The notes beneath the pieces were generated by a model. The model had not been told where the DNA came from. It searched no databases and saw nothing but the letters and a program-made list of their open reading frames with translations. DNA of 64,000 nucleotides. It comes from Ruminococcus sp. CAG:254. GTDB lineage: Bacteria; Bacillota; Clostridia; Oscillospirales; Ruminococcaceae. The stretch covers positions 129,882-193,881 of the forward strand of contig HF997977.1 of assembly GCA_000433635.1 (NCBI GenBank). The letters are read 5' to 3'. A program made the translations under genes and the position numbers. This document shows, piece after piece, positions 1 to 64,000 of the stretch (position 1 is its first letter; each line of letters begins with the position of its first letter).

Positions 1-738
1 GCCAACATACCGGAAATGATGCGGCATATAGTCCACACCAGTGATACTGGTTTTATCGTCCGGATACCGCAGAATAAAGCCATAATACCAGCAGTTTGCA
101 ACCATCCATTCATTCCGCTTTGTCAGGTAGGCAACGACTTCGCCCGTGGAGGTAATCAAGCCGATATCAAACGTGTAACCGCTGCTGCGTTCTGCAAGAA
201 CATTGGTATACAAGCTGTCAGAATCGGTATTGGTTACGCTGGTGCTGTGAATCTGCAAGTTTACTGTCCCCTGAGAAGCCTGATATGCATCAAACAGATT
301 GATAAGCGGATTCCGCATTTCTGTCTGGAACGTCAGAGATTCAGAACGTGGCTTTAAAGACGTGTCAGAAAGTGTAGAAAAGTCCGTAAAGTCCGTTTTT
401 CCAGAGTAAGGGCAAGTGTTGCTGACCATGACTAGAGAGCCATTGTGCAGATCCGAATCGGAAAGTGTAATGGTATCATAATTCGGGTCGTCATTTTTTG
501 TGGTAGCAACGGTTTCATTGTCCTTTTTGTTGCCTTTTGCCTCTGTTGGCTTGTCAGTTGCCTCTGGAATGCCGTTGTTGGTGTCGGTTGAGAACGTGCC
601 CTCACTGACAACATAAGTGACATTCGCCCGTGTAACCGTTCGGACAACAAAATCAATGACTAAAATCAAACAGATTAAACAGGCAAGAGCGATCACAACG
701 CTGACAATTTGCGGCCGCTTTTTGGTTTTCTGTTTCAC
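1..738 (-). CDS. VanY-like (peptidase M15B family) D-alanyl-D-alanine carboxypeptidase, membrane-anchored, C-terminus beyond window start
   Basis: GTG start at 738 with AAGGAG RBS 8 nt upstream. N-terminal TM segment VVIALACLICLILVI. C-terminal VanY signature WYYGFILRYPDDKTSITGVDYMPHHFRYVG, translated by hand from 120..1. Absent from the ORF track because it has a GTG start and runs off the edge. Confidence 0.55.
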   Translation of the reverse strand, partial: MKQKTKKRPQIVSVVIALACLICLILVIDFVVRTVTRANVTYVVSEGTFSTDTNNGIPEATDKPTEAKGNKKDNETVATTKNDDPNYDTITLSDSDLHNGSLVMVSNTCPYSGKTDFTDFSTLSDTSLKPRSESLTFQTEMRNPLINLFDAYQASQGTVNLQIHSTSVTNTDSDSLYTNVLAERSSGYTFDIGLITSTGEVVAYLTKRNEWMVANCWYYGFILRYPDDKTSITGVDYMPHHFRYVG

Positions 739-752
739 GTTTCCATCTCCTT

Positions 753-1988
753 TTATTCATAGAGTTCCGAGGAAGATTCTTCTGGGTCAGTGGCTTCTGT
801 ATCGCCATTGCCATAAAGGTCTTCGCTGCTGGAATCAAGTTCTGTTTCTGCATCTGATGCGGTTTCTGTGCTGTCTGAATCATCAGATGAATCTGTAGTG
901 GTTGCTTCTGTTGGCGGGTAGGTTGTTTTTTCCAGATGGGTTGGCATTTCATAACCGCCATTGACCAGCCCATACATCGCAAAGCTATCAAAAACAGGGT
1001 TCATTTCTGTCGGGGCATATGCTGTTACAACAACATATTCATTCCCATCTACTGCGGTTGCATAGCTTGCAAGGCACTGCATTGCCTGATCCGTAAAGCC
1101 CGTTTTTCCGCCGATGATGGTCATGTTTTTTACTTCGTTGCCATACATCCGCTTATACATGGTGCTCAGTAAAATCATACCATTTGGATGCTGTTGGGTG
1201 GAAGTGGTGCGATATTCAACACTGCCGAGAATCTGCCGGCAAGTTGGATTTTCCATAGCCGCTTTCATCAAAATGGCAATGTCCAATGCAGTAGAGTAAT
1301 GATTTTCATCGTGCAAACCAACAGCATTTGTGAAGTGTGTGTGATTCATACCAAGAGCTTTTGCTTTCTGGTTCATCAGAGCAACAAAGGTTTCTTCATT
1401 GCCAGAAACATAATCTACAATTGCCATGGTTGCATCTGCACCGGACGGCAGAGCCATACCATATAAGAGGTCAGTAATGGAAACGGTTTCGCCGGATTCA
1501 AAACCAGCCCGAGCAGCTTCCTGTTCAATCAGTGGGGCAATCAATTCATAGGTTATGGTGTAAGTATCATTGAAATCCTTGATATTTTCAACTGCAACCA
1601 ACAAGGACATCAACTTTGTCATAGATGCCGGATACATTTTCTGTTCGCAGTTGCGGTCAGCCAAGATTTGATTGTTTTTGACATCTAGCAGCACAGCATA
1701 TTTGCTGTAAATGTTGTTTTCTGTCAGTTTCTTTTCATCCTTCGCATATTCAGGATAATTGTCAATCACCATCGAACCATCACTGGCTTCACTATAGGAA
1801 ATATCTGTGATGGGCTGTGCAATCATGCTGCCGCTGCCGGAGGAGGTTGCCGTACTTTGTACGGGGTCGCCTCGAAAGACTTCGGAGAGAATGACGGTCA
1901 ATAAAACGATGAGAAATAATCCGCCTGCAATCGTACCCAATAGGGGAATCCAATTGATTTTACCTGTATATTTGTTGCGAAAGACCAT
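753..1988 (-). CDS. dacF: serine-type D-Ala-D-Ala carboxypeptidase (PBP5/DacF-like, peptidase S11) with acidic low-complexity C-terminal tail
   Basis: SxxK motif ASMTKLMS and KTG motif GGKTGFT. N-terminal membrane anchor. S/D/E/T-rich tail. RBS GAGGTG upstream. Confidence 0.8.
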   Translation of the reverse strand: MVFRNKYTGKINWIPLLGTIAGGLFLIVLLTVILSEVFRGDPVQSTATSSGSGSMIAQPITDISYSEASDGSMVIDNYPEYAKDEKKLTENNIYSKYAVLLDVKNNQILADRNCEQKMYPASMTKLMSLLVAVENIKDFNDTYTITYELIAPLIEQEAARAGFESGETVSITDLLYGMALPSGADATMAIVDYVSGNEETFVALMNQKAKALGMNHTHFTNAVGLHDENHYSTALDIAILMKAAMENPTCRQILGSVEYRTTSTQQHPNGMILLSTMYKRMYGNEVKNMTIIGGKTGFTDQAMQCLASYATAVDGNEYVVVTAYAPTEMNPVFDSFAMYGLVNGGYEMPTHLEKTTYPPTEATTTDSSDDSDSTETASDAETELDSSSEDLYGNGDTEATDPEESSSELYE

Positions 1989-2084
1989 AATGACACCTCT
2001 GAATTTGATGAAATCGTTTTAAAATAGGGGATTGTGTTTCAATTTTGCAGAAAGTTGCGAAATTGCCTCAATACACCATGTTAA

Positions 2085-2112
2085 TTATAATACAGAAAAC
2101 CTCGTTTGTCAA
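2085..2112 (-). promoter_or_regulatory. sigma-A promoter TTGACA-16-TATAAT upstream of the carboxypeptidase gene
   Basis: Minus-strand TTGACA (2112..2107) and TATAAT (2090..2085), about 95 nt upstream of ATG 1988. Confidence 0.45.
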
Positions 2113-2149
2113 TAGCAAGGGGAACGCTGTTTTTAGAAATTCGACAGAA

Positions 2150-2186
2150 GAATAGAAAGAAGCGGCAGGGAAATTCTGCCGCTTCG
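2150..2186 (-). terminator. rho-independent terminator after the ABC/DUF4340 operon
   Basis: Inverted repeat gaagcggcag...ctgccgcttc followed by a T-run on the minus strand. Confidence 0.5.
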
Positions 2187-2208
2187 TAAGATTTTGAACG
2201 CAATCTGC

Positions 2209-3612
2209 TTATTCGGTCATGCCGATTGTCTTTTCCAGACGATGGTAGAACTCTAAGATACCATTTCTGGAGGTAAAGGCGGTGCGTTTTGCAAGGAATC
2301 CGGAATATTCGCCATTTCGCAAAACATAATAGGATTCTTTATCCTTTGCCAAGAATGTAATGACTTCGGTTGTACCGTCTTTCAGGTTGTAAGTCAATGT
2401 AATTTCGGGTTCTTCTTCCGTTGGAACATTATCTGTCAAGTCCAGTGTGGAAGTGGTAAGACCGGTTAAGTTGTCATACAAGGTGGTCAATGCATCCACT
2501 GCATCTGTTCCCAGTGCAGCGACATCAATATCATTGACAGTGTACTGTTTGTTTTCGGAATTCAGTTCCATATTCAAATCGGTTTCACCGTCAATATGAA
2601 CTTGAACAGAAGCAACATCTGCCATATCGGCATCATAAATGACATCGCTCAGGAAATCCGCTGGTTCTGCCAACAGGAAACTAATATAATTTGCAGCACA
2701 ATAGAAAATCTGTCCGGTTTCCTTTTGCAGGCATTCTACAAACTGTGCGGATTCTGTGTCATAATCCTTTGCATAGATGGTAGTTTCCGTGCCGTCCTCC
2801 TGCGAGAAATAGAAGGTATAAGCAGGGTCATCGAACCCATATTCTGCATATTGGTCTTCTGTAACATGTTCTTCGCCGAACTTATCAATAATCAACTGCA
2901 TGATATTAGTTTGCAGGTTGTTGATGTTCAGAACATTGACAAAATCCGATTCAATCGGGCTGACCATTTTCCAAGAAGTTGCATCTTTTTTCTTCAAATC
3001 AAAAACAGTTTCGCCATTGTGAATCAATTTCATCTGGTCAATCTGGGAATTCTGATTGGTCTGCACATAAATGCTCTTGAGAGAATTTTTGTTTGGGCGG
3101 AGGTAATCGCCATATTTGGCTTCTACCAAGAAAACATCGTCAGATTTGTCAGACATTATATAATAGTACTCCTTCGTTGCGGTGAGTTTTCCCGTATATA
3201 GTGTACGGGAACCATCATCTGTGGAAAGGGTAATGGTATAGGGGTTGTCCAACTCATATTGTTTTTTGATGTCCTCGGTTGCAACGCCTAAATTTTCTGT
3301 AGCAGTCAGGTTGCAGAGCGAACCAGCAACAGAGTTCAAGAAGTAAACATTGATATGGAAATCGGTGTCTTCTGTCAATTCCCAGACATTGCTTTCTGCT
3401 CCGATCACAGCGGTGTAATCATCGCCATCTGGTGTTTGAATTTCAATCTTGTTGATGTTGGAAGAATTAAAATCCACCAACTGCAATGCAGCAGCGTCTT
3501 CCGATTCTTTTTTTTGTTTTTCTTGGTTGTTGTTCCGAACGAACAAATAAGCTCCCAACGTAATTGCAACCAGCAAAACCAGCGAAAGAATCACAATCAC
3601 TTGTTTTTTCAT
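2209..3612 (-). CDS. DUF4340-like secreted/membrane-anchored protein (GldG-associated)
   Basis: N-terminal signal/anchor MKKQVIVILSLVLLVAITLGAYLFV. Sits immediately downstream of a gldG-like gene, as typical for DUF4340. Confidence 0.55.
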   Translation of the reverse strand: MKKQVIVILSLVLLVAITLGAYLFVRNNNQEKQKKESEDAAALQLVDFNSSNINKIEIQTPDGDDYTAVIGAESNVWELTEDTDFHINVYFLNSVAGSLCNLTATENLGVATEDIKKQYELDNPYTITLSTDDGSRTLYTGKLTATKEYYYIMSDKSDDVFLVEAKYGDYLRPNKNSLKSIYVQTNQNSQIDQMKLIHNGETVFDLKKKDATSWKMVSPIESDFVNVLNINNLQTNIMQLIIDKFGEEHVTEDQYAEYGFDDPAYTFYFSQEDGTETTIYAKDYDTESAQFVECLQKETGQIFYCAANYISFLLAEPADFLSDVIYDADMADVASVQVHIDGETDLNMELNSENKQYTVNDIDVAALGTDAVDALTTLYDNLTGLTTSTLDLTDNVPTEEEPEITLTYNLKDGTTEVITFLAKDKESYYVLRNGEYSGFLAKRTAFTSRNGILEFYHRLEKTIGMTE

Positions 3613-3633
3613 AATCGCTTCCTCCGTTTCCGC

Positions 3634-5103
3634 TTAACTGTTCCGCCGTTTTACCCAAACGCCAACACCAATGATAATGATAGCGACTGGCAGAGCAGCA
3701 AAGACAATCATCAGCGAACGAGCAGAATTTGCATCCGGCAGGGAAATTTCATCGTAAACAGTGGATTTGCTGTCAATGCCCATATCCACATCGGTATCAT
3801 ACATCCAGCTAATGGTACTCAGATACAGATAAACAGCAACGATGTACCGGCTGTCCTGCAAATGGGTATCATCCAAGAAATCAGCGTTTCCGAAGACTGC
3901 CAGCTTTGCGTTGTTTTTGGTGTTGCTCTGGGAATAACCAGCCAGCATCAATTCGCTGTTGGTGATTTTTTTCGTGTCATATGCACCGCCATTCGGTTCA
4001 CCAACTGCGGTATCATTGGTGGTCAGCAGTTCTGCGGTGGTAAGTGTGCCAGTGGTGTCTGTATCAAAGTAGAAACTTCTGGAGTTCGTCATATACGGAA
4101 CTAAGCCCTGATTTATCAGAGAAGAAGTCAGGTCAGCCGCTTCGCTGTCACTGCTCAGTTCGACCAGATTACATTGAATGGTGCTGTCATCGCCGGAAAC
4201 GTGCATGGAAGCATCGGTTTCCTTTACGGTGTCATAGTCCATGATAATGCTGAATTCTTCCATAATCAAATCCAAGTTGGTATAGTTGAATTTTCCGGCA
4301 TTCGGGGACATCAGCAGGGAGAGATTACCGCCGTCGTTCAAATAAGCGTCCAGTTTTTCTTTGTCACTGTCTGAAATATCAGAAGTTGGAGCAGCCACCA
4401 AAACCATCGCTGCATCACTCGGAACAGCATCTACATCAGAGAGCAGCAGGGATTTTGCAGCATAGTTGTAGTTTTGCAGGTTCTTTTTAAATTGTGTGTA
4501 GTTGTCATCTGCGGACTTTTCACCATGTCCAGTCAGGAAGTAAACAGTCGGTGTGAAGCCATCTACAACGGATTTGATTGCACCCGTCAGGATGTTTTCG
4601 CCGTTGAATGTCTGAGAAACAGCGTTGCCGTTGTCATCGCTATTGGTCGTGTACATGGTGTTGCCCGGGATTCGCTTTTTGGTGTCGCCGCAAACCAGCA
4701 CCATATCACCAGTGTTCAGCGTCAGAGCATTATCTGGATTGATTTTTTCCATGGTAGCTTCATCGCTGTTCGGGTCAATATCAATGAGATTGATGCAGTC
4801 ATGCTCATCATATTCTTTCAAAGCCCGATAGAGTGCCAGTGTATCCACGCTGTCTTTGATGTCATCCATCTTTGCGAGCACATAAAAGTCAATTTTTGTG
4901 CCGTTTTGGTCGAGTTCATCCAAATAAGCAGTGGTAGTTTTGCCCAAGCTGTATTGTTTATTTGGAGAAACGTCCCAGCCCAAATCCAATTGCGAAACAA
5001 TCATATTTAAAATGACTGCAATCACAATGACCAGAACCGCCATAATCCAAGCGATGCTGGAAAACTTTTTGTTTTTAAAATTGTGAAACTTTTTTTCTTC
5101 CAT
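3634..5103 (-). CDS. gldG: GldG-family ABC-transporter auxiliary component
   Basis: N- and C-terminal TM anchors with a large extracytoplasmic domain. Sits in an operon with an ABC ATPase and an ABC-2 permease. Confidence 0.65.
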   Translation of the reverse strand: MEEKKFHNFKNKKFSSIAWIMAVLVIVIAVILNMIVSQLDLGWDVSPNKQYSLGKTTTAYLDELDQNGTKIDFYVLAKMDDIKDSVDTLALYRALKEYDEHDCINLIDIDPNSDEATMEKINPDNALTLNTGDMVLVCGDTKKRIPGNTMYTTNSDDNGNAVSQTFNGENILTGAIKSVVDGFTPTVYFLTGHGEKSADDNYTQFKKNLQNYNYAAKSLLLSDVDAVPSDAAMVLVAAPTSDISDSDKEKLDAYLNDGGNLSLLMSPNAGKFNYTNLDLIMEEFSIIMDYDTVKETDASMHVSGDDSTIQCNLVELSSDSEAADLTSSLINQGLVPYMTNSRSFYFDTDTTGTLTTAELLTTNDTAVGEPNGGAYDTKKITNSELMLAGYSQSNTKNNAKLAVFGNADFLDDTHLQDSRYIVAVYLYLSTISWMYDTDVDMGIDSKSTVYDEISLPDANSARSLMIVFAALPVAIIIIGVGVWVKRRNS

Positions 5104-5109
5104 CGTGCA

Positions 5110-5838
5110 TTACCTCCGGCTCCAACGTCTTTTTTCTACAGAAATCACAGTAAGAATCAGGAACACTGCAATTTCCGTGCAGTAAGCGAACAAATCCGAT
5201 ACCTGCATATAGCCGTTTGAGAATGTGATAAACTTTTGCTGATTGGAGAGCCAGTGCAGCAGGTCGGACAAAATCGGAAGGTTAGAGAAAAAGGAATAAG
5301 TACCAATGTTGTCCATCAGCAGCAAGATGATGATAGCAGCTTCGCTCATAATGATGGAAAGAATAATGGATTCTGTGAAAGAAGAAATCAGAATGCCCAG
5401 TGCAATGCAGACCAGACCAAACAGATAGAATCCCACATAAGTACAAATTAAATTTGCCAGAATGACATGACCGTTTAAAGCGGTAACAATCGGGTAGAAT
5501 AAAGAAACTGCCAGCATAATCAGGAAGATGGTAGCAGTTGCCAGGAACTTCGCCAGTACGATTTTAGTAACACTAATCGGACTGGAGAGCAAGAGCACTT
5601 CTGTTCCATTCTTTCGTTCTTCCGAAAAGCTTCGCATCGTCAGAACGGGGAACAAAATAGCAAGATAAAACAAGTTCGTGTAGAACAAAGATGTGAATGA
5701 GAATTCATAGAGAGAAGATGCAGCAGAAATATCCATAATCATCGTCAGCGAGAATGTCAGCGTGAAGAATGCCAACACCGCATACGCTGCCGGTGAAAGG
5801 AAATAGCTCTGTAATTCCTTTTTATAAAGTGAAAACAT
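5110..5838 (-). CDS. ABC-2 family permease (GldF-like)
   Basis: About 6 TM helices in 242 aa, directly downstream of the ATPase. Confidence 0.7.
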   Translation of the reverse strand: MFSLYKKELQSYFLSPAAYAVLAFFTLTFSLTMIMDISAASSLYEFSFTSLFYTNLFYLAILFPVLTMRSFSEERKNGTEVLLLSSPISVTKIVLAKFLATATIFLIMLAVSLFYPIVTALNGHVILANLICTYVGFYLFGLVCIALGILISSFTESIILSIIMSEAAIIILLLMDNIGTYSFFSNLPILSDLLHWLSNQQKFITFSNGYMQVSDLFAYCTEIAVFLILTVISVEKRRWSRR

Positions 5839-5854
5839 GATGGGGTGAACCTCC

Positions 5855-6907
5855 TTATTGATCCGTATGCGGATGATGGTTGGAATCGTCTTGCTTGTCC
5901 GTGGATTCTTGTTCGGTGTCGTCTGCTTCCAATTCCTTTAAAAGTGCCTGCATGGAAGAACGCTGTTCCGAACTGGACGACTGGTTGACCAACTTGACGA
6001 ATACCTGTTCGAGGTTCTTCTTCTGTTCTTTTACTTCCAGCACATCGAACTTTTTGACCAGCAGAGCTGCCAGCAGGGAATTCCGGATGTCACTGCTCTG
6101 CAATTCCACATCATAAGTATAGATACCAGTTTTGAAACGGGAAATATTGGAAACATTGCGAACGCCGTCCACCTGCCGCATGGTAGCAGCCACTTCCTGC
6201 GAACCGCCCTTGACCTTGAGGTGTAAAATCGGGTTGGTGTCTGCCCGTTCTTCGAGGTGGTCAATGGTATCCACTGCCCGAATCTCTCCTTTGCTAATGA
6301 TGACGACTCGGTCACAGACAGCACTGATTTCACTCAGAACGTGAGAGCTTAAAATAATCGTATGATCCTGTTTCAATTCCAGAATCAGATTCCGGACTTC
6401 AATGACCTGTTCCGGGTCAAGACCAACAGTCGGTTCGTCTAAAATCAAAACATCCGGTTCGCCCAGCAGTGCCTGTGCAAAGCCAACACGCTGCCGATAA
6501 CCTTTCGAGAGGTTGCGAATCAGACGACCTGCAACATCGGTAATCCGCAGGCGATCCATTGCCTTTGCAACTTGAGCCTTGCGTTTCACGCCCGGAACGC
6601 CTTTCAGCCCAGCAACAAATGTCAAATATTCCTTAACTTTCATATCTGGATAAACTGGCGGAATTTCCGGCAGGAATCCGATGTGGCGTTTTGCCTTGAT
6701 CGGATCTTTTGCAATGTCAAAGCCATTGATGGTGACCGTGCCGGAGCTGGACGGGATGACACCGCAGATGATATTCATTGTGGTGGATTTTCCCGCACCG
6801 TTCGGCCCTAGAAAGCCGAGGATTTCGTGATCTTCTACGGTAAAGCTGATGTTTTTCACAGCGGCTTTTTGCCCGTAGTATTTGGTTAGGTTTTTGATTT
6901 CAACCAT
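5855..6907 (-). CDS. ABC transporter ATP-binding protein (GldA-like) with C-terminal extension
   Basis: Walker A GPNGAGKSTT, signature LSKGYRQRV, Walker B ILDEPTVGLD. About 120-aa acidic C-terminal extension. Confidence 0.85.
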   Translation of the reverse strand: MVEIKNLTKYYGQKAAVKNISFTVEDHEILGFLGPNGAGKSTTMNIICGVIPSSSGTVTINGFDIAKDPIKAKRHIGFLPEIPPVYPDMKVKEYLTFVAGLKGVPGVKRKAQVAKAMDRLRITDVAGRLIRNLSKGYRQRVGFAQALLGEPDVLILDEPTVGLDPEQVIEVRNLILELKQDHTIILSSHVLSEISAVCDRVVIISKGEIRAVDTIDHLEERADTNPILHLKVKGGSQEVAATMRQVDGVRNVSNISRFKTGIYTYDVELQSSDIRNSLLAALLVKKFDVLEVKEQKKNLEQVFVKLVNQSSSSEQRSSMQALLKELEADDTEQESTDKQDDSNHHPHTDQ

Positions 6908-6985
6908 AAAAATCTCCTTTCCGCATATTCGGAATGATACCGAAAAGCACTCCTATTTATTATTGCAAAAAAACTTGTATATGTC

Positions 6986-7031
6986 ATGGACGAATTGTAA
7001 TCATTATATTAAAATCGGGGAAAACTGATAA
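6986..7031 (-). promoter_or_regulatory. candidate promoter for the ABC operon (TTATCA-17-TATAAT)
   Basis: Minus-strand TATAAT at 7008..7003 with an imperfect -35. Confidence 0.25.
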
Positions 7032-7261
7032 ATTCCCTGAAAAAGTGCCCGTGAAAATCGTGCGGATTTTGGAAATTCTGTGCCAATGGTATCATAACAA
7101 CCTTATGTGGGCGTTTTGTGAAAGGTCAGCGGAAATCAGAAAAAATTCCGCAAATTCCAAGAAATCTGAAAAAACAGGGACAAAGTATGGTCAATTTATA
7201 CAAACGGGTTTCCTTAATTATGGGCAAAACGCTGAAAAAACCGTTTCTTTTGTCATAAGGG

Positions 7262-7290
7262 TTGACAATCAAAAGGGCTTGGGGTATAAT
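7262..7290 (+). promoter_or_regulatory. perfect consensus sigma-A promoter TTGACA-17-TATAAT for the GH48 cellulase
   Basis: TTGACA 7262-7267, 17-nt spacer, TATAAT 7285-7290. Leaves an approximately 210-nt 5' UTR. Confidence 0.7.
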
Positions 7291-7335
7291 TTGAATATAA
7301 AAGTGGACGCATTGTGTGTGGATTTTGTGAAAAAA

Positions 7336-7378
7336 TGTGAATGCACAACTGTAACGGTTGTGTGCAGTTCTTTTTCTG
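7336..7378 (+). promoter_or_regulatory. terminator-like hairpin plus U-tract inside the GH48 5' leader (possible attenuator)
   Basis: gcacaac(tgtaacg)gttgtgtgc followed by agttctttttctg. Confidence 0.3.
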
Positions 7379-7500
7379 CTTGTCAGAGCGGACACACCGG
7401 TACCGTACCGATGAAAGGATGCGTGTTCTGGGAAACGCACATGCCGGCTACAAAACCATTTTTACTTTATATTCTATTTCTTGAAAGGGGAAATTTTTCC

Positions 7501-10500
7501 ATGCAGTTTAAGAAGAACAAAACTGTTCTGGCAGCGATTCTTGCTGCTGCAATGGCATGCAGTGCAATTGTTCCGACTGCTGCTTCCGCAGCAGGCACCA
7601 GAACAAAGGCAGAAGCATACGGCGATAAGACCTATGCAGCACGATTCATGTCTTTGTATGATGACGTAATCACAAACGGTGTTCAGAATGGCTATATGTC
7701 CAGCACTTCTACCGTTAGCGGCGGTCTGGGTGTACCGTATCACTCGGTTGAAACCCTCTGTATCGAAGCTCCGGACTACGGTCATGAAACCACTTCTGAA
7801 GCTTTGTCCTACTTGGTATGGACCGCAGCAATGCGTGATAACATCGTAAATAAGGCAAACAAGGGCGAAATCACCGTTAAGGGTGAAAAGGATGCCGCTT
7901 CCGAAACCGTTGGTGATACCGCAAAGGCTTGGAAGACCATGGAAGCTACTTTGATTCCGGATACACAGGCTGGCATCATGCAGAAGCAGCAGCTGAGTGC
8001 AACCTACAGCGATGAATGGGAACAGATTGAACTGTATCCGACCGACATGCTGAACGGCAACAACGCTGTAAACCCGATTCACCAGTACTTCACAAGTGCA
8101 TACGGCAGCGATAAGGGCTTGTACCTGATGCACTGGCTGGCTGACGTAGATGACTGGTATGGCTTTGGTGCTGGTACTTCTTCTCAGTACAAGCAGCAGA
8201 ACGTAAGCGGTTCTTTCACCATGATCAATACTTTCCAGCGTGGTGAACAGGAATCTTGCTGGGAAACCATTCCGCATGCTTGCGTAGAAGAACTGAAGTT
8301 TGGTATTCAGAACGGTCAGGAAGGCAGCACTCGTATCGGCGGTATGAAGGGCTTCTTCAACACCGAACAGAAGGTTGCTCAGCAGTATTCTTACACCAAC
8401 GCACCGGACGCAGAAGACCGTGCAATTCAGGCTGTATACGCTGCAAACAGATGGGGCGTTGCTGATCAGAGCGTTGACTCCAAGTGGGGCGGCTCTCAGA
8501 AGCTGGATGTTCTGGCTGCTAAGATGGGTGACGAAACCAGAAACAATATGTTCGATAAGTACTACAAGACCATTGGTACAACCAACAAGTGGGATACTTC
8601 CAACAGCAATGGTCAGTATTACCTGATGAACTGGTATACTTCTTGGGGCGGTGCTCTGGATGGCTCTTGGGCATGGCAGATCGGTTGCTCGCACGCACAC
8701 GAATTCTACCAGAACCCGCTGGCTGCTTATGCACTGGCATATGACACCAACCTGAGCTCCAACATGAAGGCACAGGGTGCTGTAGAAGACTTCAAGAAGT
8801 CCTTCCAGACACAGATGGAATACTACCTGTGGCTGCTGTCTAATGACGGCGTAATCGCTGGTGGTAGCACCAACTCTGTAAATGGTCGTTATGAAGAACA
8901 CAGCAAGAATGTATCTGGTACTTCTGAATTCAACAAGATGGTTTATGTTGAACACCCGGTTTATGCTGACCCAGGTTCGAACCACTGGATCGGTAACCAG
9001 GTATGGGCTGTTCAGCGTCTGGCTGAATTGTACTATGTTGTTAAGACACAGGGCGATGCAAGCGGCATCTCTGTTGGCGGTATGGATCTGACTACTGCTC
9101 TGGAAACCATTCTGGACAAGTGGACAGGCTGGTTCCTCGACAACTCCATTTTGGGTAAGGCAAGCGGAACCATCACATTTGAAGATTATTATGAAAAGTA
9201 TCATGCAACAGATGGCACTGGCAAGACCAAGTTTGAAATTCCGGATCTGAGCACGGTTACCGATGATGGCACAAGCTTCTCGATTCCGTCCAGCTTGATC
9301 TGGTCTGGCGAACCGAATTCTTGGACAGGCACATATCAGGAAAATACCAACCTGAAGGCAACCATCGTTGGCTATGGCGACGGCGACCTCGGATGCGTAT
9401 CTTCTCTGGCAAACACTTTGATTTACTATGCAGCAGGTCGTGGCGTTTCTGCAAGTGATCTGGCAACTGGTGAAGCTTCTTATAAGTCCAGCAGAGGTAC
9501 AAAGAGCACTGATATGAAGGATCGTGCAGCACAGTCCCTGTATCTGGCAAAGGAACTCCTCGACAGAGAATGGAACAAGTATCGTGACGATATTGGTCTG
9601 GGCGTTTCTGACCACAACACCAACTTGACACGTTTGTGGGAAACCAAGCTGGTTCTGCCGAATGGTCAGCGTACAAATGGTCAGGGCAAGACTCTGGCTA
9701 AGGGCGATTACACCGGTAAGATGCCGAACGGCGACCTGATTCAGGACGGCGTAGCATTCGTTGATATTCGTTCGAACTACAAGAGCGATCCGATGTATCT
9801 GGAAGCTGAAAAGTACTATCAGCAGGATGGTAACACCGATAATTATTACTTCACACTGCACAGATTCTGGCATGCTGGCGACATCATGATGGCTCTGGGT
9901 ACTATGTCTGAAGTATATCCGGATCTGACTCCAGATCCGACTGAAGATCCAGATGCTCCGGTTGTAACACCGTCTGAAGTAACCGTTAAGGTTGGCGAAA
10001 CCAAGGATCTGACCGTTGATCAGACTGGTTGCGACTTTAAATCTGACGATGATAGCATCGCTTCCGTTTCTAAGGATGGCACTATCACTGGTGTAAAGGA
10101 AGGTAAGACTACCATCACTGTAACCAACAAGGATGGCAAGTCCACCACTGTAACTGTTACTGTAACAGCTGCAACTACAACAGAAGCTACTACAACAAGC
10201 GAAGCTACAACCACTACAGGTGCAAAAACTACAACAACTGCTGGCGAAACTACTACAGTTGACCCGAATGCAGATAACATCGGTGACGTAAACCTGGATG
10301 GTGTTGTAGACATCGCTGACGCTGTAACATTGAACAAGTATCTGGCTGGCGTTGTACAGCTGAGCGATCAGGCTCTGCGGAACGCTAACTGCGATCAGAG
10401 CCCGAGCGATATCGATAACATCGGCGACAAGGATACTACCGCTTTGGTAAGATTCGTTCTGAACGTAGAAGGCTATCAGGATCTGCCGTTCATGGGTGAA

Positions 10501-10503
10501 TAA
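7501..10503 (+). CDS. cel48A: cellulosomal GH48 exoglucanase (cellobiohydrolase) with Big_2 Ig-like domain, Thr-rich linker and C-terminal type-I dockerin
   Basis: Signal peptide MQFKKNKTVLAAILAAAMACSA. GH48 motif PDYGHETTSEALSYLVWTAAM. Big_2-like segment VKVGETKDLTV...TITVTNKDGKSTTVTV. Linker TTTEATTTSEATTTTGAKTTTTAGETTT. Dockerin GDVNLDGVVDIADAVTLNKYLAG and DNIGDKDTTALVRFVL. The ORF-track start at 6934 is an upstream over-extension. Confidence 0.9.
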   Translation: MQFKKNKTVLAAILAAAMACSAIVPTAASAAGTRTKAEAYGDKTYAARFMSLYDDVITNGVQNGYMSSTSTVSGGLGVPYHSVETLCIEAPDYGHETTSEALSYLVWTAAMRDNIVNKANKGEITVKGEKDAASETVGDTAKAWKTMEATLIPDTQAGIMQKQQLSATYSDEWEQIELYPTDMLNGNNAVNPIHQYFTSAYGSDKGLYLMHWLADVDDWYGFGAGTSSQYKQQNVSGSFTMINTFQRGEQESCWETIPHACVEELKFGIQNGQEGSTRIGGMKGFFNTEQKVAQQYSYTNAPDAEDRAIQAVYAANRWGVADQSVDSKWGGSQKLDVLAAKMGDETRNNMFDKYYKTIGTTNKWDTSNSNGQYYLMNWYTSWGGALDGSWAWQIGCSHAHEFYQNPLAAYALAYDTNLSSNMKAQGAVEDFKKSFQTQMEYYLWLLSNDGVIAGGSTNSVNGRYEEHSKNVSGTSEFNKMVYVEHPVYADPGSNHWIGNQVWAVQRLAELYYVVKTQGDASGISVGGMDLTTALETILDKWTGWFLDNSILGKASGTITFEDYYEKYHATDGTGKTKFEIPDLSTVTDDGTSFSIPSSLIWSGEPNSWTGTYQENTNLKATIVGYGDGDLGCVSSLANTLIYYAAGRGVSASDLATGEASYKSSRGTKSTDMKDRAAQSLYLAKELLDREWNKYRDDIGLGVSDHNTNLTRLWETKLVLPNGQRTNGQGKTLAKGDYTGKMPNGDLIQDGVAFVDIRSNYKSDPMYLEAEKYYQQDGNTDNYYFTLHRFWHAGDIMMALGTMSEVYPDLTPDPTEDPDAPVVTPSEVTVKVGETKDLTVDQTGCDFKSDDDSIASVSKDGTITGVKEGKTTITVTNKDGKSTTVTVTVTAATTTEATTTSEATTTTGAKTTTTAGETTTVDPNADNIGDVNLDGVVDIADAVTLNKYLAGVVQLSDQALRNANCDQSPSDIDNIGDKDTTALVRFVLNVEGYQDLPFMGE

Positions 10504-10577
10504 GATATACGTTTGTATTTAATAAATTGCATATTCCAATATTGATGTAACGATCGCAATTTTAGTTGCGTTAAAAG

Positions 10578-10617
10578 AGAACCGTATGGCGAAAGCTGTA
10601 CGGTTCTTTTATTTTTT
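10578..10617 (+). terminator. rho-independent terminator of the GH48 gene
   Basis: agaaccgta...tacggttct followed by ttttatttttt. Confidence 0.7.
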
Positions 10618-10657
10618 GAGGATTTTAGAAAAAACAGCAAATCTATCTAAAAATTGC

Positions 10658-10686
10658 TTGACAACGGACGAGAGAAGTTGTATAAT
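10658..10686 (+). promoter_or_regulatory. perfect consensus sigma-A promoter TTGACA-17-TATAAT
   Basis: TTGACA 10658-10663 and TATAAT 10681-10686. Confidence 0.65.
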
Positions 10687-10750
10687 TGATATATACTTTA
10701 TGAGCGTTTCATAGTTGGAACATCATGAAATTTACGAAAGACAGGGGTCG

Positions 10751-11116
10751 ATGGCAATGGCAAATATTTTTGAACAAATGAGCCGCAGCGTTTCTGGAAT
10801 GTCGAAGAACGCTTCTGAAGCCAGCAATCTGCGGAAAAAGATTGCATACGAACGGGAACGGATTCAGGAAGTGATGCAGGAAATTGGCGAACTCTATTAT
10901 GAGAGCCAGGAAAAGGAACTTGCAAAACTGAAGGAACTCTGTGCGGATATTGATGACAGAAAGCGGAGAATCCAGAGCATGCGTTTGGAATTGCAGCAGA
11001 TGAAGGGCAAGCGGGTTTGCCCAGGCTGTGGCATGCAGTTCGATGAAAAGTATCAGTTTGCATTCTGCGGAAAATGCGGTGCAAAGCTGGACGATCCGAT
11101 TACAGACGAAGACTAA
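10751..11116 (+). CDS. small coiled-coil protein with C-terminal zinc ribbon (hypothetical)
   Basis: Product starts MAMANIFEQ; the start could be ATG 10751 or 10757. Charged helical region followed by CPGCG...CGKCG. Has its own promoter and terminator. Confidence 0.5.
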   Translation: MAMANIFEQMSRSVSGMSKNASEASNLRKKIAYERERIQEVMQEIGELYYESQEKELAKLKELCADIDDRKRRIQSMRLELQQMKGKRVCPGCGMQFDEKYQFAFCGKCGAKLDDPITDED

Positions 11117-11127
11117 AAAGCAAAAAA

Positions 11128-11170
11128 GAAGGACTGCTGCAACCATCTCGCAGCAGTCCTTTTTCCTTTT
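11128..11170. terminator. bidirectional terminator between the small zinc-ribbon gene and the MATE gene
   Basis: aggactgctgc...gcagcagtcct flanked by an A-run on the 5' side and a T-run on the 3' side. Confidence 0.65.
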
Positions 11171-11184
11171 TAAGGGGATAATCA

Positions 11185-12579
11185 TCAAAGTTTTGCAATT
11201 TTTGTTTTCTGAATCCGGTGCAAGCATCCAAATCCAATTCCCATTGAAACCAGTTCTGCAATCGGAAAGGTCAACCAAATCAACCAGCTTTGGTTGAAAT
11301 TCGCCTTTGCTGTTAGTGAAAACAACCAAGCAACTGGCAAAACAAAAAGAATTTGGCGACATACAGAAATGATGAGGGATTCCAGCCCACTATCTAACGC
11401 TTGAAAAATACCTTGTAAGGCAATATTTGTTCCAGCAAACAGAAAACTAATAGAAATGATTCGCATGGCTTCTATGCAAAGCTGTTCTGTTTCTCCGGAC
11501 AACCCGAATAATTTGGCAAATGGAATGGCAAGGACTTCTATCAGCAGTGTGCCTGCAAGCATAATGATCCAAGTATACAGCATCCCGTAACGAATCCCAT
11601 AGCGGATTCTGGCACGGCTTCGCATACCATGATAAAAGGACAAAACCGGCGTAATGGCATCTCGCAGCCCAAAAGCTGCAAATAAAATAAACTGCTGAAT
11701 TTTATAGTATAATCCGTACGCTGTCACCAAAGCGGTATTCACAGAACCTAGAATTAAATTCATGCCATAAGTCATAACCGACATCAATGCCTGTGCCAGA
11801 ATTGCTGGCAATCCGATTGCATAGATTTCCCGAATGATGGTGCTGTTTGGTTTCCAGTATTGCAGCTTGTTGGAAATTTGTTTGTCCACTTTGCAATGAA
11901 AAATCCATGCCAGCAAGAACGACAGAATTTGACCAAGAACAGTTGCATAAGCAGCCCCTCGCACGCCCAATTCCGGCAACCCACACCACCCATAAATCAA
12001 AATAGGGTCTAATAGGATATTGCAGACCGCTCCGGAAATTTGTGCAATGGTAGAAAAAATCGGATTTCCAGAGGCTTGCAGCAGTTTTTCATAGATGGAA
12101 AAGAAAATGATTCCCACCGAGAGGATACAGCAGATTCGCAAGTAAGAAATCCCCATATCTGCAATGAGAAAATCTTTTGTTTGCAGGTGGATATAAGGTG
12201 CAACGCCAAAAATACCGAAGAACACGCAGAGAAGAAAAATCAAAACGGCAAGAAATCCGCCATTTCCAGCAGTTCGACTGGCTTTTTCTGTATCTCCCTG
12301 TCCAAGGCTTTTGGATACCAGTGCATTGACACCAACTCCCGTGCCAATGCTAACCGCAATCATCAACATTTGCATAGGAAATGCCAGCGTCAGAGCATTC
12401 AGGGCAGCTTCTCCATTTTCTGGCATGTTAGAAACAAAGGCACTGTCTACGATATTGTACATGGCTTGCAATACCATCGAACAGATCATTGGAATGCCCA
12501 TTTTCAAGAGGAGTTGATGCGGTGGTGTTGACCGCATTTTGTCCGCTTTTCGTGGTTTGGCTTTTGTGTTTGTTGTCAT
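11185..12579 (-). CDS. MATE family multidrug/oligosaccharidyl-lipid efflux transporter
   Basis: 12 predicted TM helices and a typical MATE N-terminus after the MTTNTKAKP start. The ORF-track start at 12699 reads through the leader. The in-frame ATG at 12579 has a GGAAG RBS. Confidence 0.8.
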   Translation of the reverse strand: MTTNTKAKPRKADKMRSTPPHQLLLKMGIPMICSMVLQAMYNIVDSAFVSNMPENGEAALNALTLAFPMQMLMIAVSIGTGVGVNALVSKSLGQGDTEKASRTAGNGGFLAVLIFLLCVFFGIFGVAPYIHLQTKDFLIADMGISYLRICCILSVGIIFFSIYEKLLQASGNPIFSTIAQISGAVCNILLDPILIYGWCGLPELGVRGAAYATVLGQILSFLLAWIFHCKVDKQISNKLQYWKPNSTIIREIYAIGLPAILAQALMSVMTYGMNLILGSVNTALVTAYGLYYKIQQFILFAAFGLRDAITPVLSFYHGMRSRARIRYGIRYGMLYTWIIMLAGTLLIEVLAIPFAKLFGLSGETEQLCIEAMRIISISFLFAGTNIALQGIFQALDSGLESLIISVCRQILFVLPVAWLFSLTAKANFNQSWLIWLTFPIAELVSMGIGFGCLHRIQKTKIAKL

Positions 12580-12639
12580 AAAAAATACCGCTTCCTTTCT
12601 GGTAAAAAACGTGCCGGATAGACACATTTCTCTATAAAA

Positions 12640-12727
12640 AAAGATGTGCAGCACCCCTGGATTGGACTTACGCAGGGTTGCTACACATCTATTTTTCATT
12701 TTATCATATTTTCAAGCCACTGTCAAA
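12640..12727 (-). promoter_or_regulatory. MATE promoter (TTGACA-17-TAAAAT) followed immediately by a leader hairpin and U7 tract
   Basis: Minus strand: TTGACA at 12726..12721 and TAAAAT at 12703..12698. Imperfect 14-bp hairpin spans 12690..12642 followed by TTTTTTT (12648..12642). ATG at 12579. Confidence 0.35.
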
Positions 12728-12805
12728 GGCAATTTTGCACAAAAAACAAGCGAAGAAAACCGGTTTTTTGATGGCAAAATGGTCACTAGAAATCAGAAAA
12801 CAGCG

Positions 12806-12834
12806 TTGACAAAAACAAATTTTACTTGTATAAT
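12806..12834 (+). promoter_or_regulatory. perfect consensus sigma-A promoter (TTGACA-17-TGTATAAT) for pncA-pncB
   Basis: TTGACA 12806-12811, TATAAT 12829-12834, with TG at the -15/-14 position. Confidence 0.65.
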
Positions 12835-12879
12835 AAAAACAACACCCATATGGGATACTGGAAAAAGGAGCGTGCATCC

Positions 12880-13419
12880 ATGAAACGTGTATTGATTGTG
12901 GTGGATTATCAACGGGATTTTGTAACAGGTTCGTTGGGCTTTCCGGGTGCAGTGGCACTGGCGGAGCGAATTGCAAAGAAAATTGCTGCTTATCACAAGA
13001 GTGGCGATGTGGTGCTGTTTACAATGGATACTCATACGGATGATTACCGGAACACACAGGAGGGAAAGCATTTGCCCGTTCCGCATTGCATCAAGGGAAC
13101 GGCTGGGCATACATTAGTTCCAGAAGTGGCAGAGCAAGTAGAGCCGCAGGATTTGTTCTTTGAAAAGGATACATTCGGGTCAACCGATTTATTTGTATAT
13201 TTGCGAACGCAGCAATATGCAAGCATTGAATTGGTGGGCGTGGTTTCCAGTATTTGTGTGCTTTCCAATGCAGTGCTTTGTAAGACCGCATTGCCAGAAG
13301 TTCCAATTTTAGTGGATTCGAGCTGTATTGCTGCACCAGACCCTACATTACAGGAAGCAGCGATTTTGATGATGAAAAATCTGCAAATGCAAATTTTGCC
13401 GGAGGAGGAAACACCATGA
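12880..13419 (+). CDS. pncA: nicotinamidase / isochorismatase-family hydrolase
   Basis: MKRVLIVVDYQRDFVTGSLGF isochorismatase-fold motif. RBS AAAGGAG. ATGA overlap with the downstream pncB. Confidence 0.75.
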   Translation: MKRVLIVVDYQRDFVTGSLGFPGAVALAERIAKKIAAYHKSGDVVLFTMDTHTDDYRNTQEGKHLPVPHCIKGTAGHTLVPEVAEQVEPQDLFFEKDTFGSTDLFVYLRTQQYASIELVGVVSSICVLSNAVLCKTALPEVPILVDSSCIAAPDPTLQEAAILMMKNLQMQILPEEETP

Positions 13420-14855
13420 AACAAGAAAATTATGCCATGCTCTGTGATTTCTACGAGTTTACGATGAGCAACGGATACTTCCGCAATGGCTTTTATCAGA
13501 AAACCGTTTATTTTGATGTCTTTTTCCGAGATATTCCGGATGGCGGTGGTTTTGCGATTGCTGCCGGATTGGAACAGGTTATTGATTACGTGAAAGAATT
13601 GCATTTCACGGAAGAAGATGTTGCCTTTTTGAGAAGCAAACAGTGTTTTGATGAAGGCTTTCTGACTTACTTGAAAGAATTCCATTTCAGCGGTGACATC
13701 TGGGCAGTTCCAGAGGGAACACCAGTGTTCCCGAATGAACCGATTATGACCATTCGAGCACCTGCTATTGAAGCACAATTGCTGGAAACGTTTATCTTGC
13801 TCTCACTGAATCACCAGTCTTTGATTGCAACGAAAGCCAACCGCATTGTACGGGCAGCAGACGGCAGAACCGTTCTGGAGTTTGGTTCTCGCCGAGCACA
13901 GGGGGCATCTGGTGCAATTTTAGGGGCAAGAGCTGCCTATATTGGCGGCTGTGCCGGAACAGCATGCACCTTAACAGATGAACTATATGGCGTTCCGGCA
14001 GGTGGAACGATGGCACATTCCTGGGTGCAGATGTTTGATACAGAATATGAAGCATTTAAAGCCTATTGTGAAAATTATCCGCATCAGGCAACCTTGCTGG
14101 TAGACACCTATAACACGCTAAAAAGTGGTATCCCGAATGCGATTCGAGCATTTAAAGAGATTCTGTTGCCGCAGGGCATCACAGACTTTGGAATCCGCTT
14201 GGATTCCGGCGATATTGCGTATCTGACGAAAAAGGCAAGAAAAATGCTGGATGCTGCTGGCTTGCAGAGCTGTAAAATTGTTGTTTCCAACTCTTTGGAT
14301 GAATACTTGATTCAAGACTTAATGGCACAGCACGCACAAATTGATGTGTTCGGGGTTGGAGAACGAATGATTACCGCTAAAAGTACACCTGTATTTGGCG
14401 GGGTTTATAAGCTGGTTGCGATTGAACAGCCAGATGGTACGATTGTACCGAAGATTAAAATTAGCGAAAACATCACGAAAATCACCAATCCGCATTTCAA
14501 GAAAGTCTATCGGTTCTACGACAAGGAAACAGGTAAGGCGATTGCCGATGAACTTTGTCTGCACAATGAAACGATTGATGCCAGTCAGCCGCATACCATT
14601 TTCGACCCAATTGCGACTTGGAAAACCAAAGAAATTACAAATTACACGGTACGGGAATTGTTAGTGCCGATTTTCAAAAATGGTGAATGTGTCTATGACC
14701 AGCCCTCTTTGTCGGAGATTTGCCAGTACTGCAAAGAACAGATTGCATTGCTTTGGGATGAAGTCAAACGGTTTGAGAATCCGCATAATTACTATGTCGA
14801 TTTGTCCCATGCACTCTGGGAAGTGAAACAGGATTTGTTAAAGAAGAATCGGTAA
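13416..14855 (+). CDS. pncB: nicotinate phosphoribosyltransferase
   Basis: N-terminus MLCDFYEFTMSNGYF and 479-aa length typical of NAPRTase. Translationally coupled to pncA. Confidence 0.9.
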   Translation: MKQENYAMLCDFYEFTMSNGYFRNGFYQKTVYFDVFFRDIPDGGGFAIAAGLEQVIDYVKELHFTEEDVAFLRSKQCFDEGFLTYLKEFHFSGDIWAVPEGTPVFPNEPIMTIRAPAIEAQLLETFILLSLNHQSLIATKANRIVRAADGRTVLEFGSRRAQGASGAILGARAAYIGGCAGTACTLTDELYGVPAGGTMAHSWVQMFDTEYEAFKAYCENYPHQATLLVDTYNTLKSGIPNAIRAFKEILLPQGITDFGIRLDSGDIAYLTKKARKMLDAAGLQSCKIVVSNSLDEYLIQDLMAQHAQIDVFGVGERMITAKSTPVFGGVYKLVAIEQPDGTIVPKIKISENITKITNPHFKKVYRFYDKETGKAIADELCLHNETIDASQPHTIFDPIATWKTKEITNYTVRELLVPIFKNGECVYDQPSLSEICQYCKEQIALLWDEVKRFENPHNYYVDLSHALWEVKQDLLKKNR

Positions 14856-14899
14856 GCGGTTCTGAATAGAAAATTATTGAAAAAGAAAGAAGAATCATT

Positions 14900-15961
14900 A
14901 TGTCAGCTGCTTTTATGAACTACGTCCGCAAGGTAGACCCTTATGTTCCAGGCGACCAGCCAAATTTTCCGGACATGGTAAAACTGAACACCAATGAAAA
15001 TCCGTATCCGCCTGCTCCAGCAGTAGAAGCTGCCCTGCATGATTTATCTGTCGATTCGCTGCGGCTCTATCCAGACCCAGTTGTTTCCAAGTTAAATACC
15101 GCCATTGCAGACTTTTACGGCGTGAAACCGGAGCAGGTTTTCAGTGGCGTTGGGTCAGATGATGTGCTTGCGATGTGCTTTTTGACGTTTTTCAACTCGA
15201 AAAAGCCGATTTTCTTTCCGGATGTCACATATGGATTCTATCCGGTATGGTCGGAACTGTTCCAGATTCCGTATGAAAAAAAGCCGCTGAATGACCGCTT
15301 TGAATTGGTGAAAGAAGATTATTATGCAGAAAATGGCGGCATTGTATTCCCGAATCCGAATGCACCAACGGGCATTGCTCTGTCTGTTGCAGATATTGAG
15401 GACATCATTCAGCACAATCCGGATAGCATTGTGATTGTTGATGAAGCCTATATTGACTTTGGCGGAACATCGGTATTGCCGTTGATTGATAAATACGATA
15501 ATTTGATTGTGGTACAGACTTTCTCGAAGTCTCGTTCGATGGCAGGAATGCGGATTGGATTTGCCGTTTCCAACCCGACTTTGATTCGGGTACTGAATGA
15601 CTGCAAATTCTCCTTTAATTCTTATACCATGAATCAAACCACGATTGCAGCTGGTGTTGCTGCGGTTTCTGACCGTGCTTATTTGGAAGAAACGCTTGCA
15701 AAGATTGTTGCAACCAGAGAACACGCAAAGAAAGTTCTGGCAGAAATGGGCTTCCAGTTCCCAGATTCTCAGAGCAATTTCCTGTTTGTGACCCATCCGG
15801 ATTATTCTGCAAAGGAATTATACGAGATGCTGAAAGAACAGCATATTTTTGTTCGTTATTTTGGAACAGGCAGAACGAAAGACTATCTGCGGATTACGAT
15901 TGGAACAGAGGAGCAGATGGAAACACTGTATGCAGCCCTGCGGGCATATTTCCAGCGGTAA
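14900..15961 (+). CDS. hisC: histidinol-phosphate aminotransferase
   Basis: KLNTNENPYPP motif and class-II aminotransferase architecture over 353 aa. Confidence 0.85.
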   Translation: MSAAFMNYVRKVDPYVPGDQPNFPDMVKLNTNENPYPPAPAVEAALHDLSVDSLRLYPDPVVSKLNTAIADFYGVKPEQVFSGVGSDDVLAMCFLTFFNSKKPIFFPDVTYGFYPVWSELFQIPYEKKPLNDRFELVKEDYYAENGGIVFPNPNAPTGIALSVADIEDIIQHNPDSIVIVDEAYIDFGGTSVLPLIDKYDNLIVVQTFSKSRSMAGMRIGFAVSNPTLIRVLNDCKFSFNSYTMNQTTIAAGVAAVSDRAYLEETLAKIVATREHAKKVLAEMGFQFPDSQSNFLFVTHPDYSAKELYEMLKEQHIFVRYFGTGRTKDYLRITIGTEEQMETLYAALRAYFQR

Positions 15962-15989
15962 GACTTGCTTTTTTCAGGAAAAATGCCCC

Positions 15990-16016
15990 CTTGCTACATC
16001 TGCAAGGGGGCAAATT
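15990..16016. terminator. bidirectional terminator between hisC and the GH1 gene
   Basis: Inverted repeat gcccccttgc...gcaagggggc. Confidence 0.6.
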
Positions 16017-16044
16017 GATAAAATAGAGATTTGATGTTTTAGAA

Positions 16045-17394
16045 TTAGAAAATGGTTTCTCCGTTTGTTTCAATCACAGTCTGATAGAAATAACCGGAAT
16101 CCTTAATGGTGCGTTCCTGCGTCCGATAGTCCACATAGACCAGACCAAACCGCTTGTCGTAGCCGTCTGCCCATTCAAAGTTGTCCATAATTGACCAGTA
16201 CATATAACCCATGACTTCTGTTCCGTCCTGCATTGCACGGTGCAGTTCTCGCAGATACCGCTTCATATAGTCAATTCTGCCCGGGTCGTGAACCTTTCCG
16301 TCCAGCTGTACCCAGTCATGGCTTGCCATACCGTTTTCGCTGATGAGAATCGGCTTGCCGTAGCGTTCAAACAGGAACTTTGGCCCCCAGTATAATGCTT
16401 CCGGTGTAACCGGCCAGCCCATCTGGGTTCTCGGACAACCCATATAATCATTTTCTACATAGGCATTTGGATTTTCTTCTGCCTGACTGTAATAGATGTT
16501 GACACCGTAGAAGTCAACAGGCTGAGAAATCAATTCCATATCGCCTTCTTTGATGTTTGGCATATCAGACTTTAAAATGCTGTAAGCATCCTGCGGATAA
16601 TCGCCCAGGAAAATCGGGTCTGCCCACCAAGCTGTTTCAAATGTAAACCGTTCCCGTGTAAAGGCAAAACTTTTCTGCCGTGCGATTTCAATGGCAAGCG
16701 GAGAGTTGTCCGTTGGTGTGGTGCAAGGAGTCGAGAATGCAAAACCAATCTTCGGAGTTTTCTTTGCACATTCCCGAATCATCTTTACGGTCTTGCCGTG
16801 TGCCAGCAGAACATTGTGGGACATCTGAGCCAAATCTCTTGCTGGAAGCTTCTGGAACGGAGCAAATTTGCCGATTGCATAGCCGCAGCCGATGAATACT
16901 TGCGGTTCATTGATGGTCATCCAGTAGGTAACCCGATCAGACAGTGCATCCACTACAACTTTTGCGTAGTCAACGAACCAATCAGAAGAATCCGGATTCA
17001 GCCAGCCACCTTTCTGGTGCAGGGCATACGGATAATCCCAGTGGAACAGGGTAACCATTGGAGTAATACCAGCTTCCAGCAGAGCATCGACCAAATCCGA
17101 ATAGAACTGAATGCCCTTCTGGTTGACAGCACCCGTCCCATCCGGCAGAATACGAGTCCAGCTGATGGAGAACCGATAGTTTTTGATGCCCATTTTTTGC
17201 ATCATCTTGACATCTTCTCGGAACAAGTGGTAGTGGTCGCAGGCAACATTTCCGTTTTCACCATGTGCAACGTGACCGCTTTCCTGACAATAAGCGTCCC
17301 AGATGTTTTCGCCCTTTCCGTCTTCGAGATAAGCTCCCTCTATTTGATAGGATGCAGACGCTGCACCCCACAGAAAATCGTTTGAAAATTGCAT
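16045..17394 (-). CDS. bglA: GH1 beta-glucosidase / 6-phospho-beta-glucosidase
   Basis: FLWGAASASYQIEGA, TINEP (acid/base) and ISENG (nucleophile). Start MQFSNDF at 17394 with a GGAGGG RBS. Confidence 0.9.
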   Translation of the reverse strand: MQFSNDFLWGAASASYQIEGAYLEDGKGENIWDAYCQESGHVAHGENGNVACDHYHLFREDVKMMQKMGIKNYRFSISWTRILPDGTGAVNQKGIQFYSDLVDALLEAGITPMVTLFHWDYPYALHQKGGWLNPDSSDWFVDYAKVVVDALSDRVTYWMTINEPQVFIGCGYAIGKFAPFQKLPARDLAQMSHNVLLAHGKTVKMIRECAKKTPKIGFAFSTPCTTPTDNSPLAIEIARQKSFAFTRERFTFETAWWADPIFLGDYPQDAYSILKSDMPNIKEGDMELISQPVDFYGVNIYYSQAEENPNAYVENDYMGCPRTQMGWPVTPEALYWGPKFLFERYGKPILISENGMASHDWVQLDGKVHDPGRIDYMKRYLRELHRAMQDGTEVMGYMYWSIMDNFEWADGYDKRFGLVYVDYRTQERTIKDSGYFYQTVIETNGETIF

Positions 17395-17510
17395 TTGCAA
17401 TCCCTCCTGTCTTGATGTTATCTTTATTATATCGTTAAAACACAACAAAATCTCACACGTTATCCGCAAAAAATTGCACTTTTTCTACTTCTTTTTTCGA
17501 GGTGTTTTTC

Positions 17511-18404
17511 ATGAAAAAACAACAGCTTTTAGAAAATAAACAGCATGGAACACCAGCGTTTCCGTTTGAATGTTTCCGCACACAGACAGATACAACCGAC
17601 TTTTTTATTCCATTGCATTGGCATAAAAAAACGGAGTTGATGCATGTCCATCATGGCACTTGTTTGTTGACCATTGGAAATGAAACCTATCCGGCAAAAG
17701 GCGGCGATTTATTTTGTATCAATGCGGAAGAACTGCACCGGATTACTTCGGAAGATGCAACATTAGAATATAGTACCTTTATTTTTCAGCCGGATTTATT
17801 TTCCTTTGCAATTTCCGACCAAGCACAATTGCTATTGCAGCCGCTCATAGATGGACGTATGCAGTTTCCAACTTGTATCACGGATGCAGCGGTAAAGGCG
17901 ACCTTACAACCCTTGTTGCACCGGATTTTACAGGCAGCCGAGGAAAAAGCAGTGGGATATGAATTACTGGTCAAAGCAGGGCTGCTGCAATTGACCGCAG
18001 AACTGCTCTATCAAGGGTTGCTGTTGCCCACAGACCCCATTACGCTAGAGGCGAGCCGTAACCAACGGGAACGGATGAAAAAAATTCTGACGTATCTCAA
18101 ACAGCACATGACAGAGCCGCTGACGCTTTCCAGCTTGGCAGATACGTTTCATATGTCAGAAAAATATTTTTCCCGTTACTTTCGGAATGCAACGGGGCAG
18201 ACATTTACCGCTTATCTGAATACGATTCGGATGAATCATGCTTGTCAACTGTTGTTGGAAACGGATGATACCGTGTTGGAAATTGCATTGGAATGCGGCT
18301 ATGAAAACGTCAGCTATTTTATTCGTCTATTCGGGAATTTAATGCATTGTACGCCGTTGCAGTATCGGCTTTCCAAACAGCACCGATTGAAGCAGCAATT
18401 TTAA
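17511..18404 (+). CDS. AraC-family transcriptional regulator (cupin sensor plus HTH), divergent from bglA
   Basis: C-terminal AraC HTH region (YLNTIRMNHACQLL, IALECGYENVSYFIRLF) and an N-terminal cupin-like region. Confidence 0.8.
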   Translation: MKKQQLLENKQHGTPAFPFECFRTQTDTTDFFIPLHWHKKTELMHVHHGTCLLTIGNETYPAKGGDLFCINAEELHRITSEDATLEYSTFIFQPDLFSFAISDQAQLLLQPLIDGRMQFPTCITDAAVKATLQPLLHRILQAAEEKAVGYELLVKAGLLQLTAELLYQGLLLPTDPITLEASRNQRERMKKILTYLKQHMTEPLTLSSLADTFHMSEKYFSRYFRNATGQTFTAYLNTIRMNHACQLLLETDDTVLEIALECGYENVSYFIRLFGNLMHCTPLQYRLSKQHRLKQQF

Positions 18405-18682
18405 AGTTCAGCGGATATTTTTTGAAAAAGCGGATATGATACTACTGTTTTCTACTGTAGGCAACCACTGGCGAACAGCGAACACAGGCAGACAGCGAAT
18501 CGATTCTGCCGAATCATTTTGAATTTGTTTTCCAAGTCGTTTATCTATGGAAGAGCATAGCAGATGTTTATTTCAACATTCACAGACCAAAAATAGAATG
18601 GCGATGATTCCTACAAAAATGAATCGCTGCACGGGAATTTGAATAGAAAAGAAAAAATCTCCGGAAAAGTGGTCTTTTCCTG

Positions 18683-18711
18683 TTGACAAAATCAGAAAAT
18701 TGGTGTATACT
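18683..18711 (+). promoter_or_regulatory. sigma-A promoter TTGACA-17-TGTATACT for metY
   Basis: TTGACA 18683-18688 and TATACT 18706-18711. No S-box or T-box is visible in the leader. Confidence 0.55.
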
Positions 18712-18761
18712 TTTACTAACCTACAAAACAGATAGGAAAAAGGATAAAGGAGCCTTTGCAT

Positions 18762-20045
18762 ATGAAACAGTATCATTTTGAAACCTTACAAGTACATGCT
18801 GGTCAGGAACAACCAGACCCGACCACAGACGCAAGAGCCGTTCCGATTTATGCCACGACATCCTATGTCTTCAAGGATTCCGCACAGGCAGCCGGTCGGT
18901 TTGCCCTGACAGAACCAGGAAACATCTACACCCGTCTGATGAATCCCACCAACTCTGTATTTGAAGAACGGATGGCAAAGCTGGAAGGCGGCGTTGGTGC
19001 GTTGGCAACTGCCAGCGGTTCTGCTGCGATTACCTACGCTGTCCAGAACATTGCAACGGTTGGCGACCATATTGTATCTGCCAGCAACCTCTACGGCGGT
19101 ACACACAACCTGTTTTCCAACACCTTGAAAGAACAGGGTCTGGAAACTACATTTGTAAACTCGAAAGATCCGGCAGATTTTGAAGCAGCTATTCAGGAAA
19201 ATACCAAGCTGATTTATGCAGAAACACTCGGCAACCCGAATTCAGATATCATTGATTTGGAAGCACTGGCTGCGGTTGCTCACAAGCACGGAATTCCACT
19301 GATTGTGGACAGCACTTTTGCAACGCCATATCTGCTGCGTCCGCTGGAACATGGTGCAGACGTTGTTGTACACTCTGCAACAAAGTTCATCGGCGGTCAT
19401 GGTACGGTTATGGGTGGTATCATCATTGACGGCGGAAAGTTCGACTGGACACAGAACGACAAGTTCCCGGGTCTGAGCAAGCCGAATCCGTCTTACCACG
19501 GCGTTGTATTTACAGAAGCATGCGGAAACGCTGCTTATATCATGAAGATTCGTACCACACTGATGCGAGATCAAGGTGCAGTACTTTCTCCGTTTAATTC
19601 CTTCTTGCTGCTGCAAGGTCTGGAAACCCTGTCTTTGCGGGTAGAACGGCACGTAGAAAATGCACTGAAGGTTGTCGACTTCCTGAAGAATCATCCGCAG
19701 GTAGAAAAGGTTTACCATCCGTCCCTGTCTACTGGCAAGGAAAAGGAACTGTATGACAAGTACTTCCCGAACGGTGCAGGTTCGATTTTCACCTTTACGA
19801 TTAAGGGCGATGCAGAAAAGGCAAAGAAGTTCACCGAAAGTCTGGAACTCTTCTCCCTGCTGGCAAATGTTGCTGATGTTAAGAGCTTGGTGATCCATCC
19901 GGCATCCACAACCCATTCTCAGCTGGACGAAGAAGAATTGCTGGCATGCGGCATTCATCCGAACACCATTCGGCTTTCTATCGGTACAGAACACATTGAT
20001 GATATTCTGGCTGACCTGCAGCATGGTTTTGATGCTGTAAAGTAA
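18762..20045 (+). CDS. metY: O-acetylhomoserine sulfhydrylase (PLP-dependent)
   Basis: N-terminus [10 protein letters not shown]...[16 protein letters not shown] and a Cys/Met-metabolism PLP-enzyme fold. Confidence 0.9.
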
Positions 20046-28984: not shown

Positions 28985-30826
28985 TTAAACCTCCATGGTT
29001 GCCGGTTCTTTTTCCGGCAGTTCCAAATACTGTTTCCAGAAAGAAAGCTGCATCAATTTCTTTCCGTTTTCTGCATAGTCCCGAACAGCCGCATCATACA
29101 GCTTATCCAGCTGATGATACAATGCCTTTAAGCGGCGGAAGCACTGCTTTGCAGCTTCCGGATCTCGCTCGGTCACAAATCCCTTTCGGCTGGTATAGTC
29201 ATAGTTGAGAATGGTCTGTGTCCGATAGACAGCACTTTGCTGAACGCCATCTGTCGGAACGATGTTAAATTGCCGCTTGACGGGCAGCCGCAGCCCGTTC
29301 ATAGTCAGTTTGTTGATGACACGTTGATGAAATTTTGTTGCCGGAACGGCTTTGCAGGCAGCTTCATAAATCGGGAAAGAGAATTGCACATCTTCTTTCA
29401 AATCTTCTGTATACTGCAATTTATAGCCCAGTTGCATAATTTCCTTGTGCAGGGCTTCGCCGTCCTGTTCCATCAGCCAGTTGACCCCACGCAGGAAGTC
29501 TTCCACACCCTGCATGAGCAGATTTGCATTTTTATAGCGATAGAGCCGCATTTCGTTATAGACTTGTTGTTGCAGGAGGTGGCGGAATGCTTTTTTCGAA
29601 AGGCTCATGTCGTGCAGAGCATTGTCAATCAGACGATTTCTGAGGATATAATAGTACAGGAACGAAGAATACTTGTTTTCAAATGGCTCGTGCCATACAC
29701 AAATTCCGTTCATCAGAACCAGATTTTTCATATTCCGCAAGCCATATTCCACATCATCGCCACGGATGAAAATCGGCATCGGCAAATTCTGGTCGGTTAC
29801 AACCTCGGATGGGAAAACGCAGTACCACCAAGCATTGAACTGTGTTTTTTCTTCCAGTTCGTTGTACAGGCAGGCATCCAGTTCCCGCAGATCCAAACCA
29901 TGCTTCAGGGAAATCAATTCGCCACCGTTCCAGACTGCACCGGCTTCCGTCTGAATGCACTGGGTATCCAGCCGCAGCATCGCACCGCCGATGAACAAAT
30001 CCTGATAGTGTGCCTTGCGGCAGGAGAGAAATGTACAAGTACGGAACAGGGATTCCGGTTCAATGGTGACATCATCATCCATGACCAGAATGTGCGTAAT
30101 GTGACGCTGCTGCTTCACCCGATTGATTTCAATCATTCCACGGGTAAATCCGCCAGCACCGCCGACATTTTTATTTTGTACAATGTGGATATTTTCACTG
30201 CTCAATGCTGGAATATCCAAGGTGTGGGCATTATCAGAAACGAAAACTTCCAGTTTGCCCTGTAAGAAAGAATCGGGGTTTTCCAGAAACCGTTCATTCA
30301 GCAGCTTTAGATTTTTTTCAATAAACCGTTCCCGTTTATACGTGCAAATGTCAATGGCAATTTTCACCGGCTGAATGTCTTTTTCTGCAATGTCGCCGGA
30401 ATAAAAACCGCCGTAGAAACCGGACTGTTCAGAAATGCCGGTGATGTTGAAGCAATAGATACCGTTGGTAGAAACGCTGTGGAATGGAAATGTAAATTCC
30501 TTGATTTCGCCGTAATTGGCTTTGCAGATATATTCACCAAGGAAATCGGTTAAGATTTTTTCGCCTTTCTTTTCTTTCCGCATCAGTGTTAAACGAACAT
30601 GTCCTTCAATTCGGATGGTCAGAAATACGGTTTTTACATTCGTATATTTTGCCCATTTTTCAATGGTAAAGCCGTTAAAATACGTATCAAAAAAGAGAAT
30701 ACCGTCTTTCTGAATTTCAACGCCATCGCTTGACCAGTTGTAAAAGACTTTGTCTCCTCTCCGAAAATACATCAGTTCTTCGGTACAGGTATCGGTAGAA
30801 GGGAATAAGATGTTTTGTAACTTCAT
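28985..30826 (-). CDS. GlfT2-like GT2 galactofuranosyltransferase (N-terminal beta-sandwich, GT-A core, C-terminal helical domain)
   Basis: 613 aa. NVGGAGGFTRG and DXD (MDDD) motifs. Paralogous to 32545..34455. Confidence 0.75.
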   Translation of the reverse strand: MKLQNILFPSTDTCTEELMYFRRGDKVFYNWSSDGVEIQKDGILFFDTYFNGFTIEKWAKYTNVKTVFLTIRIEGHVRLTLMRKEKKGEKILTDFLGEYICKANYGEIKEFTFPFHSVSTNGIYCFNITGISEQSGFYGGFYSGDIAEKDIQPVKIAIDICTYKRERFIEKNLKLLNERFLENPDSFLQGKLEVFVSDNAHTLDIPALSSENIHIVQNKNVGGAGGFTRGMIEINRVKQQRHITHILVMDDDVTIEPESLFRTCTFLSCRKAHYQDLFIGGAMLRLDTQCIQTEAGAVWNGGELISLKHGLDLRELDACLYNELEEKTQFNAWWYCVFPSEVVTDQNLPMPIFIRGDDVEYGLRNMKNLVLMNGICVWHEPFENKYSSFLYYYILRNRLIDNALHDMSLSKKAFRHLLQQQVYNEMRLYRYKNANLLMQGVEDFLRGVNWLMEQDGEALHKEIMQLGYKLQYTEDLKEDVQFSFPIYEAACKAVPATKFHQRVINKLTMNGLRLPVKRQFNIVPTDGVQQSAVYRTQTILNYDYTSRKGFVTERDPEAAKQCFRRLKALYHQLDKLYDAAVRDYAENGKKLMQLSFWKQYLELPEKEPATMEV

Positions 30827-30985
30827 AAAAATCCTCCGCTAGTATTCCAACTCGTTTTTTGCAGGAATACAGAAAAAAATCCGAAGCATTGTTTTATCAT
30901 CATTTGCGAGCAAATACACATTTTTTTTAAAACAATGTCGACTCGGTCGTGCATATTGGGTGCAAAACAATTTCATTTTCTTGTG

Positions 30986-31014
30986 ACCCCATCCTATTAT
31001 AGCGAAAAATAGGC
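30986..31014 (-). promoter_or_regulatory. perfect consensus sigma-A promoter TTGACA-17-TATAAT driving the minus arm of the polysaccharide locus
   Basis: Minus-strand TTGACA 31014..31009 and TATAAT 30991..30986. Leaves an approximately 155-nt leader to ATG 30826. Confidence 0.6.
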
Positions 31015-31199
31015 ATTCTGTCAATCGAATTTCTAAAATATCTTTTTCGGGCTTCGAAATCGTTGGACATGATTTTTTAAAAAATGAGAAAAACGGCAGA
31101 TAGAAGCGGAGAATTGGAGAATCTGCTGCTTGTATTCTGACTTTTCCGATTCCATTTCTTTCTTTTTTTAGACGGATTACAGTTCTTCTGAAAAAAGGC

Positions 31200-31228
31200 T
31201 TGCAATTTAGCGGTTCGTATGATATAAT
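31200..31228 (+). promoter_or_regulatory. sigma-A promoter TTGCAA-17-TATAAT driving the plus arm of the polysaccharide locus
   Basis: TTGCAA 31200-31205 and TATAAT 31223-31228. Leaves an approximately 140-nt leader to ATG 31372. Confidence 0.55.
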
Positions 31229-31371
31229 AAATTTGTTTACATTTGTACTTGTTTTTTGTTGGAAAAGCAGGCGGTGCGAATGAAAATTTCGTGCGGATGA
31301 ATTTTTTGCAAAGAACAAAATTTATTTTAGGAACGTACATATTTTTGTACGACAAGGAGAAAAGGATCATT

Positions 31372-32529
31372 ATGAAAAAGAACAGCATGGCGTATGATAC
31401 GGCAGTTTATAGTCTATGGTTCGGTTTGAATTATGGCAGCATTCTGACCGCCTGTGCATTGTACAAAACGCTGGAACAGTACGGAAAACACCCGGCATTG
31501 CTGCAAAAGCAGCCAGCTCTCTGGGGAGAACATTATGCGGAAAAGGATAACATTGCCGGATGCTTCGCTTATCAGAACTGCGATGTTCTGGAGGTTTTTG
31601 ACAGCGAAGAAGACGCACGGATTTTAAGAGAGGATGTGCAGAATCACGTTGTTGGATCGGATGTTGTTTGGAATTATAATGTGGTAGGCAAGCAATCCGG
31701 TCTGTATTATTTTTTGGAAAATGTACCGGCTGACAAGCGGAAGATTGCATATGCATCTTGTTTCGGCGGAGCATTTCACGCAGAAGGGGAAACCAGAAAT
31801 GATTGCGGCAGATTGCTGCATCAATTCAATGGGATTGCGGTTAAAGAATACGAAGAAGCAGAAGTGTTGCAGGATTTATTCCACATCACACCGGAAATGG
31901 TGTTAGACCCCGTATTTCTGTGTGACAAGCAGTTCTATATTGACTGTGCAGAACGTTCCGCAGCGAAAGCAGTTGAAACAGATCAGAGCTTTATCTTCAC
32001 TTATATTGAATGTTGCGATGACCGGAAGCGGCAGTTCCTGCTGAAGGGCAATGATATTCTGTTGGTCAATCATTACAGCCAGCTGCGGAATTTTATTGAC
32101 ATCAATCGCTTCCCGGAATCGAAAGCACTGCTGAAACTCGACCCAGCTTATCACATTCGGGTGGAAGACTGGCTGTATTATTTGATTCACAGTGAGTTTG
32201 TCATCACAGATAATTATTATGGCATGTGCTTTGCGTTGATTTTTGAAAAGCCGTTTGTGGTACTGGCAAACATGGATCTGCCGGATTTGTACCGGTATCG
32301 TGCGATTTTGCAGCCGCTGGGCTTGGAAGAACGATTGGTCATCTTACAGGAAGACTTGAAGAAGAAAGAATATCTGTTCCGGAAGCCGATTCGATATGAT
32401 CGGGTAAACCGTGTATTACAGAAAATGAAGCAGGATTCGGAAGTTTGGCTGAAGCAGCAGCTCGGCATTGCAGTGCCGGATTCCGCTGCAACAACATCGA
32501 ATCCGCAGGAACAAGCAGTTGGAAAGTAA
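31372..32529 (+). CDS. polysaccharide pyruvyl transferase family protein (stand-alone)
   Basis: YSLWFGLNYGSILTACALYKTLEQYG, GSDVVWNY and SCFGGAF, conserved with the PvT domains of the two fusion proteins. RBS AAGGAGAAAAGG. The ORF-track start at 31243 is an over-extension. Confidence 0.8.
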   Translation: MKKNSMAYDTAVYSLWFGLNYGSILTACALYKTLEQYGKHPALLQKQPALWGEHYAEKDNIAGCFAYQNCDVLEVFDSEEDARILREDVQNHVVGSDVVWNYNVVGKQSGLYYFLENVPADKRKIAYASCFGGAFHAEGETRNDCGRLLHQFNGIAVKEYEEAEVLQDLFHITPEMVLDPVFLCDKQFYIDCAERSAAKAVETDQSFIFTYIECCDDRKRQFLLKGNDILLVNHYSQLRNFIDINRFPESKALLKLDPAYHIRVEDWLYYLIHSEFVITDNYYGMCFALIFEKPFVVLANMDLPDLYRYRAILQPLGLEERLVILQEDLKKKEYLFRKPIRYDRVNRVLQKMKQDSEVWLKQQLGIAVPDSAATTSNPQEQAVGK

Positions 32530-32544
32530 GGGGAACAAGAGTCT

Positions 32545-34455
32545 ATGAGAAACGTAAAGTTTAAAATTCAAAATCTGATTTTTCGGTATAATTTGCAGCT
32601 GGAAGAACACTGGTGGATGATGTATCGTGGTGCAAGAATGCAATATGACCCGCTGACCTCTTCGCAGTATTTGAATCCGGGCGATTTTGTAGAATTTTTC
32701 ACCTATTTCAATTCCTTCTCCCTCGGAAAGTGGAAGAAGTATACCAATGTGGGTGACATTTATCTGCATTTGCGTTGCAAGGGACATTTCAAGCTGCAAA
32801 TGTTCGGACATTATCGAGAAGGCAGAGACATCAAGAAAGAGATGTATGAGCCAGTCATTTATGATTTGAAAGAACTGACCGACATTGAAATGATGGTGCC
32901 GAAGGACAGCAAGGGGCAGGTCATCGGATTTCAGATCGATGTGCTGCCAATGACACCGGAAGAACGAAAAAAGACCGAAATTGCCGAGAAAAAGGGTGTG
33001 AAAGCACCGGATTTCCGGTTTCAGGTGGAATCTGGCAGCTGGGAAACGGTTGTTCCGGAAGAAAAAATCAATGACGTTCGGATTTCCATTGCAACCACAA
33101 CCTTTAAGAAAGAAGATTATATTACTCGGAACATTGGCATTCTGGAACGGGAACTGTTCTACAGTGACGAACCGGCAAAGAATCATATTCGTCTGCGGAT
33201 TATCGACAACGGCAGAACATTAGACCCAGATGAATTCAACAGCGAATACATTCACGTTTACCCGAATGAAAATGTTGGCGGAGCAGGCGGCTTTACAAGA
33301 GGCATTCTGGAATCCATCAGTGCAGAAGATTTCAAGGCAACCCATGTTCTGCTGATGGACGATGATGTTATGGTTTTGCCGGAAAGCTTCATTCGTACCT
33401 ATTCGCTGTTGGCATTGGTAAAGCCGCAGTATAGTGAACGCTATGTCAGCGGTGCAATGCTCTACTTTGAACAGATGAACTTGCAGCACGAAGACGTTGG
33501 CTATGTACACGATGATGGTTCTTATGGCCCAAATAAGCGGATTATGGAAATGCACCGCTGGGATTGCGTCTTTGAAAATGATGAAGATGTAGATTTCCAT
33601 GCAGATTCCTATGCTGGATGGTGGTACTGCTGCATTCCAGTCAAGAAGATTGACCGCAGCCATTTGCCTGTGCCGCTGTTCATTCGTGGCGATGACGTAG
33701 AATTTTCTGTTGCCAACCACGCAGAGTTTTTGACCTTGAACGGTATCTGCATCTGGCACAAGGGCTTTGCGAACAAGTTCAATGCCAATCTGGAATTGTA
33801 CATGGTACACCGGAATAGCTTGATTATTCAGGCAATGAGTGGCATTTGTAAGGATATTGACTTTATCAAGCGGATTCAGGGCTTCTTTGAAACAGAAATT
33901 CGCCGTCTGGCTTATAACAACTGTGATTTGTTGCTGGATGCGGTAGAGGAATTCTGTGCAGGGCCGGACTTCATGAAAACACCGCAGGGCGAACAGATCA
34001 TGAAATCTCATGCTGCAAAGAATGAAAAAATGCGTCCGGCTGCGATGGTATATTCTAAGCCAATCGACTTTGATCGTGTTTATCGAAAGGAAGAAAAGCA
34101 GCTGACACCAACACAGAAGTGGTGGTATGAAGTAACCGATAATGGACAGAAACTGCCGGATTGGTTCTTGAAAAAGGATCAGACCGCAATCATTGCCTAT
34201 GACTGGTTCGATGATCCGACTAAGGAATATTTTGCAGAACAGATTCTGGCAGTCAGCCCGTTTGACCACACTGCTTACCTGAGAAAACGGGATAAGCAGC
34301 GGTATCAGCAGCTGAAACAGCGGTATCAGAGAGTGATGCGGTATTATAAGCAGAACCGGAAACAGATTGAACAGATGTATCAGCAGGCAGCTGGCACATT
34401 ACAGTCCGAATCGTTCTGGAGAGAATACCTGCATATGCCGGAGGCAAAGAAATAA
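32545..34455 (+). CDS. GlfT2-like GT2 galactofuranosyltransferase (second paralog)
   Basis: 636 aa. NVGGAGGFTRG, LLMDDDV and IRGDDVEF motifs. Same three-part architecture as 28985..30826. Confidence 0.75.
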   Translation: MRNVKFKIQNLIFRYNLQLEEHWWMMYRGARMQYDPLTSSQYLNPGDFVEFFTYFNSFSLGKWKKYTNVGDIYLHLRCKGHFKLQMFGHYREGRDIKKEMYEPVIYDLKELTDIEMMVPKDSKGQVIGFQIDVLPMTPEERKKTEIAEKKGVKAPDFRFQVESGSWETVVPEEKINDVRISIATTTFKKEDYITRNIGILERELFYSDEPAKNHIRLRIIDNGRTLDPDEFNSEYIHVYPNENVGGAGGFTRGILESISAEDFKATHVLLMDDDVMVLPESFIRTYSLLALVKPQYSERYVSGAMLYFEQMNLQHEDVGYVHDDGSYGPNKRIMEMHRWDCVFENDEDVDFHADSYAGWWYCCIPVKKIDRSHLPVPLFIRGDDVEFSVANHAEFLTLNGICIWHKGFANKFNANLELYMVHRNSLIIQAMSGICKDIDFIKRIQGFFETEIRRLAYNNCDLLLDAVEEFCAGPDFMKTPQGEQIMKSHAAKNEKMRPAAMVYSKPIDFDRVYRKEEKQLTPTQKWWYEVTDNGQKLPDWFLKKDQTAIIAYDWFDDPTKEYFAEQILAVSPFDHTAYLRKRDKQRYQQLKQRYQRVMRYYKQNRKQIEQMYQQAAGTLQSESFWREYLHMPEAKK

Positions 34456-34475
34456 TTAGATTGGAGGATACAGGA

Positions 34476-37223
34476 TTGTCGAAGAAATACGATGTCGGAA
34501 TTTTAGGCGTATGGATCGGCTGCAACTATGGAAGTATTGCAACTTACTATGCGTTGCATCAAGTCATTGCCTCTATGGGAAAGTCGATTCTGATGATTGA
34601 CAAGCCAATTTTATCAGAAAATGATGTAGAACGAAAAGAAACACATGCAAGAAGATTCGGAAGAGAACATTATCATATCAGCAAGCAGTATTGCTTGGAA
34701 GATTTGAAAGAACTGAATGAACTCTGTGACGGGTTTGTCATTGGCTCTGATCAGGTTTGGAACTATGGAATTAGTCGGGACTTTGGAAAGATGTTCTATC
34801 TGGATTTTGCAGAGGAACAGAAGAAAAAAATCGCCTATGCCGTTTCCTTTGGTCACGATGTAGACTTTGCACCAGCAGAAGAACGGGTGAAAATTGCCGA
34901 TTACATGAGCCGATTCGATGGCATTTCTGTTCGGGAAGCAGATGGCGTGCGACTTTGCCGGGATGATTATGGCATCTTGGCAAAGCAGGTTTTAGACCCA
35001 GTATTTGTAGCTGACCCTTCTATTTATCAGGGACTGATTGAAAAATCTTCTCATCGGGAAGAAGAACCATTTCTGGCATCCTATATCTTAGACCCAACGC
35101 CAGAGAAACGGGAAGCGTTGCTGCATCTTTCAAAGGAACTTGGCGGCATTAAAATCATCAATATGCTGGATGGATTGCCGTGGCTCTTTGAAAAGAATCG
35201 CAAGCTGATGAATTTGCCGAATTGCGTTGAAAATTTGCAGGTGGAAGATTGGCTGTACTATTTGAGTCATGCAAAGTTTGTTGTAACAGATTCCTGTCAT
35301 GGTGCAAGTTTCGCCTTAATTTTCAAGAAAAATTTTATTGCGATCGCCAACAAAAAGCGTGGATATTCTCGGTTCAAGTCACTGGCAGAACTGATGCATT
35401 TTGAATCGCATTTGGTGACAGATGTCAATCAGATTTTAACAGACAAAAAGTTGTTAGAGCCGATTGATTATGCAGCAGTAGAAGCAACCATACTTTCTGA
35501 GCGAAGCCGCTGTTACGCTTGGTTACAGGAAATCTTAAATCAACCGAAAAAAACGACAGAAACATTAAAGTTAGAGAATATTATTGGAAGTCCCAATTCC
35601 AACTCTCCGCATGCAATTTCGGTGCTGAATCGAAAACCCATTCAGAAAAAGAGCATCTCAGCATCAGCAATTACATCAAATTTACCAGTCATAGAATGTG
35701 CAGGCTGTGGGGCATGTGTCAGTATATGTCCAGTAAAGGCGTTGGAACTGAAACCGGATGAACATGGTCTTTATCGTGCCGTATTGAACGAAAAAACCTG
35801 CATCAACTGCGGAAAATGTTTGAAGGTTTGTCCATCTTATCGGCTGCCGTCCAATGCGAACACGACCACACCGAATTGTTATGCAGTGATTGCATCAGAT
35901 GCCGAGTTGCTGAAAAAAAGCTCCAGCGGTGGGGTATTCTCCCTGTTGGCAAAGAAAGCATTTGAACAGCAGGGTGCTGTTGGCGGTGCTGCTTGGAAAG
36001 AGGATCTCTCTGTAGAACATATTTTGATTGATCAGGAATCCGATATGCCGAAGCTGCGGAAATCCAAGTACCTGCAAAGTTATCTGGGCAATATCGATGC
36101 ACAGGTGAAAAAGCGGTTGCAGCAGGGACAGTTTGTATTATTCTCTGGCTGTCCATGTCAGATTGCCGGATTACGGGCATATCTCGGAAAAGATTATGAA
36201 AACCTGATTACCATTGATTTGCTCTGCGGAAACTCCCCATCTGCTGGATTTTTCCAGAAATATCTACAGGATGCTTTTGGGGATCAGGTGGCAAGTTATG
36301 AATTCCGGAACAAAGCACAAGGCTGGAATTCCGATTGTGTAAGCATTCAGTTAAAGTCCGGCGAACAGATTATTCGTCGTGGAAAAGCAGAAGATGCTTA
36401 TCAAAGTGTTTATCATAATCATACAATGTGTCCGCCGCATTGTCAGAACTGTAAGTATCAGCAGTTGCCACGGTTTGGCGATATCACCATTGGGGACTTC
36501 TGGGGCATCTCTAAAAGAATGCCGGAATTTGATTATACAAAGGGTGTTTCTGTTGTCATTTGTAACAATGAAAAGGGACAGGCATTCTTTGACCAGATTT
36601 CCGAACAGGAATTTACGCTGAAAAAGGAAGTTCCGCTGAAGTGGATTGGCGGAAATGGATATGCATTGGAAGGAAAGCATAATTATGCTTCTCCGTATCG
36701 GGATGCATTCTTTGATAAAGTTCGTACAGAGCCATTCGCCAAAGCAGTGAAGCTGGCGTTTGACCAGCAGAATCTAGGAGCTATTCCATCTGAATTTTTG
36801 AATCCGCTGCAATTCCATTCGCAGCAGATAGGATTCCAGTATGACCTTTATACATGGGAACAGCATTTGATTCAGGGAAGATTGGTTTTGATTCCGAAAG
36901 AACAGCAGTCAAAGCCAGGAAATTACGCAAGTATGCCGCTTGCAATGCATCTGCAGGGCGGAAAGCGATATCATTTGTTCATGCGGTTCAAGATTCAGAC
37001 AGAATCACAGTGGCTGAATCTGCATATCAAGGAGGCAGGTTCTAAGCGGCTGCAAATCATTCATCGTCATAAGGTTCAGCCGAACGATGCAAAGGAATGG
37101 GTGACCATTTCCAAGGATTTTGTACCAAATAATGATATTTATTCAGAATTTATGGTTGGTGCAATGCAGATTGCAGGCGAGGGCAGATTCCTTGCGATTG
37201 ACTATATTTATATCACCGATTAA
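34476..37223 (+). CDS. fusion protein with permuted order: polysaccharide pyruvyl transferase domain, then 2x[4Fe-4S] ferredoxin + FrhB/FdhB-like flavoprotein domain, then about 170-aa C-terminal beta-rich domain
   Basis: N-terminal PvT motifs (GVWIGCNYGSIATYYAL, GSDQVWNY, DSCHGASFALIF). CAGCGACVSICP and CINCGKCLKVCP cluster motifs. FrhB-like SSSGGVFSLLAK...GCPCQIAGL. Probable TTG start at 34476, 7 nt after GGAGGA. Confidence 0.8.
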   Translation: MSKKYDVGILGVWIGCNYGSIATYYALHQVIASMGKSILMIDKPILSENDVERKETHARRFGREHYHISKQYCLEDLKELNELCDGFVIGSDQVWNYGISRDFGKMFYLDFAEEQKKKIAYAVSFGHDVDFAPAEERVKIADYMSRFDGISVREADGVRLCRDDYGILAKQVLDPVFVADPSIYQGLIEKSSHREEEPFLASYILDPTPEKREALLHLSKELGGIKIINMLDGLPWLFEKNRKLMNLPNCVENLQVEDWLYYLSHAKFVVTDSCHGASFALIFKKNFIAIANKKRGYSRFKSLAELMHFESHLVTDVNQILTDKKLLEPIDYAAVEATILSERSRCYAWLQEILNQPKKTTETLKLENIIGSPNSNSPHAISVLNRKPIQKKSISASAITSNLPVIECAGCGACVSICPVKALELKPDEHGLYRAVLNEKTCINCGKCLKVCPSYRLPSNANTTTPNCYAVIASDAELLKKSSSGGVFSLLAKKAFEQQGAVGGAAWKEDLSVEHILIDQESDMPKLRKSKYLQSYLGNIDAQVKKRLQQGQFVLFSGCPCQIAGLRAYLGKDYENLITIDLLCGNSPSAGFFQKYLQDAFGDQVASYEFRNKAQGWNSDCVSIQLKSGEQIIRRGKAEDAYQSVYHNHTMCPPHCQNCKYQQLPRFGDITIGDFWGISKRMPEFDYTKGVSVVICNNEKGQAFFDQISEQEFTLKKEVPLKWIGGNGYALEGKHNYASPYRDAFFDKVRTEPFAKAVKLAFDQQNLGAIPSEFLNPLQFHSQQIGFQYDLYTWEQHLIQGRLVLIPKEQQSKPGNYASMPLAMHLQGGKRYHLFMRFKIQTESQWLNLHIKEAGSKRLQIIHRHKVQPNDAKEWVTISKDFVPNNDIYSEFMVGAMQIAGEGRFLAIDYIYITD

Positions 37224-37249
37224 GCGAGAAAATCACATAAAATAAGAAC

Positions 37250-37290
37250 CAGCCAGCACCTTGCGGAAAATGCAGGGGGCTGGCTGGTTT
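37250..37290. terminator. bidirectional terminator (plus arm / dockerin gene)
   Basis: ccagccagc...gctggctgg followed by tttgttttta. Confidence 0.65.
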
Positions 37291-37294
37291 GTTT

Positions 37295-38575
37295 TTATAA
37301 GTAACGATCAATAATGAGTTCTTTGAATTGCTCTAACAATTGTTCATCATTGGAGTCAGACGAAATAATTTCGATTTGATCCAGATAATCATAAATTTCT
37401 TGCTTGGTTGCATCTTTTCCATTAATTCCAGCATATGGTTTCATGCCAGTTGCTTCTATATATATAATATATTTTCCGTAATTTGGATATAAATTTTGCA
37501 AGCCAGGACTGCCACATCCAAGTATCAGATGTCCGACACAATCTGCAAGGTATATTTTATCAATATTATGATCATAAGCAAGCATCGTATGAGAGAATAT
37601 TTGGCTATCTGTGTTACCACCAAAAGAGCCTTGAAAAGTTCCGTCATCGTATACTTGAAAAATGCAATCAGAACATAATTCATGTCTACCTTTAATATGA
37701 TCATATCGACCAATGGTTTCTTCTTTTCCATCACCATCAATATCCAGATAAAAAGTAGATTCTAATGTACCTCCATACAACGAAAAGGGGCTGGAATCTT
37801 TTCTGATAGTAGTCGGAAGTAAAACTGTATCAACCATTCCAGCAGCGTGTTCTGCATAGAGGGAAAGCGTTTTGACAGCGTCCTCAACGGTAACGATGCC
37901 ATCTTGATTGAAATCGGCAGCCTGTTTTTGCAATTCTGTGAAACTTGGCGATTGTCCGGCAGCAGTTGCAGCATAGTAGGAAAGCGTGGCGACAGCATCA
38001 GATACTGTGACATCCGCATCTCCATCGACATCACCATGCCCATAAGCCATTTCATCGAGAAAATCCACGTTGTTCATGTAGGTTTTATACGCTTGTAATT
38101 TATCTGAACCATCCGTATTAGCGTTGTAACTACTTATCAATTTGCTTTGATTGTCAGAATAAAATCGATACAACATTTCAGAGCCAAACATATCTGTATA
38201 AATATATCCGAGAAAGGTTTCACCTGTATTTTTGTCTTGAATGATATGAAATTTGTAATTCATATGGTCGTTTGAAATTCTCTTATATAGAGTATATGAT
38301 TCTGAATTTGTGTCAAATACAGAATAAACATCTGATATAGAATAGCCATCTCTTTTAGAGCCAACATAGTAGTAACCAATTGTTTCTTTTTCGCCGTCAC
38401 TGTCAATATCAATATGAAATTCTTTTTGAAATGTTCCCGTGTATCTTTCTACTTGAATGGTTTCCGGAAACAAAACAACATCTTGTGCAGATGCGGAACA
38501 GGGCTGAACGGCTGCCAGCAAAGCAGCCGCCGCAACCCCCAGTCCCAATTGCAAGATTCTTTTTCTCGCTGTCAT
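37295..38575 (-). CDS. secreted dockerin-containing protein with internal type-I dockerin flanked by two related modules; function unknown
   Basis: Signal peptide ending AVQPCSASA. Dockerin repeats DVDGDADVTVSDAVATLSYYA and DFNQDGIVTVEDAVKTLSLYA near residues 180-240. Repeated IDIDSDGEKETIGYY / LDIDGDGKEETIGRYD in the N- and C-terminal modules. Start is 2 nt after the tgt stop. Confidence 0.7.
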   Translation of the reverse strand: MTARKRILQLGLGVAAAALLAAVQPCSASAQDVVLFPETIQVERYTGTFQKEFHIDIDSDGEKETIGYYYVGSKRDGYSISDVYSVFDTNSESYTLYKRISNDHMNYKFHIIQDKNTGETFLGYIYTDMFGSEMLYRFYSDNQSKLISSYNANTDGSDKLQAYKTYMNNVDFLDEMAYGHGDVDGDADVTVSDAVATLSYYAATAAGQSPSFTELQKQAADFNQDGIVTVEDAVKTLSLYAEHAAGMVDTVLLPTTIRKDSSPFSLYGGTLESTFYLDIDGDGKEETIGRYDHIKGRHELCSDCIFQVYDDGTFQGSFGGNTDSQIFSHTMLAYDHNIDKIYLADCVGHLILGCGSPGLQNLYPNYGKYIIYIEATGMKPYAGINGKDATKQEIYDYLDQIEIISSDSNDEQLLEQFKELIIDRYL

Positions 38576-38577
38576 GG

Positions 38578-40184
<1,607 letters not shown>

Positions 40185-40324
40185 GGTAATAAACCCTCCT
40201 GTAAAATTGGAACGAAAATATACAATCATTTTATTATAGCACAAAAGCGGTGAAATTGTCAATTTTTTTGCAAAGAAAAAACCGCTGCACTGCAAGAGCA
40301 GTACAACGGTTTTGAAATCAGTTG

Positions 40325-41185
40325 TCAGATAACACCGACAGCTGCAAAAATCAAGACTAAAATACCGAGAACAATTCGATACCAGCCGAAAACGGTGAAG
40401 TCATGTTTGCGGATGTAATCCATCAGGAATCGAATGATAAAGATGGAAACCACGAACGCACTGACCATGCCGACCAGCAGAACGGCAAATTCCATGCCGG
40501 TGAAGTGGAAGCCAAACTTGACCAGCTTTAACAGGCTTGCACCAGCCATGACCGGAACGGCTAAGTAGAACGTAAATTCTGCCGCAGCGGTACGGGAAAC
40601 GCCCAGCAGCAACGCTCCGACAATGGTCGCACCAGAACGGGAAGTACCTGGGAATACGGCTGCAATCAGCTGAAATACACCAATCAGCAACACGGTTTTG
40701 TAATCCAGTCCGCCGATGGAATGAATACGGGGTTGTTTGGTTTTCTGCCAGCGTTCAATCACAATAAACGCAACACCAAACAAAATCAGCATAATGGCAA
40801 CTGTAATCGGATTATAGAAGAGTGCATGAAAGACATCATCAAACAGCAACCCAACTACCGCAGCCGGTACGCAGGCAACTAATACCTTGCACCACATCTG
40901 CAAAATATTTTTCTGCACACACGCCCCGAATCCAGTTTTCGTCAGGGGGTTGGGGTTGGTTTCTTTCTTGTGAAACGGCCAGAGATTTTTCCAGTAGATG
41001 ACAACGACCGCAAGAATTGCACCCAGCTGAATGACCACATCGAACATTTCTTTAAATGCATCGCTGGCATCCAGTTTCAGGAAGGCATCCACTAAAATCA
41101 GGTGTCCGGTGCTGCTGATGGGCAGCCATTCGGTCACACCCTCGACAATGCCTAAGAAGAGTGCTTTTAAAAGTTCCCAAAACAT
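40325..41185 (-). CDS. uppP: undecaprenyl-diphosphate phosphatase
   Basis: GVTEWLPISSTGHL motif and 8 TM helices. Confidence 0.9.
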   Translation of the reverse strand: MFWELLKALFLGIVEGVTEWLPISSTGHLILVDAFLKLDASDAFKEMFDVVIQLGAILAVVVIYWKNLWPFHKKETNPNPLTKTGFGACVQKNILQMWCKVLVACVPAAVVGLLFDDVFHALFYNPITVAIMLILFGVAFIVIERWQKTKQPRIHSIGGLDYKTVLLIGVFQLIAAVFPGTSRSGATIVGALLLGVSRTAAAEFTFYLAVPVMAGASLLKLVKFGFHFTGMEFAVLLVGMVSAFVVSIFIIRFLMDYIRKHDFTVFGWYRIVLGILVLIFAAVGVI

Positions 41186-41337
41186 CAGTAAAAAACTTCC
41201 TTTCCTTATTGTTTTTTTATTATAGCACAGATATGCAGCAACGTCAATTTGTTTGCCTGATTTTTTATAGAAATTTATAGATTATGAGCAGAAATTTGGA
41301 GGTAGCAGGAAAATTAGGATACTTTTTTCCGAATTGC

Positions 41338-41366
41338 TTTACAAATATCGTGAAAAATGCTATACT
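41338..41366 (+). promoter_or_regulatory. sigma-A promoter TTTACA-17-TGCTATACT for fbp
   Basis: TTTACA 41338-41343 and TATACT 41361-41366. Confidence 0.5.
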
Positions 41367-41400
41367 AAGACCAATACAGACATGAAAGGAGCAGGCTTCT

Positions 41401-43398
41401 ATGCAATCGACTACACAAGCATCTGCATTTGAACAACTTCAGCTGAAATATTTACAGCGGCTTGCGGAACAATATCCAACCATCGACAAAGCAGCGGTGG
41501 AAATTATCAATTTGCAAGCCATCTTAAACCTTCCAAAAGGAACAGAACATTTTATCACCGATATTCACGGCGAATATGAGGCATTTTCTCACGTGCTGAA
41601 AAATGGTTCTGGTTCAGTCAAGAAAAAAATTGACGAAGTATTCGGACATACCTTGACACACGCTGACAAAAAATCACTGGCAACGCTGATTTATTATCCG
41701 CAAGAAAAAATGGATATTGTCAAAAAGACAGAACGGCATATGCGGGACTGGTACAAAATCGTTCTTTATCGACTGATTACGCTCTGTAAAACACTGTCCT
41801 CAAAATATACCCGTGCAAAAGTACGGGCAGCCATGCCGCAGGACTATGCCTTTGTAATGGAAGAGCTGATTACCGAAAAGCCGGAAATCCTGGACAAAGA
41901 GGCATATTATGAAACGATTATTGATACCATTATCCAGACTGACCGGGCAGAATCGTTCATTGTTGCCATGTCCGAACTGATTCAGCGGTTGGCAGTGGAG
42001 CACCTGCATATTTTAGGGGACATCTATGACCGTGGCCCTGCTCCGCATAAGATTATGGATAAGCTGCTGCAATATCACTCTTTGGATATTCAGTGGGGCA
42101 ATCATGATATTGTATGGATGGGAGCAGCTGCCGGACAGCTTGCCTGTATCGCAACGGTTATCCGCAACTCTGCTCGATATTGCAACTTGGACATTTTAGA
42201 AGATGGATATGGCATCAACTTGTTGCCACTGGCAACATTTGCGATGGCAGTTTATCAGGATGACCCCTGTTCTCAGTTCAAGCTTTCCGGAAACCCGAAA
42301 ACTTCCAGCACCGCAGAAACTGCCCTGCATATGAAAATGCATAAGGCGATTGCCATCATGCAATTCAAATTAGAAGGGCAGTTGATGAAAAAGCATCCAT
42401 CCTTTGAAATGGAAGACCGCCGGTTACTGCATTTGATTGACTACAAAGCCGGAACAATCGAATATGAAGGGAAGACGCTTTCCCTGCTGGATACACATTT
42501 TCCCACCATTGACCCAGAAGACCCCTATACACTGACCCCAGAAGAACAACTGGTGATGGAGCGGCTGCAATCGGCATTCCTGCACTGTGAAAAGCTGCAG
42601 CGGCATGTGAAGTTGTTGCTGCACCATGGAAGCCTTTATAAAGTCTGTAATGGAAACCTGCTGTATCATGGTTGTGTCCCGATAGAAGAGGATGGAACAT
42701 TCCGAAAAGTCAACATCTATGGGAATGAATACAGCGGAAAAGCCTTGTATGATTGCTTAGAAAGTTATGTTCGGAAAGCCTTTTTGGAGGTTGACCCGAT
42801 TGAGCAGGAAAAAGGGCGGGATATTCTATGGTATATCTGGACGGCGAAAAATTCACCGCTCTATGGAAAAGATAAGATGACCACCTTTGAACGCTACTTT
42901 TTAGCAGAACCGGAAACCCATCAGGAGCGAAAAAATGCCTATTATCGGTTCTTGAATGATGAAACGGTTATGAATCGCATTCTAGCAGAATTTGGGCTGG
43001 GCACAGATTCCCACATTGTCAACGGGCATGTGCCAGTCTTACAGATTGCCGGAGAAAGTCCGGTGAAATGCGGCGGAAAAGTAATGATTATTGACGGCGG
43101 ATTTTCAAAAGTCTATCAGGAGAAAACCGGCATTGCTGGTTATACGCTGATTTATCATTCCTATGGGATGATGCTGGTTGCACATGAACCATTCACTTCT
43201 ACAGAAGAGGCGATTCAAAAAGAAACCGACATTCACACCGACCGAATTTCTGTTATGGCAGCCTCCAGACGGCTGCAAGTGCGAGATACCGACCGAGGAC
43301 GAGAGATTCAGGAACGCATTGACGAGTTGATGCAGCTGCTGCAAGCCTACCGGAGTGGTACGTTGCAGCAGGAACAATCTTTTTTCGACAACAAATAA
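41401..43398 (+). CDS. fbp: fructose-1,6-bisphosphatase class 3
   Basis: 665 aa, with a calcineurin-like metallophosphatase core typical of Firmicutes class 3 FBPase. RBS AAAGGAG. Confidence 0.88.
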   Translation: MQSTTQASAFEQLQLKYLQRLAEQYPTIDKAAVEIINLQAILNLPKGTEHFITDIHGEYEAFSHVLKNGSGSVKKKIDEVFGHTLTHADKKSLATLIYYPQEKMDIVKKTERHMRDWYKIVLYRLITLCKTLSSKYTRAKVRAAMPQDYAFVMEELITEKPEILDKEAYYETIIDTIIQTDRAESFIVAMSELIQRLAVEHLHILGDIYDRGPAPHKIMDKLLQYHSLDIQWGNHDIVWMGAAAGQLACIATVIRNSARYCNLDILEDGYGINLLPLATFAMAVYQDDPCSQFKLSGNPKTSSTAETALHMKMHKAIAIMQFKLEGQLMKKHPSFEMEDRRLLHLIDYKAGTIEYEGKTLSLLDTHFPTIDPEDPYTLTPEEQLVMERLQSAFLHCEKLQRHVKLLLHHGSLYKVCNGNLLYHGCVPIEEDGTFRKVNIYGNEYSGKALYDCLESYVRKAFLEVDPIEQEKGRDILWYIWTAKNSPLYGKDKMTTFERYFLAEPETHQERKNAYYRFLNDETVMNRILAEFGLGTDSHIVNGHVPVLQIAGESPVKCGGKVMIIDGGFSKVYQEKTGIAGYTLIYHSYGMMLVAHEPFTSTEEAIQKETDIHTDRISVMAASRRLQVRDTDRGREIQERIDELMQLLQAYRSGTLQQEQSFFDNK

Positions 43399-43496
43399 AA
43401 TTTGTCGATTCCTGATTTGCACCCAGAAAAAAACAAATTTTTTATAAAAACTGCATAAGAATCTTGCATTTCTCGCCGAAATATGGTATGCTATAT

Positions 43497-44318
43497 TTAA
43501 ATTTGCGGAAGATGCAGAAGCGTTTGTGCATTTTTCCAGAGAATCTGCTCTTTTTCAGCATCCGTCAGCGGAAGATTCTGTACTGCTGTCAAGTCCGCAG
43601 CAGGGTCGCTCCACGGGAAATCCGTTGCAAACAGAATGCGGTCTGTCCCATGTTTGCGGATGATTTGCAGGAGCAGTTCCGGTTGGATGTAGCTCAAAAT
43701 AAAGCTGATATCAAAATAGACGGGCTTTCCACAGAGTTTTTCCAACACTTCTTCGTGCATGCGGTTTGCACCGCCATGTGCAAGGACAATATTGGGTTGC
43801 TCCGGCACGGTATCCCCATAGACCTGCTCTAACATGTGCAAGGTGCGGTCTGGCGTGCAGTGTACCGTTTCTGGAAAACCGTCATCGATTCCGGCATGAA
43901 TGACCACAGGTAACTGCAAAGTGACACATATCCGCAAAATGCGGATGTATTTCGGGTCGTCTATGTAGGTCTGCTGATAGTCCGGATGCAGCTTGATGCC
44001 GTAAAGTCCAGCCTGTTTGATTTGCAGCAGGTGTTCTTCCGGTGTTGGGTCGTCTGGATGAATGCCGCCAAAGGCAAAAATCTGCGGATGTTCGTTGCAG
44101 GCAATGGCATATTTGAGAATGCTGTCGAACTGTTTCGGACGGGTCACAACGGGCAGCGTGACGCTGTGGGTAACACCGCTGGTCTGCATATTGGACAGCA
44201 GAGAGGAAAATGTTCCGTTGCCAAACGGCTGGCTGTTGCTTTTCTGGGCAAGCATGGAGATGGTTTTTTCTGCGATTGCCTCTGGAAACACGTGAGTGTG
44301 AAAATCAATGACTGGCAT
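43497..44318 (-). CDS. amidohydrolase-2 / TIM-barrel metal-dependent hydrolase
   Basis: Start MPVIDFHTHVF. The ORF-track start at 44627 is a 103-aa over-extension. The displayed text shows one extra A in the A-run at 44339-44344 compared with what a continuous ORF requires, so coordinates here may be off by 1. Confidence 0.65.
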   Translation of the reverse strand: MPVIDFHTHVFPEAIAEKTISMLAQKSNSQPFGNGTFSSLLSNMQTSGVTHSVTLPVVTRPKQFDSILKYAIACNEHPQIFAFGGIHPDDPTPEEHLLQIKQAGLYGIKLHPDYQQTYIDDPKYIRILRICVTLQLPVVIHAGIDDGFPETVHCTPDRTLHMLEQVYGDTVPEQPNIVLAHGGANRMHEEVLEKLCGKPVYFDISFILSYIQPELLLQIIRKHGTDRILFATDFPWSDPAADLTAVQNLPLTDAEKEQILWKNAQTLLHLPQI

Positions 44319-44462
44319 ATCAATCGACCTTTCTGTGATAAAAATCTGAGAACTGTAACGCATACAGTTTCTTTTTGATTGTATCACATGGATGGAAAAA
44401 ATGCAAGCAAGCAATTTCTGCAAATTACGACAGAAACCAAAGAAATAGGAGTATTCGGAAAA

Positions 44463-45773
44463 ATGGAACAGCGTTATTATCAGAAAGAAATAGAAACCAT
44501 GCCACTGGAGGACATGAAAGCCCTTCAGTCCGAACGGTTGGTTGCACAGGTCAAGCATGTTTATGAAAATGTACCGTATTATCGGGAAAAAATGGATGCC
44601 GCTCATGTAAAGCCGGAAGATATTCATGGCGTTGAAGATTTACATAAGCTGCCGTTTCTGTCCAAGGCAGACTTGCGGGATCAGTACCCATACGGACTGC
44701 TCGCAAAGCCGCTGAAGGACTGCGTAAGAATTCAGTCAACCTCTGGCACAACTGGCAGAAGAGTGGTTGCATTCTATACCCAGCATGACATTGACCTTTG
44801 GGAGGATTGCTGTGCAAGAGCAGTCACTGCGGTAGGTGGAACAGATGAAGATGTCTGCCAGGTTTGCTATGGATATGGCTTGTTTACAGGCGGAGCAGGT
44901 CTGAATGGCGGTTCTCATAAGGTTGGATGTTTGACGCTGCCGATGTCCTCTGGTAATACAGAACGGCAGATTCAGTTCATGATGGATTTACAGTCAACAA
45001 TTCTCTGCTGTACCCCATCTTATGCGGCATACATTGGCGAAACGCTCAAGGAAAAGGGATACAAGCCGGAAGATAACCACTTGAAGGCTGGTATTTTCGG
45101 TGCAGAACCATGGACAGAAGAAATGCGGCAGAACATTCAGGATTTGCTGGGCATTCGGGCATATGATATTTATGGCTTGACCGAAACTTCTGGTCCAGGT
45201 GTTGCATTTGAATGCTGCGAACAGCACGGTATGCACATCAACGAAGACCACTTCATTCCGGAAATCATTGACCCGGAAACGGGCGAAGTACTACCGGATG
45301 GTGAAAAAGGGGAACTGGTCTTCACTTCCATCACAAAGGAAGCATTCCCGCTGCTGCGGTATCGCACCAGAGATATTTGCGTTTTGAGCCGGGAGAAATG
45401 CTCTTGCGGCAGAACACTGATCAAGATGACAAAGCCGATGGGACGCAGCGATGATATGATGATCATTCGTGGTGTCAACGTATTCCCATCTCAGATCGAA
45501 ACTGTTCTGCTGAACGAAGGCTATTCTCCGAACTATCAGATTGAAGTTGACCGTGTCAACAACACCGACACGCTGGATGTCTATGTAGAACTCTCTCCGG
45601 AACAGTTTACAGACTCTCTGGAAGAAATCACTAAGCAGGAAAAGCATCTGGTTTCAGCAATTCGTACCATGCTGGGCATTTCTCCGAAGGTACATCTGGT
45701 TGATCCGAAGACCATTGCAAGAAGCGAAGGCAAGGCAGTCCGTGTCATCGACAAGCGGAAGCTGCATGACTAA
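44463..45773 (+). CDS. paaK: phenylacetate-CoA ligase family (adenylate-forming)
   Basis: SSGTTG-type motif STSGTTGRRVVAFYT and PaaK-like N-terminus. RBS AGGAG. Start MEQRYYQKE. Confidence 0.85.
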   Translation: MEQRYYQKEIETMPLEDMKALQSERLVAQVKHVYENVPYYREKMDAAHVKPEDIHGVEDLHKLPFLSKADLRDQYPYGLLAKPLKDCVRIQSTSGTTGRRVVAFYTQHDIDLWEDCCARAVTAVGGTDEDVCQVCYGYGLFTGGAGLNGGSHKVGCLTLPMSSGNTERQIQFMMDLQSTILCCTPSYAAYIGETLKEKGYKPEDNHLKAGIFGAEPWTEEMRQNIQDLLGIRAYDIYGLTETSGPGVAFECCEQHGMHINEDHFIPEIIDPETGEVLPDGEKGELVFTSITKEAFPLLRYRTRDICVLSREKCSCGRTLIKMTKPMGRSDDMMIIRGVNVFPSQIETVLLNEGYSPNYQIEVDRVNNTDTLDVYVELSPEQFTDSLEEITKQEKHLVSAIRTMLGISPKVHLVDPKTIARSEGKAVRVIDKRKLHD

Positions 45774-45823
45774 TTCATAAAACCAAACCGAAAAAATGTA
45801 ACAGAAAAAAGGAGTGTATCATT

Positions 45824-46255
45824 ATGGCAATTCAACAGGTATCCGTTTTTGTACAAAATAAACCCGGTGCATTATCTGCAATCTGCAAACTGCTGGCAGA
45901 GTCAGGCGTAGATATGCGGGCAATGTTCATCTCCGACACGAAAGAATTCAGTATTCTGCGTCTGATTGCAGATGATACTGAAAAAGCAGCAGAAGTTCTG
46001 CGGGATCAGAACTGTATTGTTTCCATCAATCCTGTCATTGGGGTCGCTGTACCGGATGCACCGGGCGGAATCGCTGGAATGTTGCGGGTATTGTCTGAAA
46101 CAGGCATGAATGTCGAATATACCTATGCGTTTGTCGCACATCCAGGCGAACGGGCATATGTTGTTCTGCGAGTGACCGACATTGCAGCAGCAGAAGATAT
46201 TCTGAAAAAAGCAGGCTTTTTGCTGATTACCGAGCAGGATATTCAGAACCTATAA
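45824..46255 (+). CDS. ACT-domain protein (PaaK-associated)
   Basis: Two ACT-like repeats in 143 aa, typical partner of paaK in anaerobes. Confidence 0.7.
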   Translation: MAIQQVSVFVQNKPGALSAICKLLAESGVDMRAMFISDTKEFSILRLIADDTEKAAEVLRDQNCIVSINPVIGVAVPDAPGGIAGMLRVLSETGMNVEYTYAFVAHPGERAYVVLRVTDIAAAEDILKKAGFLLITEQDIQNL

Positions 46256-46271
46256 GCTTGAAAAAAGAACA

Positions 46272-46320
46272 AGCCCTCGGCAGACTGTCCCAATGGTGCA
46301 GCCTGTCGGGGGCTTTTGTG
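46272..46320. terminator. bidirectional terminator between the ACT gene and the antiporter gene
   Basis: GC-rich inverted repeat gccctcggcag...cctgtcgggggc followed by ttttgtgtt. Confidence 0.5.
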
Positions 46321-46329
46321 TTGGATGGT

Positions 46330-47946
46330 TTAAGTCGTTTCAGAGTGCAGAACGACGGTATCTCCCGCTAAGATTTCCGTGTCACCCTGCGGAATAATCG
46401 TTTCTGAACCACGCTGAATCATGAGAATCAACGTTTTTTTTCCGAGGTTCAAGTTACGGATTTGCTTGCCGTTCCACTTGTGATGGTCGTCAATTACGAG
46501 TTCGGAAAGCTGCATGTTTGCTGTTTGCTGGCAGTTTCCGGCACTCAGTACAACAACATCACCCTGTTCAATTTTGGTATTTCCCTTTGGAATTACGGTT
46601 TTTCCGTTCCGAATCAGCATTGCAAGCAGGGTATCCGGCGGAAGAGCAATGCTGCTGACAGGCTGGTCAATCCAAGCATGATTGGCATGAATCGGCAATT
46701 GCAGCGTCTGAATGATTTCTTCGTCCGTGTAGTCAGTAAAGGTTTTCAAGACGTTCTGAGAATCGTCAATCATATGCAACTTTTTGGATACCCAAGGAAG
46801 AAATGTTCCCTGTAGGGCAATGGAAAAAAGCACGATGCAGAAAACCAAGTGAAAGAGGTCATATTTCAGCGTTACAGAACCGGCAGCTTCCATGCTTGCA
46901 ACAGCAGTGATGGCGAAAATTGCAGAGGTTGCACCACGCAGCCCAGCCCAAGAGATGAGGAGTTGCTGCGAGAATTTCGCCCGGAAGGGCGTTAATAAAA
47001 CGCCAACGACCAGCGGACGTGCGATAAATGTCAAGAAGATGGAAATGCCCAAAGCTGGCAGCAGCACGCCAATCAATTTTGTTGGTGTGCAGAGCATTCC
47101 CAAGATGAAGAAGACCAGCAGCTGCATCAGACCAGTTACACCGTCAAAGAAATGCACAAGGTTTTTCTTGTTGGAGAGTTCTGCATTTCCTAAGATAATA
47201 CCGGCAATATAGGCACTCAGATAGCCATTTCCGCCAATCATGGTTGGAACAACATAGGAGAGAATTGCCACTGCCAGCATGAAAACCAAGTCAAATCCGC
47301 TGGTATCGAACTGAAATCGCCGGAGAAAGAACAATACGACAAGTGCCAACACTGCCCCAATTCCCACACCAAATACAATCTGTGCAAAGACTTGATACAG
47401 AACAGAGCCAGCAGAAACAGAAGTTTCCATCATTGCCACAACAATGGTGACCATTAAGTATGCAATCGGGTCATTACTACCACTCTCAACTTCGAGCAGA
47501 GATGCCGTGCCGTATTTCAAGTTCAGCTTTTTTGCACGCAAGATGGAAAAGACAGAAGCGGCATCCGTAGAACTGATGACAGAGCCAATCAACAGGCTTT
47601 CCAGCAGCCCAACGTGCAGCACGATGTGACAAAAGCCGCCAACTGCCGCCGCAGTGAGAAAGACCCCAACAGTAGAAAGCAGGATGGCTCGTCCGGCAAC
47701 GGGCTTTGCAGCACTCCATTTTGTTCCGAAACCGCCGTAGAAAATAATCAGAATCAGAGCGGCGGTGCAGACGTTTTCCGTTAGTTGATAATCATTGAAT
47801 GAAATGCCCAGAATCCCATCTTCTCCGCAGAGCATTCCCACGCAGAGAAATGCCAGCAACATCGGGATTCCGATTTTTGCGGTAATTTTGTTGCATAAAA
47901 TACAAGCAATCGTGGATACGGATAATAATAACAGTAATTGAATCAT
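46330..47946 (-). CDS. nhaP2: NhaP-type monovalent cation:proton antiporter with two C-terminal TrkA-C (RCK_C) domains
   Basis: 12-13 TM helices followed by two GD(V/T)VVL gating-domain motifs. Confidence 0.85.
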   Translation of the reverse strand: MIQLLLLLSVSTIACILCNKITAKIGIPMLLAFLCVGMLCGEDGILGISFNDYQLTENVCTAALILIIFYGGFGTKWSAAKPVAGRAILLSTVGVFLTAAAVGGFCHIVLHVGLLESLLIGSVISSTDAASVFSILRAKKLNLKYGTASLLEVESGSNDPIAYLMVTIVVAMMETSVSAGSVLYQVFAQIVFGVGIGAVLALVVLFFLRRFQFDTSGFDLVFMLAVAILSYVVPTMIGGNGYLSAYIAGIILGNAELSNKKNLVHFFDGVTGLMQLLVFFILGMLCTPTKLIGVLLPALGISIFLTFIARPLVVGVLLTPFRAKFSQQLLISWAGLRGATSAIFAITAVASMEAAGSVTLKYDLFHLVFCIVLFSIALQGTFLPWVSKKLHMIDDSQNVLKTFTDYTDEEIIQTLQLPIHANHAWIDQPVSSIALPPDTLLAMLIRNGKTVIPKGNTKIEQGDVVVLSAGNCQQTANMQLSELVIDDHHKWNGKQIRNLNLGKKTLILMIQRGSETIIPQGDTEILAGDTVVLHSETT

Positions 47947-48024
47947 GGGAAATCATTCCTCCTTTTCGGTTGCGGACGAATCGGCGGATGTTGTGTCAAA
48001 AGAAAGAAGTGCTGAAATTGCTGG

Positions 48025-49143
48025 TTAATCGGATACCTCGACGGCATTTCCCAGCAGTTTGAAGTCCTGACAATTCTTGCAAAGCTCATTTAAGAAGGCT
48101 GCAATGGAACGATTCATCAAGTTGCCCTTGAAATCCACATAGAATGCAACGTCAAAGCTGCCGTCCTGAATCGGTCGGCTTTCCAACTTCACCAAGTCCA
48201 ATCCCTGTAAATAGAATTGGTTCAAAATTTTACTCAAGCTACCGGGTACGTTTGGCAAAGTCATCATAATCGAAATGACGGAGGCATCCGGTGCAACCAT
48301 CATCTGTTTGGAAATGCAGATGAAACGGGTATAGTTTAAGGCAACATTTGCGATACCAGAAAACAGAATGTCCATGTGATTTTGCTTGGCACATTCTTCC
48401 GAGCAAATCGCTGCAAATGGTTCTGAACTGGATGCAACAAAGGCAGCTGCTGTTGCGGTATTGCTGTATTCAATTTGTTTGAGATTATGATATTTCAGGA
48501 AGTCCGAACATTGCAGCAATGCTTGCGGATGCGAATAAACCGCCTGAATCTGTTCCAGAGAAACGCCCGGCCGAACCGCCAGACAGTGCTTGATTTTCAC
48601 TTGATTCATGGCAGTAATATAGCAATTGTACTTTCCAAGCAAGTCGTATGTTGGTGTGACCGAACCGCTGGTACTATTATAAACAGGCAGCACCCCAAAT
48701 TCGACTTCGCCCCGTTCTACTGCCTGAAAGACATGTTCAAAAGTGGGGTAGAAAGTGACAGCTCTGCCAGGGAAGAACTGCTGAGAAGCCGTTTCGGAGT
48801 TTGCACCATTCGTTCCCTGACAGCCGATTTTCTGGGCAGCAGAAAAATTCGGAACGGGGAAAATGGGGTCGATTTCCATTTTGGCTAAGATACGGGATTG
48901 CAGCTGCTTGCTGATATCTAAGATGACAGAGAACAGCGTCCGTGCAGCATGCTTGCGGTCTGGGGAGGCTGCCTGTTCGATCTTGTCCAGCAGCTTTTCT
49001 TCCCGTTCCGGCTGGAAAACTGGGAGGTTGTGTTCTTTTTTATAAAGGGCGACATCTCGGCAAAGATCCATACGCCGTTCAAACAGTGCAAGCAGTTCCT
49101 TGTCCAAGGCATCAATTTCTGTGCGGATTTCTTCTAAATTCAT
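48025..49143 (-). CDS. pheA: bifunctional chorismate mutase / prephenate dehydratase with ACT domain
   Basis: CM_2 helix EIRTEIDALDKELLALFERRMDL. PDT region GCQGTNGANSETASQQFF...VLPVYNSTSGSV. Start MNLEEIR at 49143. Confidence 0.85.
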   Translation of the reverse strand: MNLEEIRTEIDALDKELLALFERRMDLCRDVALYKKEHNLPVFQPEREEKLLDKIEQAASPDRKHAARTLFSVILDISKQLQSRILAKMEIDPIFPVPNFSAAQKIGCQGTNGANSETASQQFFPGRAVTFYPTFEHVFQAVERGEVEFGVLPVYNSTSGSVTPTYDLLGKYNCYITAMNQVKIKHCLAVRPGVSLEQIQAVYSHPQALLQCSDFLKYHNLKQIEYSNTATAAAFVASSSEPFAAICSEECAKQNHMDILFSGIANVALNYTRFICISKQMMVAPDASVISIMMTLPNVPGSLSKILNQFYLQGLDLVKLESRPIQDGSFDVAFYVDFKGNLMNRSIAAFLNELCKNCQDFKLLGNAVEVSD

Positions 49144-49226
49144 AATCGCATTCCTTTCAACTTTTTTGTCTTTTTCTATTATACAAAAATTTTTTTGGAA
49201 AATCAACATAAAAATTTGAATCACTA

Positions 49227-49256
49227 TTGAAAGCACCCCTTGAAATATGGTATAAT
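49227..49256 (+). promoter_or_regulatory. sigma-A promoter TTGAAA-18-TGGTATAAT for ruvCAB
   Basis: Extended -10 with TATAAT at 49251-49256. Confidence 0.5.
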
Positions 49257-49310
49257 AGTAATTGTCTGTAAAACGGACGGGATGAAAATGAGAATAGGAG
49301 AACGGCAGTT

Positions 49311-49805
49311 ATGCGAATTTTAGGGGTAGACCCGGGTTATGCCATTGTTGGATTTGGCGTATTGGAATATACCGGAACGACTTTTACACCGATTACATAC
49401 GGTGCAATTACCACCGCCGCAGAAACGCCGTTTTTACGGCGGCTGGAGAGCATTTATCGGGATTTTCGGACGCTGATTCAGCAATACCATCCGGATTGTG
49501 TGGCGATGGAACGACTTTATTTCACATCCAACCAAAAGACGGTAATTGATGTGGCACAAGCAAGAGGCGTTTTAATGCTGACGGCACAGCTGGAACAAAT
49601 TCCCGTTTCGGAGTATACGCCCTTGCAAGTAAAGCAGGCGGTTGTCGGATATGGCAGAGCCGAGAAGAAGCAAGTCATGGAATTGACACGCCGGATTTTA
49701 AAGCTGCAAAAAATCCCGAAGCCGGACGATGCTGCCGATGCACTGGCAATTGCCATTTGCCACGGACATTGTGCAACGGGCTTGCAGGGAAGAATGGAAT
49801 CATAG
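49311..49805 (+). CDS. ruvC: Holliday junction resolvase
   Basis: MRILGVDPGYAIVGFGVL RNase-H-fold N-terminus. Confidence 0.9.
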   Translation: MRILGVDPGYAIVGFGVLEYTGTTFTPITYGAITTAAETPFLRRLESIYRDFRTLIQQYHPDCVAMERLYFTSNQKTVIDVAQARGVLMLTAQLEQIPVSEYTPLQVKQAVVGYGRAEKKQVMELTRRILKLQKIPKPDDAADALAIAICHGHCATGLQGRMES

Positions 49806-49824
49806 GAACATAGGGAGCAGAAAC

Positions 49825-50439
49825 ATGATTGACAGTTTACATGGAACTTTAATCGCCAAGGAAATGAATATGGCAGTGGTCGAATGCGGTGGCGTTGGCT
49901 ATGCCTGCCGGATTTCGTATCAGACTTATAGCAAGCTGTGTGCCGTTGGCGAAGAGGTATTTTTGTATACGATTCTCTCCGTTTCCATGCGGGAAGGGAA
50001 TCTGGAATTATATGGCTTTCTCAGTGCACAGGAACGCCGCTGTTTCTCCATGCTGACAGGGGTCGGCAGTGTCGGTGGCAAAGCAGCCCTTGCGATTTTG
50101 TCCGAATTGACACCGGAACGCCTGGCATTGGTGGTTGCCTCTGGCGACAGCAAGACTTTGACCAAAGTCAAAGGCATTGGAACAAAAATGGCACAGCGGA
50201 TTGTACTGGAATTGAAAGACAAAATTGCGAAGGAGCAGGGCGGTGTCCTGTCCGCAGCAAATCTCTCCGCTGAAGTTGCTCCGCCGGCAGAAAGCGAAGT
50301 GGCAGAAGCATTGTCGGCACTGACCGTTCTGGGCTATACACAGCTGGAAGTGATGCCGATTCTGGCAAAGCTGCCTGCGGAGTTGTCCGCAACAGAACTG
50401 ATTAAAGAAACGCTGAAAGCCATTGGAAAACGGTGTTAA
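49825..50439 (+). CDS. ruvA: Holliday junction DNA helicase subunit A
   Basis: MIDSLHGTLIAK..., OB-fold plus HhH motifs. Confidence 0.9.
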   Translation: MIDSLHGTLIAKEMNMAVVECGGVGYACRISYQTYSKLCAVGEEVFLYTILSVSMREGNLELYGFLSAQERRCFSMLTGVGSVGGKAALAILSELTPERLALVVASGDSKTLTKVKGIGTKMAQRIVLELKDKIAKEQGGVLSAANLSAEVAPPAESEVAEALSALTVLGYTQLEVMPILAKLPAELSATELIKETLKAIGKRC

Positions 50440-50460
50440 ACAGAAAAAGGAGGACGCATT

Positions 50461-51552
50461 GTGATTGAAACAAGCGATATGCAGTTTGATTCCCGGATGG
50501 TTACGGCGGAAGAAACGCCGGAAGACCATGATGTGGAAGTCACACTGCGACCGCAAACACTGGCGGAATATATCGGTCAGGATAAAGTCAAGGAAAACAT
50601 GGCGATTTATATTCAGGCAGCCAAGCGGCGAGGCGACCCTTTGGATCACGTCTTGCTGTATGGGCCGCCGGGGCTTGGAAAGACAACACTTTCCGCCATC
50701 ATTGCCCATGAAATGGGTGTCAACCTGCGGGTAACAACGGGTCCAGCCATTGAAAAGCCGGGCGATTTGGCAGCGTTGCTGACCAACTTACAGCCGAACG
50801 ATGTGCTATTCATTGATGAAATCCATCGGCTTTCCCGTGCGGTAGAAGAAATTCTCTATCCGGCATTGGAAGACCATGCCATTGATATTATCATGGGAAA
50901 AGGACCTTCCGCCCGTTCCCTGCGGATTGATTTGAACCCATTCACATTGATTGGTGCAACAACACGTGCCGGGCAGCTTTCCAGTCCGCTGCGAGATCGA
51001 TTTGGTGTGATTCAGCGGTTGGAGCTTTACACCACGGAACAGCTGACGGATATTGTCCGGCGAAGCAGCATGATTCTGGAAATTCCCTGTACCTTTGAGG
51101 GAGCAGCAGAAATTGCCAGCCGAGCAAGAGGAACACCTCGAATTGCAAACCGTCTGCTGAAGCGAGTACGAGATTTTGCCGATGTTATGGGCAACGGAGA
51201 AATCACGCTGGACATTGCCAAAATTGCACTGGGACGGCTGGAGATTGACGAACTGGGCTTAGACAGCAATGACCGCCGAATGCTCACAATGATGATTAAA
51301 GGCTATGGCGGTGGGCCTGTTGGGCTGGAAACGCTGGCATCTGCACTGGGCGAAGAAGCGGTTACATTGGAAGATGTCTGCGAGCCGTATCTGATGCAGC
51401 TGGGCTTTTTGTCGAGAACGCCACGGGGACGCTGTGCGACAGCACTAGCATATGAACACATGGGCTTTCCGCTTCCAGAGCAGCGAAAAGCACCGATACA
51501 GGGACAAATGACCCTATCCGAAGCGGAAGCAGATGCCGCAGAACAGAAATAA
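50461..51552 (+). CDS. ruvB: Holliday junction DNA helicase subunit B
   Basis: Walker [10 protein letters not shown] and RuvB signature regions. GTG start with a GGAGG RBS. Confidence 0.9.
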
Positions 51553-51643
51553 ATGTTTCTGAAATGATTTTATAGTTTTACATTACAACGGACAGCCGCT
51601 GACCCTTGGCGGCTGTTTCATCAGACAAAGGAGTCGAATAAAA

Positions 51644-52996
51644 ATGGGCAGATTATTTGGAACAGATGGAGCAAGAGGCGTTGCCATTACAGAATTAACT
51701 TGTGAACTTGCCATGCAAATTGGTCGGGCAGCCGCATTGGTTTTGACGAAAGAAGCCAAGCACAAGGCGAAAATTGTCATCGGGAAGGACACCCGAATTT
51801 CTTCTGATATTCTGGAAGCCGCTCTGTGTGCAGGAATTTGTTCTGTTGGGGCAGATGCTGTGCAGCTGGGTGTGATTCCAACGCCGGGCGTTGCCTATCT
51901 GGTGCGTTCGATGGGAGCAGATGCCGGTGTGATGATTTCTGCATCTCACAACAGCGTCGAATTTAACGGCATCAAGCTGTTTGCATCCACTGGTTATAAG
52001 CTGCCGGATGCAGTGGAAGAAGAAATTGAAGCATTGATTCTGGACACACCGGAAAAAGTAACGCTGCAATCGCACACCAATGTGGGCAGAATCGAACGCT
52101 ATGAACACGCCAAGGAAGATTACATTCAGCATATTTTAGAGAGTGTCCCGACTCGATTTGACGGGATGAAGATTGCACTGGACTGTGCAAACGGCAGTGC
52201 CTCTGCAACCGCAGAAACGCTCTTCACTGCATTGGGTGCAGAAGTTTGCATGCTGAGTGCAGAGCCAGACGGCACAAATATCAATGACCACTGTGGTTCT
52301 ACCCACATGGAACAGCTGATGGCATATGTGCCAGCACATGGCTGTCAATTGGGTCTGGCATTTGATGGAGATGCAGACCGTTGTCTGGCAGTGGACGAAA
52401 CCGGAAAGGTTGTAGACGGTGACCAGATGATTGCAATTTGTGCCAAGGCACTGAAAGCAAGCGGTAAGCTGGAAAAAGATACAGCCGTTGTAACCGTTAT
52501 GACGAACTTAGGCTTTTTCCACTTTACCAAGCGGGAAGGCATTCATGCCGTTGCAACAAAAGTTGGTGACCGGTATGTGCTGGAAGAGATGAAAAAGGGC
52601 GGCTATTGTATCGGTGGCGAACAGAGCGGTCATATCATCTTTTTGGAACACGCAACCACAGGGGACGGCGAACTCTCCGGTGCGAAACTGGTCGAAATCG
52701 TCAAGCAGTCCGGAAAAAAACTGAGCGAACTGGCAGGAGAAATGGAAACATTTCCGCAGCAGATGCAGAATGTGCGGATTACAGCTGACCAGAGAAACCG
52801 TTGGAAAGAAGACGAGGCAGTTTGCAGCGTGATGAAACAGTATGAAGAACGGCTGGGCGAAGACGGCAGAATTCTGGTACGGGAAAGCGGAACAGAACCG
52901 CTGATTCGGGTCATGGTAGAAGCAAAGGATGCCGATTTGATGCAGGAAGCTGTTTCTGCGATTGCAGAAGAACTGGAACGCTACACGAAACGATAA
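51644..52996 (+). CDS. glmM: phosphoglucosamine mutase
   Basis: Start MGRLFGTDGARGVA, active-site SASHNS, 450 aa. Confidence 0.92.
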   Translation: MGRLFGTDGARGVAITELTCELAMQIGRAAALVLTKEAKHKAKIVIGKDTRISSDILEAALCAGICSVGADAVQLGVIPTPGVAYLVRSMGADAGVMISASHNSVEFNGIKLFASTGYKLPDAVEEEIEALILDTPEKVTLQSHTNVGRIERYEHAKEDYIQHILESVPTRFDGMKIALDCANGSASATAETLFTALGAEVCMLSAEPDGTNINDHCGSTHMEQLMAYVPAHGCQLGLAFDGDADRCLAVDETGKVVDGDQMIAICAKALKASGKLEKDTAVVTVMTNLGFFHFTKREGIHAVATKVGDRYVLEEMKKGGYCIGGEQSGHIIFLEHATTGDGELSGAKLVEIVKQSGKKLSELAGEMETFPQQMQNVRITADQRNRWKEDEAVCSVMKQYEERLGEDGRILVRESGTEPLIRVMVEAKDADLMQEAVSAIAEELERYTKR

Positions 52997-53011
52997 AGGA
53001 GCCGTACAACT

Positions 53012-53884
53012 GTGAGAATTGCAAATCAATGGAACGATTACCGGATTTTAGATACTTCCGGACAAGAAAAGCTGGAGCAGTGGGGCAATGTGACATTGAT
53101 TCGTCCAGACCCCCAGATTATCTGGAAAACCCCGAAAGAACATGGAATGTGGAATCATGCAGACGGGCATTATCACCGCTCGAATGCTGGTGGCGGCAGC
53201 TGGGATTTTTTCCGGAAGCTGCCGGAATCGTGGAACATTCAATATACACCGCTGGATTTGAAATTTCGGATTCAGCCGACCAGCTTTAAACATACCGGAT
53301 TATTTCCGGAGCAGGCTGTCAACTGGGATTTTGTTTCCAACCTGATTCAGAATGCGGGCAGACCCATTTCTGTCTTGAATCTGTTTGCCTATACAGGTGG
53401 TGCAACGCTGGCTTGTGCGAGAGCCGGAGCGAGTGTTTGCCATGTAGATGCATCCAAGGGAATGACGCAGTGGGCAAGAGAAAATGCAGCACTTTCAGGA
53501 CTGTCTGACCGCCCGATTCGCTGGATTGTTGATGACTGCGAAAAGTTTGTTGCCCGAGAAATTCGCCGGAATCGGCGGTATGATGCCATTATCATGGATC
53601 CGCCCAGCTACGGCAGAGGGCCGGGCGGTGAAATCTGGAAGCTCGAAGATTGTATTTATGATTTGGTACAGCTTTGTGCCGGCGTTTTGACGGAACAGCC
53701 GCTGTTCTTCCTGATTAACAGCTATACAACAGGTTTGTCGCCGTCCGTAATGGGCTATATTTTGGGCAGCGTTGTACGCAAGCGGTTTGGCGGAACAGTG
53801 ACTTTCGATGAAATCGGCTTGCCAGTCGCACAAAGTGGGCTGGCGTTGCCGTGTGGGTCAACCGCCATCTGGCAGGCTGAATAA
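53012..53884 (+). CDS. class I SAM-dependent methyltransferase (RlmI/COG1092-like)
   Basis: SAM-binding LNLFAYTGGATLA and catalytic-region IMDPPSYGRG motifs. Confidence 0.6.
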   Translation: MRIANQWNDYRILDTSGQEKLEQWGNVTLIRPDPQIIWKTPKEHGMWNHADGHYHRSNAGGGSWDFFRKLPESWNIQYTPLDLKFRIQPTSFKHTGLFPEQAVNWDFVSNLIQNAGRPISVLNLFAYTGGATLACARAGASVCHVDASKGMTQWARENAALSGLSDRPIRWIVDDCEKFVAREIRRNRRYDAIIMDPPSYGRGPGGEIWKLEDCIYDLVQLCAGVLTEQPLFFLINSYTTGLSPSVMGYILGSVVRKRFGGTVTFDEIGLPVAQSGLALPCGSTAIWQAE

Positions 53885-53926
53885 TCTAATCCGCAAATAA
53901 GAAATTCGGAAAAGAAAGGAACGGGA

Positions 53927-54805
53927 ATGGAAACACAAGCACAGGCGAAACAACTTTGGTTTCACTATACCGATGAAAACGGAGAGCGTACCTCTCCAGA
54001 CATTTTAAAAGACATTTCTCTTTCGATTGACAAAGGTGATTTTGTTGCCTTGCTGGGGCATAACGGCTCTGGCAAGTCAACATTTGCAAAACACATGAAC
54101 GCCATCCTGCTGCCGTCAGCAGGTACGATGACCGTGGACGGCATCGATACAAAAGACGAGTCGCAGCGTTTCACCCTGCGGAGTCATGTAGGAATGGTGT
54201 TCCAAAATCCAGATAATCAGATTGTAGCGACTATCGTCGAAGAAGATGTGGCATTTGGCCCTGAAAATTTAGGCATTCCGCCACAGGAGATTCGGGAACG
54301 GGTTGACGATGCCCTGAAAGCCGTGGAGATGTATGACTATCGGGAACATGCTCCCAGTCAGCTTTCCGGTGGACAGAAGCAGCGAGTTGCCATTGCTGGC
54401 ATTATCGCCATGCGACCGGATTGTATTGTCTTGGATGAACCCACTGCCATGCTTGACCCCAGCGGCAGACGAGAAGTCATGAATACGATTCATATGCTGA
54501 ATCGGGAATACGGAATTACCATTGTGCTGATTACCCACTATATGGAAGAGGCAGCACAGGCAAATCGGGTTGTTGTCATGGATGATGGAAAAGTGGTACT
54601 GGATAACACGCCGAAAGAAGTCTTTTCTCACGTGGAAACGCTGAAAAAGATAGGCTTAGACGTTCCGCAGGTGACAGAACTTGCATATCGCTTGCAGCAA
54701 GCAGGCTGTCCGGTAGATGTGCACATGATTTCAGAGGAAGAATGCGTTGCATCATTGACAAAACTACTGAACGGAAAAACGGGAGGTGCAGCATGGCAAT
54801 CTTAA
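53927..54805 (+). CDS. ecfA1: ECF transporter ATPase subunit
   Basis: Walker [10 protein letters not shown] and signature [12 protein letters not shown]. Confidence 0.85.
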
Positions 54806-55665
54806 AAACCGAAGATTTGACCTATCAATACAGCATTGGCACACCGTTTGAAAAAACTGCTGTGGATCATGTCAATCTGGAGATTGAAGAGGGAGCATTT
54901 GTCGGCATTATCGGGCATACTGGCTCTGGAAAATCGACCTTGATTCAGCATTTTAACGGGCTGATTCGTCCGACTTCCGGAAAAATTTATCTGGATGGAA
55001 CAGACATCTGGGCAGACAAGACAAATATCCGGCAGGTTCGCTTTCAAGTGGGTTTGGTATTCCAATATCCGGAATATCAGATTTTTGAAGATACCGTTTA
55101 TAAAGATATTGCGTTTGGCCCTCGCAACATGGGATTGTCTGAAGCGGAAATCAAGGAACGAGTGGAAGAAACGGCTGCTCTGGTTGGTCTGACACAAGCA
55201 CAGCTGAACCAATCGCCGTTTGACTTGTCCGGCGGACAGAAGCGGCGAGTTGCGATTGCTGGTGTTATGGCATTGCGACCGAAAGTTTTGATTTTGGACG
55301 AGCCAACGGCTGGACTAGACCCGAAAGGCAGAGAAGATATTCTCCGAGAGATTCGCCGCTATCACAAAGAAACCGGAAGAACGGTTCTGCTGGTTTCTCA
55401 CAGCATGGAAGATATGGCAAACTGTGCAGAAAAAATTCTGGTGATGAATGCTGGAAAGGTATTCTGCTATGATACGGTTGAGAACGTGTTCCGGCAGGCA
55501 AAAGCCTTGCAGGAAATCGGGCTGGCAGTGCCACAGATTACCCGAGTTTGTATGCAGCTGCGAGAGCAGGGCATTCCGTTGAGCGATGATATTTATACGG
55601 TAGAAGCTGCCTATCAGCAGATTTTACAGCTTTACCGGCAGCAGAAGGAGGGGACAGGATGCTAA
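54793..55665 (+). CDS. ecfA2: ECF transporter ATPase subunit
   Basis: Walker [10 protein letters not shown] and signature [15 protein letters not shown] at 54793 with a GGGAGG RBS, overlapping ecfA1 by 13 nt. Confidence 0.85.
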
Positions 55666-56465
55666 AAGATATTACCATTGGACAGTATTATCCGGGGAAC
55701 AGTTTTGTTCATCGGCTAGACCCTCGATTTAAAATCATTATCACTTTGCTGTATATCACAATGCTGTTTATGGGCAGTCATCTCTATTCGATGGTGTTTG
55801 GAATTGTCTTTTTCTTTCTGACATTCTTCTGTTCGGGCATTGCTGCAAAGGTGCTGCTCAAGAGCATGAAACCCATTCTGCCGATTTTGCTGATTACAGC
55901 GATTCTGGACTTGCTGTTCATTCGAGATGGAACGGTCTATTGGTCGCTGGGCTTCCTGCAAATCACACAAGAGGGCGTGAAAACAGGTGTTCAAATGATC
56001 ATCCGGATTAGTTTTTTGATTGTGGGAACGTCTATGCTGACCTATACCACCTCGCCAATTGCCTTGACGGATGCGATTGAACGGCTGCTTTCACCGCTGA
56101 AAAAGCTGAAATTCCCAGTACATGCATTTTCCATGATGATGACGATTGCTCTGCGGTTTATTCCAACTTTGATTGAAGAAACCGATAAAATCATAGCTGC
56201 CCAGAAAGCAAGAGGGGCAGATATGGAGAGCGGTAACTTGATTCAGCGAGCAAAGGCATTGATTCCGATTTTAGTTCCGCTGTTTGTTTCGGCATTTCGC
56301 CGTGCGGAAGAACTGGCGACTGCGATGGAATGCCGTTGCTATCGGGGTGATATTGGCAGAACAAAGATGAAACAATTGCATTTGTCCGGAAAAGACTGGC
56401 TGGCAATGAGCATTACACTGGTATTCTTTGCCGGTTCGATTGCAATGAAAATCATTCTGGGATAA
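55659..56465 (+). CDS. ecfT: ECF transporter transmembrane (T) component
   Basis: CbiQ/EcfT-like N-terminus [25 protein letters not shown]. Overlaps ecfA2 by 7 nt. Confidence 0.85.
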   Translation: MLKDITIGQYYPGNSFVHRLDPRFKIIITLLYITMLFMGSHLYSMVFGIVFFFLTFFCSGIAAKVLLKSMKPILPILLITAILDLLFIRDGTVYWSLGFLQITQEGVKTGVQMIIRISFLIVGTSMLTYTTSPIALTDAIERLLSPLKKLKFPVHAFSMMMTIALRFIPTLIEETDKIIAAQKARGADMESGNLIQRAKALIPILVPLFVSAFRRAEELATAMECRCYRGDIGRTKMKQLHLSGKDWLAMSITLVFFAGSIAMKIILG

Positions 56466-56488
56466 AGATAAAAAGGAGTTCCTGATTT

Positions 56489-59125
56489 ATGCGGTCTGGT
56501 TTGTTGGCTTCCAACCGGAACAATCCGAAACGCTATTTGCTGCTGTCCATGCTGCTGCCTATGCTGTTGGTAGCAGTCGGATGGATTGTGTTAGAGGTGC
56601 ATCCATTCGGAACACGGCAGATTTTAGTAACGGATTTCTGGCATCAGTATTATCCGTTTCTCTGCATCTTACAGGAGAAACTGAAACACGGGGAATCCCT
56701 GCTGTATACCTGGCAGTCGGGAATGGGGTCGAATTTTGCAGCGATGATGGCATATTATACCGCAAGTCCGCTGAATCTGCTGACGCTGCTTGTGCCAGCA
56801 TCTATGCTGCGAGATACAGTAACGGGGCTGGTACTGCTGAAAATCGGGGCAGCAGGCGGCTTTTTTGCAGCGTTTTTAAAGGGAACATACGGCAGAAATG
56901 ACAGTTCACTTTGTCTGTTTGGCACGATGTATGCCCTCTGTGATTTCATGATGGGGTATTCTTGGAACATCATTTGGCTAGATACCGTGGCACTGCTGCC
57001 ACTAGTGATGCTAGGCGTTGTGCGACTAGTGCGGACGGGTTCTTATCATCTGTATACAGTTTCACTAGCATTGGCGATGTTGGCGAATTTCTATATTGGC
57101 TTTTTCATCTGTATTTTTACTGTGATTGCCTATTTCTGCATTTGTATCTTTACGGGAATGGGATTTAAGCGGTTTTTGACTCGCAGCGGAAAAATGCTGG
57201 CAGCAACTATTCTTGGCTTGGCAATCAGCAGTATTTTGCTGCTGCCAACGTATTACGCCTTACAGAACACTTACAGCATCCACAATACATTTCCGCAGCA
57301 TTCCACATTCTATGAAACATGGAGCGACCTGCTTTCGCAGCTGCTCGCCTATCAGATTCCAACGGTCAAAGAGGGCAAGCCAAACCTGTATTGTGGGGTG
57401 CTCTGTGTGGTATTGGTGGGGATGTTTCTCCGGGCAAGGTCAATTCGGATTCGGGAGAAAGTCGGGGCAATTCTGGTTCTGGCGTTTTTGCTGGTAAGTT
57501 GCAACTGGAACATCTTGAATTATCTCTGGCACGGCTGTCATTTCCCGAATATGTTGCCCTATCGGTTTTCCTTCTTGTTTTCGTTTGCCCTGTTGACACT
57601 GGCATATCGTGCTTATTTGCTGCTGTTGGAGCGGCGAATGAAGTGGCTGGATTTGATTGCAATGGTGCTTTGCAGTGGTGTATTCCTGTTCCTTGTCTAT
57701 ACGACCGACCGGAAACAAGTCGTTCTGTATACAGGGATGACAATGCTGGCATATCTGTTGTGGATGTTGCTGCACAAGTTGGGGCTGCTGCACCGGCGGG
57801 TTTTTGCCGCTGGCATGCTGGTTGTGATGCTGGTAGAAATGGGCTGTCATGTTCGGATTGCAACAGAGGCAGTTTCCACTTCAGATTATACCTCGTATCC
57901 GGAAAAATACGAATCGGTAGAAGCATTGCTTTCGCAGATTGAAGAGCAAGAACCAGAGAATGCATTTTATCGCATCGAGTTGACCAGCTGGTACACCTTA
58001 AATGACCCGGCACTGTATCAATATCGAGGCGTTTCGCAGTTTTCCTCTCTGGCAAACTGCAAGGTAAGTACCTTTTTGAAAAAGCTGGGAATGCCAGCTT
58101 CCGAGGCAGGAAATCGGTATTATTACGCTCATAGCACCCCTTATCTGGATATGCTGTTAGGGGTTCGCTACCTGATTCAGAAAACCGGATTTATGCCAGA
58201 AGCAGAAACGGTTGAAAAAGTTGCTGTCAGTGATACCGTTACAAGCTACCGCAATCGCTATGCGTTGCCGGTTGGATTTATGGTGAACGAAGAAACAGCA
58301 GATTTTTCCATAGACACTAGTGAAAACGCATTTGAAGTACAAAATGACTTATTTGCAAAGATGACGGGCATCAAAGAACCGTTGTATACAGCAGTCGATG
58401 TCAAAGATGTTGGGCACAACGGTGTCGAAGTCAGCCGGAATGGCTACGGATATTATACCTATTTCCCGATGAGCACGGCAGCTGAACCCTATTTGAAATA
58501 TAATTTCATGCCGGAGCAGGACACCTTGCTATATGCGTACTTGTCTGTAGACAAGGTGGAGGAAGTAGACATTTATCAGAATGAACGCTACACATTTTCC
58601 CAGAAACTTGCAAAACAGCCGTATATTTTCCCGTTGGGCAGCTATAAAGCCGGAGAAAAGGCAACTTTAAAATGGAATGTTGACCGCAAGAGCATCCAGA
58701 ACGGAGCGATTACATTATTTGTCTACGCTTTGAATCAGGATGTTTTAGAGCAGGGCTATCAGCAGCTTGCCACTGGTGGGTTACAGGTGACAGACTGGAG
58801 TGATACTCGTTTGACGGGAACGCTAAATGCTGACCACGATGGAATCTGTTATCTTTCGATTCCGGCGGAAGATGGCTGGCATGTCACCGTAGACGGCAAA
58901 CAAACAGAACCCATTTCAATTGGTGGAGCAATGCTCGGCGTTCCAGTTTCCAGCGGAACGCATACAATTGCACTGCGATATTGCCCGAAAGGAACGGTTG
59001 TCGGAACGATTTGCTGTGGCAGTGCCATTTTATTGTTGACATTCTGTTTTGTCATCGAACAAAAGCAAAAACGTGCTTGCAGAAGCAATTCTGTGGGCAG
59101 AAGGAGAAAAACATGCGAACCTTAA
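56489..59125 (+). CDS. yfhO: YfhO-family polytopic membrane glycosyltransferase-like protein
   Basis: 878 aa with about 13 N-terminal TM helices and a large extracytoplasmic C-terminal region, matching YfhO architecture. Confidence 0.7.
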   Translation: MRSGLLASNRNNPKRYLLLSMLLPMLLVAVGWIVLEVHPFGTRQILVTDFWHQYYPFLCILQEKLKHGESLLYTWQSGMGSNFAAMMAYYTASPLNLLTLLVPASMLRDTVTGLVLLKIGAAGGFFAAFLKGTYGRNDSSLCLFGTMYALCDFMMGYSWNIIWLDTVALLPLVMLGVVRLVRTGSYHLYTVSLALAMLANFYIGFFICIFTVIAYFCICIFTGMGFKRFLTRSGKMLAATILGLAISSILLLPTYYALQNTYSIHNTFPQHSTFYETWSDLLSQLLAYQIPTVKEGKPNLYCGVLCVVLVGMFLRARSIRIREKVGAILVLAFLLVSCNWNILNYLWHGCHFPNMLPYRFSFLFSFALLTLAYRAYLLLLERRMKWLDLIAMVLCSGVFLFLVYTTDRKQVVLYTGMTMLAYLLWMLLHKLGLLHRRVFAAGMLVVMLVEMGCHVRIATEAVSTSDYTSYPEKYESVEALLSQIEEQEPENAFYRIELTSWYTLNDPALYQYRGVSQFSSLANCKVSTFLKKLGMPASEAGNRYYYAHSTPYLDMLLGVRYLIQKTGFMPEAETVEKVAVSDTVTSYRNRYALPVGFMVNEETADFSIDTSENAFEVQNDLFAKMTGIKEPLYTAVDVKDVGHNGVEVSRNGYGYYTYFPMSTAAEPYLKYNFMPEQDTLLYAYLSVDKVEEVDIYQNERYTFSQKLAKQPYIFPLGSYKAGEKATLKWNVDRKSIQNGAITLFVYALNQDVLEQGYQQLATGGLQVTDWSDTRLTGTLNADHDGICYLSIPAEDGWHVTVDGKQTEPISIGGAMLGVPVSSGTHTIALRYCPKGTVVGTICCGSAILLLTFCFVIEQKQKRACRSNSVGRRRKTCEP

Positions 59126-59925
59126 AAGTAATGATGGCATATTGTGGGACACGCTATCATGGCTATCAGCGACAGAACAATGCAAACACTGTGCAGGCAG
59201 TGGTAGAAGCAGCGGTTTCTAAGCTGCTGAACACCCCGACGGTGATTGCCGGATGTTCCCGAACAGATACCGGCGTACATGCGGAGCAGTTCTGTTTCTC
59301 GCTCACCACAGAAAATCCCATTCCCTGCCGGAATTTTGTGCGGGGATTGAATGGATATTTGCCGGAGGATATTTCGATTTTATCTTGTGAAGAAGTAAAG
59401 GATACGTTTCATGCACGGTTTTGCTGTCAGGCGAAAACATATCGTTACTGGATTCACAATAGCGAGTCGAAAAATCCGTTTGCCGCTGACCGAGCGTTGC
59501 ATTATCGGCGTGCTTTGCGGATTGACCAGATGCAGGCGGCGGCAAACTTGCTGAAAGGAACGCATGACTTTGCCAGCTTTTGTTCAGGATGCACAGAAAA
59601 TAAAGATACTGTACGAACAATCTATCAATTTGATATAAAAATGCAGGGAACAGACTGTTTCATCCTTGTAAAAGGGAATGGTTTTTTGTATAATATGATT
59701 AGGATTCTGGTTGGAACGCTGCTCAGCGTCAGCGAAGGGGAGCTTTCCGTGTCAGAAATTCCAGAAATTTTAGCAGCACGCAACCGCATTTATGCCGGAA
59801 GAACGGTGCAGCCATATGGCTTGTATCTGCATGAAATCTTTTATGACGATGCAGCATATCGGTTGCCGCAGGGGGATGCGTTTTTTGGCAGTGCTGTCAG
59901 CGGAGGTGAACGAAATGGGAAGTAA
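59113..59925 (+). CDS. truA: tRNA pseudouridine(38-40) synthase
   Basis: YHGYQRQ and catalytic-Asp region RTDTGVHA. AGGAG RBS. Overlaps the yfhO 3' end. Confidence 0.9.
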   Translation: MRTLKVMMAYCGTRYHGYQRQNNANTVQAVVEAAVSKLLNTPTVIAGCSRTDTGVHAEQFCFSLTTENPIPCRNFVRGLNGYLPEDISILSCEEVKDTFHARFCCQAKTYRYWIHNSESKNPFAADRALHYRRALRIDQMQAAANLLKGTHDFASFCSGCTENKDTVRTIYQFDIKMQGTDCFILVKGNGFLYNMIRILVGTLLSVSEGELSVSEIPEILAARNRIYAGRTVQPYGLYLHEIFYDDAAYRLPQGDAFFGSAVSGGERNGK

Positions 59926-61090
59926 AGCAAATTTTGATGCGGTTCAGAAACGAAAAAAGCAGCGGACAAAAAACAATTTGAAGAAATTGCTGTTGTTTCT
60001 GCTGATTGCTGCCTTTTGTGGGTATCTATATTTGCAGCGGGATGCTTGGATTCCAAAACTGGAGGGCATCGGGACACGCTATGAATCGGTAATTACACAG
60101 AATGACGGAACACTGGCAGACGGAAACTTTCCGCTTTCCATTACCAAAAATGCCGATTATCGGGCAGCGGTTGTTGAAAACGATTTGTTTATTCTGAATG
60201 CTTCCTATCTGTATCTGTATTCTTTACATGGGGACTTGAAGGAAACCCGACAGCTGGCATATAGCAAGCCGATTTTAAAGAGCAATGATTATTTTGCATT
60301 GCTGTATGAAAATGGCGGAACACGATTCCGTGTGGATCGGCAGAGCGGAAATGTCTATACCAAGACGATGGATCAGGCAATTATTACCGGAGCAATCAGC
60401 TCGACAGGGGTCGTGGCATTGGTAACAGAATCCGATTTGTACAGCTGCGTTTTGCAGATATTTGACAAAAACGGAAAAAAGCTGTATACTCGTAATTGTA
60501 TCGAACGATTGAGCGATATTGCCTTTAATGCAGACAGTACCGGCTGCGTCTTTACGGAGCTGAGTGCCGTAGATGGGGATGTGACGGCAACGCTGAAATG
60601 CATTCAGTTTGATACAACGGACTATACATGGGAATCCGAGCCGCTGACGACTTTGAGTTTAGCACTGTCTTTGACAGAAAACAATCATGCCTGCGTCATC
60701 GGTGATACGACCTGTGCATATTATGATGACAAGGGAAATTTGGAATCGCAGTATGATTACGGCGGAACGCTGGAAAATTATGCAGTGGATGCCGGAAATG
60801 CAGCGGTTTTGATTCGGGATGAAGAAAAGCGAGAAACCAAACTGGTCATTTTCCCCGGCTCTGCATCCGAACCAATTGAAATCGTTGTGAATGGTGATGC
60901 CAAGGCGGTGCAGGTTTATGGCGACCGGGTCTATATGATGAATGCTGAAACCGTCATTGCCTATAACTTCTCTGGGAAAGCTGTGGCAACGGTGCGGTTA
61001 GACAGCACCTATGATTCTTTCCTGAAGAAAGACAATTATCTGTTCTTGCTGCGGTATGATAAAATTGACCGGGTGGACTTTAAAGAATAA
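59915..61090 (+). CDS. membrane-anchored protein with repeated beta-strand-rich ectodomain (DUF5711-like), function unknown
   Basis: Start MGSKANFDA with a GGAGGTGAA RBS. Basic N-terminus plus a single TM helix LLLFLLIAAFCGYLYL. Overlaps the truA stop. Confidence 0.45.
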   Translation: MGSKANFDAVQKRKKQRTKNNLKKLLLFLLIAAFCGYLYLQRDAWIPKLEGIGTRYESVITQNDGTLADGNFPLSITKNADYRAAVVENDLFILNASYLYLYSLHGDLKETRQLAYSKPILKSNDYFALLYENGGTRFRVDRQSGNVYTKTMDQAIITGAISSTGVVALVTESDLYSCVLQIFDKNGKKLYTRNCIERLSDIAFNADSTGCVFTELSAVDGDVTATLKCIQFDTTDYTWESEPLTTLSLALSLTENNHACVIGDTTCAYYDDKGNLESQYDYGGTLENYAVDAGNAAVLIRDEEKRETKLVIFPGSASEPIEIVVNGDAKAVQVYGDRVYMMNAETVIAYNFSGKAVATVRLDSTYDSFLKKDNYLFLLRYDKIDRVDFKE

Positions 61091-61101
61091 GGGAATGGCG
61101 T

Positions 61102-61917
61102 ATGGCATGGTATTATGATTTGGTGGTTCTGGCGATTCTCGCCCTTTGTGTCTGGAATGGCATGCGAAAAGGGGTTAGCCGTTCGCTGCTTCAGACGGCT
61201 GCAACCATTTTGAGTGCAGTTGTGGCTTTGTGGGTGAGTCAACCGCTGGCAGAACTTTGTTATACGGAATTTTTGGAAAAGCCGGTGGTTTCTGCCGTGG
61301 AAGGGCAGCTGAATACGGTAGATGTTACCGGACTGGTACAAACGGCACTTTCTGACAATGGCATTCCGGTTTCGAGAGAACAAGTACAAAGCATGTTGGC
61401 AGACCCAGAGGGAACTGCTGCCCAGTATGGATTCGATTCCGGGTGGGTGAATCAGCAGATAGATGCTGCGGCGGATTCCGTAGAAGAATTGACGAATGGC
61501 GTTTTGCCCAGCTGGCTGATGAAAGAGATTGCCGGAGATGGTGCGGTACAGAAAAAAACTGCAAAATCTGTGATTTCGGGCGATACCCATACAGCTGCAC
61601 AGCAATTGGTGTCAACCTATGGGAAACCAATTCTCTGTTCTGTCTTGCGATCCATTTTGTTTGGTTTGTGCTTTGGGGTTTTGATGCTGCTGTTTCAGGC
61701 AGTTTTATTCCTGATACCCGTACAGCAGATGGGGCTTTCCGTGGATCTGGTTGTTGGGGCATTGGCAGGATTGGCAAAAGCGGGGATTTTGCTCTGGATG
61801 ATGGTCGTATTGACAAAAGTTGTGGTTTCTGCAACAGAGGGAACAACGCCCTTTTTCACAGAGGCAACGATTCAAAAGACGTATCTATTCCAGTTGCTTT
61901 ACGAATTGAAAAAATAA
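61102..61917 (+). CDS. cvpA: CvpA-family membrane protein
   Basis: CvpA-like N-terminus MAWYYDLVVLAILALCVWNGMRKG and 4 TM helices. Confidence 0.55.
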   Translation: MAWYYDLVVLAILALCVWNGMRKGVSRSLLQTAATILSAVVALWVSQPLAELCYTEFLEKPVVSAVEGQLNTVDVTGLVQTALSDNGIPVSREQVQSMLADPEGTAAQYGFDSGWVNQQIDAAADSVEELTNGVLPSWLMKEIAGDGAVQKKTAKSVISGDTHTAAQQLVSTYGKPILCSVLRSILFGLCFGVLMLLFQAVLFLIPVQQMGLSVDLVVGALAGLAKAGILLWMMVVLTKVVVSATEGTTPFFTEATIQKTYLFQLLYELKK

Positions 61918-61968
61918 CTGGTCGGTATTTCATCCACCGACAGAAACTTGCAGAAAGGTGATGGAGTT

Positions 61969-64000
61969 ATGATTTTATGCAGCAGGTGCAAAAAGCGTCC
62001 GGCAGTGGTATTTATTACCTCGCAGCAGGGCAATCAAAAGAAGAATGAAGGACTTTGCATGGTCTGTGCAAAGGAATTAAATATTCCGCAAATCTCTGAA
62101 TATATGAAGCATATGGGCATTACAGATGAAGAACTGGAACAGCTGTCTGACCAGATGATGGATATGATGGATGGGGACAGTTTTGAAATGGGTGGTTCTG
62201 GAACGCTGCCGCCATTTCTCCAGAACATGATGAAGAATATGCCAAATATGCCGCTGTTTTCGGGCGACAATCAGAACGAGGGAGAGGAAACGCTCCCGAG
62301 CGAAGATCTTACCGCAGAACCGCCGAAGCCAAGCAAAAAAGAAAAGCGGAAGAAAAAGAAAGACTTGAAATTCCTGAACAACTACTGCACGAATCTCAGC
62401 CAAAAGGCAGAGGAAGGCAAGATGGATGCCATCATTGGACGGGATAAGGAAATTGAACGGGTTGTGCAAATTCTGTGTCGCCGTACCAAAAACAATCCTT
62501 GCTTGATTGGTGAGCCGGGTGTCGGAAAAACTGCCATTGCAGAGGGCATTGCCCAGCGGATTGCTGCCGGACAAGTTCCGTTTTATCTGAAAGGTAAGCA
62601 AGTTTATCTGCTCGATTTGACTTCTCTGGTGGCTGGAACACAGTTCCGTGGACAGTTTGAAAGCCGTATTAAGGGCTTAGTGAACGAAGTCAAGCAGGAA
62701 GGCAACATCATTCTCTTTATTGATGAATTGCACAACTTGGTTGGAGCAGGCAACTCCGAGGGGTCTATGAATGCTGCGAACATCTTGAAGCCAGCGTTGT
62801 CCCGTGGCGAAGTGCAGGTAATCGGTGCAACCACGTTTGAAGAATATCGGAAGTATATTGAAAAAGATGCTGCACTGGAACGGCGTTTCCAGCCAGTTAC
62901 CGTTAAAGAACCGACAGTAGAAGATACCATTGAGGTTCTGAACGGCATTAAAAAGTATTATGAACAGCACCACCGTGTGCACATTTCAGATGCAATGGTA
63001 CGGCTGTGTGCAAGACTGGCAGAACGGTATATCACAGACCGATTCTTGCCAGATAAGGCGATTGACCTGATGGATGAAAGCTGTGCTTGCACTTGCCTGC
63101 GGTCGCCAGAAATTTCGGAATACGACACCGAAAAGGCAAATCTGGAACAGCTGGAAGTCAAGGAAAAGCAGATGGAAGAACAGACGGAAGAAGTGGATTA
63201 TGAAGCACTTGCAAAGCTCAAGGGCGATATGATTCGTGCAAAAGACCGTCTTGCAGAGCTGCAAAAGAAGGTTGACCAAGTACAGGTAACAGAGGCGGAT
63301 CTTGCAAAAGTCATTGCTCTCTGGACAGGAATCCCAGCCAGCAAGATTCAGGAAACGGAATACACCAAGCTGATTGCACTGGAAGACCACTTGAAAGCCC
63401 GTGTTATTGGACAGGATGAAGCGGTTTCTGCTCTGGCAAAAGCAATCAAGCGGACACGAGTACAGCTGACGAATAAACGCCGTCCGGCATCGTTCATCTT
63501 TGTAGGGCCGACTGGTGTCGGAAAAACCGAACTGGTAAAAGTCTTGTCAGAGGAATTGTTCGATGACAATGACCCGTTGATTCGGTTGGATATGACAGAA
63601 TTTATGGAAAAGCATGCGGTTGCAAGAATGATTGGTTCGCCTCCGGGATATGTCGGTTATGATGAAGCTGGACAGTTGACCGAAAAGGTACGGAGAAAGC
63701 CGTATTCTGTCATTTTGTTCGATGAAATTGAAAAAGCACATCCGGATGTCATGAATATCCTGATGCAGATTTTGGATGAAGGAAAGATTGACGATGCACA
63801 GGGCAGAACTGTCAGCTTTGCAAATACAATTATCTGCATGACTTCCAACGCTGGTTCTACAGACAAGAGCATTGGAGTTGGATTCAACCGGACAGAAGAG
63901 GAAGTTACCAAGGAACGGGCAATGAAAGCCCTGCGGGAATTCCTGCGGCCGGAATTCATTGGACGAATTGATGAAATCATTGTATTCAACAAGCTGACGA
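61969..64000 (+). CDS. clpE: ClpE/ClpC-like AAA+ ATP-dependent Clp protease ATP-binding subunit with N-terminal zinc ribbon, 3' end beyond window
   Basis: CSRCKK...CMVCAKE zinc ribbon. D1 Walker [15 protein letters not shown]2 Walker [13 protein letters not shown]. Absent from the ORF track because no stop codon falls in the window. Confidence 0.85.

Follow-up and report, generated by a model that had tools for sequence, protein, structure and literature searches.

A probable galactofuranose-based surface-polysaccharide locus with two divergent operons in a human-gut Ruminococcus

The mycobacterial galactan, which depends on Glf, GlfT1, GlfT2 and the Wzm-Wzt exporter, provides a precedent for the type of pathway considered here (PMC10951656, PMC13018209). 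Regarding galactans of Gram-negative bacteria, the Salmonella T1 antigen illustrates that one glycan can be built of tandem homopolymer domains from separate polymerases (PMC11294581). The Klebsiella capsule types K66, K22 and K37 are listed with polysaccharide pyruvyl transferase (PvT) genes but without a pyruvate ketal (text and Table S2 of PMC4616057), and K22 contains 4-O-[(S)-1-carboxyethyl]-GlcA (reference 36 in PMC3857182). For true Ruminococcus, a 2025 review gives no polysaccharide structure (PMC12413058).

The region described here, which lies within a 64-kb stretch of DNA analyzed as a whole (the window), is quite probably an ABC-transporter-dependent biosynthesis locus for a Galf-based cell-surface polysaccharide, with two divergent operons, in a human-gut Ruminococcus (Oscillospiraceae). 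Gene content, homology, promoter conservation and synteny comparisons form the observed basis of this reading; the substrate, the order of the reactions and the role of each arm are what we infer, the roles of the arms from conservation patterns only. There is nothing unusual in the architecture itself: surface-polysaccharide loci normally combine divergent operons and variable arms with cassettes of paralogous glycosyltransferase and modification genes.

The minus arm opens with GT2_m (28985..30826, minus strand), a GlfT2-like galactofuranosyltransferase of 613 aa harboring Pfam Glft2_N and GT2 domains, with orthologs at 50-97% identity. Against structures of GlfT2 in the PDB, it matches 4fix (1.5e-28) and 9dtp (2.9e-31), and the DDD, GDDVEYGLR and WH motifs line up; in the alignment to 9dtp, MDDDV, GDDVEYGLR and WH correspond to the GT-A metal/donor DDD, the catalytic DD and the conserved His, respectively. 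It is followed on the same strand by a FrhB-PvT fusion of 914 aa (26237..28981), identified by Pfam, an AlphaFold2 model and Foldseek, by glf (25104..26210; Pfam GLF, 2.1e-84), encoding the UDP-galactopyranose mutase that yields UDP-Galf, and by a small ORF of 79 aa (24848..25087) without a Pfam or NCBIfam match. The position of this small ORF between glf and wzm is conserved, since counterparts of 77-78 aa with 64-70% identity are found at the same place in the related loci L017, L021 and L024. The last two genes are wzm (23923..24690), encoding an ABC-2 permease (Pfam ABC2_membrane, 5e-11) and syntenic in relatives, and wzt (22618..23910), encoding the transporter ATPase (Pfam ABC_tran, 1.8e-23), whose C-terminus is extended by about 180 aa in a lineage-specific manner. 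The wzt product matches the NCBIfam TagH and galactan-export Wzt models at 1e-47 to 1e-54, under their equivalog cut-offs, and wzt is the final gene of this core operon in all close relatives. Synteny of the whole core operon (76-97% identity) extends to all relatives, where HD, NifU and cysteine-desulfurase genes again flank it.

The polysaccharide reading is supported by the presence of glf, wzm and wzt in one operon (Pfam, NCBIfam). The predicted pair of an ABC-2 permease and an ATPase constitutes the signature of an ABC-dependent pathway, and a Pfam scan of the seven other locus genes gave no flippase- or polymerase-like protein of the Wzx/Wzy type. Among the genes called in 22618-37223, Pfam recognized no initiating phosphoglycosyl transferase, no GlfT1-like primer enzyme or primer-adaptor glycosyltransferase and no LCP ligase; the initiating phosphoglycosyl transferase and the primer glycosyltransferase may be encoded outside the locus. 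An uppP gene can be found nearby (40325-41185), the name being taken from the reading of the ORF and from its role as a synteny marker, not from a family search.

The plus arm is made of three genes. PvT_p (31372..32529, plus strand) encodes a stand-alone polysaccharide pyruvyl transferase (Pfam PS_pyruv_trans, 1.5e-15) and opens a two-gene cassette with GT2_p, being always directly upstream of a p-type glycosyltransferase gene (L001, L007, L010, L021, L040 and L047-L050). GT2_p (32545..34455, plus strand) is the second GlfT2-like galactofuranosyltransferase, of 636 aa, with Glft2_N and GT2 domains as well; the Glft2_N scores of GT2_m and GT2_p (40.9 and 29.4 bits) both exceed the Pfam cut-off of 26.1 bits. 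Its pairwise alignment to GT2_m retains the catalytic motifs LMDDDV, GDDVEF and IWH, and its orthologs form a family of their own (40-98% identity) in which p-type members also match GlfT2_domain3. With the co-located glf as indirect support, both GT2 enzymes can be considered as putative processive polymerases using UDP-Galf on a lipid-linked acceptor. The third gene encodes a strain-variable PvT-FrhB fusion of 920 aa (34461..37223, plus strand; Pfam), whose domain order is opposite to that of the minus-arm fusion. Its identity drops to 61% in L001 and L038, where the neighboring genes are at 97%, and no ortholog with at least 45% identity was detected in L044. In L023 the third gene is a PvT+TPP_N fusion, and in L024, L026 and L027 the plus arm is exchanged for a 1056-aa GT2+GT4 enzyme, which in L027 precedes a 1295-aa PvT-FrhB protein. 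The plus arm converges with a dockerin gene, and their ends are separated by a GC-rich inverted repeat, I8 (37240..37296; 25-nt arms, 80% complementary, 7-nt loop), which is likely a bidirectional terminator.

An earlier note on this DNA had described the PvT, GT2 and FrhB modules of both arms, with glf, the small ORF, wzm and wzt on the minus strand, and Pfam confirms this content. The note further read the arms as mirror images produced by an ancient inverted duplication of the PvT/GT2/FrhB block about the spacer, followed by divergence. In its favor, the three domain families are indeed shared by both strands and, going outward, each arm has a GT2 gene and then a PvT and FrhB fusion. The mirror is imperfect, however, the plus arm having an additional stand-alone PvT and the two fusions being permuted (FrhB-PvT on the minus arm, PvT-FrhB on the plus arm). 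Pairwise identities between the arms are only 30% for GT2, 38% for the PvT domain, 33% for the FrhB domain and 29-31% for the stand-alone PvT, and each of these paralogs (29-38% identical) has its own ortholog family (40-98%) widely distributed across Oscillospiraceae; the orthologs from other genomes resemble each copy far more closely than its counterpart on the opposite arm does. In a neighbor-joining tree, the glycosyltransferases fall into three deep clades, x, m and p, with GT2_m and GT2_p apart, and the PvT and FrhB domain trees also split the copies of the two arms. At the DNA level, a locus-wide repeat search did return inverted similarity, but only as stretches of 42-64 nt (73-83%) in conserved protein motifs, which argues against a recent duplication. 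In six other lineages, PvT_p and GT2_p occur as a two-gene cassette co-directional with its neighbors: in four of them (L007, L010, L047 and L048) m-type and p-type genes stand in tandem in one operon, the gap from GT2_m to the PvT gene being only 25-55 nt in L007 and L010, and L049 and L050 present the cassette in other contexts. The divergent layout is therefore best seen as a rearrangement specific to the lineage of the window. With unrelated glycosyltransferase genes occupying the place of the plus arm in close relatives, an inverted duplication is highly improbable, and both observations by which the note would have it refuted, paralogs too diverged for duplication to be the simpler account and leaders not conserved in related genomes (see below), were made; what stands of the earlier proposal is that the modules of the two arms are true homologs that diverged long ago.

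The same note had placed two promoters in a 545-nt AT-rich intergenic region, which is borne out (30827-31371) by sequence match and by phylogenetic conservation, the two promoters being the two top promoter matches of the region. The core-operon promoter (30996..31050, minus strand; -10 at 30996-31001, -35 at 31019-31024, with an A/T-rich UP-like stretch upstream) matches the consensus at 12 of 12 positions (TTGACA-17-TATAAT, 31024..30996), and GATTGACA-N17-TATAAT is invariant in L001, L017, L021, L024, L027 and L040. Perfect consensus promoters are not rare here, as 5 perfect matches and 9 with at most one mismatch can be found in the 64 kb (expected, 0.39). The variable-arm promoter (31200..31243, plus strand) reads TTGCAA-17-TATAAT (31200..31228), or 10 of 12 positions, with its -35 at 31200-31205 and a TG-extended -10 at 31221-31228. 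Near its start site, the motif AAATTTGTTTACATT (31229-31243) is conserved and unique in the window. This promoter is kept even where different genes follow it (L024, L027) and shows two substitutions in L040. It could be asked whether the spacer acts as an invertible, phase-variable promoter, as in the capsule loci of Bacteroides or the Salmonella T1 locus, since surface glycan loci with such promoters are known (PMC11294581) and the AT-rich spacer contains numerous short repeats. The flanking inverted repeats are nonetheless unconvincing, amounting to low-complexity A/T matches only, no recombinase gene was recognized beside the locus, and a single orientation is found in all 15 independent metagenome assemblies (14 of the species and the related L040), which makes inversion extremely unlikely.

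The leaders of 140-155 nt announced in the earlier note are close to the predicted lengths, namely about 162 nt for the core operon (30827..30989, minus strand) and about 136 nt for the plus arm (31235..31371, plus strand). Both exceed the leaders of the other strong promoters of the window, as measured from promoter positions to ORF starts, and the core leader carries a long AU-rich hairpin (30881-30946) with a U7 run after it (30873-30879), a possible terminator. The note saw in such leaders the targets of a processive antiterminator of the NusG-paralog type (LoaP, RfaH or UpxY), encoded elsewhere in the genome. While the promoters are conserved among orthologous loci, the leaders are conserved neither in length (76-163 nt on the minus strand, at most 70 to about 335 nt on the plus strand) nor in sequence. 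The plus leader is species-specific and unrelated in L040, L021, L024 and L027 beyond its first 15 nt or so, the region of its RBS being shared only by L040; although more stable than shuffled sequences (z = -2.99), it is not conserved and is not taken as a structured RNA. Besides L040 and four unrelated promoters, a search of metagenomes with the pattern of the core promoter recovered mostly the same species, and leader diversity was hardly widened beyond L040. No NusG/KOW match was obtained among ten chosen ORFs of the window (eight of them of 79-236 aa) or in the Pfam lists covering about 10 kb around the orthologs in L017-L027, the sole NusG seen being that of the housekeeping secE-nusG pair in L050. 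Rfam, applied to the whole window at the gathering threshold and to the spacer with a permissive search, gave chance-level matches to eukaryotic and viral families only, and no ops-like motif is present in the leaders at up to two mismatches. Antitermination of this kind is thus very unlikely. The hairpin and its U-tract could instead be a lineage-specific attenuator or RNA-stability element tuning the core operon, through an unknown factor or RNA folding alone, an idea compatible with the preferred reading of the locus. In the window, L001, L040 and L017, four distinct sequences with U5-U7 directly after the hairpin, 13 pairs are retained with 98% of cells paired and compensatory changes at three pairs, every slid control being far lower. 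Against this, the four sequences amount to only some two independent changes, the AU-rich stem closes a large loop and is missed by a terminator scan, the leader as a whole folds no more stably than shuffles (z = -0.85), and the element is missing in sister lineages having the same promoter (L021, L024 and L027, with leaders of 76-130 nt). Such a tuning role is accordingly rather unlikely.

Under the preferred reading of a Galf-based polysaccharide locus, Glf would supply UDP-Galf, the GlfT2-like GT2 enzymes would build the Galf polymer in the cytoplasm on a lipid-linked primer, the PvT and FrhB-PvT enzymes would attach pyruvate-derived decorations and Wzm/Wzt would export the completed chain. 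The minus arm (GT2_m, FrhB-PvT, glf, small ORF, wzm and wzt) would be the conserved core operon, driven by its strong conserved sigma-A-type promoter, and the plus arm (PvT_p, GT2_p and PvT-FrhB) a variable, strain- or species-specific operon with a conserved promoter of its own, probably providing a second Galf domain or decoration. The modules that the two arms share are ancient paralogs that move as cassettes between polysaccharide loci, their head-to-head layout presumably having arisen by rearrangement within the lineage of the window, not by inverted duplication. It is plausible that the product would combine two domains of glycan or two decorations.

With regard to the decorations, the FrhB-PvT fusion comprises a 2x[4Fe-4S] ferredoxin and FrhB-like flavoprotein domain, followed by a pyruvyl transferase and a coiled coil, and ends in a beta-rich domain. 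Its AlphaFold2 model (pLDDT 92.6) is matched by Foldseek to the FrhB-family subunits 8rja_E (1.2e-14) and 8riu_B, to HCAR (5dqr), to FrhB (6qii_B) and to the pyruvyltransferase Pvg1p (5ax7), the last supporting a GT-B-like fold of the PvT domain; a sequence search against the PDB returned ferredoxin-domain matches only. The three PvT domains score 58.3, 92.4 and 97.9 bits with PS_pyruv_trans (PF04230; cut-off 25.3), and the FrhB-like domains 71.9 and 78.7 bits with FrhB_FdhB_C (cut-off 23.3) and 22.0 (borderline) and 29.9 bits with FrhB_FdhB_N (cut-off 22). One search returned 3465 homologs of FrhB-PvT, and the FrhB-PvT and PvT-FrhB proteins are part of a widespread, unnamed family in gut Clostridia. 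It can be tentatively proposed, as an idea that is on balance doubtful, that they are two-step glycan-tailoring enzymes making lactyl-ether decorations. The PvT domain would move an enolpyruvyl group from PEP onto a hydroxyl of Galf, and the fused FrhB-like flavin/FeS domain would reduce the C=C bond, as do MurB and FrhB-family reductases, yielding a lactyl (1-carboxyethyl) ether and not a pyruvate ketal. Clostridia are not known as F420 makers; the example of HCAR shows that ferredoxin can serve FrhB-family members instead. In relatives, PvT+TPP_enzyme_N fusions with an alcohol dehydrogenase after them point to a wider toolkit for remodeling pyruvate-derived substituents. If the proposal is true, the product of the locus would be a lactylated galactofuranan, and the PvT and reductase gene pairs of Klebsiella K22, K37 and K66 would also be accounted for, as would the carboxyethyl sugars reported from rumen Firmicutes. 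The fused enzymes thus offer a testable hypothesis for the synthesis of lactyl-ether sugars.

More generally, an abundant human-gut Ruminococcus lineage is predicted from its genes to encode a mycobacterial-type GlfT2/Glf/Wzm-Wzt galactofuranan pathway. Since Galf is absent from mammals and immunogenic, the product could plausibly act as an antigen exposed to host and phages, and the strain-level exchange of the variable arm fits diversifying selection.

Regarding the described systems, the likeness to LoaP, UpxY and RfaH systems is limited to the untranslated leader, unusually long for the genome, of a polysaccharide operon; unlike in those systems, no nearby NusG paralog, conserved leader element or ops-like sequence was found here, and the leaders differ in length and sequence among close orthologs. 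With the FrhB-family reductases (FrhB, FpoF and HCAR), the fold, the motifs SSGG, SKYxQ, PCQ, CHG and GDFWG and the N-terminal 2x[4Fe-4S] ferredoxin domain are shared, whereas the FrhB-like domain is fused here to a pyruvyl transferase. The literature on FrhB together with a pyruvyl transferase yielded only a Klebsiella gene table. As here, a PF04230-type PvT is paired in the Klebsiella capsule loci with a gene for a flavin/FeS reductase-like protein, namely wcqF with a "coenzyme F420 hydrogenase" in K66 and wclZ with a "nitroreductase" in K22 and K37, but these loci are Wzx/Wzy-dependent and their PvT and reductase genes are separate, not fused. These gene pairs are a candidate link to a lactyl ether.

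The mycobacterial galactan pathway has in common with this locus the UDP-galactopyranose mutase, a GlfT2-type polymerase (Glft2_N and GT-A, with DDD/DD/H motifs), likewise predicted here, and a Wzm/Wzt ABC exporter of a lipid-linked Galf polymer, to which the genes found here correspond. It differs in that the present host is a Firmicute, with two long GlfT2-like paralogs in place of a GlfT1 equivalog, a low sequence identity to mycobacterial GlfT2 (E of about 1e-28 over about 415 aa), three PvT and two FrhB-like domains without a mycobacterial counterpart, and a Wzt with an additional C-terminal domain. The Salmonella T1 antigen locus (STM0719-0726) and the Klebsiella O1/O2 galactan loci are likewise ABC-transporter-dependent, with glf and a GlfT2 ortholog. 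Their products are LPS O-antigens of Gram-negative bacteria, they are devoid of PvT and FrhB modules, and the T1 locus is under an invertible promoter, of which there is no sign here. For the possible role of the two arms, this type of locus is the best model.

Listing of open reading frames together with Pfam scans upheld the genes that the earlier note had placed on both strands. In transcription order, the minus arm consists of GT2_m (28985-30826; 613 aa, with Glft2_N and GT2 domains), a 914-aa fusion of an FrhB-like flavin/FeS domain with a polysaccharide pyruvyl transferase domain (FrhB-PvT, 26237-28981), glf (25104-26210), a small ORF of 79 aa (24848-25087), wzm (23923-24690) and wzt (22618-23910). 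On the plus strand, PvT_p (31372-32529) is followed by GT2_p (32545-34455; 636 aa, also Glft2_N and GT2) and a 920-aa PvT-FrhB fusion (34461-37223). GT2_m matches solved galactofuranosyltransferases (9dtp, 2.9e-31; GlfT2 4fix, 1.5e-28), with which its motifs DDD, GDDVEYGLR and WH align, and the same motifs are kept in GT2_p. Given this match and the presence of glf and wzm/wzt in the operon, the region is most likely an ABC-transporter-dependent galactofuranan pathway, as predicted from sequence. No initiating transferase or ligase was found within the locus. The product of the small ORF looks cytoplasmic and is 64-70% conserved at the glf-wzm junction of all close relatives. Residues ~250-430 of Wzt (22618-23160, minus strand) comprise a linker rich in Pro and Lys, then a C-terminal domain of ~135 aa without a Pfam match. 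This domain is limited to the window's lineage, the orthologs in the related loci L010, L013 and L014 aligning to residues 1-247 only, and might recognize the end of the glycan, a role that carbohydrate-binding domains have in Wzt proteins.

Scanning genomes with GT2_m returned 16 loci, onto which the window proteins were mapped, with nine contig look-ups in addition; the closest, 97% identical, is from an uncultured human-gut Ruminococcus MAG. All relatives whose GT2_m is 76-97% identical keep the six genes from GT2_m to wzt in synteny, and HD, NifU and cysteine-desulfurase genes border this core throughout. Opposite the core, PvT_p and GT2_p with either a PvT-FrhB or a PvT-TPP_N fusion can be found in the window, L001, L040 and L021-23. 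In L024, L026 and L027 their place is taken by a GT2+GT4 enzyme of 1056 aa, and in L027 a PvT-FrhB protein of 1295 aa comes next. Strains of the species differ in the plus-arm PvT-FrhB, which has 61% identity in L001 and L038 against 98-99% in others (neighbours 97%), and L044 has no ortholog of it at 45% identity or more. The dockerin protein adjoining the distal end of this arm is 72%, 87% or 100% identical, the flanking genes being 97-100% identical. This end of the arm is a mosaic at strain level (34461-38575; L001, L038, L044, L046).

Outside the window's lineage, PvT_p and GT2_p form a two-gene cassette that is always co-directional with its neighbours. It shares an operon with the GT2_m type in L007, L010, L047 and L048; in L007 and L010, only 25-55 nt separate GT2_m from the start of the PvT gene, which has its own ribosome-binding site in front. 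The cassette lies downstream of the FrhB-PvT gene in L047 and of the gene for a PvT-PvT-TPP_N protein in L049. In L050 (1913-11902), it lies downstream of glf, LicD, a nucleotidyltransferase/PEP-mutase fusion, Fe-ADH and a TPP decarboxylase, a set with phosphonate genes, which suggests that this organism makes a Galf glycan decorated with phosphonate.

The earlier note read the two arms as mirror images left by an ancient inverted duplication. Homologous GT2, PvT and FrhB domains do occur on both strands, but the fusion order is permuted (FrhB-PvT against PvT-FrhB), so that the arrangement is no mirror at the domain level. GT2_m and GT2_p are 30% identical over their full length, the fused PvT domains 38% and the fused FrhB-like domains 33% in domain-by-domain alignment, and PvT_p shares 29-31% identity with either of the two fused PvT domains. 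Inverted DNA similarity across the locus is confined to stretches of 42-64 nt (73-83%) on conserved protein motifs. By these comparisons, the modules are homologous but old. The GlfT2-like proteins of these loci, all placed in a neighbour-joining tree, fall into three deep clades, x (500-550 aa), m and p, and each clade covers several genera; the arm copies also separate in trees built from the PvT and from the FrhB domains. In database searches, both paralogs have large families of their own, with orthologs at 50-97% for GT2_m and 40-98% for GT2_p, which places the duplications before the split of these Oscillospiraceae lineages. Since m- and p-type copies are in tandem wherever they are linked outside the window's lineage, to which the head-to-head layout is specific, a local inverted duplication is rejected.

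The spacer between the arms (30827-31371) is 545 nt long, and a promoter scan confirmed its two promoters, which are the top two matches of the 16.7-kb locus region. The core promoter, TTGACA-17-TATAAT (31024..30996, minus strand), fits the consensus at 12/12 positions, and the variable-arm promoter, TTGCAA-17-TATAAT with a TG extension (31200..31228, plus strand), at 10/12. Promoters with a perfect consensus are no exception in this genome, where near-consensus promoters are often used: the window holds five perfect ones and nine that deviate at one position at most (expected, 0.39). The other perfect sites are at 2084-2112 (minus), 7262-7290, 10658-10686 and 12806-12834 (all plus). Across the lineage, the core promoter is invariant as GATTGACA-N17-TATAAT with its upstream A/T-rich stretch, and the second is kept as CTTGC(A/T)-N17-TATAAT with the TG extension, then AWWTTTGTTTACATT, even where downstream genes differ; by phylogenetic footprinting, both are real. 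This start-proximal motif, AAATTTGTTTACATT (31229-31243, plus strand), lies directly after the plus -10 hexamer, has no second copy in the window and may serve as an operator or as an element of the initial transcribed region. That the spacer is an invertible promoter is unlikely, because convincing flanking inverted repeats were not found and 15 assemblies display a single orientation.

Assuming starts ~7 nt past the -10 hexamer, both arms have long predicted leaders, as had been proposed, of ~162 nt (minus) and ~136 nt (plus), close to the 140-155 nt of the earlier note. Though the promoters are conserved, the leaders vary among related genomes in length and sequence. L024 and L027 have the shortest core leaders (76-78 nt), L021 has one of ~130 nt, and those of the window, L001, L040 and L017 reach ~160 nt. 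The plus leader, in contrast, is longest in L024 and L027 (~335 nt), against ~170 nt in L040, ~136 nt in the window and at most 70 nt in L021; the loci have in common only its first ~15 nt, to which L040 adds the ribosome-binding-site region. A long AU-rich hairpin of the core leader (30881-30946), directly followed by a run of five to seven U, can be found in the window, L001, L040 and L017 and could act as a lineage-specific attenuator: 98% of cells are paired over 13 pairs, three pairs show compensatory changes, and slid controls all fall far below. However, these are four sequences only, the stem is weak and sister lineages do not have the hairpin. Among same-species metagenome assemblies (L029-L046), the U-run (30873-30880, minus strand) numbers 6 or 7 and the A/T runs of the hairpin loop (30920-30932, minus strand) 7 or 8, which could reflect slippage or assembly noise. 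The plus leader contains a tandem direct repeat, GTGCGAATGAAAATTT (31274-31289) and GTGCGGATGAATTTTT (31291-31306), present with changes in L001 and not seen in L040. Regarding antitermination by a NusG paralog (LoaP/RfaH/UpxY-type), searches of the window and spacer gave no Rfam match, neither leader has an ops-like sequence, and no NusG/KOW gene occurs among the small ORFs of the window or in Pfam lists ~10 kb around the orthologs, the sole NusG seen being encoded by a housekeeping secE-nusG gene in L050; the proposal is therefore unsupported. The earlier note is largely right in what it observed, but not in how it read the evolution and regulation of the locus.

The fusions belong to a very large, unnamed family of gut Clostridia (3465 matches in one search). 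The AlphaFold2 model of FrhB-PvT is confident (pLDDT 92.6, pTM 0.83). In Foldseek, its N-terminal part matches FrhB-family subunits (8rja_E, 8riu_B, FrhB 6qii_B and HCAR 5dqr, a ferredoxin-dependent chlorophyll reductase), and its middle part matches GT-B folds, including the pyruvyltransferase Pvg1p. Among the residues invariant in 74 homologs are SSGG, SKYxQ, PCQ, CHG, two further Cys and GDFWG, presumably cofactor-binding motifs of the family. After a long coiled coil, residues ~785-914 (26237-26630, minus strand) form a beta-rich domain with faint ILEI (PF15711) similarity, possibly carbohydrate-binding; similar segments are separate reading frames in L008.

In Klebsiella, a unique PvT lies beside a 'coenzyme F420 hydrogenase' in K66 and beside a 'nitroreductase' in K22 and K37, three of the four types listed as having PvT genes without a pyruvylated capsule, the pyruvate concerned being the ketal form (PMC4616057, Table S2). 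K22 contains 4-O-[(S)-1-carboxyethyl]-glucuronic acid according to a reference cited in PMC3857182. From these findings comes the hypothesis that a PvT with a reductase may make lactyl (1-carboxyethyl) ethers. PvT and TPP_enzyme_N fusions (L047 9528-12395, L048 11955-14780, L023 317-3097, L049 4699-8625) occupy the position of the window's PvT-FrhB in L023, L047 and L048, with a zinc alcohol dehydrogenase gene downstream in L047 and L048, which hints at a wider remodelling of pyruvate-derived groups.

True Ruminococcus has no polysaccharide of known structure (PMC12413058). The locus is a known kind of system, similar to those of mycobacterial galactan, Salmonella T1 and Klebsiella O1/O2 (PMC10951656, PMC13018209, PMC11294581), with one worthwhile enzymological lead. 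With regard to its conserved core arm and variable arm, the best model would be the Salmonella T1 antigen, in which separate polymerases make the homopolymer domains that lie in tandem along the chain (PMC11294581).
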